Assembly (NCBI GenBank): GCA_951406725.2
Contig: OX597833.1
Coordinates: 71,362,001 to 71,426,000, forward strand
Direction: 5' to 3'
DNA from: Octopus vulgaris
Taxonomy: Eukaryota
DNA: 64,000 nucleotides
Positions 1 to 64,000 of the stretch are shown piece after piece. Each line of letters starts with the position of its first letter. Within the stretch, counting starts at the first letter, position 1. The position numbers and the translations under genes were made by a program. The notes under the pieces were generated by a model. That model saw only the letters and a list, made by a program, of their open reading frames with translations. It was not told the origin of the DNA and did no database searches.

Positions 1-322
1 GAAAGAGGAAGGAAGTGTGTGTGAGAGAGAGAAAGAGAGCCAGAGACTTCTTTCTAATTTTCTCTTCTTAATAGCATTAAATATTGATTTATTAGCGAGA
101 CACAATGGTGTAGAAGCAGTGGAGGGAGACAATGGATTCTGTACTCCTTAAAATCGATAGGAGTTGGGTGTAAAGACTGGAATGCCTTTGATCATAAGGG
201 GTCTACTGAATCATGGCTGACTTGAGGGCCAAACAACAACAACAACAAAGACCCAACAAAGTTACATGTTACTCGCCTTAAAATGCCCTCAGCCCTCACA
301 GTTTAGGGAGGGATTTTAATTC

Positions 323-521
323 TAACCATCTTGGTACCATATTTCTGTGGAAGCACACTGCTTTTGTTCCAGTTTATCCGAATAATCTTGACTTTAAAAT
401 CTGGTCTTTGGATTAACCTGGAATTTCGATGGAAGGTTTTCGTTTAGATCCTTTTAAAACAGAAAATTTGTACCACAGAACCAAAGAGGTGGTTCCAGAT
501 GGGTCGGTATGAAAAGGGCTA
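323..521 (-). mobile_element. Old, diverged copy of piggyBac-type MITE family A
   Basis: Loose similarity by eye to 39197-39425 (e.g. aaaatttgtaccacagaacc...ggtatgaaaaggg); termini decayed. Confidence 0.4.
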
Positions 522-1312
522 TGTGAAGAAGTGTGAATAGAGCCTTTCCAAGGGCTCACAAAACCAATTCCTATATTTTGAGAAGAACCCCTGTCATTAA
601 AGAAAACATTAATTGGGATGATAATTTATTCGTAATTAAAAAAAACATAGAGTAACCTATTATTTTGAAAATGGTGAACCGTATTTTGGTTTTAAATGGA
701 ATAAATATTTAGTCTCATTGAAAGACATTTTATCTTGCAGAACCTCAGAAATCTTTTCACAGAACCTTGAGGCAATGAAATGGTTTTTGAGTAGAATACA
801 AGAAGAGAAATAAAAGCAAGAATTATCAGGAAGAACACTAGTCATTCAGAGGGAGACCGAATTAGGGGCTGCCATATAATCACTTGCCCTTCTAAAAATA
901 GCAACCAAATCTCCCTTAAATCACACTTTGTTGTTTTATTTTAAGGGACATATTGAATAATGAAGTCCAGAATACATGGTGCCTAAGCAAAAATAATAAT
1001 AATAAAAGTACACTCTGTAAAGGGGTTGGCATTAGGAAGGGCATCCAGTCATGGAAACTATGCTCTCTGACTTGCCAGCTGCAGTCAAACCATCCGACCC
1101 ATGCCGACATGGAAAACAGATGTAAGATGATGATGATGAGTGAATTCTGAAACTATCAGAGACAGCAAAATAAATAAATAAAAAGGAATCTCCACTTTGT
1201 CTGTTGTTGTTGCTGTCACTGTTTGGTGCAGCCTTGGAATGTTTACCTCAAGGAAAGCTTTTAAGATTTGAAGATCTCACTGCAGTGAGATCTTATCTCT
1301 CGTGGTAACCGA

Positions 1313-2005
1313 TCAGAAATCAAAAGAACTCGCAAGGCCCCTCTTCCAAAATTCACTTGCTCGTAATGAAAAGTACTCCTCCAGTACTGTTCGGACCTCG
1401 TCTACAGAATTCATATTTTTTCCGTCCATATGATTTTGAAGATTGTGGAATAAATGATAATCAGATGGAGCAATGTCTGGCGAATATGATAAGTGGGACA
1501 TTGTTTCCCATTCAAACTGCTCCAGCCTTTGGAATGTCAACCTCGCTGTAAGTGGCCAAGCATTATCCTGAAGGAAGAACAACACCTTTCGTTTTGAAGC
1601 CAAAGATGGTCGCTTTTCTTATAGCGCTGACTTAAGTTGCTCAAGTTGATCCCAGTAGATCTCCTTTGTTATCGTTTGGTTTGGGTTTAAACATTCAAAT
1701 TGGACCAAAAGACCAATCAGATAACAACCCCTTACATGGGTGAAGACCTTCTTTAGCCTGGGGTACCGGTGTTTCTCCGTTCCCTACGTATTGTCTTTGG
1801 CGCTTGACATTTTTTATAGAGAACCCATTTCTCGTCACCAGTCACTATTCGGTCCAAAAGAGGTTCATTCTTGAGACATGACAGCAAAAAAGAGCACACA
1901 TTCACTCAATTTGCTGACTTTTCCAATGGCATGCAGGTATCGATGAATGGTTGAATGGCCAAATCCAAGCTTCTCTGCTAGTTCCTCAACAGTTACGATG
2001 GGATT
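1313..2005 (-). pseudogene. Decayed mariner (DD34D-type) transposase
   Basis: Minus strand gives HTH 'QNPIVTVEELAEKLGFGHSTIHRYLHAIGK', 'DRIVTGDEKWVLY' (~1820-1855), and 'LQDNAWP...YSPDIAPSDYHLF'; frameshifts and stops between blocks. Confidence 0.92.
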
Positions 2006-2126
2006 TTGTTCCATCAGGGTAATATATATAATAAAGTTAATCCAAACAAGAAAGCACAAAAAAAACACAACAACGCGAGGACGTGGAACAAATATAGTAT
2101 TATTGGACGCTCAAGAAAGAAGGAGG

Positions 2127-2161
2127 GTTTAACGTTTCGAGCGGAGCTCTTCGTCGGAAAC
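2127..2161 (-). ncRNA. Minimal type-I hammerhead-like motif (U4C core variant) in a ~200 bp TA-flanked unit (~2031-2236)
   Basis: Reverse complement: GTTT CCGACGA A GAGC-TCC-GCTC GAAAC GTT AAAC. Stem I GTTT/AAAC, stem II GAGC/GCTC, loopless palindromic stem III ACGT. Confidence 0.65.
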
Positions 2162-2919
2162 ATAGAAGGAAAGATCCAGAGAAGGGAAGACAGAGGAAAA
2201 AAAATTGCCAACGGTACACACACGGTTACATTTTGAATATATATATACATATGAGAGGGGTGTCCACTATATGGACACTGGTGTGAAATTGAGGTTAATT
2301 AAATCAATATCAAATTTCTCACCCTCATTTTAAATTTAAATTTATATAATATATATATATATATACACATATATAAAATTTCTGCTGCCTGTTTTTTCCA
2401 TACGAGTATTGAGTGGACGCCTAATCCCTGCCTGGATCATTTCACACACACACACACAGCAACGCAGCCAACCTTTGTTGTTTCATATATCTTGAGTGCA
2501 TTGTGCCATGTCATCAGCACTGGATAGGATGTCCCATGGGGGAAAGACTAAAGAGATACCCCCCTCTCCCCCCTTCCTCTGCCCTGCCCCACGCCTTTCA
2601 CAAACAGCCTGCAATGAGGTTTGCAAAGTTCATGCCTGGCTCTAACCGAATGCTACTCCTGGCATCTTTTCAATGGCTGGATGCCCTTTCTTTGTACGAG
2701 GCTTGAGAGGGTCTCTTCTCTTCAACACTTCAATAAGAATTGACATGGGGTAGAGGAAAGGAGAGCAGGGGACGGAAGGGGACAGTCCTACCCAGAACAC
2801 AACTGACCCTCTTCCTTATACAACACCAATATATTCCCCTTTTGAAATGTGGTTACATGTGTGTATGTGTGTGTGTATAAATATATATGTATGTAAGTAT
2901 GTGTATGTATAATGTATAT

Positions 2920-3092
2920 TCTTTTACTCTTTTACTTGTTTCAGTCATTTGACTGCGGCCATGCTGGAGCACCGCCTTTAGTACTTATTCTATCGGTCTC
3001 TTTTGCCGAACCGCTAAGTGACGGGGATGTAAACACACCAGCATCGGTTGTCAAGCAATGCTAGAGGGACAAACACAGACACACAAACATAT

Positions 3093-3165
<73 letters not shown>

Positions 3166-3331
3166 TACGACAGGCTTCTTTCAGTTTCCGTCTACCAAAT
3201 TCACTCACAAGGCTTTGGTCGGCCCGAGGCTATAGCAGAAGACACTTGCCCAAGATGCCACGCAGTGGGACTGAACCCAGAACCATGTGGCTGGTTAGCA
3301 AGCTACTTACCACACAGCCACTCCTGCGCCT
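2920..3331 (-). mobile_element. tRNA-derived SINE family S1
   Basis: Head with A-box-like TGGCTGTGTGG and B-box-like GGTTCAGTCCC, internal (TA)n, tail (GAGTAAAA)n; near-identical copies elsewhere in the window. Confidence 0.9.
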
Positions 3332-3372
3332 ATATGTATGTATGTGTATATGTATATAAATGTATCCATGTA

Positions 3373-3757
3373 CAGTATTCCTTCAACTATCGCGGGTGTT
3401 ATGTTCCAAAACCTCCTACAGAAATAATTAAAATATAAAAAAAATATAAATAGCAATTGTCTGTAGAAACCCACAATATACTGAGGAGTCCATGATAGGA
3501 ATTTACATCTATTAGCCAGAAAAATCCGTAATGTACTGAGTGTGTGATAGGTGAACCGTGAAACGGCAAATGATCACTGTATATAAGTGTGTGTGTGTAT
3601 ACACACACATATACTGAGTGTGTGATAAGTGAACCGTGATATGGCAAATGATTACTGTATATAAGTGTGTGTGTGTGTGTGTGTGTGTATATACATATAC
3701 ACACTTACATACAGTGATCCCTTGCCATATCACGGTTCACCTATCACACACTCAGTC
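3373..3757. mobile_element. Tigger/pogo-type MITE (3373-3579) with two extra terminal copies
   Basis: TA|CAGTATTCCTTCAACTATCGCGG ... GGCAAATGATCACTG|TA; the right end is repeated at ~3612-3660 and inverted at ~3710-3757. Confidence 0.6.
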
Positions 3758-4473
3758 TATGTGTGTGTATATATACGCACACACAAATATACATACACAT
3801 ATAAACATATACACACACACATCTACGAAAAAAAAAAAACTCAGTTGTTTGTGTAAATGGAAGAAAACAACAACCAATTCAGAAAAAAAAGAAAAACTCT
3901 GTTACAAACAGTAAGAAGAAGAAGAAGAAGAATTGTCAAGTATTTCTCAAGTGTTGAGAAAGTTTCCATACAACACACACACACACACACACACACGGAG
4001 GAATTACAAGGAAATAACAAATATTCCAGAAGGGTTTCCTCTTTCTTCTCTTCTTTTTTTTTTTATTTGCTTCGTTTGTTTTTCCCCCCTTAACGATGCC
4101 TTAATTTAAAACAATCAATCCACTTAGTTACTGTGCATGACATGCATAAAAGCTGCACAAGACACATGCCCCAAATACCATTCCACCTTCTCCAATGCAG
4201 TTTTAGAATATTTCTACCATTCTTCTGCAACTAATACTATCAACACCACCACCACTACGACTACTACGGGAAAGACCCAATTTTTCTGTTTGGAATCCCC
4301 TTTTTTTTTAATCGTGGTGTATCTGGGGAGATTTAAATACTTTGGATCTTATAAGGTTGGAATGTATTGACAAACACGTTGACACTACTACTACTACTAC
4401 CCACACACACACACATCTGTTATTTATCACAGTCATTAGACTTTGGCCATGCTGGGGCATGGCCTTCAAGGGT

Positions 4474-4702
4474 TTAACCCTTTTGATACCAACCCAGCCA
4501 AAACTGCCTCTGGCTCTGTAGTACAAATGTCTTGTTTTCATAAGTTTTGAATTAAAATCTTCCACCAAACCTTAGTCACAATTTATGTTGCTAACACTAG
4601 CTTAATGATAACGAAGTTCTTTTACTAAATTCTTTGTTATATTTAAAGTAATTGAAAGAAACACAGAGCATCTCAAAATAAATATGGTAACGAAAGGGTT
4701 AA
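4474..4702 (+). mobile_element. piggyBac-type MITE family A inserted in an old S1 SINE
   Basis: TTAA|CCCTTTTGATACC ... GGTAACGAAAGGG|TTAA; the flanks rejoin into S1 sequence. Confidence 0.9.
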
Positions 4703-4882
4703 TCTACCCCAGTGCTTTTTAAAGACTGGCTCTTATTCTATTGGTCTCTTGTGTTGAACTGCTAAGGCACAAGGATGCAAACAAAACAACACTGGTTGTC
4801 AAACAGTGGACGGGGACAAACACAATCACACACACATACACACGCACACACACACAGATATGTGTGTGTGTGTGTGTATATA

Positions 4883-5279
4883 CTCTTTACTCTTTTACTT
4901 GTTTCAGTCATTTGACAGCGGCCATGCTGGAGCACTGCCTTTAGTCAAGCAAATCGACCCCAGGACTTATTCTTTGTAAGCCCAGTACTAATTCTATGGG
5001 TCTCTTTTGCCCAGAACCGCTAAGTTACAGGGACGTAAACACATCAGCATCGGTTGTCAAGCAATGCTAGGGGGACAAAACACACACACACACATATATA
5101 TATATACATATATACGATCAGGCTTCTTTCAGTTTCCATCTACCAAATCCACTCACAAGGCTTTTGTCGGCCTGAGGCTATAGCAGAAGACACTTGCCCA
5201 AGGTGCCACACAATGGGACTGAAGCCGGAACCATGTGGTTGGTAAGCAAGCTACTTACCACACAGCCACTCCTGCACCT
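4883..5279 (-). mobile_element. tRNA-derived SINE family S1
   Basis: Full-length match to the other S1 copies. Confidence 0.9.
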
Positions 5280-5635
5280 ATATATATATATATAAAAGGG
5301 CTACTGTGAGTCCTTTAAGAATTCTTAGTCAATTACAATGACTCCAGTGTTCTTGTCTTGTCCTTATGATATTGATCTGTTTATCAAACAGCCAAACCCG
5401 CTTTCAAAGTAAAGGGACACAACTCACCCATCACCCAGGTACTTTATCAACCACAACCAACACGCACACACACACATATATATATATACACACACATATA
5501 TACACACACACTCACGCTTAAATGTCTATATCATTTTCATCCTTATTTTAACATCCACTCTTTTCCATGCATGTGATTGGAAAGCAGACTTCTTACCACA
5601 TTGCCCATATTCACACCTTCATCTATCTATCTATA

Positions 5636-5868
5636 TATTTCTTTACTACCCACAAGGGGCTAAACACACAGAGAGGACAAACAAGGACAGACAAACGGAT
5701 TAAGTCGATTACATTGACCCCAGTGCGTAACTGGTACTTATTTAATTGACCCTGAAAGGATGAAAGGTAAAATCGACCTCGGTGGAATTTGAACTCAGAA
5801 CGTAACGGCAGACGAAATACCGCTAAGCATTTCGCCCGGCATGCTAACGTTTCTGCCAGCTCGCCGCC
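5636..5868 (-). mobile_element. tRNA-derived SINE family S2
   Basis: Reverse complement of 9254-9485 (GGCGAGCTGGCAGAA...GAGTTCAAATTCC...TTTCATCCTTTC...AAGTACCAGT). Confidence 0.9.
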
Positions 5869-6293
5869 TACATACCTACCTACCTATCTATCTATTAGCA
5901 TTAGGAAGGGCATCCAGCTGCAGAAACCATTCCAAAGCAGACAACTGGAGTAAAGAAGTTAAATGATGATGATGATGATGATGGTTGTTGAGTGTATGTA
6001 GATGCAATTATTAAGTTTCCAGATTCAGAGTTGGAATCGGTAAAACTGTAAAAAGAGTCTACAGACTCTCTGACTAAATGCAAATTGTAATAGATTAAAA
6101 TTTCCAATTTCACAAATACTAACCTGATTAACTTACAATTATTTCTTCTCGGAAGATAATTTACGTTGGCTGAAACCGTACGGCATAATTTCACATTGGG
6201 AAGAACGGTGATAACAACATTGGTGAGTTTTGAATAGTTTACAATCAAAGCAGACAAGAAACACAACATATGTATCTGTGTCAGTGTGTTGTA

Positions 6294-6389
6294 GATGATG
6301 ATGATGATGGTGATGATGATGATGGTGATGATGATGATGGTGATGATGATGGTGATGATGATGATGGTGATGATGATGGTGATGATGGG
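6294..6389. repeat. (GAT/GGT)n microsatellite
   Basis: Seen directly in the sequence. Confidence 0.95.
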
Positions 6390-6510
6390 CAAAAAATATG
6401 TAATTGTAAATATCAGTAGTATTACTAAGACAACAACAAAAAAAATCTATCTATAAAAGCAAATTTATAAAGACACTTGCAGTGTTTTCATCCTAAAGTG
6501 TTTGAAGCGG

Positions 6511-6579
<69 letters not shown>

Positions 6580-6799
6580 GATAGAGAGAGAGAGTTCTTC
6601 TACTTCAAAACTAAAATCTATTGGAAGACAAACACAACCATCAGATTTTTTGCTTTCGACAAAATTACCATAGCAATGACATCGAGTGAAGTTTTAAAAT
6701 TACATCATCAACTACAGTTGTGAAAACCAAAGTACTTTTATCGGTTTTTGTATTTTTTTTTCATCACCAGCAATTTTTTTTTTAGGCTTTAATGGAGAA

Positions 6800-7430
6800 A
6801 TGGTTAGAAAACATCAAGTTTCTGTAAAAAGAGGAATTATAAGAAAAATGGTAATTGAAGAGGCCAAGTATAAGGAAGAACTTCAATAAAAAGTCTAAAG
6901 AAACATTCTGACTTAATAAGAATGGATGCATGTCACAGAGTCAACTACTTTAGCCTTTAATGTTGGATTTGGTGATGGGAAAAAAAAGAAAAACTTAGGA
7001 CAGAGATTAGAAGGCATTCATGCACATCACACCAGTAAATATCTCCAGAAGTTAGTGGAAGAAGTTTTGAGATGATTATGGGTTGTGCAACAAGAAATGG
7101 ATTAAAGAGATTATGATGCAGCTACAGAGATTGGCCAAGATGAGGCAAGAAACCTTTATTGTGTGAACCCTTAAAATAGGTGCTACTCTCCAGAGACGCA
7201 CTAAAAAAGGAGTCAGGTGATACCTCATGGAAGGACTTATTCCATGATGAAGCATTTCTTTGAACTAAAAATCTTTCTTGAAAATTTGGATCAAGGAAAA
7301 TGGTTGACCAATTCAGTGGACACAAGTGGCACCATTTGGGGACATTCTCACTCTTTAACTGGCACCAACATGCTGGAATCTGAGGAGTTAACACCTGGGA
7401 GATTCTTGTTGGAGTGAAATAGCTTTGACA
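6800..7430 (+). pseudogene. Highly decayed hAT-type transposase
   Basis: Fragments 'RMDACHRVNYF', 'AHHTSKYLQKLVEEVL', 'GRTYSMMKHFFELKIFLENLD' (cf. hAT TRWxSTYxMLxRxxEL) and 'ESEELTPGRFLLE'. Confidence 0.55.
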
Positions 7431-8143
7431 TATCACCTGAACAATTGACTCCACAGAACTGATACGCACACACACATACATACTTGAGTTGATGTCTATG
7501 GAGACCAGAATCCAAAGATTATACAATATAAGTTATACAAATAACCGTAGAGCTAATATTTAAAACAGATTCATGATATTTTAGTAAAGTACCTCTGCTT
7601 TCTCCCTTAGGAGAATCTTCAGAAACTAATACAATTTTAAACCTTAAAGATACATCATTTAAAAATGTTTTAGACAATTCCAAAAACATGTACCATGTGA
7701 TAGAGTGATATGACAGACAGCCAAATATGGTTAATATTTAGAAAGAAAGAAAAAAAAAACTAAAACTGCTATCAAAGAAAATGTCTTTAAAAATGAAAAA
7801 AAGGTAGTTAAGATGATATTATTTGACAAACTGAGGAAGATGAACACAACAAATACAGGATGTGCGAACCGACACAATCACCACAAATATATAATGTGTG
7901 TGTGTGTGTGAACACAATAACAGGCTCTCAAAAATAACAAAATAAGCACCAAAAAAAAATGAATAAATTCTTTCATAGATTAAAGCTCCATAAATATAAA
8001 TATGAATATTAATATTACACAGTAGGATATCACGTTACATTTCAAGGGAAAACATAATCAGACAAAAACCAAACACAACAAAATTCGTTACAAATCCACA
8101 GATGAGATCCAAGCAGTTGTTCATAAAATCTATTTAGGCCTAC

Positions 8144-8278
8144 CTCCACACATGAATCTCTGTACAAACACACGTGCTTGTTGTATATCACATACACAAT
8201 CCACCTCCATCTGCTTCGTGTATAAATTATTCATACTCATAACTGCCTCTGCCGTGAAGTCATCTATTTCTGTTACAC
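8144..8278 (-). CDS. Candidate internal exon (135 bp, phase 1-1) of an unidentified gene
   Basis: TTACAG| acceptor, GAG|GTAGGC donor, open frame (G)VTEIDDFTAEAVMSMNNLYTKQMEVDCVCDIQQARVFVQRFMCG; protein not recognised. Confidence 0.4.
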
Positions 8279-8538
8279 CTGTAATTCCAAATACCTTCAT
8301 AAATGTGCACAATCACATACACACCTGTATAAGTATACAGATCCCCCATATACACACACACACACACGCATACATAAAGTGTGACACCCCACCAAGTCAG
8401 TGGGTGGCATCATCTGAAAATAATGCAAGGAAGTGCATTGTGGCCAGCAATGTATAACATTTGATACTAGGGTCAAGAGTGGTGTGTGTGTGTATTACAC
8501 ACACACACTTATATAGATATATGTACAGATTTATACAA

Positions 8539-8577
<39 letters not shown>

Positions 8578-8730
8578 TATAAATGTAAGGAATTGGTTGT
8601 TGTTGGCTGAAGCAGCAGAATAAAGGCCATCAGAGACCAGGTCAGTTTTTGTCTACAGTTTCCACCCTCATACAGGAGCTAAGATATTTTGCACACACAT
8701 TCCATTTTTGGTATGTTTTTTACGACTAGA

Positions 8731-9030
8731 TCATCATCACTGTTTAATGTCTACTTTCCATGTTGGCATGGGTTGGATGATTTGACTGGGGTCTGGCAAG
8801 CCAGGAGGCTGCACCAGGCTCCAATCTGATATGGCAAGGTTTCTACAACTGGATGCCCTTCCTAATGCCAACCACTCCGAGAGTGTAGTGGGTGCTTTTT
8901 ACGTGCCATCGGCTTGGGAGCCAGTCAGGTGGCACTGGTGTTGATGACACCCAAATGGTGCTTTTTATGTGCCACTGGCATGGGTGCCAGCCAGGCAGCA
9001 CTGGCATCAGTCAATGCCAACTACATCAAC
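8731..9030 (-). mobile_element. S3 repeat (RTE-3'-related, (GAT)n tail)
   Basis: Contains ggatgcccttcctaatgccaaccactccgagagtgtagtgggtgctttt, shared with many copies in the window. Confidence 0.85.
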
Positions 9031-9253
9031 AAGAGCACTGGGCACATTCTATCATGGCCAACAACACTACAGAGGCTGCCCCAACTGCAGCAACACTTAG
9101 AGTCCTCCCTACCTTACACTGTCTCTCTCTGTTCATCAACTAATCCCTTGACCCTGGCAAAACCAAACAGCCCCCTCCATACTATGTTCTTTCCTGTCAT
9201 TCGTTTACCAGCACCAAAGGGTTGTCTCATCTCCAAGTGAGAGAAGAGGAATC

Positions 9254-9485
9254 GGTGGCGAGCTGGCAGAAACGTTAGCACACCGGGCGAAATGCTTAGC
9301 GGTATTTCATCTGCCGCTTCATTCTGAGTTCAAATTCCGCCGAGGTCGACATTGCCTTTCATCTTTTCAGGGTCGATTAAATAAGTACCAGTTACGCACT
9401 GGGGTCGATGTAATCGACTTAATCCGTTTGTCTGTCCTTGTTCGTCCCCTCTGTGTTTAGCCCCTTGTGGGTAGTAAAGAAATAG
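9254..9485 (+). mobile_element. tRNA-derived SINE family S2
   Basis: Full copy with B-box-like GAGTTCAAATTCC. Partial or older copies at ~23481-23656 (-), ~45594-45790 (+) and ~13224-13270 (-). Confidence 0.9.
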
Positions 9486-10319
9486 GTATCTAATTCTTTC
9501 TCGTATATCAAACAACAATTGCTATGATTAGTGTATTGAGAATAACAGAAGAGGAAGAACCGAGTTCTCAGTTGGTTGGGCTGTTGGAAATAGATAATAG
9601 AGGAAAAAGTAATGAAGGAGGAACCAGTTACAGAACTAAACTAGGTTACATAATTCAGCCATGCAAATGTGCCAAGTCAGTCGAGATCATTCAAAGAAAT
9701 GAGGTTTGGATATTTATGCAATCCTATTTAATTTACATACAAACACACGTGCATGCGTGCGTGTGTGTGTGAACTAGCCTAGATGGATGCATAATAAATA
9801 TGCAGATATTCATTGCAGATCCTGCTGTACATGGTGCAAATATAGATTTCATATAAGCACCAATCAGCAAAGATTTGTTCACTGAAACTATAAACAAAGG
9901 CCAACTGCTTTGGCCAGACTCAAAGGTCAGGGGTACTTCTGGCTGATGAGACACAACACATTGAAACACTGGAGTCGCAGAATCCTTTTGTGCCAATAAG
10001 TTGAGTGTGTTGAATGTGCCATCGTCACAAGGGATGGAAGTTTACTTCTTTGGCATATTTTGCAGCTCAACCCACCTGGATGTATTGAGAACAAACAAAT
10101 ATTTGGGTCATGAAATTATTGCACAAATTCTCTTCCATTCAGAGAGAGAAAACAAACATCAAACATCTCAGCCACAAACCAGAGAAGGTGTCTCACCATG
10201 TCAGGTACCCGATTTCAGGATTACAACCATTAACATAGGAAATAGGGATGGAAGAGATTGTAGCTATATAGGGGTGAATAGATGAGTGCCATGTTCAAGA
10301 AGATGGAAGCAAACATCAG

Positions 10320-10810
10320 GCAGACACATCAAAGACATACAGCATCTCCAAAGAGTCCAGAAGCTGGCTACCCGCATGGTTCATGGTCTCAAGAATTTGT
10401 CTTATGAAGAAAGGCTGAAGACGCTCAACCTTTATTCTCTAGAAAAACGCCGCCGCCGTGGTGATCTCATTCTCGCTCACAACATCATAAGCGGAAAGTG
10501 TAACCTCTCGAAAGAGCTGTTCTTCACTCCTGCTCCAGAGCGTCGGCTGCGGGGTCATTCCAAAAAGCTCTATCTGCGACGATTTTATCTCAATCGAAGG
10601 AGAGGGACTTTCTCCGTCCGGGTTGCGGATCCGTGGAACAAGCTGCCGGACGAGATGGTGAAGATGCCGACGACCGCTTTGTTCAAAGTCTCCCTTGACC
10701 TCAAGTGGCCTGAACTCTTTACATGAACACCACCCTGTACATAACTCCATGTCCCCCTACATGGCCTTGCTTTTTGCTTTTTGAGCCAAAAATTTAACTA
10801 ACTAACTAAC
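10320..10810 (+). mobile_element. 5'-truncated CR1-clade LINE: ORF2 C-terminus, 3'UTR and (TAAC)n tail
   Basis: 'DIQHLQRVQKLATRMVHGLKNLSYEERLKTLNLYSLEKRRRRGDLI...RLRGHSKKL...FSVRVADPWNKLP' is the typical CR1 C-terminus. Frame is open and CpGs are retained, suggesting a young copy; tail aactaactaactaac. Confidence 0.92.
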
Positions 10811-11189
10811 CTCACAAAAAAGGAACAGAGGTACAAATCCTTCTGGGTCTAATGACAACACTGGATCTGGTGGATGAAGACTGAAAGAAGTCTTTTGTAG
10901 AGAGAGAGAGAGAGAGAGAGTGTGTGTGTGTGTGTGTCTCTCCTTGTCCTGATATCATATGATAGTTTTAACAGCCATTGCAGTCATACAAACAATGCTC
11001 TTCATTTCCCATCTCCCACGAAACACACAACCAGTAGCCATGGCAAAATATTGCCTTTGCTTGGAAATGGATGAGAACTGATGACAAATAGGGGCATCAG
11101 GCTGTAAGGATTTCACTTTAGTGCATTCTGTCGGACCCATGCAAACATGGAAAAGTAGATGTTATGACGATGATGATGATGTCATCCAA

Positions 11190-11500
11190 TCAAGACACAC
11201 AGACAGACAAGCAAAAGAACTGTTCTGATGAGGTCCTTCCACCGAGTAACTTGATAATCAATGTCAATGATCTCGTTATTATGGCTCGTAACTTTAATAG
11301 TCGTGTTGAGCCACACCATTACGCTTGCTTCAGTATATTTATGGAGTTAATGGATGATCCAAGGGATGAAGGCAGATTAAGAGGCTTGAAGCTCTGTGAT
11401 GCAAATGACATAACTATTTAAAACACTAAATTTCCAAAACAAGCCAGCAATCTCATCATTTACCAACCGAATGGACTGGATTACAGATCTAGAATAAATG
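11190..11500 (+). mobile_element. Decayed RTE LINE endonuclease fragment
   Basis: 'NDLVIMARNFNSRV...LKLCDANDITI*NTKF' parallels 37200-37480. Confidence 0.55.
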
Positions 11501-11599
11501 TCAGGTAGATTTTTTCTATCTGAACAAGAAACAGGAAAGAGAGATGATGGCTGAATTTTAAGTGGTCCCATGGTGAAGAATGTGCCACTAAACATAGAA

Positions 11600-12310
11600 T
11601 AGTGCTGAGTGAGACGAGGGCAGGAGCCAGGATAATCCAGAGATACGTGATAAAGAACTACAAATGCTAAGAAGGAGGCCTGGAAAAACTGGAAGAATGT
11701 GGGGAGCAGGGAACAATACTAAGTTTTTAGAAGAGGAGGCAGGTGTCAGGTACAAGTCCCACAGTTGGAGAGAAGCTAAAGGTAATCAAGGTTCTTTAGT
11801 AAGGGGTTCAGAGAGATCAGCTGCTGCCGATTGCAAGACGGCCTCAGAGCTAATCCAGATGAAGAGAGAGAGAAGTGGAAAGAGAATGGCTCTGACACAC
11901 TTAGTGTCAGTAAATGTTGAGAAGAGAAAGAGGCTTCGAAATGGGAGCCAGAACAGTTTCTTGAATGTGGATGGAGAAAGAGGGGCAACCTCAACAGAGG
12001 GCCAGCTATTTGAGTTAAAAGATACAATGGTCAAAAGCACGATTAGAAATACGAAGGCAATGAAAGCAGCCAAACCATCAAGGATGGTTGCTGAGATGCT
12101 GGAGTAAGACACATGCTAGTCATTTGCATAATGAAGTTGGCAGCACAGGGGGGGGGGTTACCTCACTCAATGTCTGGCAAAGGCATAGCATTGTCAGCTG
12201 CTTCAAAGGTAAAGGAGATGCTCTACAAAGAAGCCAGTGTAGCAGCACCGAAATGATGGACCAAGTTATGAGAGTAACAGAGAGAGTTATGGCAGACACA
12301 GATTAAGAAA
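11600..12310 (-). mobile_element. Very old LINE fragment (CR1/Jockey-group-like)
   Basis: 'SSISATILDGLAAFIA' resembles the post-endonuclease ITxxILxGMEAFIP block; heavily decayed. Confidence 0.35.
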
Positions 12311-12407
12311 GGAATTAGCTTAGATAAGAAATCATACAAAAGCATTGATGTGACCTCACTTTTCCGAGTTTTCCAATTTAGAAAGAAGAGAAACCATCAG
12401 TAATTAT

Positions 12408-12702
12408 CATCATCATCATCATCATCATTTAGCGTCCGCTTTCCATGCTAGCATGGGTTGGACGGTTCAACTGGGGTCTGGGAAGCCGGAAGGCTGCACC
12501 AGGCCAGTCTGATCTGGCAGTGTTTCTACAGCTGGATGCCCTTCCTAACACCAATCACTCCGAGAGTGTAGTGGGTGCTTTTTATGTGCCACCGACACAA
12601 GTGCCAGACGTGGCTGGTGAACGGCCACGCTCGGATGGGGTTTTTTATGTGCCACCGACACAGGTGCCAGATGAGGCTGGCGAAAGGCCACGCTCGGATT
12701 GT
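12408..12702 (-). mobile_element. S3 repeat with internal ~60 bp tandem duplication
   Basis: (CAT)n start; ttttatgtgccaccgacac...ggccacgctcggat occurs twice. Confidence 0.88.
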
Positions 12703-12713
12703 ATATAAATACA

Positions 12714-12754
<41 letters not shown>

Positions 12755-14229
12755 TGAACATAAATTATCTTTACAACTTGAAAAAAATCAGCAGAGTAAT
12801 TTATTGGAAAACCTAGGCAAACGAATAAAGTTTAATTAGAAACATCAGAACACTTTCACGTGGGTTCCAATGGTTGCATGCAACCTGCTGAGTTGCCCTT
12901 ATTTAATTTTTTTTTATTTTCTGAAGTTTTCAAATTTTAAAGGAATTTATGGATACCCTGTAGACATCAGGATATCATTTTTTTTTTTAAAGTTTAATGG
13001 TCACACACCAAGACCCTTATAAGATGTGACTAAGACACTTGTTCTCAACTCCCACCTGCGGCTCCTAGAAACTACCCCCAGCCACTCTCTGGTAAGAGCC
13101 TTACCCTGCAGCCTAAACCAAGGAAGGAGTATTGGTCATACCTCGTATGCCCTTCATTCATACAAAGTCTGAGGTGGTCTGTCACATTGTTGCAATTTGA
13201 CAAGGAACGGCCAATAGTATATATTTCTTTACTACCCACAAGGGGCTAAACATAGAGGGAACAAACAGGGCCAACAGTATATATAAGAAAGCAGTGGCTG
13301 ACTGTTGCAAGCTGGGACAACTGACAGAAGAAGGTCACCAGTTCCCTGAATCACCGAGCAAATTGGCTGAGTACTCCACAGATGTGTACCCTTTGTAATT
13401 CTCAGGTAGGATCAAAGTAACAGTGTGTGTGATAAGGCTGAGATCCTTGAGTTACAGGTAAAGAAGCTAAAATGTATTTAACTGCACCCAGTAGTAAGGC
13501 TCCAGTTTAAGGGTTTGGGAATTGTGGGGAGGGTGGAGTCAACACTTAATTACCATAACACCTAGGTCCGTTTTGAACAATGGTAGTGCCTGACGGGGAC
13601 CCGTTTTGGGGTTAAATAGATTTCCCAGGGGTAGAGAAGGCTCCCATGATTTTTGACAAAGCCTTTGGGAAGGCAGCTCTTCTAGAAGACAAGACTAATT
13701 GGCATAAAACTTGCATTCAAGATCTTAAAAGAGTCTCAGAAATCTTGCAGGAATTGCCACTGGAACCTCCTACAATGGCGACCAAGAGACTGGCAACAAG
13801 TATTGTGCAAACTTTTGTCACTTAAATCTAACGACATACAAATGTCTCACTCTTCATTTAATGAGGGATGGCCATCATCTAACACAAGGCAACATCACAC
13901 ACACACACACACACACACATACACGGCATTTACTTTTGCATGCGAACTCGCGTTGAACATGTATTTTGGGTGGGGCATTTTACTAAAGACAAAAGAGCAC
14001 ACACACACTGGTTATAATTCACTTCTTTTTTCATTATCGTTATTGATAAAATGCTCTCCTAAAATACAACACACACACACACACACACACATTCCCATAC
14101 AGTAAGCAAATCTGTATTATTTCTATGTACACAGAACGCAAGTGTAAGCAATGTATTTACAAAGTTTATATTTATGTGTGTGTCGGTGTGAGCGTACGTC
14201 TACATACACACACACACACATATATATGT

Positions 14230-14385
14230 GTGGCTGTGTGGTAAGTAGCTTGCTAACCAACCACATGGTTCTGGGTTCAGTTCCACTGCGTGGCATCTTG
14301 GGCAAGTGTCTTCTGCTATAGCCCCGGGCCGACCAATGCCTTGTGAGTGGATTTGGTAGACGGAAACTGAAAGAAGCCTGTCGTA

Positions 14386-14440
<55 letters not shown>

Positions 14441-14647
14441 GTGTCTGTGTTTGTCTCCCTAGCATTGCTTGACAACCGATGCTGGTGTGTTTACGTCCCC
14501 GTCACTTAGCAGTTCGGCAAAAGAGACCGATAGAATAAGTACTGGGCTTACAAAAGAATAAGTCCCGGGGTAGATTTGCTCGACTAAAGGCGGTGCTCCA
14601 GCATGGCCGTAGTCAAATGACTGAAACAAGTAAAAGAGTAAAAGAGT
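14230..14647 (+). mobile_element. tRNA-derived SINE family S1
   Basis: Near full-length copy. Confidence 0.9.
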
Positions 14648-14650
14648 ATA

Positions 14651-14691
<41 letters not shown>

Positions 14692-15059
14692 TAACATACG
14701 CAACATTTGTATTGCACAGATATATGAGAACTAGTAAGACAAAACGTGTGTGTGTGAGTCTGTATGTGTTTTGAATACAGAAGTGAAACAGAAAGGAGTG
14801 AGAGAGAGTGAGAGAGAGTGAGGGGGGAGATGGGGAGAATGATAAGATGCCATGGAAACGGAATGTAGAATTAATTTGTAAAGCGTTCAGACAAAAAAGC
14901 TATTTATTTGACCCGATCACAGATCAAGGAGGAACAGAGAGAGCAGATCGATGTTTTACAGTCGTCTACTTGGCCACAATGCACACCGCATTTTATATTA
15001 CTTACAGAGTCGGCGGCGGCAACAGAGACACCAACCAGTACCACCAAACCATACTATAT

Positions 15060-15075
15060 GTACACACACACACTG

Positions 15076-15119
<44 letters not shown>

Positions 15120-15266
15120 ATTATGTGTGCGCACGCACAGAGAGAGAGAGAGAATGCATACAGATATATATATATACCCAACATAAGTGTTTATATACAC
15201 ACATACATATACACATACCGATCATACAACATTCTGATAAATACGGACCTTCATATATACATTTAT

Positions 15267-15309
<43 letters not shown>

Positions 15310-15375
15310 TATATATATACACACACACACATATATATATATACACACACACATATATATATATACACACACACA

Positions 15376-15409
<34 letters not shown>

Positions 15410-15477
15410 CACACACACACATTTATACATGCTCATTATACAAATTCTGATAAATACAGACCTACATATATACATTT

Positions 15478-15548
<71 letters not shown>

Positions 15549-15586
15549 AAGAGACAGACAGACATGACAGATAAACGTACACACAT

Positions 15587-15621
<35 letters not shown>

Positions 15622-15969
15622 GAAGGAAAGAGAAAGCTGGAGATAATTATATATATATATATATACACACTGCCGATGGAATTGATTGCCGCCTCTCACT
15701 CGCAATGTTTTGCGTAGATTTTAGAAAGAAAGAAAGAAAGAAACGAAGGAAGGAAGAGGAAAGCCCTGAGGAGGATTTTAATCATTGTTCCAGTGGAAGT
15801 CTGAAAGGGATTTACATATGTTGGCGGTGGGAATGTGGTAGAAATTAACCCAAAGACCCAGTAAACAGCGGCGTGACATCGCTAATTCTATATCTACATA
15901 CATGTCACACACACACACAGATATGGATTGGCATGAATTAACAAAACTCATGTTTTGTATATACATATG

Positions 15970-16011
<42 letters not shown>

Positions 16012-16370
16012 ATTGTTTATACACACACACGTATATATATATACACACACACACATATATACACATACATACACACACACATATATATATATATACACAT
16101 ACATACACACACATATATATACACATACATACACACACATATATACATATACACACACACACATATATATATATATACACATACATACATACACACATAT
16201 ATACACATACATATATACACACACATACACATATATATATATATGCTCAGACAGCAATACATATACGCACAAATATACGCATATCCCTATACTTGTATAC
16301 ACACATTTATATGCATACATACATACATACATATACGCATATATATGTATACTTATATATATATTTAGAC
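15060..16370. repeat. Compound (TA)n/(CA)n/(GA)n microsatellite field
   Basis: Seen directly; source of the YI/TH-repeat ORFs. Confidence 0.95.
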
Positions 16371-16752
16371 GCGTAGACATAAATTCTTTGCTGAACACGA
16401 AACCATTGTGCTTCTCGCCATGATGGAGGAACTCTGCGAAAATAGAGCATTTCTCTCTTTCTCTCTCTCTCTCTCAGACTGACATAACTCAAATTAGAAA
16501 TATTTTTCGCCTCTGAGCATGGAGCGGTGCGCGGATCTGGGTGTGTACGTGCGTGTGTGTATAATGAGAGCGAAAACACACAGAATACATACATGTATAC
16601 AGAGAAATAAGCACCCAGATACATATGTGTAGATATGTAGATATATGTGTCTGTGTATGTAATTAAGCAATTATAATTTACTTATATCTAAATGAAAAAC
16701 GTACAATCCTCTTACATGCGGCCACGAAAATGCTTCTCGTTGGGCGCCCAAA

Positions 16753-16784
<32 letters not shown>

Positions 16785-17086
16785 CAAGTAAAATACATAA
16801 TTTATCTTTTGTTTCAGTGATTAGACTGCGCCCATGCTGGAGCCCCGTACTCAATTATTTTAATTAATTATAATTCTCCCTCTTGCTTTGTGTGTGTTGA
16901 ATTAAAAGCCAGGTGCGTGTCTAACCGGCGCGATTTATACACACCCAGAGAATGAAAACGTGTTTTATTATACTCGTACGTGAATAGTAATTTGCAGCAT
17001 GTATATAAACGCAAACTCTGCAATTTATACATACATGCGTGTGTGATCGATTTATAGAAACGAACCCTTCTAAATTTACCAGTTCA

Positions 17087-17117
<31 letters not shown>

Positions 17118-17513
17118 TTTTACTTGTTTCAGTCATTTGAATGCGGCCAGGCTGGAGCACCGCCTTAGATTTCATATATATTTTATTTTATTCCTTGTTT
17201 CAGTCATTTGACTGCGACCAAGTTGGAGCACCGCCTTAGATTATATATATATATATATATTTTTAATTTTTTATTTTATTTTATCTAGTTTCAGCTCACA
17301 AGCTGTGGCCATGCTGGGGCACCGCCATTTATTATTTTTACTTAAATAATGCAACACAACAGACAAACGAATACACACATCACCTTTCACATCAGAATCC
17401 CTCTCTATATATATACATGCATGTATATATATATATGGATACATGAATGCCGTATATAAAGCCATACACACACACATGAATCCTTACATAAGCACAGACA
17501 AACCTATACATAA

Positions 17514-17556
<43 letters not shown>

Positions 17557-20500
17557 CGTATATGTATGTATGTATATTCACACATTGCATCCACAAATCC
17601 ATGCATAAAATACACAGACAAATCGATCCGAAAAATATATACAAAGAGAAGAGAAAGAAGGGTTGGCGGAGGGGAACGAGGGAGAAAGAGGAAGGAGAGG
17701 GAAGGTAAAAGGAGAGAGAGAGGAAGAGAGCGAGAAAGATAAAAAGAAAAGAGAGAGAGGGGAAAGCGCGAAAAAGAGGGGGAAAAGAGAGAATGAAAGT
17801 AATCAAGGCGTCACTTCCTCTCTCCCTCCCCCAATAAACAGAAGAAAATGGAAGGAGGGAGGGAGGGGGAGACAATAAATAAATAAATAAAAATGAAATT
17901 AGTTATTTTCATGTAGGAGGGAAAGGGGGAGGAAGGGCAGCGGAGAAGACAATAGGTGGTGGTGGTGGCGGTGGGAGGTAAATGGTTAAAAACAAAAGGA
18001 GGAGGAGGAGGAGGAGATGCGTATCCAGAAAAAAATTAAGAAAAAACTGAAAGGGGGAGGTGAGAGAAAATGAGGAAGGGGAGGAGAGAGAGAGAAAAAA
18101 AATTAAAGGAGGGAAAAAAGGGAAAAAAAGAAGAAAAAAAAGAGGTGAAGACACACGGAAGCTGAAGTAACATTGGAAAATAGATGGAGAAGTGATGGGG
18201 GGAGGGGGAGGATAGGAAATGAGATGGAGAAAGAAAGTATAAAATGTGTGTGTCTATATATATATGTCTCTCTCTCTCTCTTTCTATATATATATATATA
18301 TATATATCTTTCTATATATATATATGGGGGGGGGGAGAATAGAAAGAAGTGGGACACTACGTGCAAGTATGTGTGTGTGTGATTTGGATGTTGAACGTGT
18401 GTCTGTGAGTGAAGAAGAAGGAAAACCAGGGGGTTTTCAGGAATGCGATGCCATCTCAATGAGGCTGCACTGAATCCAGCCAAGAAACGACTTAAGTCTT
18501 TGGTTGTAAATCTTTATAGTAAATATAGTCTTGAGAGAGAGAGAGGGAAATTGATAGGAGTAGCAAAGAACTTGGAAGTCACACACGTGTTGTGTGTGTG
18601 TGTGTGTCTTGTCTAAACACCGACAGATGCGCGCGAGAGAGAGAGAGTGTCTATAGTCTCTCACACACACACACACACAGACAGACAGAAAGTAAACGGG
18701 CTTATATTATTATTATTATTATATATTGTTCACCTTTGGCCGCTCCATAAATTAAAATTAAGAGCGAACAGAGCAAATAAATTTGATTTCCGGTTTCCAT
18801 TAAAACTATCATCTACTGTGCAAAAGACTACACACGTTAGAGACACACAAGGTGCTTTCGGCTAAGATCGGCAGAGTGTGTGTGTGTGTGTGTGAGCGGA
18901 GGGAATCGAGATGAATTGTTCAAATAATAATGAAACCTGTCGGTTCGATCCCGGATATGAACACGCTAAAAATACAAAAGACAGAAAAAGCAAATCAGAC
19001 GTAGACCCAATTTCAAAAAGTGACTCAAAGACAAGGATATTGGAAAAAAATCACGTACACATATATGTTTGTAGTTTATTAGAGCACCAGCACACACACA
19101 CACACACACACACTATATATATTTATATATTACATACAGTACCGGCGAAAAATAGTAAAATTAGTATGAGGTATTAATTAGTTCAAACGGCGATAGTTTC
19201 ATTGTTGCTTTTCAACCCTTTGAGGTCGATATAAATAAAATTACCCGACATAAGAAACGATTTACGTGGTTCACGCAAGGTAAGGATGTTCTACCACCCA
19301 GGTAGCCCTAAGCCAAAGTAAATAAAATGTGAAAGCTGTCAGAGGGATAAAGACAGTCCGTGTCCCATTTGAGAGTAGTAGATAAAACCCGAGGTCAGGT
19401 TAATACCGCTGTTTGACCTGTGGGTGCCTTAAGCATTCAGGCCGGGTTACTTTCCCCCATTTGTTCCGGTGGCCCTGAAGGGTTAGTGATGCTGCCCTTC
19501 CTCATCTCGGCAAACCATAAAAAATAAAAATAATTATAAACCATTTCCTACATATTTGTTACCAGCGAAAGAAAATATTTTAAAACGACAAATACAGTAA
19601 ACAGCTAAAATTGAAATCTTATCTAAAAGTTATTTGGGGGAAAGGTATTCTGAATAGAAGTTTCTCTCATCTTCACACGGCATTTTTTAGTTCGTTGTCA
19701 TACATAGTTTATACGATTCAAATATCGATTTTTCTTAGACACAAGCTATACATTTTGGGGGCGGCTTGTAAGTCAATTAAACCTACACCAAAACTCGAGT
19801 GCTTCTACATTTCATCGAGCCCGGCGGCAAGATGAAAAGGAAAGTTGACTTCGACAGGATCTGGTCTCAGTAAAGAGGGAGTCTAACAAACCTCTGTTCT
19901 AAAAGCTCTATTATGTAAAAGAAATTCTAGGTTCTAACCAACTTTAGAATCATCGATCAGCTTCATGAATCATAATAATACACCGTTCACATCTTGCTAC
20001 TTCCGAACTGTTCACACTCATTCGCTTTGTTCTTGGCGCTTACAGCAGCGATGTCAATGACCTGAGCGAGGTTGGTATTTATTATAGATCCCCAAATAGT
20101 GATTTTGAGGGAGAATAAAAAAACCATATCTATATTTCGAGTGAGTCATACCGATAAAAGCCTACCAACACTGGTCGCTCGTTGTTCACGTAACTAAAAA
20201 CCGAAGTTAACGCCAACCGGTGTGTTTACAGACTTTATCAGTGACTCGACTGAATATAATATTATCGGTTTCAAACCAGGATTTTAGATAAAAATTCTTG
20301 CAAAACAAATTTAAAAAACAAACAGGGTGGAGATTTGATCATTTAAAAAGGTGCAGTGAAACGGTTTTATTTATTATTGAAAGTTCTAGTCATTAATTGA
20401 GAAGATCGAAAAAGAGGTGGGAAATTCAGAAATTCATCAATGTTGGGCATAGATGAAAGAGAGAAAATTAAAATGAGAGATCAAAGTATTCCAATCATGA

Positions 20501-20813
20501 CCATCCCATCAGTCAATACGCCGAATTACATCATCGGCTTTGGGGAGGATGGACGAATGTAATTTGAGGGAAATTTTGGCTGCTATTCCTAGATGCGTCT
20601 AATAATGAGTCGAGTCTCATGCGGCCCATGCCTTGCATAGGTGTTCTCTCGTCGCCTCGTGTCCAATTGGCAAATAGCGTCGATGGGTGACAGACTGTTG
20701 ACCCCCAAAGACAAAGAAGAGAGAAAAAGACATGACCAATTGTTACAAGATATTTTAACCGTGGATGAGTGAAAGCAGTGAGGAGGAGGCAAGAGACAGA
20801 AATGATTTGTGAG

Positions 20814-20845
<32 letters not shown>

Positions 20846-22661
20846 CAAATAGACAGATGGTGGGGGAGGGGAGAGCTTGGCAAAAGTTTGTGTGAAAGAG
20901 GCTTTCACACAATGTACCTAAAGCACATATTCTGAAAGGATAAAACACGCGAACAATATGGGGCTGTTTTTACCGATGTTAAAGGTCAGTAAAATATAAG
21001 GTCTGTTACTGTGTCGGGAAGAGATGGGTTTAGAATGCATTCCAGTTGGATAATAAACAGCCATGTTCACAGCTGAGATGCTCCGGGAGCAACTGAAATA
21101 GAGGGAATGCATTGAAAGATGGAACATGGAGAGAGTTGGGGATGGAGAGGAGAGGAGAGAAACAAGGGCGGGAAAAGGGAGCAGTTACAGGAATACATGA
21201 AAAATTAAATACCCCACATACCACACTCTGTTGTCTTTAAGAATGGAAAAGACATTAGATAAAGTGGTCCTTGGAAACTATCTGAAGGAAAAAGACAAGA
21301 CTGCCACAATTGGAATGTCTTTGGTCATAAGTTTTTATGTTCTTAAGTTCTTTATTTTACCTTAAACAATGGTTAAGGCCATGCTAGAGCACCAAAGAAC
21401 TTATTATTACCATCAAAACTACATTTAGTACAGTTTTTCAGAATAGCATGATAACATTATTCCATTATAAATAATGGAAGTAGCCTGGATTTGATGAGGT
21501 CTTCAGCCCATTCACATACATAAGTAGACATTAAAAACCTTCCCAGACAAACAATTGTACGCCCTGTGAGACCAATGAGTCTTCTTCTTCCTCCTCCTCA
21601 TCAGCATTTTAAAATCCACTTTTCCATGCCTGCATGGGCCAGACTGAATTCATTGAGGCACATTTTCTACAACTGGATGCCTTTCCCATTACCAACCTTC
21701 ACCTGATGACATTCTCCCATGGCTTGACATGCTTTTGAAGAAGATTGGAAATGGCTCATACTGCTTGTAAATGACATTTCTCTGTAGCTATCGTGCTTTG
21801 CCAAGACAAGGGGACCCACATGCACAACAAGCTTCTTTCAGCTTCCATCAATCAAACCCACTTGCAAGGCTTTAGCTAGCCCAGGGCTATAGTCGGAGAC
21901 ACTTGCCGAAGGTGCCACATAATGGGACTGAACCTGAAACCATGTGGGTGGAAAGCAATCTTCTTAACCACACCTGTGCATCATCCGTACCTGGAAATTC
22001 CTGCTTCAGTTTGTGTTGGTTGAGTGTAGTGATATGGCATAAAAGAACCCATCCCAGAGAGAGTAAGACTGTATGGAAGATCAGTAGCTACCCATGCCTT
22101 AAGATTCCCTCTTGAATTCCACTGATGTTGTCCAAGGAAGGGCAAGAGCAAATAAGGCCTGGCACCAGTGTCATTGCAGTAGTGGCTAAAACTAAGTTGA
22201 AGACCACGTTGGGCCGTCTTGGGGACACCAGCTCCTGATTTGCAGTTGATTAAATTAACTCAGTACTTGATTAGTGTTGCTGCTTAATAAACAAACACAG
22301 AGAGAGAGTGGTGTTAACTGATGTCAGATGACCCTCAACCAGTTTGAATATCCTTGAAACTAATGACAAGTTGTACATTAACTGTTGAAGTTATGCAGAA
22401 ATAAACTCTATATTCATTATATTGAGTGCTTTGCACTTTGAAATATGAAACTTTATATATATATACAACCAAGGACTCTTTAACCTTTCTAGTGTTGGAG
22501 CCATGAAAATGCGTCCAGTATGCTATGTAGAGTGGTTGGCAACAGGAAGGGCATCCAGGCCTCAAAATCCAAATCAAATGACACCCAGGAAGCATCAGTG
22601 TCATGGAAATAGGAACATCCAACAGAAGATGACTCAGATCATAATGACCTGTTCTCAACCC

Positions 22662-23037
22662 AGGTGCAGGAGTGGCTGTGTGGTAAGTAGCTTGCTAACC
22701 AACCACATGGTTCTGGGTTCAGTCCCACTGCGTGGCATCTTGGGCAAGTGTCTTCTGCTATAGCCCCGGGCCGACCAATGCCTTGTGAGTGAATTTGGTA
22801 GATGGAAACTGAAAGAAGCCTGTCGTATATATGTATATATATCTATATGTGTGTGTGTTTGTCCCCCTAGCATTGCTTGACAACCGATGCTGGTGTGTTT
22901 ACGTCCCCGTCACTTAGCGGTTCGGCAAAAGAGACCGACAGAATAAGTACTGGGCTTACAAAGAATAAGTCCCGGGGTCGATTTGCTCGACTAAAGGCAG
23001 TGCTCCAGCATGGCCGCAGTCAAATGACAAACAAGTA
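22662..23037 (+). mobile_element. tRNA-derived SINE family S1
   Basis: Full-length copy. Confidence 0.9.
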
Positions 23038-23749
23038 ACCCTTGCCAGCCTGGAAATTGAATGTGATGACGATGATGATGATGACGACGATGGTATCATG
23101 TCCACATGAATGGGTGTGTTTAGATTAAAGACGTAAATATATCAATTATAAAATACAACAACCATCACATAGCTTTAACACCACCACCACTACCACTGAT
23201 ACTAGTACTAACTATTACTGCTGCTGCTGATAATAATAATTTGACAATAGTAATTACAAACAATCAACAAACAACTCTTCTTGCTTTTGCCCACCATTTT
23301 TGAGACTGGCTGGAATCTGACTATTTCAGGAGAATGTAATTCTATATGCAAGAGACAAAACACTGCCTTGTTGGACTGTAGCTATGGATGAATATACACA
23401 CGGGCCATGGTGGTGTGTATTGCTCAAATGATAGTTCTATGGAGGCATATAACATTAATATAAAGTGTCAATATATATATATTTCTTTACTGCCCACAAG
23501 GGGCTAAACACAGAGGGGACAAACAAGGACAGACAAATGGATTAAGTCAATTACATCGACCCCAGTGCAAAACTGGTACTTTATCGACCCCGAAAGGATG
23601 AAAGGCAAAGTCGACCTTGGCAGAATTTGAACTCAGAACATAACAACAGACGAAATTCTTCTGCAGAAACTAAGGATAAACAATTGGTTTGTGCCAGCCA
23701 TGTACAGTGGTGCCCTCAGCATGGTCCAAGTTCAGTGAAGAATTAAGAT

Positions 23750-24140
23750 GATAAGTTGTGTCCATCAGATTTAGTTCTCAGTCCCATTTTCTTTATTATA
23801 ATCCTCCAGGCCATAATTGAGAACTTTCAGACCAGCTGCCTTTGTGTGAATTCTTATATGCTGATCTCCCAATCTGCATGGCTGAATCTGTCAAAGATTT
23901 ACGAAACTAATTTTAAGTTCTGAAGCAAAACCTAGAATTGAGAAACGTCTTCAAGTAAACCAAGCAAAGATGAAAGTTTTAGCAGAAAAAATAGAGGACC
24001 CTGCTGCCACCAAGGAAGCAGCCACACTTGAAATGCACAAAAGGAGTGGGTAGAAATTACATATTTTGTACCCAATGCAAATATGGATGTACAAGAGATG
24101 TGATTGAATTTTAGGTTGGCTGAGGAGAATGGTAGACTTT
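23750..24140 (+). mobile_element. Decayed RTE LINE RT C-terminal fragment with PHD-like Cys cluster
   Basis: 'VLSPIFFIIILQAI', 'EFLYAD' and 'KCTKGVGRNYIFCTQCK'; parallels 38930-39550. Confidence 0.7.
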
Positions 24141-24470
24141 GTAGGGGACAGATTCTTTCCTACAGTGGTAGTATTTGGATAAAGAATGATAATGAAGACC
24201 TTTTCTAATTAGGGTTTTGGTATCAGAGACTCTGCAGAAGTATCAAATCATATCAGTATTTTTATTTAGGGCATGATGGAAAAGAAAGTCAGTTCTTTCT
24301 ATGGATGAATTTACAGAGACAAAGGTTTTTTAATATCTAAAACAGAAAAAAAATAGCAGACAGATTAGGAAGATTACTGACAGAACTGAACCTTAAAATT
24401 ATAAGCATTAATTAAAAAATTTGCTCATTTTCTGGATGTGATCGAAATGAAAAATGGAACATGTAAGACA
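24140..24470 (+). mobile_element. Penelope-like element RT fragment
   Basis: 'ILSYSGSIWIKNDNEDLF', 'GIRDSAEVSNHISIFI' (cf. GSYDGAEVCELVG), 'IYRDKG' (cf. LYRDDG) and 'NLKIISIN..HFLDV'. Confidence 0.7.
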
Positions 24471-25016
24471 TAGTTCCTGACCCTTCTTAGAGGGGAGCAT
24501 CTCTGAGTGAGAATCAACTCAGATCATGACAACCCTTCCAACTGATACCATCATGAAAAAGCTAACATAAAATGATAAAAGCATACAAGTATACACCCAC
24601 ACACACACCTACACGTAAACACACCTAAATACCTACATAAATGTGTATAATGAAAGCCAGGTCAGTGTTCGGTTGCACATTCCCCTCATTCAAAGAATCA
24701 TACATGCACAACTAATCTAGCATCCATTCTCCTTTGTACTTTTCAAAACATATATCTGTGTTGGTCAGTTTGACATTTAAGCTTGTTAAGCCATCTCTCA
24801 ATTCAGAAAGCCATTAAGGTTAATTCTCACTCTTACAGTAGCAACATTTATCACCGATTCTTCCAGGCAATTCCCATTAACTGGGAAAACTGTTGGAGAA
24901 TTACAGTTGTACTTTATATGAATGAAAATATTATTATTACTATTCACAATTTTCATAATCTTCTTATTTTGTTTGCAAGATTCTTTATATGAGTTCATGT
25001 GTTGAAGCATATTCTG

Positions 25017-25256
25017 TTGTGTCTGGGGAGAGTCATTTTCTTTTTGTGCCTTATTATGTAAAATTTCCACGTTTTCTTATTTTTATTGTCCTAAACTTTT
25101 TGTTGCGTCTTGCAACCTTTTCAATAGTTTTGATTAGAATCAAAACTATTGAAAAGGTTGCAAGACGCAATGAAAATTTTAGGACAATAAAAATAAGAAA
25201 ATGTGGAAATTTTACATAATAAGGCACAAAAAGAAAATGACTCTCCCCAGACACAA
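25017..25256. repeat. 240 bp near-perfect palindrome
   Basis: 119 bp arms, 2 nt centre (AG, 25136-25137), 4 mismatches counted by eye. Confidence 0.97.
25146..25182 (+). ncRNA. Minimal type-I hammerhead-like motif, U3-A8 variant (mirror copy at 25091-25127 on minus)
   Basis: CTA TTGAAAA G GTTGC-AAGAC-GCAAT GAAAA TTT TAG; the mirror copy has GAAA>AAAA from CpG decay. Confidence 0.6.
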
Positions 25257-25676
25257 TTTTCATAAGCTTCTTAGTGTTCCCAGAAGTACTACGTCTTCAA
25301 AATTCAGCATTGTAAAAACAGCCTACTTTGAGTGAATTTATGTTAAATATTTCCTAACTTAAGATCAGAGGGGAAAGGCTTCTTTAATGGATGCATAAAA
25401 GTTTTGCTTATTCTTGTTCTTACATAAATCAAAAATGAAAGATGATAGCTAAGAAGTTTCCTAAAATGCTTCCTGCTTTAAAACTGCCAGTTTTTAGCTC
25501 ATTATTCGCATGCAACATCCAGCTGAGAGATGTCTCATCACAAGAAACTAATGAAACCCACTTAAATTGTTGGAATGAAATTTGAGAATGTCTTGTCTTA
25601 ATTCTTCCCTAAATCCACCTGGCATTGTCCCTTTTAGATATTAAAAGATCATTATCTCTGCAAATTTTTCCCAAGA

Positions 25677-25930
25677 TCATCATCATCATCGTTTAACGTC
25701 CGTTTTCCATGCTAGCATGGGTTGGATGATTTTGACTGAGGGCTGGCAAACCAGATGGCTGCACTAGGCTCCAATCTTGATCTGGCAGAGTTTCTACAGC
25801 TGGATGCCCTTCCTAATGCCAACCACTCCAAAAGTGTAGTGGGTGCTTTTTACGTGCCACCAGCACGGGGGCCAGTCAGGCGGCACTGACAATGACCTCA
25901 CTCGAATCTTTTTACACATGCCAGCGGCAC
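25677..25930 (-). mobile_element. S3 repeat inserted in the PLE
   Basis: (CAT)n followed by S3 consensus. Confidence 0.88.
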
Positions 25931-27498
25931 GAATAAAAACATCAATATGATTTGATACTTTGGCAGAATCCCCGACATCCCAAACCACATCTTTATCCGA
26001 ATGCTATCACTGTGGAAAAGAATAGATTTCTTAGGATGCTTTATAATTTGCGTATTCTCATCCTTAACAGCCGTGCAAAGTTCCATGAAAACATGGGTTT
26101 TCAAAAAAAAGTTATTTTGTTATAGATGGGTAATGATCTACTTTGTCAAATTGTGTGAAATAGTAATTTCTTTTATCTCCCATAGAAAGAAAACAATTAA
26201 TTACACTCTGCTAATTTTCCTCGTGAGACAATATGGGACATTTTTGTACATCATTATCTGTTCTGTTTAATATAGTTTTGCTAAGTCTAAAGATTTGTTT
26301 TCATAAGGTTAATAAGTTGGTCAATTACTTGTAGAATTAGCTTTATGATGCTTAATTATATATGGTCTTTTTTAAAGTTAAGGATCTTCTTTCTGTCATC
26401 TATATTAAGAGGGGAGATTGTAAGCTAGGTCCCTATTACACAGAGTTTATTTTATTGGTAATACTATCTCAACAAATCATTGTAAACATCATCATCATCA
26501 TTATTTAACTTTCATGTTCCATGCTGGCATGGGTCAGACAGTTTTACATAACGTGTGTGAGTCGTGTGCAACCCTGGGTCTATGGTTAAGAAGTACACTG
26601 GAGAACCAAGTAGTTTAGCGTTCGCTTCCACTGCATGGCAATGTTGGGGGGAGGGGAAGCATTCAGACATCGACCAAAAAAGAAAATTATTGCAATAAGT
26701 TTTGACCAATTATATAAGAATTTATGTGTGAGCAAAAGAAAGTGTGTGTAAGTGACTGTTTGTGGGTATGTGTGGCAGTTTGATGTGTCAGTGCAGTAAC
26801 CCCTGAAACCCCCCTCACTTATAGCTTGCTACCATTGGCTAATCCATGGCGTAAGGCAGGAAGTAGGACAGTACTGCCACTACACAACCTCTCCTTCACC
26901 AAAACTCCTACCAGGCCCCCCTTTTGGTCACCCATGGGATCTCCAGGAATATTGGGCTCCTAGAGATATTGACATGCTGGTCTACTCTGGTGAATATTCC
27001 CCAACATTTAACAGTCACTATTCTGCTGCCTTTAAGATGAGTCCAAGAAGAGAATGGCAAAGGAAGAACACTTTGAGAGAAAAAAAAGCAAGGTATGGGG
27101 GTGGTCACCTTTGACCCTTTTACTGAATAAACCAGACATATCCAATCATGTCATTACCTTTAGCTTTGGAAAGCAGTTTTATATAGGAATCTGTCTTTTG
27201 TTGAAGAATGTCATGTTCATTGAAACTATGAGATGTGTTGAGTTTGCTGAGGCAATGAAACTTGCACAAAATGCCAATTCTTTCTCTCTCTCCCTCCCTC
27301 TGTTTTTGGTAGATATTTAACATGATTACTAGAATAACCATGAAATTTAATTTTACAGTGAAAGGATTAAAGAGAATTCCAACAGACTGGATTTCTGGCA
27401 ATGCCCTGATATAGTCGTCTTGGGCCACCACCGGATGTATCATCTTCACAGAAAAGATAGTGATACTGAGGAATACTCATCTCGAAATCACTATAAGG

Positions 27499-27699
27499 CA
27501 GTGGTTTTCAACCAGGGTTCCGCCAGTACAGTCCAGGGGTTCCGCAAGAAGTTACAAAACTGCTAAAATCGGCAGTCATTTTTAATTCTCCTGTGCAGAT
27601 ATGTGTGCATAAGACTATTAGATTATTGCACAGGGGTTCCTCGATCCAGTGGAATGTTTCCTTGGGGTTCCACTCCAGCAAAAAGTTTGAAAAGCACTG
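27499..27699. mobile_element. hAT-type MITE
   Basis: TIRs CAGTGGTTTTCAA / TTGAAAAGCACTG; 8 bp TSD ctataagg / ttataagg. Confidence 0.9.
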
Positions 27700-27869
27700 T
27701 TATAAGGCTTCTTTCGGTATTTTCTCTTGCAAGTCCAGCAGTAATAGAGAACTTGGCAATGGGAGCAGGGTTGAATGTATTGGAAGCTTCTAGTTAGAAT
27801 CCTCTAAGTTAGTGGCAGAGGGTAACAACCATTGGCAGCTACGATTAGGGGGGAGCTGTTCAAGGAAGA

Positions 27870-29680
27870 CATTTACATGACTAAACAGCCTTGTCTAGGG
27901 ACTGTGCTGCTCACCCCAACTAGGGAAGGGCTTAGAAAAGGAGGTGCAAAAATGTCCAAGCAATTGAATTCTTAGATATGAAAGTGCATGTGTTCAAACA
28001 TTGCACATAGCAGTTGTAAAACCAGAAATAATATACCACTCCAGATAGGGAACTTGGGACACACAGACACTGGTGTTGGAAGCTCAACAAGTCGACCCAA
28101 GCAGTAACTGCTCTTTGTAGTCAGTGGAGTGAGGGGCTGCGACATAAACATGGCACAAACTTTATTGCACTCACATTGGAGATCACGCGGTCGTTAGCCT
28201 CAAATCGCCAGGTCTGATCGGCATTTGTGAGAGATGCAGCAATGAGGATGAACGAAGCCAGCTCAACCCACCCCGGGTGAATGCTGTCTCAAGACAAGTC
28301 AAAGTCAAGCACTCACATTGAGATATTAGTTGACCTGAACAAACAGCAGCCAATGTCACCCAATGTCTCCTTTGTAGGAGTCACCGGGCTTGTTTACTGA
28401 GTATGTACCAAGTCCGTCATCTGATATTCAGGTCAAAGGTTGCTTCAACCAAACATTAGATTAGGCACTGATTAAAATAGTAAAAAACAAAAAAAAAAAA
28501 CAAAGTCATCCAAATGAGTGAATCATTGCAAGAGAAAGGAGGAATTTAAATAAAACCAAGATTGATCAGGAATTCTGGAATTGGGAAACACAACTGCCAA
28601 TAGCTTCAAACATCTTTCGCTGAGTGGAGAGCATCACATCATTATTACGACCATCATCTTCTTCTAGCAGAATAATAAACTTCAAAGATGAATTCTAAAT
28701 CCAAACACTGAAATTTTATTGACTGCAACACTGAAGGAAGCTGATTATGGCAAAGATTGATGCTTAATATTAACAAGAAAGACAGTTACAATCCTCAAAA
28801 ACCACCAAACATGAAGAAACTCAATAACAACCAAATTGCATGATTGCATTAGTTTTAAGAACTTTGTCACCCTCTGGCTTCCTAGCAGAAAGGTTTAGAG
28901 GCATTCATCCCCTTGGAAGCCTTGGCTTGGATGGCAAATGGTAAGTCTTAAGTTTTACACTTAATGAAAACTGACAAGAACTCCATCAGAATTGGCAAGC
29001 TTCTGAAAGATATGTCACAGACCCACAGAACAATCCCTCATCACATACTCTAAAAAAAACAATGAGCTCTCCAGTGTAAGGTCCAATCCACTGTCCATGC
29101 CTTGGTGGATTGCAAAACCTTGGGAAATCTGGATCCAAGCAGACATGACATGGCACATACAATTTCTGTGATGCAATTAAGACTTGTTAAGGACCCCTGG
29201 GAACTGTTTCCATGGAAGCAATCAAGCACTTACAATCTGACCTTCATTAACATTATGTGATGATCTGCCCAACCCTCAGCTCCCCTCAAAGCATGGATGA
29301 CCAGAACATCTTTCAAATCTACCATGGTCAAGTCCAATGGATGGCAGTATTTGGATCTGGAATGCATCCATGAGGTTATGCTGCCCATCAAACAAACAAA
29401 CGAGATCTAAAGCCACAACTATTACTATTCCCAACACCATGGTCTTCACTGTGCTCTATCAGCCCTCCAAGGCCACCATTCCAGTAGTTGTTACAGCTAC
29501 CATCAATGTCCAGAAAACTAAAGTCACTCGTCTCTGGCACACTCTGCAACTCAGCCTCCCTCACAGCAACCTCAACAACCTCAACACAAAACTCTGAAGA
29601 CTTTGGAAAGTCGAGAGGGTTTTCCTAAATAACCCTGTCCAGGTGCAGACCAAGGTTCTCGTCCACTCGATGGCCTGTGA
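27870..29680 (+). mobile_element. Very decayed RTE-clade LINE
   Basis: 'GIGKHNC...EHHIIITTIIF' resembles the RTE endonuclease block GVGKxNxNG..EHxLxITNTxF; the remainder is fragmentary. Confidence 0.45.
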
Positions 29681-29987
29681 TTCCACTCTTTTGTAATACA
29701 AACCATTTACCAGAGAGTTACTGGGTGCTTTATATGTGGCACCAGCACCGAGAGGGTCACCAAGCAACTTGCAAGACAAAACCCTCCTCGTCTGGGAGGA
29801 GGTGCTGTGTGCCAGTTGAAAGATTAAAGATACAGAGAGACAAGGATAGGTGTAGATGCATGGACACTCCAGTTGGAAAAGAAAGGAGAGTTAGAGAGTA
29901 ATAGGAGAGCAGGTGAGTTAGAGAGTAAGATAAAGAGAGCTATAGTTATTTATATATGTATACATATGTATATATATATATATATAC

Positions 29988-30276
29988 GCCGACCAATGCC
30001 TTGTGAGTGAATTTGGTAGACGGAAACTGAAAGAAGCCTGTCGTATATATATATATATATGTATGTGTCTGTATGTTTGTGTGTCTGTGTTTATCCCCCT
30101 AGCATTGCTTGACAAACGATGCTGGTGTGTTTACGTCCCCGTCACTTAGCGGTTCGGCAAAAGAGACCGATAGAATAAGTACTGGGCTTACAAAGAATAA
30201 GACCCGGGGTCGATTTGCTCGACTAAAGGCGGTGCTCCAGCATGGCCACAGTCAAATGACTGAAACAAGTAAAAGA
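29988..30276 (+). mobile_element. 5'-truncated S1 SINE
   Basis: Matches S1 body and tail. Confidence 0.88.
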
Positions 30277-30439
30277 AAGATATGTATATATATTGTGTAC
30301 AGAAAGTAATTACATAATTCAGTATTATAAATTGTCATTGAACCGACTAAAGCATGACGACGACAAACATTTAATTGAAATCATACAACCATAACACTAT
30401 ACACCCACAAACATATATTTCACGCCAATTCTTACGTGT

Positions 30440-30620
30440 TTAACATGATCCATTAAACTTCTGTGCCAAATATCTGTTGCCTTGAAGAAGACCCAGGTTC
30501 AGCTGCTTCTCTTAGAAGATTGTCAGCCAAAGTGGTTTGTCTTCCAGAATGAGTCTCATCAGACAGATCATTATTATTATTTTAAAACTTTTGAAACCAA
30601 AGCTGGCATTTATGAGTTCT
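30440..30620 (-). pseudogene. Mariner transposase N-terminal fragment
   Basis: 'DLSDETHSGRQTTLADNLLREAAE' (cf. DLxDxxRSGRPxxxDxxxLxxxVE). Confidence 0.55.
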
Positions 30621-30865
30621 TACTAAATCAGGATAAAATTCCACAAATGATTTTCATTGGCTTTCTCTACTAGTGTTACCCTTTGAAAATTTATACAATA
30701 AACAATCTTTCTTTACAGTTATCAAATGTTCCTTAAAGTTTTTTTTCTTTCAATAGGGTTAAACTTTATTATAGATGATACACTGATGGCTATAGAAATG
30801 ATAAACTAGATTTATCATCATTCCTTACTTGCTGAGTAATATTTAATTACTTTCTGGAGACTTAC

Positions 30866-30974
30866 AGACACACAGATTTGCACGCATTTGTACATACACA
30901 TTCAAAGCTTGATACAGACAACATGTGCACTCATTCTGGAACAGCAAAAATGCAACATCTCTGACAAAGCGCAT
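30866..30974 (-). CDS. Weak candidate exon (109 bp, phase 0-1)
   Basis: GTTGTTTTCTTTTAAATCACAG| acceptor, |GTAAGT donor; only one frame open (MRFVRDVAFLLFQNECTCCLYQALNVYVQMRANLCV). Confidence 0.3.
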
Positions 30975-31701
30975 CTGTGATTTAAAAGAAAACAACATAA
31001 AAACAAACATGAAATGGGAAAAAAATAGGGATATACCCCAAAAATATTGCAGATACCAACATAAATTCATTATAAAAAAAAAGTTTGAACAGACAACTGA
31101 TGATGCAGCTATAGCATCATCAGTTATACACAGGGACGTCAACATTGATAGGAAAACAGAAAGGAAAAAAAGCCATACATGTGCATACAAGGCAACAAAA
31201 ACTACAGGAACTGAACCACAAGCATCGAATTCAAGCTACATACACAAAACACTACACACCAACATAAATATGTTTGTATATAAGAAAAATTGCAATCCTA
31301 TTGACGAAAACCACTGGACTATAAAATACACAAAACAGGCTGCAAGATCAACAAACTAATAAAAACAGAAGCAGAAAACCATGAAAAATACAAACAAGGT
31401 GTGTGATCATTGAACCGTAAAGAAGAGCAAAAGGGTTTGTTTTTATTTATGTTGGTATTTGATAAACAAGAAATGTGCACAACAAAACAACAACCATTTT
31501 TATTAGAAACATATGAATCTGATAAACAGGAAATGCAACTAATGGTCCCAACAACAACAAAACAGTTCTTAAAATAACAAATTGGTTCCAAACAAATGGA
31601 GGAGTTCTCCATTTTCAATAATGAGGATTCAGTTATACTCCCAAATGAGTTACTTGTTCTTTGAATTCACTTGTAAGTGGCTGAGTATTCCACAGACACC
31701 C

Positions 31702-31921
31702 TTAACCCTTTAGCATTTAAACCGGCCATATCTGGCCAAAAGTATTCTGCCTGTTTTATGGCCAGATCTGGTCTTTCACACCAACCCTACAATATCGTTT
31801 TAAAAATTAACAGCTACCTCATCAAAATCTCATAGCTACAAGATGATGCATGATTAGTTCAAAATAATGAGGACGAAAAAGCTTTAATTATGGCAGAATA
31901 ATGTGAACACTAAAGGGTTAA
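31702..31921. mobile_element. piggyBac-type MITE family B
   Basis: TTAA|CCCTTTAG ... CTAAAGGG|TTAA; interior unrelated to family A. Confidence 0.85.
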
Positions 31922-32541
31922 TGTGAGACAATGTAACTCTAACCTTTTAGAATTACTAGTATAATCCATCTGACAGGCTTCGATACAGTTTCTGTTCACC
32001 CACTTTCACATATGAAATATGCGATGCCCAATAACTTTAGAAAATGACACTGTCCCAAGATACCAGGCAATAGTATTGAACCCAGCATCTCATTGTTGTA
32101 AAGTAAACTTCTTAATCATTTGGCCACACTGTGCGTCCTTTCACCCTTACTTCACCTTTTAACAAACACATCGAAATAAAAACAAAACCAACAGAAGCAC
32201 AAAGCACAAAATATAAACAACCAACAAAAACAAAACAAAATAAGCACAAAATCCTAAAATAAAGCAAGAAACCAACTGAAGAAAACCAGAACAAAAAATA
32301 CTAATGATTGAAACCAACCGAATGAAACAAGCAGACACAGGCAATGCTATTACAAAACTCAGCAGATCAAAAAGGACATCAGTTATTGGAAAATCAAGAC
32401 ACTATACAGCACTAGCAGTTCTCACCTGACGATTGCTTTTGTGTGAAACTCAAGTTGCAAAGATGGAATTCAGCAGAAATATAACACACACACACATATA
32501 TATATAATACACACACACACACACACATATATATATAATAT

Positions 32542-32572
<31 letters not shown>

Positions 32573-32576
32573 ATAT

Positions 32577-32642
<66 letters not shown>

Positions 32643-33585
32643 GTGACTTTCTGTACACTTTCAGCCTAATGAACCTCCCTCTCACAAGGTGTTGAACAAT
32701 AAGAAGCTTTAGTAGAGATATAAACCTAACTGGTTGCTCATTAAATTAACCAAATATCTACATAGATAGATAAATAGATAGATAGACATATATTGGTGCT
32801 CACGTGGGTGTTTGGTTGGTTAAAAGTTTTAAATATATTTTGTACCAAAATAATACAAGTTGGTGGTTTTTACTTTTATTGGGCATTTCAATATTTTGGG
32901 GTTGCGATCCCTTCTGCAGCTCACAACAAATTTCAAAAGGTTTCATGAACAAGGGGCCCCAACCCCAAAATACTGAAATACAACATAGAAGTAAGAACCA
33001 CTGACATATATTATAACTCCAAACTTATGGCACAGTGAATTGCTTCATAGAACTGTTTTTGTCACAGACGGTGCCCAACTGACCCCCCTATACTGTGTAG
33101 TTGATAAAACATAAACAAACAATGCGCATGTGCAAAATTCAAAATATAAAATGGTGACAATTTACCCATCGTACCCAGTGTATAAATATATATATATATG
33201 ATTACATATACATACACACACACACATATACATATACGTACAAATATATGTATCATTTTATTCAATTAATTCTGATGAAACGACTGCTGGTGCTATTATG
33301 TAATATACACAACACAATATTCGTGATTAAATCATAGTTAACATCAGTGTCTATGGACATAATGTGTGATTTGTTACCTTAAGTTGTTGAAACAATTGTA
33401 AACCATGGAATAAACATTATGCTATAAACACCACTTATATACACACACAAACATTTCGCTTATGCATAGTGATACTGACAACCTGGTGTAGAACTCAATA
33501 TACATATGCTTCAGAACAAAGCATTAGTTGAGTACAGAGCAGTGATAAGAAAATGAGAGAGCATGGAATAAACAGTCATCTTATG

Positions 33586-33700
33586 GAACTTCATTAGCTC
33601 ATAGCCGAAACAGCTGTTAAGCTAATGAAGTTCATAGCCGAAACAGCTGTTAAGCTAATGAAGTTCATAGCCGAAACAGCTGTAAGCTAATGAAGTTCAT
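33586..33700 (+). repeat. 3 x 33 bp tandem of a hammerhead 3' half
   Basis: Unit tcatagccGAAACAGCTGT(t)AAGCTAATGAAGt, preceded by its inverted complement gaacttcattagct; same family as 36271-36319. Confidence 0.85.
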
Positions 33701-33981
33701 AAAATAAGCATTTATTCATTTGTCATCATATCCTCTTACACACACATATATACTTATATTCATACATACATATACATACACACACGCACACACATATGAT
33801 AAAGTATTATCTATAACAATGAGTTTCACAAACCTGAGAGCTCTTCAGAAGTGACAATATATATATTTTACTAGACTCATTCTTCTGAATAAAAATTTAC
33901 ACACACACACATCATGTGTGTGTATATTTATAATATAAATATATACGTAGCTGGCTTAATGATGAATGATAAAGGAGTGCT

Positions 33982-34035
33982 CAATACGGGTTGGAGAGCT
34001 CACAGTGTCATGTGACAAGCTCTCATCTTCAGTTA
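33982..34035 (-). ncRNA. Degenerate hammerhead relic
   Basis: Reverse complement: TAA CTGAAGA T GAGAGCTT...GAGCTCTC CAACC C GTA TTG; strong stem II but GAAA box mutated. Confidence 0.35.
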
Positions 34036-35796
34036 TAAACACTCAGACTCTGCACTCTTCAGGCCTCCATTCTAAGTAGCACGACCGTGTTTCTATGAAA
34101 CATAGAAATATATACGTGTCTGTCTGTGTGTCTGCACATCATATATATCCTCAGGATGCTCATCATTTAACATCTCTTTTTCCATGCTGGCATGGGTTGG
34201 GTGGATCAGCATCACCATTTAGAGCCAGAGGGCTGTGCTTAATCCCAGTGTCTGCCTCATCAAGGCTTCTTCTTGACCCCAGCTAATTTGAAGAGTGCAC
34301 TGGGTGTCTTCATTCCTTATGGTGTCACCACTAGTCTGTAGCCTTGCAGATCACAAGATTAAAAATCCACCCTTGACTGAGTAGGAGTACAGCAGAGAGT
34401 GGTGCAGCTTTAATCTTGGGGTCAAGGGGCTAAAGTTAGATACAGAGACAGGTTTTGTGTCATAGAGGGAGTACACAGCTACCACAGATTATATAAGGAT
34501 GGGTGGGAATAACTGGGGTGGAGAAGGAAAGAGAGATAAGGGTGGTGGTGATGGAGTGTCAGGGTGGCTCTCAAGATACAAGAAGACAAATAGAAGAGAG
34601 AGCAGGGTCAGAAGATGGGGTATAGTGGGTAGGTGGGTAAAGATGCAAGACTTGGGAAAGGAGAGTGAGAGATGGTTAAAGATGGGTATAAGGGCCAATG
34701 AACAAGGGTGGTAGGGTGGTTCATGGTAAATATGAGTTGGGGTTCACACACACGTGTATGTGTATATACATGTACATATATGTATATACATACATGTATG
34801 TATTTATGCACACACACACACACACACACACATAGCGAAATTTAAACCTTAAATTCCATAACAAAGTACCAGTTTTGAGAATTTCATGAGTATTTTTGTT
34901 TCTGCTAAGGAGAAAAGTAAAAACACAACAGATTCAGATTGTTTATGAGATATTTACTTACACCATCTTGCAGATGCTTCATTAACAAAAAATAACTATA
35001 AGTTACATAAACAAAATGTACTGTGAAATCTTCAGAGATGCGTAAACTTCAAATGTAACATTACTGGATTGCTGAACTGCTGACAGAAGAACCATCATAA
35101 GAATAATGACTAAAAATTTACAAATACATACACACACACACACACACACAAATATACTTCCCATAAGTAAACATGCATATAACAATCTATATATACGTTC
35201 CCACACGCATACACACAAATATATACAAACACATACATACAATTTCTATATTGGATAATTTAATGTACACAGGATCTAAATGCAAGCAGCTCTAAGATTC
35301 TTGCTCTGATAATGCAAAAGTTGAATGAGTTTGCACAGCATGCCATGTACTGTTATTATTCAATCCTTCGGGCTTAGAATACAACATGGCTGCTCTGAGA
35401 AAAAACAAGATAAAATGAGAAAAGACAAGAGAAATACAGTAAATGGAAAAAGGATTTGGGGGGGGGGGGGGGATAAAAAACATTATTTCTTCCTCAGAGA
35501 GCAGCCATTTATACACAAAACACTATACAAGCTTGTCTAACTATTGTATTTTCAGAGGTACGAAACTTAAAGTAGTTCACATTTAAATCCTGTGGATAAT
35601 AAATGATATCTCGTTGTATGGAGGAGCTTTTCTGTTGATCCCACCAATAACAGTATACTTATTCTCTCTCGCGCTCTCTCTTTCTCTCTCTTTATATATA
35701 TATATATGGAGAGTTTACGAAAAAAACAAAAGACGAAGACAGGTGGTGTACAAAACAAACAGATGTGTTAGTATAACGCTCAGGAATAGAAAAAGT

Positions 35797-35832
35797 CTTT
35801 TATGTTTCGAGCCTACGCTCTTCTACAGAAAG
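35797..35832 (-). ncRNA. Minimal hammerhead-like motif (A6U variant) in a ~180 bp TA-flanked unit (~35708-35890)
   Basis: Reverse complement: CTTT CTGTAGA A GAGC-GTAG-GCTC GAAAC ATA AAAG. Confidence 0.6.
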
Positions 35833-35885
35833 GGACACAGAAAAAACAAGGAGAGAAAAAAAATGTGTGTAGTGGCTAACAATCT

Positions 35886-35927
<42 letters not shown>

Positions 35928-36270
35928 TATATGGCAAATGAAAGACAGAAGATGGAATATACGGGAATTTATTAATAATCCCAAAAATTGTTTCGGCACA
36001 TCTAGCATTGATCCATCATGGATGGGACAACTCAACAACTGGTTCAGTTATATATACATATGCTTTGCCCAGCAGGACCAATAACCAGTTGTTAGAACTT
36101 TATATATTTATATGCAGTATTACTAAGTCTCAAAGGTAAAGTGATGTGAATTTACTGACATCTTCTGCTCCAGATTCTTATATGAACCAGAAGATAAGTA
36201 CAGAGTATAATAAATATTATTAATTAATAAAAGAATAAAAAAAAAACAGGAATAATGTAATCACCTTCAT

Positions 36271-36319
36271 TAGCTTACAGCTGTTTCAACTATAAGTTGA
36301 CAAAGCTTCATCAGAGCCA
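36271..36319 (-). ncRNA. Type-I hammerhead ribozyme motif, canonical core
   Basis: Reverse complement: TGGCT CTGATGA AGCT-ttgtcaacttat-AGTT GAAAC AGCT GTA AGCTA. 5 bp stem I, palindromic stem III, GUA site. Confidence 0.75.
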
Positions 36320-37610
36320 TAACATGATGCTAAGGCTCTGATTAAATTAGAAAATGTCACACTCCTACTCAACTCTGGGTGCAGTTCTTCACAGCCTAAA
36401 CAGCTGTATGCTATTGAATGGAATTACACCATTCCCGTTCTCTTATTCTGCTGTTAATTTACACACACACACACAAATTCCTATTGTCTTCATTTAAATA
36501 TCTTGGCTTGTTTGTTTTATTTCTCCTTTACGAAGCTCCTGGCTATTACTTCTCCCCCACCTATATCAGCATTCTATCAATCACATTATTACAATATAAA
36601 AGGCAAATTTAACACCCTTTGCAGCAGAAATGTAAGTGAATTAAGGATACTAGCCAGTTAATTAATCAATTAACATTTCTCTTTGCACAAACAGTGTTTG
36701 TATACCACACCCTTTTCTGATAGATGGACCGAGTGTGGAACAAACAAATGGTGGTAAACAAAATTTTGGGAGAAACTGATATGACATGCCTGCTAGTAAA
36801 TGTCCATGCAAAGCGTCATTTCAGATGCACCCATTTCCCTGTTCACTCGTTACCCCTTTCTGTATTCTTAAAATTGGTACGTTCAATGCAGGCACATTAA
36901 AAAGTAAGACTGGTGCTGGCGAGATTGCTGAGATGCTAGAATGGAGGCTTGTAGATGTGTGATGCATTCAAGAAGTAAGATGGAAGGGAGCCTCAGTCAA
37001 GTTCCTCACTGGCAAAGAACATGGGAAGGCATTAGTGATGGGGAAGGTGACATGGGTATAATTTAAGCTAAGAAATGGGTGGATAAGGTTATTAAGGTAA
37101 TCAGAGTGTGTGATAGACTAGTTTTGCAAAGTGATACAACTATTATTTCTATGCTCCTCAAACAGACAGCCAGGCAATAAAAAAAGGATCAATTTTATGA
37201 TATCCTTTATCAATCTACTTCCACAACAAATAACAGTGATCTTATGTTCATGGTTGATGATTTGAATGGACATGTTGGGCAACATTCAGATGGCTCCCAT
37301 AGTACATAAGGAGACTACAGAGTTGGTTCCTGAAATGAGGACAGAACAAGGCTACTGGAGTTCTGTGGTGCAAGCAATCTAATGGTCTGTAACACTAACT
37401 AGGAAACCAGCCAATCACCTGATCATCTGTCAAGCTGGTGGCCATAAAAGCCAGATTGACTACATTCTTACCAGAAGGCAGAATAGAGGATTGCTCATAA
37501 ATACAAAAACCTTCCCAGGTAAAGAAATGGGTTAGTCATGAGCGACTTCAGACTTTAGGCTAGAAAGACTCCAAGAAGCAAACCAGTTCGGAAAAGGAAG
37601 ATATGAAAGC

Positions 37611-37829
37611 TTAACCTTTTCATTACTAACCCGGCTCTGGCTCTGAGTACAAATGTCTTGTTTTCATAAGTTTTGAATTAAAATCTTCCACCAAACCTTA
37701 GTCACAATTTATGTTCCTAACACTAGCTGAATGATAACTAAGTTATTTTACTAAATTCTTTGTTATATTTAAAATTAATTGAAAGAAACACAGAGCATCT
37801 CAACAGAAATACAGTAACAAAAGGGTTAA
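37611..37829 (+). mobile_element. piggyBac-type MITE family A inside the RTE LINE
   Basis: TTAA TSDs; removal restores ...*KLKDP (RTE WKLKD motif). Confidence 0.92.
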
Positions 37830-39196
37830 AGATCCTTTGAATGGTCAGATTTAGCTATGTTCTAATTGAAGCATTTGACAAAAAGGGAGGAGACAGAGGC
37901 ATGTAACGGAGAACAACTTACTGAGTGCCACAGATTAAATTTGTGGCTGGTGCAAAGTGCCAACTGGAGCTAGGGTGACATGGTGGTGGAACAGTGTAGC
38001 AGAGACAGCCAGAGGAGCAAAGAAACAAAAGATCTGGAAGAGTGGGGTAGAAGAGAAGTATACCAGGTAGCTAGAAAAGAAACTGGGTGACAGGTGTATT
38101 TAGCTGGAGGAGAAGCAGAAAGATAGGAGTTTGTTAAATGTTCTACAATGAAAGGACCAGGTGCTTGAGGTGTTTTAGATTGCAGTGTTGTAGGAGAGAA
38201 GTGTGCTTGCATGATGGTTCACTTGCAGTTAGTGATTCTGCAAGTGAGGGGCATGGAAATGTTACTGTGAAAGGGTGCTAAATGTGAAGAATATATGGGA
38301 GAAGAGTCTTCCTAATGTGGACCCAACAGAAGGACCAACTATCTGAATTGACAGCAGCAGAATAGATAAAGCAATTAAGGATTTGTCAACAGAGTAAAGC
38401 CTGGTCCATCAGGAATCACTGCTGAGATGCTTAAAATATCTGGCAGAGTGGGATATGGTTCAGTCACCCGTAGAGTGAATCAGGTTGTCCAGGAAGGGGT
38501 CCGATCCAACAGCTGATCTAACAGCATTATAATCAACTGTCACATAGGTAAAGGGGAGGCCTAAGACAAAAATAATCACAGAGGGATCAAACTGCTGGAT
38601 CAGGTCACGAAAGTTACAGAATGGAACATAGCAGAACAAATTAAGAAGAGAGTTTACCTAGTTGAGATGCAGTTTGGTTTTGTGCCAGGGAGAAGCACCA
38701 CTGACACTATCTTCCAAGTAAGACTGTGGACTAAGCATTCAGAGAAAAATAAAGCACCATACTTGCATCTGTCAACATAGAGAAAGCCTTTAACAGGGTC
38801 CCTTGCTCCCTCATCTGGTGGTCATTACAGAAGCTAGGCATAGATGAGTGGTTGGTAAGGGCTGTACAGGGCACGTACAGCGATGCTGTCAGTAAGGTGA
38901 GGGTCGGCAAAGAGCATAGCAGCAAATGTAATGTGCAGGTAGAAGTTCACCAAGGCCCTTGCTTACCATAGCCCTCCAGGCCATAACAGAGAAATTTAAA
39001 ACTGGTTGCATACCGGAGCCCCTCCGTGCTGATGACCTTGTTCTTATGGTTGAATTACTACCAGAACTAGAAGAAATTTCAGACGTGGAAGCAAGGTCTG
39101 GAATCAAAGAGCCTTAAAGTTAACTTAGCAAAGACCGAAGTACTAGTAAGCAGGAGAGAAGACAAATTATTCCTGTCTTCAAGGAGACGGTTCTGC

Positions 39197-39425
39197 TTAA
39201 CCCTTTCGTTACTATATTTATCTTGAGATGCTCTGTGTTTCTTTCAACTATTTTAAATATAACAAATAATTTAGTAAAATAACTTAGTTATCATTAAGCT
39301 AGTATTAGGAATATAAATTGCTACTAAGGTTTGGTGATATATTTTGATGCAAAACTTATGAAAACAAGACTTTTGTACTACAGAGCCAGAGCCGGTTTTG
39401 GCCGGGTTGGTAACGAAAGGGTTAA
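39197..39425 (-). mobile_element. piggyBac-type MITE family A inside the RTE LINE
   Basis: TTAA|CCCTTTCGTTAC ... GTAACGAAAGGG|TTAA; removal restores the Cys-x2-Cys 'CLIC'. Confidence 0.93.
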
Positions 39426-40399
39426 TATGTAGAAAAAGTATAAGTAGAAATTCTACACGGTGCACCCAGTGCAAGCTATGAACATATAGGAGGTGCAGTA
39501 GAATCACAAGAGGGTTTACAGAGAAAGTAGTCTTTGTGTGTGGCAGATGGGCAGGTAGGAAGAACACTGAGAATCTACAGGAAATAAACTTCTTCAAATA
39601 TGCAGGGGAATATTTGATGCATGTGAATGAAGACAGCTGCATAAAGAAGAACCGATCTCTAAATGGGGAGGGAACCTGTGGAAGAGGAAGACATGGGATG
39701 AAGTGGCGAAAACTGATATTCAGATTCTGAGCCTCACAAAGAAGATGACAAAGGACTGAGGCACTGAGCAATTTGCTGAGCTTCAGAAGACCCATCCAGG
39801 TAAAATTGAAACCATTTAAGTACGTCCTCTATGTCCACGCCCCCTTCCTCCTCCTCTTACACACACACACAGACTATCCCTGAAAAACCACCTCTCCCCA
39901 ACATCCCATCATCACCCAAAACTTCCTCCCTTCTACCTGTGCTCACCACCCACTTTCCTTTCGCAATCCCATGATCTTACCCACCCACTTACCCTATCCA
40001 TCCCTCATCCACTTCATTAAACACACTTCCATGTAACTCGTGTTTAACCTCATCGCATCTTCACCAGTTTGTCTGTCTGACCCTGACTCTCTCCTAAGGT
40101 AGCCATGTTTCCGTCCATTTCTGTTCCTCAATTGAGATGTCTTGCAAATTACTAGGTGACCCCACTGATGCTGGTGCTACATAAAACACACCCAGCACAT
40201 TCTGTTAAGTGGTTGATGTTAGGGTTAGGGCATCCAGCTGCAGAAACCTTACCAAAACAGACAACAGAGCTTGGCGCAGTCCTCGGATTTTCCAGTTCCT
40301 GTCAAACCATCCGACCCATACCAGTATGGAAAATGGATGGCAGATGATGATGATGGTAAATCTGCATCTAATGTCCATGTCTGATTGTCATACAACATT

Positions 40400-41310
40400 A
40401 TATTTTAGCCTTCACTTAAACAGAGGTAGCCCTTTATTACTAGTAGAAAAGTCCCTGCGCTTTTCCCACAGAGTTCTTATCCTGTCTTCAGAGTTCTTCC
40501 CACTACAACAGCTAATTACGCCATCAAGGTAAAAGATGCTGTCAGCAACTTCTATGGAATATTGCAAGCACTAAAAAAAAATGTTATTTTACAAGAGCTC
40601 TGAGTCCTGGCTACTCTTGAACATATTTCACTTTCAAAGTTGCAATTCACTGTCAGCCTGCCACCAGTCCCAGAACAGTTCTTGGGCAGTCATAGTTTAC
40701 ATGGAGCACTCCATATGGAGTTACCACCTCCTACTATTGAGCACAGACATTTTCCAGCAGATTCCTCTCTTCACACCTCCTTCCTGAAACTCTGGTTCAC
40801 TCTGATGTCCGCTTGATTCTAGGTTTTGCTTCCACATTTGGAACTTTTTAGTAAGTTGCTCACAGAGTCTCCCATAAAAACTAAGTCGTCAATGTATAGG
40901 AGTTCTCATGGACAGCTGGTTTTCAAACCCCTACATTATAGCATGGAAAACTATAATAAATAGGAGAGATTGAGAACTGGGCCCTAAGGAACACCTGCCT
41001 GTCAACTAAATCTCTCACTGAACTCATTGCCTTTCCTGGCTTTGCTGAAAACATCAGTGTACCTGGCTGGCACCACTCTCGTAATCTCTTCATCATTATA
41101 TACCACAAAACCAAATTATCTTGAAGACCATTAAACAGATCAAACTACTCGGCTGAAAGCTTTCTCGAAACCAATAAATACTAGGCACAAAGGTTTGCTC
41201 TTTGCTAAAAATTCCTTCTGCAGTTCCTTCTCATTATGAACAGAATGTTAGTAGTAGGTTGGTTTCCATACAAATCCACACCTCATTTAAGCTGGTTTCT
41301 TTCCTCTGTA
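40400..41310 (-). mobile_element. Decayed RTE LINE RT fragment
   Basis: Reverse complement 'GLKTSCP*ELLYIDDLV' at ~40880-40930. Confidence 0.6.
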
Positions 41311-41400
41311 ACATAAATAAAAATAAAGTGTGTGTGTGTGAGTGTGTATATATATATATGAAAGAAGGTTTGAAAATGCAATTTCAAAAGATGTTTATTC

Positions 41401-41442
41401 ACTTGACCGGTTTCACTTTTTTAGAAAAAGATTGTCAAAAGT
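41401..41442 (-). ncRNA. Type-I hammerhead motif, U3-A8 variant
   Basis: Reverse complement: ACTT TTGACAA T CTTTTT-CTA-AAAAAG T GAAAC CG GTC AAGT. Confidence 0.72.
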
Positions 41443-41822
41443 AAAATATAAAAGCTTTGTAGTGTTGAGTACTGGTTTTCACAAAATATTACAATACATA
41501 TATACATTCAGGTCAGTTCATCTCAAATTCTTTGTAAACTAAATATATCTCCTTCTGTGTGTATATATATATATATACCACCAAAATATGACCTTTTTGA
41601 ACTTATAATTTTCTGTGTATATATATAGATACTTCCAAACAAACATGATTTTTAATGAAATCCTAATATTTTTAACAAACTTTTTGATATTTTCTCAAGA
41701 TTTTTCCTATAAACTGTTTTTAACATTTTCTTACTATTATCAAAGAATGTATATATGTATTGTAATATTTTGTGACAACCAGTACCTAACACAACAAAGC
41801 TCTTACAAAGCTTTTACATTTT

Positions 41823-41864
41823 ACTTTTGATAATCTTTTTCTAAAAAAGTGAAACCGGTCAAGT
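41823..41864 (+). ncRNA. Type-I hammerhead motif, U3-A8 variant
   Basis: ACTT TTGATAA T CTTTTT-CTA-AAAAAG T GAAAC CG GTC AAGT; GUC site; palindromic stem III ACCGGT. Confidence 0.72.
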
Positions 41865-41948
41865 GAATAAATATCTTTTAAAATTGCATTTTCAAACCTT
41901 CTTTCATATATATTTCCACTCGTGCGGTACCTTACAACTTCACTTTGT

Positions 41949-42005
<57 letters not shown>

Positions 42006-42031
42006 AAAATCCAAAGTGAGGGAGTGGAACA

Positions 42032-42117
42032 GGTAAAATCCAGCCTACATATGTTTCGTAACTAGCAGATACTGAACAAGGGTTACTTAGCTAGCTACTC
42101 ATCAGGCTGAGGATACC
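42032..42117 (-). ncRNA. Type-I hammerhead motif with long stems I and II
   Basis: Reverse complement: GGTATCCTCAGC CTGATGA GTAGCTAGC...GCTAGTTAC GAAAC ATAT GTA G GCTGGATTTTACC. Confidence 0.8.
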
Positions 42118-42449
42118 TTCGTTATATGAAGGTAACATTCATAGCAACTGTGAGCTCTGCAATGATTTTCAGCTTATTGAATTTCCTCGTAACTTCGATT
42201 TGAGAAAAACTGAGTAACCTTTGATGCCAATAAATCGTTATTGTTCCTGACCAAACACTGTGTCCCCTTTTTGTGATTTTTATACCTGTCACAGACTGCT
42301 TGAAGCTTACAAACTTCCTACACTTGGATCCCTGGACCTTACCCTTATATATTATAAGTCTATATACCCAGGTAAGGCTACGTGGTTAAGATGTTTGCTT
42401 TGCAACCAAGTAGCTTAGAGTTCATCTCTACTATATATATATATATATA

Positions 42450-42674
42450 GCACCATCCAACTGTGGCCGTTGCCAGCCTCACCTGGCCCCTGTGCCGGTG
42501 GCACATAAAAAGCACCCACTACACTCACGGAGTGGTTGGCGTTAGGAAGGGCATCCAGCCGTAGAAACATTGCCAGATCAGACTGGGCTTGGTGCAGCCT
42601 TCTGGCTTCCCAGATCCCAGTTGAACAGTCCAACCCATGCTAGCATGGAAAGCGGACGCTAAACGATGATGATG

Positions 42675-42675
<1 letters not shown>
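42450..42675 (+). mobile_element. S3 repeat
   Basis: S3 consensus ending in (GAT)n. Further copies at ~43387-43680 (-), 43975-44190, 44915-45067 (-), 45280-45550, 46060-46305, 46350-46570 (-), 46800-46990 and 58215-58498. Confidence 0.88.
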
Positions 42676-42714
<39 letters not shown>

Positions 42715-42716
<2 letters not shown>

Positions 42717-43150
42717 GGCCAGGATGCCACATGCAAGACTCAAGAGAGATTTAAAGAAGAATGTTGCGATCAAGAAGGTGAATCTTAGGGACCTTTTTGT
42801 GTGCCCAGTTTGTGCATGGCCTTTCTTTTGCTGGGCTCAAATCTCATCTGCGGACCCATGAAATACAAACCTCCCCTAACTACTCTGCCTTTATATCTGT
42901 GAACACCTTTCAATGCCGTGTATGCCATAAGGTCTGCGGTTCTAATGGAGGCCTCAAAAGACGTTTTGAGATCCACAAAGATCAGAACTTATCTGCAGCT
43001 CTGGGAGGTCCAAGGCAGATGTGCAATCTATGTGGGTGTCTTTTCAAAACGTTGTCTGGTTCAGGAAGCCACATGGGACACCATGACAGATCTAAGGTGT
43101 AAGTACAAGAGGGGGTCAAATTCTGCATAAAGAGTAGACAACCAACCACC
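42715..43150 (+). pseudogene. Three degenerate C2H2 zinc fingers, probably the 3' end of an RTE-type LINE ORF
   Basis: 'FVCPVC../SFAGLKSHLRTH' (frameshifted), 'FQCRVCHKVCGSNGGLKRRFEIH', 'CNLCGCLFKTLSGSGSHMGHH'; stop at 43102, short 3'UTR, no TGEKP linkers. Confidence 0.7.
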
Positions 43151-43168
43151 ATATATATATATATATAT

Positions 43169-43378
43169 ATATGTAAAAAAATACAAACTGGGACAAGAAC
43201 GCAAAACATTTAGAAGACGATACAAAAAACACGGACGGGACATTAATAATCAGCCGAAATTGCGAGGATGATCCGGTTCTTGACTGAAGATTGAAGGCTT
43301 CGAATGTCCCGTCCGTGTTTTTTGTATCGTCTTCTAAATGTTTTGCGTTCTTGTCCCAGTTTGTATTTTTTTACATAT
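43169..43378. repeat. Perfect 76 bp inverted repeat with 58 bp spacer, inserted in (TA)n
   Basis: 43169-43244 is the reverse complement of 43303-43378. Confidence 0.95.
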
Positions 43379-45552
43379 ACATATATATCATCATCATCAT
43401 CATTTAGCGTCTGTTTTTCATGCTAGCATGGGTTGAATGGTTTAACTGGGGTCTGTGAAGCCGGAAGGCTTCATCAGGCCCAGTCAGATTTGGCAGTGTT
43501 TCTACGGCTGGATGCCCTTCCTAATGCCAACCACTCCGTGAGTGTAGTGGGTACTTTTTACGTGCCACCTGCACAGGTGCCAGACAGAGCTGGCAAATGG
43601 CCATGAACGGATGGTGTTTTTACGTGCCACCGGCACGGGGGCCAGGCGAGGCTCGCAACAGACACGAGCAGATGGTGCTTCGGCGCCCATACCCTTTTTG
43701 GTCTGTATGTAAGTACATATTTATATATATATATATATATAAAGGCCCTGGGAGGATAGAATGGTAGGGTATTGTCAATGCAGCTCCCAATCTGAGTTTT
43801 AGGTTGTTGGATTCCAGACTAATGTTAAAATTCTTCAAGTGTAGAAACGCAGGTTCCATTTTGGTAAACCTGTTGTGTGGGTTTAGTGATGAGTAAAATA
43901 TAACCCAAAAGAGGAAGACAAAGACGTGTGTCAACGTCTTTCTTTGTTTTCTTATTATATATGGGGGGACAGGCATGTAAAAAAACACCCAGGTTTGTGT
44001 CACATATGTGGCACCTGCGCTGGTGCCACAGAAAAAGCATCCAGTACACTCTGTGAAGTTGTTGGCATTAGGAAGGGCATCCGGTTGTAGAAACCATGCC
44101 AAAACAGACAACTGGAGCCTGGAGCAGCTTCTGTCAAACCGTACAACCCATGTCAGCATGGAAAATGGACATTAAACAATGATGATGATATATGTATGTA
44201 TGTGTATACACACACACATATGTACAACACAGGCAAAGCTGTGTGGTTAATTGCTTCCGAACCACAAGGTTTCAGGGTCAGTTCCACTGCAAGTGTCTTC
44301 TACTACAGTCTTGAATTGTTCAAGTAGATCTGGTAGGAGGAAACTGAAAGAAGCCTCTGTGTGTGTGTGTGTTGCCATCCAAGTGCATGTGAGCGTTCTT
44401 GTTTCAACACTATGATAAATCTAAACAAACATCACCATCAAGCACCCCATTACCCTTACTGTCACCTCTCCTTCTTTCACACTAATCTCACTCCTGATCC
44501 CTTCCTAACACTATCCCTCTTTCCTCAACCAACCCCACAATAAAAAACACATTTTGACCATTGCATTTCAACTTCTACCCTCTCCATCATGAATGCTCCC
44601 TTTTGCCTTGCTCGCTCCAAGGTGACACCATTTTTGGTGGTTCCAGAACAAAAGCATGCAGTACATTTGTGTAATGGATTCAAACTGAACAGCAACACAG
44701 GGCTTGAGCAGGTTCTTTAGTTTTCTTTAGGAGAAAACAAACCTCTCCACCACTGGTGCCATGAAAATAATACCAGTACTTAAGACATTTTCTTCTGGCC
44801 TATTAAACCCTGTTGAATTGGCCTGACCCATGCTGGCATGGAAAATGGACATAAGATGGAGATGTGGAAATGGAATAAACTATCCAGGTCAGTTGTTAGC
44901 TGACAGGGCATTGCATCATCATCATCGTCGTCTAACATCCGTTTTCCGTGCTAGCCCGTGTTGGAAGGTTCGACCGGGGTCTGGGAAGCCAGGAGGCTGC
45001 ACCAGGCTCCAGTCTGATTTGGCAGAGTTTCTACAGCTGGATGCCCTTCCTAATGCCAACCACTCTTCAAAAATTCCAGGCTTCCCAAAATTCTTCAACA
45101 TTATCCCTGATATACCTGTGCATCCTTTCCTCGTTATGGTTCTTTTAAACTTCACCTTTCCCCATTTTTGCATTTTTCTTTTGTCCACTCCACAGGTACT
45201 TCTAGCTTTCATAGATGTCTTTCTTTACTCGACTTCTATTGTTGCTCTCTGTCTCTTCTTTTAATGAGTTGTGGTGCACCTGAGTATTGTCGCCTTACTG
45301 GCACCTGTGCCGTTGGTATGTGCAAAAAAAAAAAATTCAAGCGAGGTCATTGCCAGTACTTTCTGACTGGCCTTTGTACCGGTGGCACGTAAAAGCACCC
45401 ACTACACTCTCGGAGTGGTTGGCGTTAGAAACTCTGCCAGATCAAGATTGGAGCCTGGTGCAGCCATCTGGTTCGCCAGCCCACAGTCAAACCGTCCAAC
45501 CCATGCTAGCATGGAAAGTGGACGTTAAACGATGCTGCTGCTGCTGCTGAAG

Positions 45553-45594
<42 letters not shown>

Positions 45595-45787
45595 GGTGAG
45601 CTGGCAGAACTGTTAACTTGCTGGACAAAATGCTTAGAGGCATTCTGTCAGACTTTATGATTTGAGATCAAGTTCCATAAAGGTCAACTTTGCTTTCATC
45701 CTTTTAGGGTCGATAAAGTACCAGCTGCACATTGGGGTCGATGTAATCAACTGGTCCCCTCCCTCGTAATTTCAGGCCTTGTACCTA

Positions 45788-45818
<31 letters not shown>

Positions 45819-47003
45819 GTTATACATATTTGCCAAAGTATGCATACATATGTCAGCCTCGCTGTGTGTCCACATTTACACCAATTGTGTAAATGTGGTA
45901 TTTGTACTCCACATAGCTCCCATCTCATTATGCAAAAACCCTGGAAATGTAGTGGGAAGAAAATGGTTAAGGGTTGGCATCAGGAAGGGCATCCAGTTGT
46001 AAAATACTGCTTCAAGACGTTCCATTCAATCCATGCCGTCCCCTATCAAGGAAGCTCATCCCTCTTCTTTGCCAGTTTTGCAAGTTATTTGCTAACCTCA
46101 TTAGTGCAGGTGGCACAAAAAAAAAGAAAAAGCAGCCAGTACAGCCTCTGTGAAGTGGTTGGTGTTAGGAAGGCCAACCAGCCATAGAAACCATGCTGAA
46201 GATGACATTGGATCTCAATGCAATCTTGCTGCTTGACAGATTCTGTCAAATTGGTCAACCCATACCAGCATGGAAAACAGATGGTAAATGATTATGATGA
46301 TGATGTTTATAAATATTCATACACATGTATATTCATCCAAGTTAATAAACATCATCATTATCATTCGATGGCCATCTTCTATTCTGGCAAGGGTTGGACT
46401 GTTTGACAGAAGCTAATAGGCTAGAGGACGGCTCCGTGCTTTCAACAGCTGGACACTGCCCTTCCTAACACCAACCGCTTTAAAGAATGTACTGAGTGCT
46501 TCTTATGTGGCACCAGCACCAGTGGGGTCACTAAGCAACTTCCAAGACAAACAGCCCTCAACTCAAGGGCCTTTGTAAGTGTGTGAGTACACTCTTTACA
46601 CACCCTACTGCATGCACTGACCCACCCACACGTTTCTGTTCCTTTACCCTATTCTCCCTTTCCTATCCACCTCACATCACGCCTCTCTCTCTCTTTCTTT
46701 CCAGACGATGAAGCCATGTATCCACCTCTTCAGCAAGACTCTCACTCCTGCCTCCCCATCATACTTTCGTATCCCTCATTACTATATTCCATTCGGTTGA
46801 GGAATCTTGTCTTGTAGGACCTGGGTGACCTCCCCCAGTGCTGCCACAAAAACCATCCAGTACATTCTGTGAAGCAGCTGGCCTTCGGAGAGGTGTCCAG
46901 GTGTAGAAATCAAGCTGAACTTGATGTGGCCCTTCGGCTGTCCAACCCATGACAGCATGAGAAAACAGATGTTAAATGGTGATGATGATGTTCATCAGAC
47001 CGT

Positions 47004-47339
47004 TGCCATGCTGGAGCACCGCCTCAAAGAACCTTAGGCAAACAAATCAACCCCTGTACTTATTTTTTGGAGTCTGGTACTTATTCTATCAGTCTATTTT
47101 GCAGAAGTACTAAGCCATACAGACATAAACAAACCAACACCGGTTGTGAAGCAGGAGGGGAGCAAACACAAACACACACACACAAGGCGGGCTTCTTTCA
47201 GTTTCCATCTACTAAATCCACTTACAAGGCCCTGGTTGGCTTAAGGCCTATATTAGAGGACACTTGCCCCAGGGTGTCACACAATGGGACTGAACTGAAG
47301 ATCTTGTGGTTGGAAAACAAACTTCTTGCCACACAGCCA
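47004..47339 (-). mobile_element. Older S1-related SINE
   Basis: Diverged match to S1. Confidence 0.75.
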
Positions 47340-47606
47340 TGAAGACAACACACACACACACTCACACATGCCTACACATTAGATAAAGAGACAGATCTGT
47401 GAATGCTAATAAGTTTCTCTGTGTCAACAACAAATGTTAGAGTTACACGTTAAGAAGGGACTGGCGTACTATCCAGGAGAAGGTTTATAAAATAAGGGAA
47501 AAAACTATTCTCAGTGCCCCCCTAATAAAAGCTTTATTCCGAGAAACATTTGCCGAATACACGCACACACACACAACACGTGTACAACATATATATACAA
47601 ATACGT

Positions 47607-47674
<68 letters not shown>

Positions 47675-49495
47675 AGTATGTGTGTGAGTGTATATATATA
47701 TATATATGTATATATTTTAATAGATATATTTATACATATTTCTGCGTGTGAATAAAGAGTGCGTGTGTATAGCCAATGATGCAGGTGCTTGATGAGCTAG
47801 AAATAACAACGAACTCCCTAAAACCACACCCTACAGTCTTAAAAAAAAAAGAAAAGGTTACACATTTGGGTAATGTAGACTTAGCTAGACTATGCCTGAA
47901 TAAAAGATGGGATGCGGACTGTTTTAATCGACGTTTCTTTTATCAGAGGTCTAATGAATAAATCTACATTTGGGCACAACAAATTGTGTGAGTATGCGTG
48001 TGTACCTACATATATATGTATATATGTGTGTGTGTATGTATGTATATATTACGCCTGAATGTGTCGAATAATTATCTCTTCTCGATATAGAAAATTGTAT
48101 ACATAAAATCCTGCGTTTACTCCTACGTGTGTATTTGTGGAAAACACATGCGTTGTGTGTTACACGTGTGTGTTAAGTATATGCAAACTCCGAGCATTAT
48201 CCACCACGTACGCACACACACACACACACACACCAGATATATACGTGTGTGTGACGACGTGCGTAATTATAACGGCGTGTTGTGCGTAAATTGAACCTCA
48301 ACGCACTCACATCGTAACATCTTCACAATCACACACACACAAACATACATGGACGGATGGAGGCGAAGTTAATTATGTATATATGTAATGTATGTAGACA
48401 AACTCAATGTTATAAACATGCGTTCGTATGTGCGTGTGTGTGTATGCGCGTATTACACATAGACTCATGTGTTTGTATATATGAGTGTGTATAAACACAC
48501 ACCATAATTAATTATAATATATACACACAGACACTCATATTAAATTATTAATATCTACATACAACGGATTGTATTTATGCATAGACCGAGAATACATTAT
48601 ATAGAGTAAATTATAAATGAGAATATAAATATATATATATATATACAGACACATATACACTCGTTGATTTGGAGAAGTGCATATGAAATAAAAATGTGTA
48701 TATAAAACGGTAGAAAAATAGCGAGAGCCAAGCAGAAATTGAACTTTCTGATCTCATCTGAAAATTAAGAGAAAAAAATACAAATGGCTCGTTAATAAAT
48801 TATACACACAGCTATGTGTATAATATATACACATGTGTTGTATACGTGCAGGGTTAGAATAGAATCTAGACAACAAAACACGCACACAGCGAATCTAATG
48901 TATCTTGGATGTGAAAGTAATTGTCTGAAAAGAGGGATCGATATAGAATCAGTTCTGTTCATTGTAAGAGGGAGTGGAATGGAAAAAGAAATAAATAATA
49001 ATAATAATAATAATAATAATCTAAGAAGCAACAAACAGGATCGTAATAGATCGAAAGCCGATCACTTTGACAAAAGGGTGTGAAAGGAAAAAGAGCAGAA
49101 GCCTAAACAAACACATCGTTGTTGGTGAAGGAAAAATATCATATACTACGGTTCGTGAATGTAGTATTTGTGTTTGAGGGGTGTGGACCACGCCATGTAG
49201 CCATGAGTACGGTTTCGTTAGATTTAGTGACGGAGAGATGTTGGAAAGAAAAAAAAAAAAAGGAGGGGGTAAAAATACCAGAGAACCATGAAGATTTTCC
49301 GATCACTTCCTTGTTCCAAATAAAGATCGGTGCACCTTTGACCAAATCTTTAAAATCTATCTACCATAAATACACACACACACACACACATATATAAATT
49401 ATGTCTATATATTATATATATATATATCTTGCGAATTTTCGATCAAAAATTGAATACATAAATGCAGTGTATAGTATTTTATTCTGGGTCAATAT

Positions 49496-49543
<48 letters not shown>

Positions 49544-49631
49544 CCTCTGATTTTTTCACGCACATTTAAACTCGTAAAAGGAGAAGATTGCTTTATTTTC
49601 CGTTTTTCATGAAGAAATCTTTTTATAATTT

Positions 49632-49633
49632 AT

Positions 49634-49664
<31 letters not shown>

Positions 49665-49796
49665 ATTGTATATAAACACACACACATATATATAGAATTG
49701 TATATAAACACACACACATATATATAGAGAGAGAATTATATATAAACACACACACACATATATAGAATTATATATAAACACACACACACATATATA
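49632..49796. repeat. ~30 bp minisatellite x5 (tatataaacacacacacatatatatagaatt)
   Basis: Seen directly in the sequence. Confidence 0.85.
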
Positions 49797-50539
49797 CTAC
49801 GTTTATTTAAACGCGCACCTACATTATTAATTTACTTTGCTTCTCTCTCACTCACCCTCCCTCCCTTTCTCAGTCAGTCATTCTCTCACTCACCCTCCCT
49901 CCCTCCTTTCTCTGTCACTCAATCATTCACTCACCCTCCCTCCCTTTCTCTGTCACTCAAACGCGCACTCACCAAGCCTCAATCAATCAATCAATCACTC
50001 ACTCCACTCACAACACGGAAAATAGTGAATAGTAAAAGCGAACAAGAAACGTGTGTTGTAACACATGGGCATCTGATTATTAGTGTTGTGTGTGGGTGTG
50101 TGTGTGTTTGTAAAGACGGCTAGACGCTCTTGTTGCGAAGAATGAAGCGAGAAATAAAGAAAAAAAGAAAAAATACCGAGAATGTTGGCGGGGTGGAGGT
50201 GAAATGGCCATTCCATGTGAAAAATATTAAAATATGCAACCTCGTAAATTCTATCTTGGAGAGCGAAAGAAAGAGGGTTTTGTGGAAGCGACTTTCCACT
50301 GAACAGCATGGCGGGCTTCGAGACACGCATTTAACACATTTTACTCCGATCTCTATTATCTGCCATCATTCACGCATCACAAATAGATGAAATGAAATAT
50401 TTACACGAAATCTTGTATGGTTTAAGCCCGATTATAATTACTATTATTATATTTTTGACCGTGTGATGGAAAACAAGATTTTAAGCTATTTATTTAAAAT
50501 GTCACTTGTATATGCATATTAAACTCCGAGAGAATGTTT

Positions 50540-50580
50540 TATATATATATATATGTATGTATGTGTGTATATATATATAA

Positions 50581-50611
<31 letters not shown>

Positions 50612-50657
50612 TGTATATATATATATATGTATGTGTGTATATATATATATGTATGTG

Positions 50658-50690
<33 letters not shown>

Positions 50691-50708
50691 ATATATATAT
50701 ATATGTAT

Positions 50709-50750
<42 letters not shown>

Positions 50751-50815
50751 GTGTATATATATATATATATATGTATGTATATATATATATGTATGTGTGT
50801 GTGTATATATATATG

Positions 50816-50846
<31 letters not shown>

Positions 50847-50877
50847 ATATATATATGTATATATATATATGTATGTG

Positions 50878-50915
<38 letters not shown>

Positions 50916-51073
50916 TGTATATATATATGTATGTATGTGTGTGTATATATATGTATATATATATATATATATGTATGTATGTGTGTGTATATATATATGT
51001 ATATATATATATGTATGTATGTGTGTGTGTATATATATATATGTATGTACGTGTGTGTATATACACACACATA
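50540..51073. repeat. Compound (TA)n/(TG)n/(TATG)n microsatellite
   Basis: Seen directly in the sequence. Confidence 0.95.
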
Positions 51074-51517
51074 TGAAAGAAAAATAAAATATATTTCTAC
51101 GTGTATCAATATATACACGGGCATGTACAGTTAAACATACACGTAAATTTACAAATATATTAGCATACAAATATATTTACACACACATACACAATATAAA
51201 CATATACAAACAAGGTTTTCATATAATTAAGTATTCAATACTTTAAATATATATTTCACACACAAATATATGCATATCCATACGAATGTGTGCTCACGCA
51301 TACACCTCTATACGTGTACATACGTACATGTGTACGCTTGTATATGTGTTCATATACAGACAGATGTGAACGTTTGTTTGCTAATGCATATATAAACACA
51401 TGTATGCATACACAATTATATACCCGTGTACATATATTTACACACATGTAAATTGATATATTATATATATATATATATATACATACACACATGTATAATA
51501 GTGTATGTGCGTATTGT

Positions 51518-51710
51518 AAGTGGTGTGAGGTCTAATGATTTGGTCTTTGGACTCACAATCATTAGGTCTTTGAGCAGACAGCACACTGCCCTTGGGCAAG
51601 ACATTTCATTCAACGCTGCTTCGGTCCGCTCAGCTGTAAATGAGTACCAATGGCAGATTAGCTGGGTGAAGGTAAGCCTGTGAAGGACTCTCGTCCTGTC
51701 CAGGAGGTAA
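51518..51710 (+). mobile_element. Old tRNA-derived SINE with conserved central domain
   Basis: cccttgggcaagacattt...cagctgtaaatgagtacc...ctgtgaaggact..cgtcctgtccagg. Confidence 0.55.
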
Positions 51711-52083
51711 TTTTTTTAAATTCTCAGTTGCTTAGAAAACAGGATTAGATCCAGCTTTAATAGATCTGTAGGCTTAAAACAGTTTACTTTAAATCGTAAT
51801 ATTTTATATATATATATATATACACACACAAACACGTAAATATACATATATATGTATGTGTATAAATACATACCCGTCCAACCCATGTCAACATGGAAAG
51901 AGAACGTAAAATAATGAGGATGTTTGTGTGTATATACGCACACACAAATACGCATATCTACATATATAATTACATATATATGTATATATACATATATATG
52001 TATATATACATATATATATAAATGTATAAACATCAATATACATATCTAAGAATACACACACGTATATGTGTGTATGTATGTGA

Positions 52084-52126
<43 letters not shown>

Positions 52127-55100
52127 TATTTATATGTACTTATATGTACACATATAAACTGTGTATCTGTAATTTGTCTCCTAAAATAAACGATATTTAT
52201 TCTCTTCTAATCGCTAAATGAAAAAAAATATATGGAGTGTGTGTGTGTCTTCCGACTACATATATTATCCGTGGAACAACAACACAAATAAACCCAAATA
52301 AACGGAAGAGAAACCCCGCACTATTTCTCTGTTACAAATGGGAACTCATATATATACAGGAGGGAAAAGATGATCAGATCTAATAAAATATATTGTATTT
52401 TCCCCTTTGTATTTGGATATATAATTTTAAAAATAGGTGAGGGTTTTTAAGGTGTTTAACAAATATGTAAGCTTGTAAACAGCGTGAAATTCCGTGGGCT
52501 CCGGAGGATTTTTTTTTTCTCCTTTTCCAAATAAAAAGAAATCTAAAATGTACATAATGATCGAACAGAAAACTGAAAAATAATCATTTTGAATATTAAA
52601 AAATTGGAAGGAACAGTGTTCGGGGATAATTGAATAAATCAGAAATATTTTGGTACCGAAATAACAGATTCAGGATTATGGGAATGATGATGATTTTCCT
52701 ATAGAAGAAGGCCTTACTTGTTATGGTTGTAAAAACCAATCAATGAGGTTCGTTCGATCTCTGAGTTAAAAATCGCAAAACAAAATTTCACCACGATATT
52801 CCGTGTTAGGTTTTTCTTTCTCTCTTTTGTTATTCCTGTGTGTTTGGTGGAAGGTTGAGATCGGAAGCTTTAATAGATTTTATCCGAAATCTTTGGCCCT
52901 TTTTATTTTCTCTCATCTTACTCTTATTTTGTTGTTCTCTGGAATCGCTTTTTCCCCAGCTGAACACCCCCACCCAATGGAACCGAGACAGACATTGAAA
53001 ACTGCCATAAATGACAAAATTAAACCCCCTTGTTTAGGAAAGCGAAGATATCCTCTCATCATCATTATTATTATTGTCGTTGTTGTTATGATATATATTT
53101 ATTTAGAAGAAGAAAAAGAATAAGAGGTCAAGTCTGAGTTTAAATTCCTTCAGGTCTGCACCGTAAGGTAAGGATTGAAGTCGACATTGAATAAAAATTT
53201 ATTTTTAACAAATACGAATTCTACACCCTTACATCCATTTATAGGTAAAACAAAACGCACTTCAATTTACACACACTCACGTCCGCATACATACATTAAA
53301 CATAGATATAAATGTTAAGCAGTAAAGGGATATTTGAAATATTTCAATCGACAAGGTCTGGGAAAAAGCTAGACTCACAACACGCCCTACTTAGTGAAAC
53401 AATTATTTATTTTTTTTTGGTTTTCATAAACAAATTTCATTTAAAGCATTTGTTTATAGTTTTATATGGAACTGCATGAAACAAGTTAGAAATTACAAAG
53501 AAATAAAAAGGGGAAACAGAAGTCGCGAATTATGAGGAAATCGAGTGAAGCAAGGTGCTTCCCCCGCCTCCCCCCTCACGGTGTTAATTGGATGGGGGAG
53601 GGGGAGGTAAGAAGGCAATTAATGAGGTTCTTTTTTTTTTGAAGTTGTGGAAGGTTTTGTAAAACTCACCAGGGAAAGCAGAAAATGAGGGTTTCGGTAA
53701 CGGCTACCCTCCCTCGTCGTCGTAACAGCAGGAGGAGAAAACCCGTTGTAAAGCAGCGGAGCTTTTTTCAGCCACAGTTTTTCATGAGAAAGTAATAAAA
53801 AATATAAATATATAATATCAAGAAAGCGTGTGTTTTCGGGTTGAACGCAGCCTCGGTGCCTCAATTTGGTGATTAAGATACGTGCTGCAGTGTAAAATGA
53901 TCGACTTCCGAAAAAGGAGAGTCCGTATTTTCTCCAGTATTGAATATAATTTCTCTATCTCGGCATGGAGTTTAATCTCTTCTAAAACAACATCAACAAG
54001 CAGCTCTCACCTCGCCATTATTAGAAGCGGTGATAGCGCAAAACACGTTCCATCTATAAAAATGATCCCGAAAATCAAAACCGAAGCAAATCGACTAGCT
54101 GCCGTTAGGGTAACATTTCCTTATTGCAGAAAACACGACGAGTGTAAGAGAAAGAATAATAAATAAATTCAAACTCTAGCTTCGTTCCATTTTCCTCTCT
54201 CCAAACGATTTTCAGATTGTTAAAGAAACAAATAAAAGAAAAAAGAAAACTATTTCTACCAAGGGAGGCAATCCTTGCTTAAAACATTTTCCCGTAAAAT
54301 TTTTCCCATTTCGAAGTCGATATTTTGTTTCGATCTTTCTCTGATCGAGGAATTTCTAGCGGCCATACATTGTTTTCAGGAAATTCCAATGCTTTTTGGG
54401 AATGTTGATGTCGGTTAAGCGCTGACACATTTACTAAATAATGGATTATGCGTCGGATAATCTGTATTTTTTAGAAACATTGATTTTTCATATTTACCAA
54501 TCAACTTCGTGTAAAAACATTGATCAGAATTTAAATTTGTAAACCATTCCTTTAAACACCTTTATTTTAATAAATTCTAAGTTCAAACTCAAACCTTTAT
54601 TAAATTCGTAAAATTCAAATATCAAATTTGCAGTAAAACCGAGCACGGATCGATTTTTAGTGCCTGGAAATTATCGTTTTAAAGTTTTCATTTTATTTCC
54701 CGATTAGAAAACAAAAAATATTGTGGATAGAATTTCCCAAAGGGAAGGAGAGAGGACGAGTGAGGGAGAGAGAGGGCAAGGGGCAATACGATATATGTTT
54801 TGTCTAGTGTAAATCTATGATAATTATGTTTCTTCAGCATAACTCTCTGGAAATTCTGGAGTGGGGGAGAACCTCTTTAATTTACCCCGTTCTTTCGCCT
54901 GATATGTTTGAGGTTGATGGATTCGTCCGTTGACACAATTCTTTCCTATTAATTGATTACAAATATAAGCAAAGGGATTCGACTGATCACTCATAAATCA
55001 AACCCAATACTTTGTTTACTCGTTAAGCTCAGCCAACAACATTCATCTACTCTCAGCCATAACAAAACTCTTTTCCAACCAATCAGTCAATAAGTCGGGT

Positions 55101-55175
55101 ATTTTGTCTGTCGGTTTCTTTCTTTCTTTCTCTCTCTCTCTCTCCCTTTATACACACACACGCACACAGCTAGCT

Positions 55176-55350
<175 letters not shown>

Positions 55351-55499
55351 ATTAGATTTATTGTGAGAGAGAGTGTGTCCATAAATTACCTTTACAATTT
55401 TTAACAATAAATTGCGGAAGTTGTAAACGTAATATCTATCTATTCCCACTCTGTGTGCGTGCGTGTATATTTACATCTATTGATGATACACACAGATAA

Positions 55500-55559
<60 letters not shown>

Positions 55560-56219
55560 TCCATCATCATCATCATGATCATCATACACACATATTACGT
55601 TTGTGTATTTGTTTTGCATATATACATACGTATATACGTACACAAACATTCACACGCAAACATACACACACATATACATACATAATACATATGCACACAC
55701 ACACACACATAAGAAATAAAAGTTGAATATGTAATATTTAAAGTCGAGCATGTAATTACGCTCGCGCGGGCGCGTGTGTGTTTGTGTGTGTTTGGATTCT
55801 TTCCTCCATTAATCTCCTTCTCTCCCAATTCTTCCTTTGTCTTCATTAATGCGAATTAACTTCATTAAATTGATCTTTCGGTTCCACACACATCTGCTGT
55901 TTTTCTCTTCTAGCTGTCTCTAACACTCATTTTATTCTCTCACATACTCTCAAGCCTCTCACAGTTTATCTATCTGTCTGTCTCTCTGTCTTTCTATTGA
56001 TCTATCTACCGCTCTATCTATCTATCTCTCTCTCTCTCTCTGTCTATCTTCCAACTATCACTCTATCTATCCACTACCCATCTGTCTATCTATCGCTCTC
56101 TCTCTCCCTCTCCCTCTCTCTTTCTATATATCGATCGATCTATCTATCTATTGCTCTCTTTCTCTAGTTGTCTATCCATCGATCTGTATATCTATCGTTA
56201 TCACCCTCTCTCTTTCTTT

Positions 56220-56407
<188 letters not shown>

Positions 56408-56671
56408 GCCTGTCTGTCCGTCTATGAATGCATGTATGTATGTATGTGTATATCTATCTATCTATCTTTCTATCTAATTCCTTCCCTCTCTTCATACGAC
56501 ACACAACTCTTACTCTTCTTTCACCCTTTCACATTAGACTCTACTCTCTCTACTTCTCTCTCTCTCTCTCTCGACGCACCTCTCCCTCCTCCTCCTCCTC
56601 GCCTTTCACTTTTACATTCTCCACGAACTTAGAAAATCTCCTCAGGAAATGATTTCTTTCTCCTAAACAAT

Positions 56672-56724
<53 letters not shown>

Positions 56725-56868
56725 AATCCAATGTATGTGTAATGTATATCTATGTATGTGTATGTATATATATTAATATATTATTTATATATTATACATA
56801 AATATATACACATATGAATATAAATTTATCTGCACACATATATATACCTACATACAAACATACATGTG

Positions 56869-56901
<33 letters not shown>

Positions 56902-57010
56902 ATGTATGTATATATATATATGTGTGTGTGTGTATAATTAAATATTGAACGATTGACTGAGTGCACAACACTGCCTTGGTGGATATATAATTTCTTTATT
57001 TGTGAATTAA

Positions 57011-57078
57011 GGCTACCAATGGTTTCATGTTAAGTAAAGCAGGAAAATATCCTAGTCATTTAAACAATTTTTCAAGCC
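57011..57078 (-). ncRNA. Type-I hammerhead motif, U3-A8 variant (left arm of inverted repeat 56993-57218)
   Basis: Reverse complement: GGC TTGAAAA ATTGTT...AACAT GAAAC CATTG GTA GCC. Confidence 0.7.
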
Positions 57079-57133
57079 AATCACATAGAGATTGTTTTCC
57101 AGGATGGAGACGAACACTTATCTCCATGTGATT

Positions 57134-57200
57134 GGCTTGAAAAATTGTTAAGACACTGGGATATTTTCCTGCTTTTCTTAACATGAAACTAATGGTAGCC
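57134..57200 (+). ncRNA. Type-I hammerhead motif, U3-A8 variant (right arm)
   Basis: GGC TTGAAAA AT TGTTAAGA...TCTTAACA T GAAAC TAATG GTA GCC. Confidence 0.75.
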
Positions 57201-57291
57201 TTAATTCCCAAATAAAGATCACACACACACACATAAATATAAATATGCATGTATGTATGTAACTGAAGATACTACAAATAAAGCAATTCTC

Positions 57292-57332
57292 TTCTCTCCT
57301 TGATGAAGGACTTGTGCTTGAAACTTTGGGAA
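57292..57332 (+). ncRNA. Degenerate minimal hammerhead (family shared with 58690)
   Basis: TTGATGA A GGAC-TTGT-GCTT GAAAC TTT GGGAA, followed by the shared tail ttttgcaat.ttatcgacaaa. Confidence 0.5.
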
Positions 57333-57440
57333 TTTTGCAATGTTATCGACAAATCAAATCAAATAATTTTAAATATATGCACATAAATACAATATAAATA
57401 CATATACATAAGTGTATATATAAGAATATAAGAATATATG

Positions 57441-57495
<55 letters not shown>

Positions 57496-57547
57496 AACTG
57501 TTAATCCCCACACATTTTTCTCTCTCCCTGTTTTTTCTCCCTCGGTC

Positions 57548-57583
57548 CTTTCTGTCGAAGAACGTAGGCTTGAAACATCAAAG
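57548..57583 (+). ncRNA. Minimal hammerhead-like motif (A6U variant), same family as 35797
   Basis: CTTT CTGTCGA A GAAC-GTAG-GCTT GAAAC ATC AAAG, within unit ~57494-57670 directly after (TA)n. Confidence 0.55.
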
Positions 57584-57937
57584 ACTTTTCCATTCTTCCC
57601 AAACATTAAACTATTCACCTGGTGGTTGTTTCTTCACCTGTCTTCATCTTTTGTTTTCTATAAATTTAAACTAAAACCCCTCGAGTGACCAACATGTTTT
57701 ACAAGGCTCTATGCTTGGAATGACCAAATATAACTACCATTGGAAACTACACACCAGGTACAAGAAAGTTTCTTCACCAAAAAAAGTTTTTCACCACTTA
57801 CTTACACCAGTCTACTTGAATAATGGAACTGCAAATACAATATCCTTATGTATCTCACTTCTATATAAATTCTCTTATTTCCTTCTGTATTTCATATCTT
57901 TTCTACAATAATTAAAACTCAAGCATTTTCTCGCACC

Positions 57938-57985
57938 GTCTCTGATGAAGGGATATAAAAAATATCCCCGAAACAGCTGTAAGAC
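57938..57985 (+). ncRNA. Type-I hammerhead ribozyme, canonical core
   Basis: GTCT CTGATGA A GGGATAT-AAAAA-ATATCCC C GAAAC AGCT GTA|AGAC; predicted cleavage after A57981. Confidence 0.88.
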
Positions 57986-58689
57986 CTTTTCTTTATAAAT
58001 GTTCTGAAATCTATTTACTGCCTTGGATTTTTTTTTTCTTTATCTCATTCTGTCAATCTATATATATACATGCTAATACATGACCCACATTGAACTCCTG
58101 ACTCATATCATTATCAAGCCTGGAGCTTAACCATGGTCTATCCATTTCACTTACTTAGCATTTAACTGATACCTTTTGGGTCTTCCTGACACCAATACCT
58201 TTCATACCCTTGATCAGATGCCAGCGCCGCCCGACTGGCGTCCGTGTCAGGGACACATAGAAGCACCAACCGATAGTGGCCGTTTGCCAACCTCCTCTGG
58301 CCCCTGTGCTGGAGGCACATAAAAAACACCCACTACACTCATGGAGTGGTTGGCGTTAGGAAGGGCATCCGGTTGTAGAAATTCTGCCAGATCAGACTGG
58401 AGCCTGGTGCAGCCTCCATGGCTTACCAGACCCCAGTCGAACCGTCTAACCCATGCTAGCATGGAAAACAGACGTTAAATGATGATGATGATGATGATAA
58501 TAATATATATAAATATATATATATATATATGTATGTATGTATGTATTCATGCATACATGTATGTATATAAAATATACATGCATATACACATGCACTTTCG
58601 CATGCACACATACAACTGAAAAGAATGGTGTTTGTCTGGTGTCAAAAATATTTATTTCAATAAATATTTTCAGAATTGAAGACAACAAC

Positions 58690-58722
58690 CTGATGAAGGA
58701 CTTGTGTCCAAAACATTGAGAA
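58690..58722 (+). ncRNA. Degenerate minimal hammerhead
   Basis: CTGATGA A GGAC-TTGT-GTCC AAAAC ATT GAGAA; both defects are CpG>CpA changes from GTCC GAAAC GTT. Confidence 0.55.
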
Positions 58723-59075
58723 TTTTGCAATTTTATCGACAAACCAGATTTAATAATTTTACACATACCCACATAAATACATGCAATATAAATGCATATA
58801 TATATGAGTGTATATATAAGATGTGAGAATGCATATGTATGTATGTATGTATGTATATACGCATGTGCTTGTGAGTGCATATGCATTTGTGTTAACAAGG
58901 TAGAGAGTCTGTATAGATAGATGTATGTATAAATATATATACATAAACTGTATGTGTATATATAAATATATATGTATGTGTAGATGCATATATATGTATG
59001 TATGTGTGTGTATGTGTCTGTGTATGTGCAAAAAATACATATGCACATATGTACATACATATAGACAAAGAGATG

Positions 59076-59106
<31 letters not shown>

Positions 59107-59227
59107 GGATGGATGGATACATAGAAAGATAGATAGGTAAATAGACAAAAGACAGACAGACAGACATAGAAAGAAAGATAGATAGATAGATAGACATACA
59201 TAGAAAGATAGATAGATAGATAGATAT

Positions 59228-59453
<226 letters not shown>

Positions 59454-60834
59454 TAGATAGTTCTTGCCCTTACAAATAGATACATAGAAATACAAAGCGA
59501 ATTCACTGAACGTTCTATTTTCTTTATCCATTAAATATATGTAGTGAACCCCCATTTTGTGGTCTATACCTAATCGATACTTATACTATATCTATCATAT
59601 TCTTTATCTACACATATCTTAGACGGCCAAAAACACACAGACATACAAACACACAGACCCAAACAAACAAGCAAAAATTTAAATAACAAGAATACACACA
59701 ATCAGAATGAGAATTCGGCGTAACCGAAGTCTATAAAGCCTCTCTCTATATTCTTCGTCAATAAGACATCATTTAGGTGTACGTGCGTGCGTGCGTGTAT
59801 ATAAATATCTATAAACATACAGATGTGTATGTGAGTGTGTGTGCGTGCGTACTTGTGTGTATGTGTGTGCGTATGCATGCATATGCAAATATACTTATAT
59901 ATGCATATGTGTGTGTGTGTGTGTGTACGCGTGTATGCATTGGTATACACACAGTGTAAATTTAAATATGCATAGAAAGATACATGCATACTTGTATAAG
60001 AACATACACATATTTATGTATGTATATATGTGTGTGTGTGTATGTATATATATGTATATATATATGTGTGTGTATGTATATATATATATACATACACACA
60101 TACACATATATATACATATATATATATATACATACACACAAACACACATATATATATACACATATATATATACATCTATATATGTATACATATACATATG
60201 TATATGTGTATATATATATTTGTACACACGCAAAAGCACAAATACACATACACACACATACACACACACACACACATACACGCACACCCACACCACTTTC
60301 GTGTATACAGTTTTACCTAAAAACCCCATTAATGTTCAACGCACGCGTGTAGATGTTTTGCGATTGTGTGTGTGTGTATAGCTGTGTATATAGTTATCTA
60401 GTTTGTTATACACGCGCATGTTTACACGTTCGCACACGCATACAACATACGCACATACATGCCTCCCCACACACACACGCACGCACTCACACATATACAT
60501 ACACATACACTGTGTGTGTGTATGAGCGTGTATGTTTGTAGGTATGTATAAGTTATGTATGCATATACGTATGTGTACGTGTGTATATGTATACATGCAT
60601 GCGTTTTCATAAAAACGACGCAGTTAATTGCTTGTCGTCTTGTGTGTAGAAGTATCCAGTAATGGGTGACCAACTTATTTCTTGTTCCACCGTCCACGCA
60701 TCTGCTTACACACACATTTATATTTATATATTTACTCTTAAATACATTTATAGGTATTTGTATGTGCGTGTGTATATGTGTGTATACACGCACGTACACA
60801 TACACGCGCGCGCGCATGTAGAGGGAAAGAAAGG

Positions 60835-60890
<56 letters not shown>

Positions 60891-61295
60891 GATAGATAGA
60901 TAGATAGATAGTTAGAGAGATAGATAGATAGATACATAGGTAGATAGATAGATAGAGAGAGAGAGAGAAAGAAGGATTGATTGATTAAAAGAGAAGGATT
61001 GAGGAAAAAAGCGCTAATTGCAGAAAAATCGGGTTTTTTTCTTCTCTTTTCAACAATTCAATATCGTTTTAATTCATTGGTTTTTTTTTTGGTTTTATTT
61101 TTCGTTTCGTTTGTTTGTTTTTCTACCTTTTTTTTTTTATCTTTGTAAAGAATTTGAAATTCCAGATTTGACATTAAAATATTTCGATGAAATAGGGGAC
61201 AGGTGGGGAGGGAAATAAGGGAACCATGAATTAACTAGGTTCAGTTTTAAGTTAGTTCATTAATTAAAACAAAGACCAAATCAAATATGCGACGA

Positions 61296-61990
<695 letters not shown>

Positions 61991-62049
61991 TGTAATAATA
62001 ATAAAAGTAGTAGTAGTAGTAGTAGTCGGGGCTTTTTTTTAAACGACTG

Positions 62050-62090
62050 TTTTTCTTTTCCTCTCTCTCAATATTTTATATTTTTGCAGG
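62050..62090 (+). other. Strong candidate splice acceptor
   Basis: Long pyrimidine tract ending tttttgcag|g at 62089/62090, followed by unique CpG-rich sequence. Confidence 0.35.
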
Positions 62091-62464
62091 TTTCGCGCAC
62101 CGAAAGTGTCTTTTGATGTTCTGTAACCGACGAAACGAAACCGAGATCGATTCCCACTCTCGGTGGAAGCCATTCTATTTATTTACAATTTATATTCCAC
62201 ATTCCTCTAACAATCGGGGTTGAGTCGCTTTTGGAAAGGCATGAGCCTCACATAATCTTATTATTCCATTTTGTTGTTGCTTTTTTAGAAAGATTTTTTG
62301 CAGAACATTGTGACCCCAGCTTCGTGCACCAGTGGAGCCATATCAGCTCCTAGAGAACAGCCCTATCTTTCCTCAAAGATATCCCATCGTGACCATCACG
62401 TCGGCTTTTTCTGTCAGGAATCGTGTACCTCGGACTATATCATCCCATGTGGTCTCTCTCTGTT

Positions 62465-62512
<48 letters not shown>

Positions 62513-62986
62513 CCTCTCTTTCTCTTTCTCTCTGGCCGTTAATCTTCGTTCTCTCAAAGGAAGCAGGCTGAAGAGGATAAAGGGAAGACATGTATACTGG
62601 GGTCGCAACGTGGTTGTCTAGTCCCTAATTAACCCAGATCAAGCAGGCTTAATTAAGATCAAAACAAACCAGCCGTGAGCTTTCCATCTGTTTTTTTTTT
62701 TTTTTTACATATCTTAGACTACGCAGAACAATGTATCTTTTTCCTCCCCATCTCCAGTTGAATGGGATTTGGTTGCTATTTCTAGGAGATTGAGTGACCA
62801 CGCAAAGTTCGATCTTCGATGGAAGACATTTTACCTTAGCAGCTAATATCCCCGAGAAAGGCACGAAGGCCATAGCACCATGTTCCCTATCGTTTAATTT
62901 GCTAAGCCATGCGTAGCTGAAAATTGCAAAATAAATACTGCGCTATGGTAGCACAATACTATACATACACACAAATGTATATATTA

Positions 62987-63100
<114 letters not shown>

Positions 63101-63409
63101 TGGTCTTTGGCCAACAGGTTTTGGAGTCTGACGATACGCCATAAAGTTTAACCCTTTATGGACAGGAAACCCAGGATAATCCCATCAACCGGCCTTCCCC
63201 AGGAAAGAATATATATACTGATCTACATCTTAGAGTGTGCTCCTTCTTCGGATTTATGCTTTCTACAAATGGTATGTGTATATATATATACTTACACATT
63301 CATACATATGTATGCATGTATATATATATACATATGCATACATGTGTATACATATGTATGTATAAATATATATATATATATACATATACATATACATACA
63401 TACATATAC

Positions 63410-63447
<38 letters not shown>

Positions 63448-63467
63448 CATACATACATATACATATG

Positions 63468-63528
<61 letters not shown>

Positions 63529-63625
63529 AAATAATCACCCCATGGATTTAAATGGATAGTACCATACAAAATTCTGGTACCTCTGACTTAAGTACCATAT
63601 TCATCTGAATCTAAATTTTGCTGAA

Positions 63626-63678
<53 letters not shown>

Positions 63679-63689
63679 ATGTATGTATT

Positions 63690-63724
<35 letters not shown>

Positions 63725-64000
63725 ATGTATGTATATATGTACTGTAGGCTTATAGTAAAGAATGCGATCCAAAAGCTGCGGTTGTATCGTCGCAGTCTCC
63801 TCCCATGCCTCTCCAGACCCATTCCATCTTCCTCGGTTGCTTTCGTTTTTGTCTGTCAGTTCAAAAGTGCGCCAAGTAAGAAGGATCCACTTTAGATCAT
63901 TCATCAATGCATCGCAGAGCGAGAAGTGGACGGTGGGGGTACGGTGCGTCGGTAAAATAAACACACAAACATTAAAATCTGTGATCAATTAATCGTGGAA

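Follow-up and report, generated by a model that had tools for sequence, protein, structure and literature searches.

In the 64-kb stretch of Octopus vulgaris DNA that was analysed here as a whole (64,000 nt, hereafter the window), positions 25017 to 25256 form an inverted repeat, and each of its two arms carries a motif of the minimal-hammerhead type. A near-direct repeat of 22 nt is found around this palindrome, one of its copies at some distance from the left arm and the other overlapping the end of the right arm. The features, with the roles that they would have in a Penelope-like element (PLE), are as follows.

24945-24966, plus strand: left repeat copy, read as a target-site duplication of putative target origin (17 nt without the 5-nt overlap).
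24967-25016, minus strand: one-sided extension of the left arm; the offset is measured, and the piece is a putative PLE "tail" between two reverse transcription start sites.
25017-25135, minus strand: left arm, putative 5'-truncated PLE pseudo-LTR end with its sense on the minus strand.
25091-25127, minus strand: left hammerhead, U3-A8, in which CpG decay has turned G12 into A and positions 15.2 and 16.2 do not pair; predicted to be inactive.
25136-25137, no strand: centre of 2 nt and putative head-to-head (5'-to-5') junction; each ribozyme core lies 11 nt downstream of it.
25138-25256, plus strand: right arm, putative inverted 5'-truncated copy without the tail.
25146-25182, plus strand: right hammerhead, U3-A8, in which CpG decay has turned C11.1 into U; cleavage is predicted after 25179.
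25252-25256, plus strand: overlap of arm and repeat, 5 nt, a possible microhomology for priming or joining.
25252-25273, plus strand: right repeat copy, 22 nt, with one mismatch to the left copy.

The earlier note on this DNA had described arms of 119 bp, a 2-nt loop and four mismatches, and re-measurement gave the same: the arms 25017-25135 and 25138-25256 are 119 nt each around a 2-nt centre, and 115 of the 119 arm columns are complementary, the mismatches being 25071/25202, 25096/25177, 25101/25172 and 25102/25171. As RNA, the palindrome is predicted to fold into a hairpin of -186.8 kcal/mol, and none of 200 shuffled sequences folded as well. CpG decays are indeed present among the mismatches, but where two had been counted we measured three: CpG-to-TpG changes account for three of the four (25071/25202 included), and these three fall within the 6 CpG columns of the 119 (P = 0.0003). 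All three C-to-T changes are carried by the plus strand, a bias that with n=3 events is not significant. Palindromes are a known type of chimera, and assemblers are described as being troubled by PLE inverted structures (PMC8557442), and it has to be considered whether the locus is an assembly or library fold-back artefact. The mismatch pattern, with three of the four arm differences in CpG columns, is that of methyl-cytosine decay over time and thus speaks against such an artefact, and a chimera would not be expected to come with an offset 22-nt duplication that has a mismatch of its own. An artefact is highly improbable in our judgement, and CpG decay appears to be the best evidence here against it in a palindrome judged from the assembled sequence rather than from raw reads. 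With 2 non-CpG differences in 135 columns, or 5 in 141 when CpG is included, and an octopus calibration of 0.065 per 18 million years (PMC13282606), the insert would be roughly 2-5 million years old, an estimate with a wide error and subject to possible gene conversion.

The hammerhead motifs, at +25149 and -25124, both read outward from the centre. The descriptor used to find them was built from the definition of minimal hammerheads in PMC4209133: a C3-G8 or U3-A8 core, a bulged base, a helix II opened by G10.1-C11.1, a GAAA box, an NUH site and a helix I of at least 3 bp. In its strict form it matched nothing in the 64-kb window. When G-U was allowed at 10.1/11.1, a single match appeared in the window, at +25149, and when the change of G12 to A was allowed, a single match appeared at -25124; the two arms jointly hold everything that the definition lists, and each single copy departs from it at one CpG-decayed position. 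None of 5000 shuffles matched for either arm, and resampled 64-kb windows (60 windows) contained a mean of 0 to 0.017 matches, figures somewhat weakened by the fact that the relaxations of the descriptor were picked after inspection of the sequence. The relaxations are partly justified because each brings back a CpG for which the other arm provides some of the evidence. The proposal of two mirrored U3-A8 hammerhead units is thus borne out as one motif per arm, the only descriptor matches in 64 kb.

In these motifs helix I has only 3 bp, and the bulged base is a G, where the published consensus (>80%) in the alignment of PMC4209133 has H. Rfam gave no match in the window at the gathering threshold, and the relaxed Rfam searches gave no hammerhead family among 55 and 8 weak matches, only generic hairpin (microRNA-model) matches far below threshold; a 22-nt motif of the arm had no match in prokaryotic genomes. 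Helix II has a pair probability of 0.87-1.0 when an arm is folded in isolation and of 0.0 when the palindrome is folded as a whole. According to published reports, minimal hammerheads require a partner on the same strand or the help of a protein (PMC4209133, PMC11167929). Both mutated and, according to the predicted folding, mutually sequestered in the full hairpin, the two ribozymes would be relics rather than a working two-ribozyme device; their crippled and sequestered state had been overlooked in the earlier note.

The two copies of the 22-nt near-direct repeat (24945-24966 and 25252-25273) are identical at 21 of 22 positions, the mismatch being 24959 versus 25266, and the score of this repeat is 18 where the maximum among 400 resampled flank pairs is 12. 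An ATT-rich run lies beside it. The right copy shares 5 nt (25252-25256) with the end of the right arm, and 50 nt (24967-25016) separate the left copy from the left arm. The repeat itself and its 5-nt overlap had been noticed before, but the insert had been described simply as bracketed by the repeat, and the gap at the left makes the bracketing asymmetric. The extra 50 nt seem to be better read as the element's own one-sided tail, in the sense in which a tail is described for PLEs (PMC3846280, PMC8557442, PMC11167929). We read the insert as 24967-25251 or 24967-25256 (285-290 nt), which would comprise the tail, an arm, the centre and the other arm within a target duplication of 17-22 nt. An AC-loop hairpin in the 50-nt extension is no better than in shuffles (z -0.22). 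On the minus strand, at 100 nt from the start of the arm, an ATG with A-rich surroundings begins a frame of 23 codons that runs to the end of the tail (25036-24967) with one stop. This frame is a candidate start of the element's own ORF; the rotifer pseudo-LTR plus tail amounts to 22 codons.

Long inverted arms with almost no interior are what a fold-back DNA transposon or a MITE with 119-nt terminal inverted repeats would have. Such an element would be expected to be flanked by a short duplication adjoining its arms, and the lack of any duplication of 2-12 nt at all 7 end positions tested removes this reading. In addition, the only repeat present is offset by 50 nt on one side, and the arms contain a retroelement ribozyme motif. 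We consider this origin to be largely refuted and scarcely credible.

Membership of the PLEs is argued from the ribozyme motif and the anatomy only and should be taken as probable in that sense; the arm end, the tail and the repeat are read from one locus, the 64-kb window containing no other copy of the element's family. Since both hammerheads point outward from the centre, the centre would be the 5'-to-5' junction of two truncated copies. A hammerhead-bearing pseudo-LTR, which often has an inverted truncated copy next to it, is a feature of PLEs that the octopus locus shows, and the agreement of this anatomy with the published PLE inverted pseudo-LTR structure had previously been overlooked. 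The PLEs of Adineta vaga have an inverted pseudo-LTR, a 31-bp tail at one end and duplications of 8-10 bp, and palindromes occur at their junctions, which are mostly head-to-head (PMC3846280); inverted truncated copies and a one-sided tail of 30-40 bp are given as general features of PLEs (PMC8557442, PMC8969392). As read here, the octopus insert would be like Pen2a and Pen3a of A. vaga in having head-to-head inverted truncated copies with a palindrome at the junction, a tail at one end only and a target duplication around the whole insert. It is unlike them in being only 285-290 nt long, without an internal ORF or a second direct pseudo-LTR, and in the full symmetry of its arms about 2 nt; its putative tail has 50 nt versus 31, and its putative duplication 17-22 nt versus 8-10 (PMC3846280). 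For a PLE of Chlamydomonas, the median length of new insertions is 128 bp (PMC9977147), and Penelope-like families have been annotated in Octopus vulgaris (PMC13282606).

The ribozyme motif can be compared in the same way. Its U3-A8 core letters are identical to those of the PLE-associated S. mansoni(4) motif, with the bulge before G10.1; the lack of helix III and a palindromic 15.2/16.2 are common to the PLE hammerhead of the Schistosoma Cercyon elements and the octopus motif, and the A-U-U-U cleavage box of the latter is that of the Crassostrea gigas PLE motif (PMC4209133). Unlike the minimal hammerheads of PLEs presented in that source, the octopus motif has a G in the bulge and a helix II of 5 bp, and both copies are mutated. 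Minimal hammerhead pairs are described there as lying on opposite strands at a distance of 100-700 bp, whereas the two octopus cores are only 24 nt apart (PMC4209133).

A short, AT-rich and non-coding repeat with a type I hammerhead is also the description of non-LTR retrozymes (PMC7229834; bioRxiv 10.64898/2026.07.22.740005). The arm and the tail together have 169 nt, which is near the minimum of the sizes of retrozymes, and the locus might be a non-autonomous hammerhead repeat, i.e., a 169-nt retrozyme monomer, whose inverted insertion was brought about in trans by a PLE. A derivation of retrozymes from PLEs has been proposed (bioRxiv 10.64898/2026.07.22.740005), and their duplications are said to be longer than 4 bp (PMC7229834). 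They are, however, head-to-tail tandems with canonical type I hammerheads that have helix III, whereas the octopus unit is inverted and its motif is of the minimal PLE type (PMC7229834; bioRxiv 10.64898/2026.07.22.740005). The absence of a tandem and of helix III speaks against a retrozyme, which we regard as very unlikely.

The reading that we prefer, tentatively and with close to even chances of its being right, is that of a single dead PLE insertion in which two very short 5'-truncated ends of the element, primed from both target strands, were joined head-to-head. The endonuclease of the element would nick the two target strands 17-22 nt apart, and each target 3' end would prime reverse transcription of the pseudo-LTR RNA. 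One priming would take place at an inner start site, which is the arm end about 100 nt past helix II, with the help of the 5-nt microhomology, and the other at an outer start site 50 nt further on. Both cDNAs would stop just upstream of the hammerhead and would then be joined; fill-in would produce the target duplication, and CpG decay would later damage both ribozymes. On each strand of the locus, the flanking repeat is followed by sequence that is antisense to the RNA of the ribozyme, which is the order expected of target-primed cDNA. The purified protein of an anole PLE is reported to cut and extend both strands and is modelled as a dimer, and this PLE has two start sites separated by the tail, the first of which lies within an ORF that starts at helix II, 111-118 nt from the beginning of this ORF (PMC11167929); measured from the start of helix II, the octopus arm ends at 100 nt and the extension at 150 nt. 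As read here, the octopus insert would be like the Anolis Poseidon element PAc, as the latter is described, in having a hammerhead at the start of the ORF, an AT-rich target, both target strands extended and two start sites of reverse transcription about 100-150 nt downstream. PAc differs in its C3-G8 core and its 30-40-nt tail, and the likeness is one of description and not of sequence (PMC11167929).

A PLE insertion is suggested by the core and the cleavage box, which match those of Schistosoma and Crassostrea PLE hammerheads in a motif that appears far above chance, and by the anatomy, since the insert seems to combine several structures described for PLEs, i.e., truncated copies in inverted orientation, a tail on one side, a palindrome at the junction and a target duplication. 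A second fold-back at 56993-57218 also counts in favour; by eye, its centre contains a helix II like that of hammerheads, and one of its sides is longer by about 58 nt. Against our preferred reading stand the lack of a PLE protein match, of an Rfam hammerhead match and of a second copy of the family in the window; the 50-nt tail and the 17-22-nt duplication, which as inferred here would be longer than the published 30-40 nt and 8-10 bp; and the G in the bulge instead of H, the helix I of only 3 bp and the frame that is open into the left flank. Two cDNAs that end at exactly the same base would, moreover, be easier to obtain by fold-back than by priming at two sites. In a fold-back, there would have been one priming, and the cDNA started at the tail end would have folded back on a short 3' hairpin, copied 119 nt of itself and become linked, by way of the 5-nt microhomology, to the other strand of the target; the PLE origin and the target duplication would be the same. 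Such a scenario accounts at once for the microhomology and for the exact symmetry about the 2-nt centre, the latter better than two-site priming does, and self-priming has been proposed for the head-to-head PLE palindromes of Adineta vaga (PMC3846280). It predicts, however, that the end of the short arm should be variable, whereas what sets published inverted pseudo-LTRs apart from direct ones is a defined tail, and the extension of both strands in vitro starts at two fixed sites (PMC11167929). We consider fold-back possible but doubtful. Taken together, two-site priming and fold-back make a PLE insertion with a target duplication quite probable, and to this extent the earlier suggestions of a PLE origin (now specified by the U3-A8 minimal hammerhead), of an insertion product with a target duplication and of fold-back as a live mechanism all stand.

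The same cannot be said of the earlier placement of the palindrome within a Penelope-like ORF, which is unsupported, Pfam and three protein searches having given no PLE match on the flanks. Six-frame Pfam analysis of 23.0-27.5 kb gave 4 weak matches, all below the cut-off and outside the element, and no family was found in any of the 12 flank frames. A phmmer search with the minus frame of 24651-25133 (stops as X) against 1.84 billion proteins gave 2 matches, neither of them to a PLE protein; both were tandem-repeat proteins that tblastn did not match to the window, and they were rejected as accumulations of weak repeat matches. This search covered one of the three minus frames and included no PLE N-terminal profile, and decayed short ORFs are easily missed by it. 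None of the candidates of two word-seeded protein searches (1 and 74, respectively) scored, and a regular-expression scan for PLE reverse transcriptase and endonuclease motifs revealed no cluster in the window. Neither the reverse transcriptase nor the GIY-YIG endonuclease was found in 23.0-27.5 kb; the missing ORF is expected of a 5'-truncated copy, and PLE membership is thus not shown at the protein level.

No relationship is seen between the left and the right flank, or between either of them and the arm plus tail. A stop-free minus-strand frame of 92 codons (24798-25076) spans the arm, the extension and the repeat and then continues for 55 codons into the left flank; the chance of such an open frame in flank-like random DNA is 0.025 for the given frame and 0.073 for any of the three. 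By eye we take this frame to resemble, loosely, the N-termini of PLE proteins. Both the frame and this presumed resemblance count for a reading in which the left flank is the continuing Penelope ORF and the 22-mer is part of the element, or of an older PLE that holds the palindrome, its right copy being a templated insert at the junction or a duplication. The PLE endonuclease is also described as able to target its own pseudo-LTR (PMC11167929). The Pfam, phmmer and word-seeded searches without a PLE match argue against a continuing ORF, and so do the stops in the same minus frame, which meets one 5 codons into the right flank region and is stopped repeatedly beyond 24800; we find this reading improbable. 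An old inverted similarity (75-85%) is seen at 24152-24349 and 25625-26023, on either side of the palindrome, the right part being interrupted by a repeat at about 25677-25930. These two segments were rejected as the ends of one element around the palindrome, since the inverted matches do not extend that far.

If the locus is transcribed, its hairpin would plausibly be an excellent substrate for ADAR or Dicer, and read-through transcription would be predicted to give the 119-bp hairpin with neither ribozyme folding. The octopus lineage is characterised by heavy A-to-I editing. Our literature searches found no paper on octopus PLE hammerheads and none that combines "Penelope", "hammerhead" and "head-to-head". 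The parts and their arrangement are already known, and the locus is most likely an ordinary leftover of a Penelope-type element. As the dead remnant of a retroelement whose class is known and whose layout has been published, a single locus matters little. Its value is that of an unusually clean and minimal example, which extends the U3-A8 minimal hammerhead to an octopus and is of moderate interest as a seed for a genome-wide test of PLE integration. The completion of PLE integration and the origin of inverted ends are described as still unsettled (PMC11167929, PMC8557442), and arm ends, tails and duplication lengths, once collected family-wide, would tell two-ended priming from fold-back self-priming. 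A bolder view, which we think unlikely, is that octopus genomes contain very many miniature head-to-head PLE inserts, with up to three candidates of different families in these 64 kb, and that each mini-insert is the full footprint of a dimeric PLE enzyme that primes both strands, with two fixed RNA sites and a stagger of 17-22 nt. If this were true, PLE integration could be read from genome sequence alone, and near-perfect hairpins of 85-120 bp may form a distinct class of RNA-editing substrates.

Seven local inverted matches are listed in the window, and two others besides the one described have the general build of the palindrome (56993-57218 and 43159-43388). The first has arms of about 100 nt, identical at 90 of 100 positions, and a 27-nt centre with a stem like helix II of hammerheads, whose loop letters match the fish and frog PLE motifs shown in PMC4209133. 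Its left arm starts where the cleavage site would be. Further to the left follow about 58 nt of additional, non-repetitive sequence (from 56935 on) and then a microsatellite; 56935-57218 is probably another PLE family. The second has 86-nt arms, identical at 85 of 86 positions and ending in (AT)n, and a 58-nt centre with degenerate hammerhead-like boxes, and may be a PLE end or a LINE 3' end. Both fail the hammerhead descriptor and neither resembles 25017-25256 in sequence, and they are therefore suggestive only. These repeats indicate that fold-backs are commonplace in the octopus genome.

A host gene was sought in 20 of the 178 long ORFs of the window, and only a weak zinc finger was found. 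The open frame 42782-43102, just left of the fold-back at 43159, has a weak C2H2 zinc-finger match and is possibly a LINE end. At about 10286-10726 there is a C-terminal fragment of a LINE, which we take to be CR1-like; its part 10286-10723 is 87% identical to a protein labelled as Octopus vulgaris, and the next of the 120 matches listed is 50% identical, which marks the window as octopus DNA. The open frame 1313-1618 on the minus strand gave no Pfam match at E 0.05 and by eye presumably resembles the C-terminus of a mariner transposase. Inverted arms of 169 nt (89%) with an interior of 235 nt lie between (AT)n runs at 41352-41913 and are MITE-like, a compound tandem and inverted unit surrounds (CA)/(TG) runs at 3530-3800, and an (ATT/AAT)n microsatellite of about 800 nt occupies 61250-62040.

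What the first reader, a model, noticed from the sequence alone, without database searches (positions are those of the whole stretch)
56993..58760. Dense cluster of six hammerhead ribozyme motifs from four unrelated families: a (TA)n-associated retrozyme/Penelope-like system
Seen: HHR folds at 57011(-), 57134, 57292, 57548, 57938 and 58690 within 1.8 kb, with others at 2127, 25091/25146, 35797, 36271, 41401/41823 and 42032. Each has stem I, a C/U-U-G-A-N-G/A-A-type core, stem II, GAAA, a short or palindromic stem III and NUH. Most lie in ~150-250 bp non-coding units abutting (TA)n tracts, and different families share only the ribozyme fold. Established: minimal type-I HHRs with palindromic stem III occur in the terminal repeats of Penelope-like elements and in non-LTR retrozymes, and cleave best as dimers. 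Inference: this genome hosts a diverse population of non-autonomous HHR-bearing mini-elements that are mobilised by PLE RT, prefer TA microsatellites and pile up in hotspots. I cannot tell whether these particular families are already catalogued.
Basis: partly seen in the sequence, partly recalled or inferred. Interest (0 to 1): 0.9.

Follow-up and report, generated by a model that had tools for sequence, protein, structure and literature searches.

The report
Truncated Penelope ends carrying hammerhead ribozymes
These are broken-off tail ends of at least three different Penelope-like jumping genes lying side by side among TA repeats, each carrying the small hammerhead RNA motif already described for such elements and predicted to cut only in pairs, so the cluster is real but ordinary in a genome that holds an estimated 200,000 such insertions.

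Summary
The hammerheads are real and beat shuffles, but six motifs are four or five insertions: one head-to-head pair (A), one decayed copy (C), one intact copy (D) and two relics (B). Only three still fold. Walking upstream in other genomic copies leads A, C and D into Penelope-like coding sequence: A and D have Hydra-clade signatures, C Neptune-type ones. One near-complete A element carries the unit at both ends, 2,585 nt apart. So these are 5'-truncated pLTR ends, not retrozymes: 0 of 14 close same-family pairs are head-to-tail. The TA preference holds (62-83% of 3' ends against 6%). The hotspot mostly does not: 100 random 10-kb stretches give 76 insertions per Mb, Poisson-like, and chance predicts hundreds of such triples genome-wide. 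The extra nucleotide, U3-A8 core, palindromic helix III, inverted pairs, tails and an Octopus Hydra family with a hammerhead are all in print. No sign of cleavage was found in reads or junctions. The scan reached the same reading on four other genomes. Two leftovers: the commonest family has U at core position 6, and a tRNA-like-headed hammerhead repeat occurs elsewhere in this genome.

The parts
56939..57091 (-). Family A, inverted arm: pLTR end plus ~45-nt tail of a Hydra-type PLE; hammerhead core UUGAAAA (U3-A8) from 57075, helix III ACCAUUGGU, predicted cut after 57014; fold intact
57095..57218 (+). Family A, direct arm without tail; core from 57137, predicted cut after 57197; helix III has one change; same insertion as the inverted arm
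57290..57400 (+). B1: decayed hammerhead-like relic (core from 57300, helix II and III damaged); no family found
57434..57493 (.). (TA)30 tract between B1 and C, likely the target site
57490..57673 (+). Family C: 5'-truncated 3' end of a Neptune-type PLE; core CUGUCGA (U at position 6) from 57552, helix II decayed, predicted cut after 57579
57673..58210 (+). Family D: 5'-truncated 3' end of a Hydra-type PLE with a ~140-nt extension (58071-58210); intact hammerhead, core CUGAUGA from 57942, 7-bp helix II, palindromic helix III ACAGCUGU, predicted cut after 57981
58218..58499 (+). Unrelated abundant repeat with a (GAT)n tail, no hammerhead; 15 hits in 400 kb of random genome
58691..58793 (+). 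B2: second relic, 82% like B1 over ~100 nt; G12 changed and no helix I

Best explanation
The cluster is a set of separate, short 3' ends (pLTRs) of Penelope-like retroelements, likely left by target-primed reverse transcription that stopped early at TA-rich sites, and each end carries its parent's minimal hammerhead. Shown: A, C and D continue upstream into endonuclease and RT-side coding sequence in other copies; their 3' ends are fixed and TA-flanked, their 5' ends vary; A forms a head-to-head pair with a tail on one arm. Inferred: A and D are Hydra clade and C Neptune clade (motifs read by eye); the GIY-YIG enzyme nicks (TA)n; the hammerheads would fold as dimers through the palindromic helix III in the parent's two-pLTR transcript; single genomic copies such as these are dead and decay neutrally; neighbours collect mostly by chance at 76 insertions per Mb, helped a little by shared TA targets. 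B is likely an older relic of the same kind.
For: A: 25 of 30 loci found with the endonuclease region have the A unit 131-203 nt downstream on the same strand; a copy on C11 has A at both ends 2,585 nt apart with RT and EN remnants between. D: 16 of 30 endonuclease loci have D downstream on the same strand; its EN matches A's EN by tblastn (E 1.6e-6). C: 22 of 29 upstream segments lead into C, 4 of 30 such loci carry a Neptune-type EN, and 1 of 3 longer stretches shows RT, thumb, EN and then a C-type hammerhead. Hydra signatures CxCx5C, CxxC..E..N..CxH are seen in A and D parents as defined in PMC8557442 section 11. 12 of 14 close same-family pairs are head-to-head, 2 tail-to-tail. 16 of 30 GIY-YIG loci of a younger Neptune-type family carry one shared U3-A8 hammerhead type, 15 of them on the sense strand downstream only and one on both sides. 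Changes within A (60 copies) and D (61 copies) are nearly all one-sided. D folds as a double hammerhead in a cofold (-32.5 against -12.3 kcal/mol for one copy).
Against: Pfam names nothing in 4 frames of the A and D parents and gives the C parent's EN only E 0.011, under the cut-off; no tree was built. 33 of 37 unbiased copies of the C group reach less than 220 nt upstream of the core and many begin 55-85 nt before it, which is more peaked than plain random truncation. If B1 and B2 count as two more events, five in 1.8 kb is rare under the Poisson model (0.00005 per 64-kb window), although B-like relics are not counted in that baseline. Close neighbours are slightly in excess (6 gaps under 500 nt against 2.9, p 0.06). 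No cleavage was shown.
Confidence: 0.85

Rival explanations
1. Many short copies are solo pLTRs with a preferred 5' start: the RT primes at the 5' pLTR of the parent transcript and runs off at its start, or short pLTR transcripts amplify on their own as non-autonomous elements. This can hold alongside the best explanation.
For: 5' ends of unbiased C-group copies bunch 55-85 nt before the core; in the CCGACGA subgroup several stop at the same place and none seen goes further. The upstream pLTR of the near-complete A element starts about where many short A copies start. Non-autonomous PLE derivatives and solo pLTRs are in print (PMC8557442; PMC3846280).
Against: Ends are staggered, not fixed; long copies (L071, L075) are among the 20 fetched copies closest to the window's C; 4 of 37 unbiased copies reach 291-536 nt; TA-rich 3'-UTR patches could set the boundary by microhomology.
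Confidence: 0.3
2. Non-LTR retrozymes: non-coding hammerhead units that spread through tandem repeats and circular RNAs.
For: Units here are non-coding and 150-540 nt; retrozymes derive from pLTRs (bioRxiv 10.64898/2026.07.22.740005); B1 and B2 are a same-strand pair 1.39 kb apart with C, D and another repeat between them.
Against: 0 of 14 close pairs head-to-tail; motifs are the minimal PLE type, not canonical; ORFs lie upstream of A, C and D; B1 and B2 share sequence only from the core onwards; no back-joins in three raw RNA runs (runs of relatives).
Confidence: 0.07
3. A true insertion hotspot: earlier PLE insertions or local chromatin attract further families well beyond the TA effect.
For: Four or five events in 1.8 kb; C abuts D directly; TA content here is 7.2% against 3.5%; a review says PLEs insert into or next to older copies (PMC6765202).
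Against: Variance equals mean per 10 kb; flanks of 78 A, C and D copies hold 19 other-family events in 234 kb, 81 per Mb against 98 per Mb in random DNA by the same unfiltered count; the 200 kb around the window has 10 events, 50 per Mb.
Confidence: 0.15
4. The folds are chance matches in AT-rich repeats.
For: B1 and B2 fail the descriptor; 13 of 50 library groups looked doubtful and were dropped, one of them inside an unrelated ORF.
Against: Shuffle controls; a C-G to G-C swap in helix I between C subgroups; position at the 3' end of PLEs of two clades; RNA reads of relatives match the hammerheads far better than their flanks.
Confidence: 0.02

Closest known systems
Minimal hammerheads (min-HHR) in pLTRs of metazoan Penelope-like elements (Cervera and De la Pena 2014, PMC4209133; parts 1-2 of 4 read)
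   Same: [quoted passage not shown]
   Different: Different host and families; family C mostly has U at position 6, which the parts read do not mention.
Hydra-clade PLEs, including Hydra-1_Obim of Octopus bimaculoides (Craig et al. 2021, PMC8557442; sections 6 and 11, passages, supplement rows read)
   Same: C-terminal EN, CxCx5C linker, CxxC and CxH around E and N, about 2.5-2.7 kb, (TA)n targets, hammerhead near the 3' end, inverted 5'-truncated copy, one-sided tail. Hydra-1_Obim's helix III (acca-a-tggt) equals that of family A's commonest form.
   Different: Helices I and II and the core differ from Hydra-1_Obim, so A and D are other families; D's extension is ~140 nt rather than 30-40.
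Neptune-clade PLEs
   Same: CX2-5CxxC linker before the GIY-YIG domain and two cysteines inside it in the C parent and in the young 781-codon family; microsatellite bias.
   Different: C parent copies seen are all broken; clade not checked by a tree.
Non-LTR retrozymes (Cervera and De la Pena 2020, PMC7229834, passages; Li et al. 2026 bioRxiv, parts 1-2 of 5)
   Same: Short non-coding units with a type-I hammerhead, related to pLTRs.
   Different: No head-to-tail arrays, no canonical hammerhead, ORFs upstream, no circular RNA shown.

Membership tests
Minimal type-I hammerhead of PLEs | Core CUGANGA or UUGANAA plus GAAA and NUH, helix I closed outside | tested here: met
   A (both arms) and D pass; C passes as a family with U6; B1 and B2 fail
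Minimal type-I hammerhead of PLEs | Extra nucleotide at the 5' end of helix II and palindromic helix III | tested here: met
Minimal type-I hammerhead of PLEs | Covariation in stems | tested here: inconclusive
   Nearly none within A or D, as neutral decay predicts; one compensatory swap in helix I between C subgroups, 31 against 13 copies among the 14 commonest rows of 74
Minimal type-I hammerhead of PLEs | Self-cleavage as a dimer | not testable with these tools
   Only a cofold prediction; reads and junctions showed no cut signal
EN+ Penelope-like element | RT plus GIY-YIG ORF upstream of the hammerhead unit | tested here: met
   A; C; D: EN and thumb region, (RT core of D not reached); B: no parent found
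EN+ Penelope-like element | pLTR at both ends, 5' truncation, head-to-head inversion, one-sided tail | tested here: met
   Two-pLTR copy of A; variable 5' ends; 12 of 14 pairs head-to-head
Hydra clade (A, D) | CxCx5C linker; CxxC and CxH either side of conserved E and N; no CCHH | tested here: met
   Read by eye in broken copies; Pfam gives no name
Hydra clade (A, D) | DKT and RWK motifs | tested here: inconclusive
   Three A copies read DKA, NKT and SKT at the DKT place; RWK not recognised in the two broken 5' ends; not reached for D
Hydra clade (A, D) | Insertion in (TA)n | tested here: met
   20 of 32 and 19 of 23 ends against 6%
Hydra or Neptune clade | Placement on an RT tree with reference PLEs | not tested
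Neptune clade (C) | CX2-5CxxC linker and CC of the CCHH motif in the EN | tested here: met
   the two histidines were not checked one by one
Non-LTR retrozyme | Head-to-tail tandem units, each with a hammerhead | tested here: not met
   0 of 14 close pairs in 1 Mb; no such array in the cluster
Non-LTR retrozyme | No protein-coding parent sequence attached | tested here: not met
Non-LTR retrozyme | Expressed as monomer circles | tested here: inconclusive
   No joints in three unstranded runs whose reads are nearly all from other copies or species

The most novel reading that the evidence does not exclude
This genome is a natural screen of some 250,000 PLE hammerheads in which (i) the most successful lineage spread with U in place of A6, so the motif may work as an RNA dimerisation or RT-binding structure rather than a cutter, (ii) most short copies are solo pLTRs made by priming inside the 5' pLTR, and (iii) a tRNA-like-headed SINE of about 30,000 copies has captured a PLE hammerhead end and is moved by PLE enzymes, inverted partners included.
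Probability: 0.25. Interest if true: 0.5.

Novelty: new member of a known kind. Interest (0 to 1): 0.2.

Why it matters
The kind is known, so the cluster itself changes little: it adds three uncatalogued-looking PLE families and shows that Rfam misses them. The value lies in scale. What PLE hammerheads do is still open (PMC8557442 says so), and this genome offers dozens of families with C3-G8, U3-A8, C4 and U6 cores plus a young family with open 781-codon frames, a ready panel for cleavage assays. A PLE-moved SINE with a hammerhead, if it holds up, would be the more interesting result, but it lies outside this window.

Tried and rejected
Cut-site junction test: three held copies begin exactly at the predicted cut (L085, L313, L341, the second output cut), which suggested fossil cleavage products. 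Genome-wide pattern counts did not bear this out: for C, 6 of 457 anchored copies lack the upstream hammerhead letters and 1 looks like a junction; for D, 12 of 760, 5-7 junctions by eye (three of the six exclusion letters were out of register); control windows gave 5-6 of 7 rows about 12 nt upstream and 19 of 24 rows spread from -4 to +7, 3 of them at the cut; control denominators were not measured. Rejected as no clear pile-up. RNA: no RNA holder listed. Three raw RNA runs and one contig set laid on C and D: 4 of 2,231 raw reads are 99% alike, both strands equal, no start or end pile-ups, no joints; this says nothing on this locus. Family search for B: 2 DNA matches, both here; 5 core-pattern hits of which 3 share only the core and helix II; 2 hits with 2 mismatches allowed. 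Rfam: no hammerhead in the printed rows. The first descriptor missed the extra nucleotide and U3-A8 cores. C pair counts were one column off and were dropped. A counts used a probe that ended early and duplicate loci; replaced. D's untailed end (33 of 43) was not used because the element itself has TA there. The tail running on into the ORF start looked new but is described in PMC3846280. Lunse et al. 2016 on PLE hammerhead variants is not held; I saw only its citation, so whether U6 is reported there is open.

Full report
Setting. The window lies at G000:C20:71362001-71426000 of a 2.8-Gb assembly, about 2 Mb from the contig end, and is rich in microsatellites. From recall, size and repeats look like an octopus genome; I did not test this. 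No open frame of 120 codons or more in the window is a PLE protein.

Are the motifs real? All six places hold hammerhead-like sequence. A strict descriptor that allows C3-G8 or U3-A8, one extra nucleotide before helix II and a palindromic helix III finds 6 motifs in the window against 0-1 in each of 10 block shuffles, and 14 in 40 random 10-kb stretches against 0 in each of 3 shuffles. A scored version gives 8 against 0.2 in the window and 63 against 8 in 1 Mb at a score of 32. In the cluster only 57075(-), 57137 and 57942 pass. 57552 is a decayed member of a large family. 57300 and 58691 (B1, B2) are relics, 82% alike over about 100 nt, with no family elsewhere. Rfam printed no hammerhead in 150 of 252 rows.

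Families. Genome searches gave 1,507, 3,458 and 2,746 first-look candidates for A, C and D, 40 scored each; these are not copy numbers. Copies have fixed 3' ends and variable 5' ends. (TA)3 follows within 14 nt at 27 of 44 C ends, 19 of 23 D tail ends and 20 of 32 A tail ends; the background is 6%. The two A motifs are one head-to-head insertion whose minus arm carries the tail. So six motifs are four or five events.

Parents. Upstream of A, two of 30 copies share about 670 nt that translate to a broken endonuclease. Of 30 loci found with that region, 25 have A just downstream on the same strand, and several extend 1-1.5 kb further into RT. One copy on C11 has A at both ends, 2,585 nt apart, each followed by the tail, and the upstream tail runs on into the coding side. 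Upstream of D lies an endonuclease similar to A's (E 1.6e-6); 16 of 30 loci found with it have D downstream. Both show the CxCx5C linker and CxxC and CxH around E and N, the Hydra signatures of PMC8557442 section 11. Upstream of C, 22 of 29 segments lead into C, 4 of 30 loci carry a Neptune-type endonuclease, and 1 of 3 longer stretches shows RT, thumb, endonuclease and a C-type hammerhead in order. These counts include the query's own locus. Pfam names GIY-YIG and RVT_1 in an intact young element, gives E 0.011 for the C parent's EN and nothing for four frames of the A and D parents, so clade names rest on motifs read by eye. A GIY-YIG search also found a young family with 781-codon frames and a U3-A8 hammerhead 0.4-1.1 kb behind the stop.

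Is it a hotspot? A homology count with a 208-motif library gave 116 motifs in 98 events per Mb of random DNA and 0 in 0.5 Mb of shuffles. After dropping 13 of 50 library groups that looked like chance folds, 90 motifs in 76 events and 26 families remain, which extrapolates to about 210,000 insertions. Counts per 10 kb have mean 0.76 and variance 0.79; 1 of 100 stretches holds 3 events in 1.8 kb. By the same method the cluster has 3 events (A, C, D) within 900 nt. Simulation gives 0.010 per 64-kb window for that, some 450 windows genome-wide, 0.0015 for four in 1.8 kb and 0.00005 for five. B-like relics are invisible in the baseline, and the library favours A, C and D, so these figures overstate rarity. 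Flanks of 78 copies are not enriched in other families. There is a mild TA effect (r = 0.35, p 0.0004) and a slight excess of gaps under 500 nt (6 against 2.9, p 0.06). Of 14 close same-family pairs, 12 are head-to-head, 2 tail-to-tail and none head-to-tail.

Structure and function. Within A (60 copies) and D (61) changes are almost all one-sided and cores are better kept than flanks (0.93-0.95 against 0.84-0.89; BLAST edges may inflate this). Between C subgroups one helix I pair swaps C-G for G-C in a set collected without asking for helix I. In that set 49 of 74 cores have U at position 6 and 13 have C at position 4. PMC3088659 (passages) reports A6C as weakly active and U4C as active enough in vivo; A6U does not occur in its text, and a search for 'A6U' with 'hammerhead' listed one paper on twister ribozymes among the 15 shown of 29. 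D cofolds as a double hammerhead. RNA reads of relatives pile on the two hammerheads, several times deeper than on the flanks, which shows the motif is the best-kept part across related families, but there are no end pile-ups or joints. A junction test at the cut site showed no clear excess.

One result sits less well with plain truncation: 33 of 37 unbiased C-group copies reach under 220 nt upstream of the core and many begin 55-85 nt before it. Solo pLTRs or microhomology with TA-rich UTR patches could explain this; I give a preferred-start class 0.3.

Comparison with print. PMC4209133 (parts 1-2 of 4) describes the extra nucleotide, U3-A8, palindromic helix III, single motifs from truncated PLEs, opposite-strand pairs and low dimer-only cleavage. 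PMC8557442 (abstract, sections 6 and 11, passages, supplement rows) describes truncation, inversion, tails, (TA)n targets and lists Hydra-1_Obim with its hammerhead. PMC3846280 (passages) covers tails that continue the ORF, head-to-head pairs and solo pLTRs. PMC7229834 (passages) and bioRxiv 10.64898/2026.07.22.740005 (parts 1-2 of 5) define retrozymes by tandem units. PMC6765202 (passages) notes insertion next to older copies. PMC6962438 and PMC10886601 (passages) added only that a squid genome has 235 Rfam hammerheads and that octopus tRNA-derived retroposons were described in 1994. Searches for 'hammerhead ribozyme' with 'octopus', 'Penelope-like, hammerhead, octopus' and 'Penelope, cephalopod, octopus, Neptune' found no paper on these families; repeat databases could not be searched, supplements of bioRxiv preprints are closed, and Lunse et al. 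2016 is not held. Four earlier notes of this scan reached the same reading on other genomes; none exists for this genome.

Verdict. Real motifs, known kind: truncated ends of two Hydra-type and one Neptune-type PLE plus two relics, in a spot about as dense as chance and TA preference allow. New member of a known kind, interest 0.2.

Noticed in passing
L311:3690-4050, L089:1250-1600, L117, L108, L284, L297 (random stretches; not in the window): A hammerhead family at 12 events per Mb is preceded by an (AAT)n tract and, in 6 of 17 copies collected, by a head with A-box and B-box-like motifs (consensus recalled); several copies have inverted partners. It looks like a tRNA-headed SINE with a PLE-type end, like schistosome Sm-alpha (recalled). 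ARAGORN and Rfam call nothing; two paper searches and one look-up of earlier notes found no description.
   Followed up: partly
window 57552, 35828, 2157 and loci: The commonest hammerhead group (27 events per Mb) has U at core position 6 in 49 of 74 copies and C at position 4 in 13.
   Followed up: partly
L134, L139 and others: A young Neptune-type PLE family with many 781-codon open frames and a U3-A8 hammerhead in a long 3' region.
   Followed up: partly
G000:C11:50456262-50459050 (L360, L176): Near-complete but broken family A element with both pLTRs and tails, flanked by TA.
   Followed up: yes
window 25017-25260 and 41352-41913: Two more head-to-head pairs with U3-A8 hammerheads, 97% and 88% alike between arms; the first gives the false miRNA-like Rfam hits.
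   Followed up: partly
L132:190-260; G000:C7:113839844-113839876: Inverted junctions in which one arm ends and the other begins exactly on the two strands of helix I, as if the copy folded back on the ribozyme stem.
   Followed up: no
window 33599-33701: Three tandem 33-nt copies of the GAAAC-palindrome half of a hammerhead related to the one at 36314.
   Followed up: no
window 10286-10726: 146-codon frame that reads like the C-terminal end of a LINE ORF2 (recalled resemblance).
   Followed up: no
window 61297-61990: A 690-nt (TAT)n-type tract.
   Followed up: no
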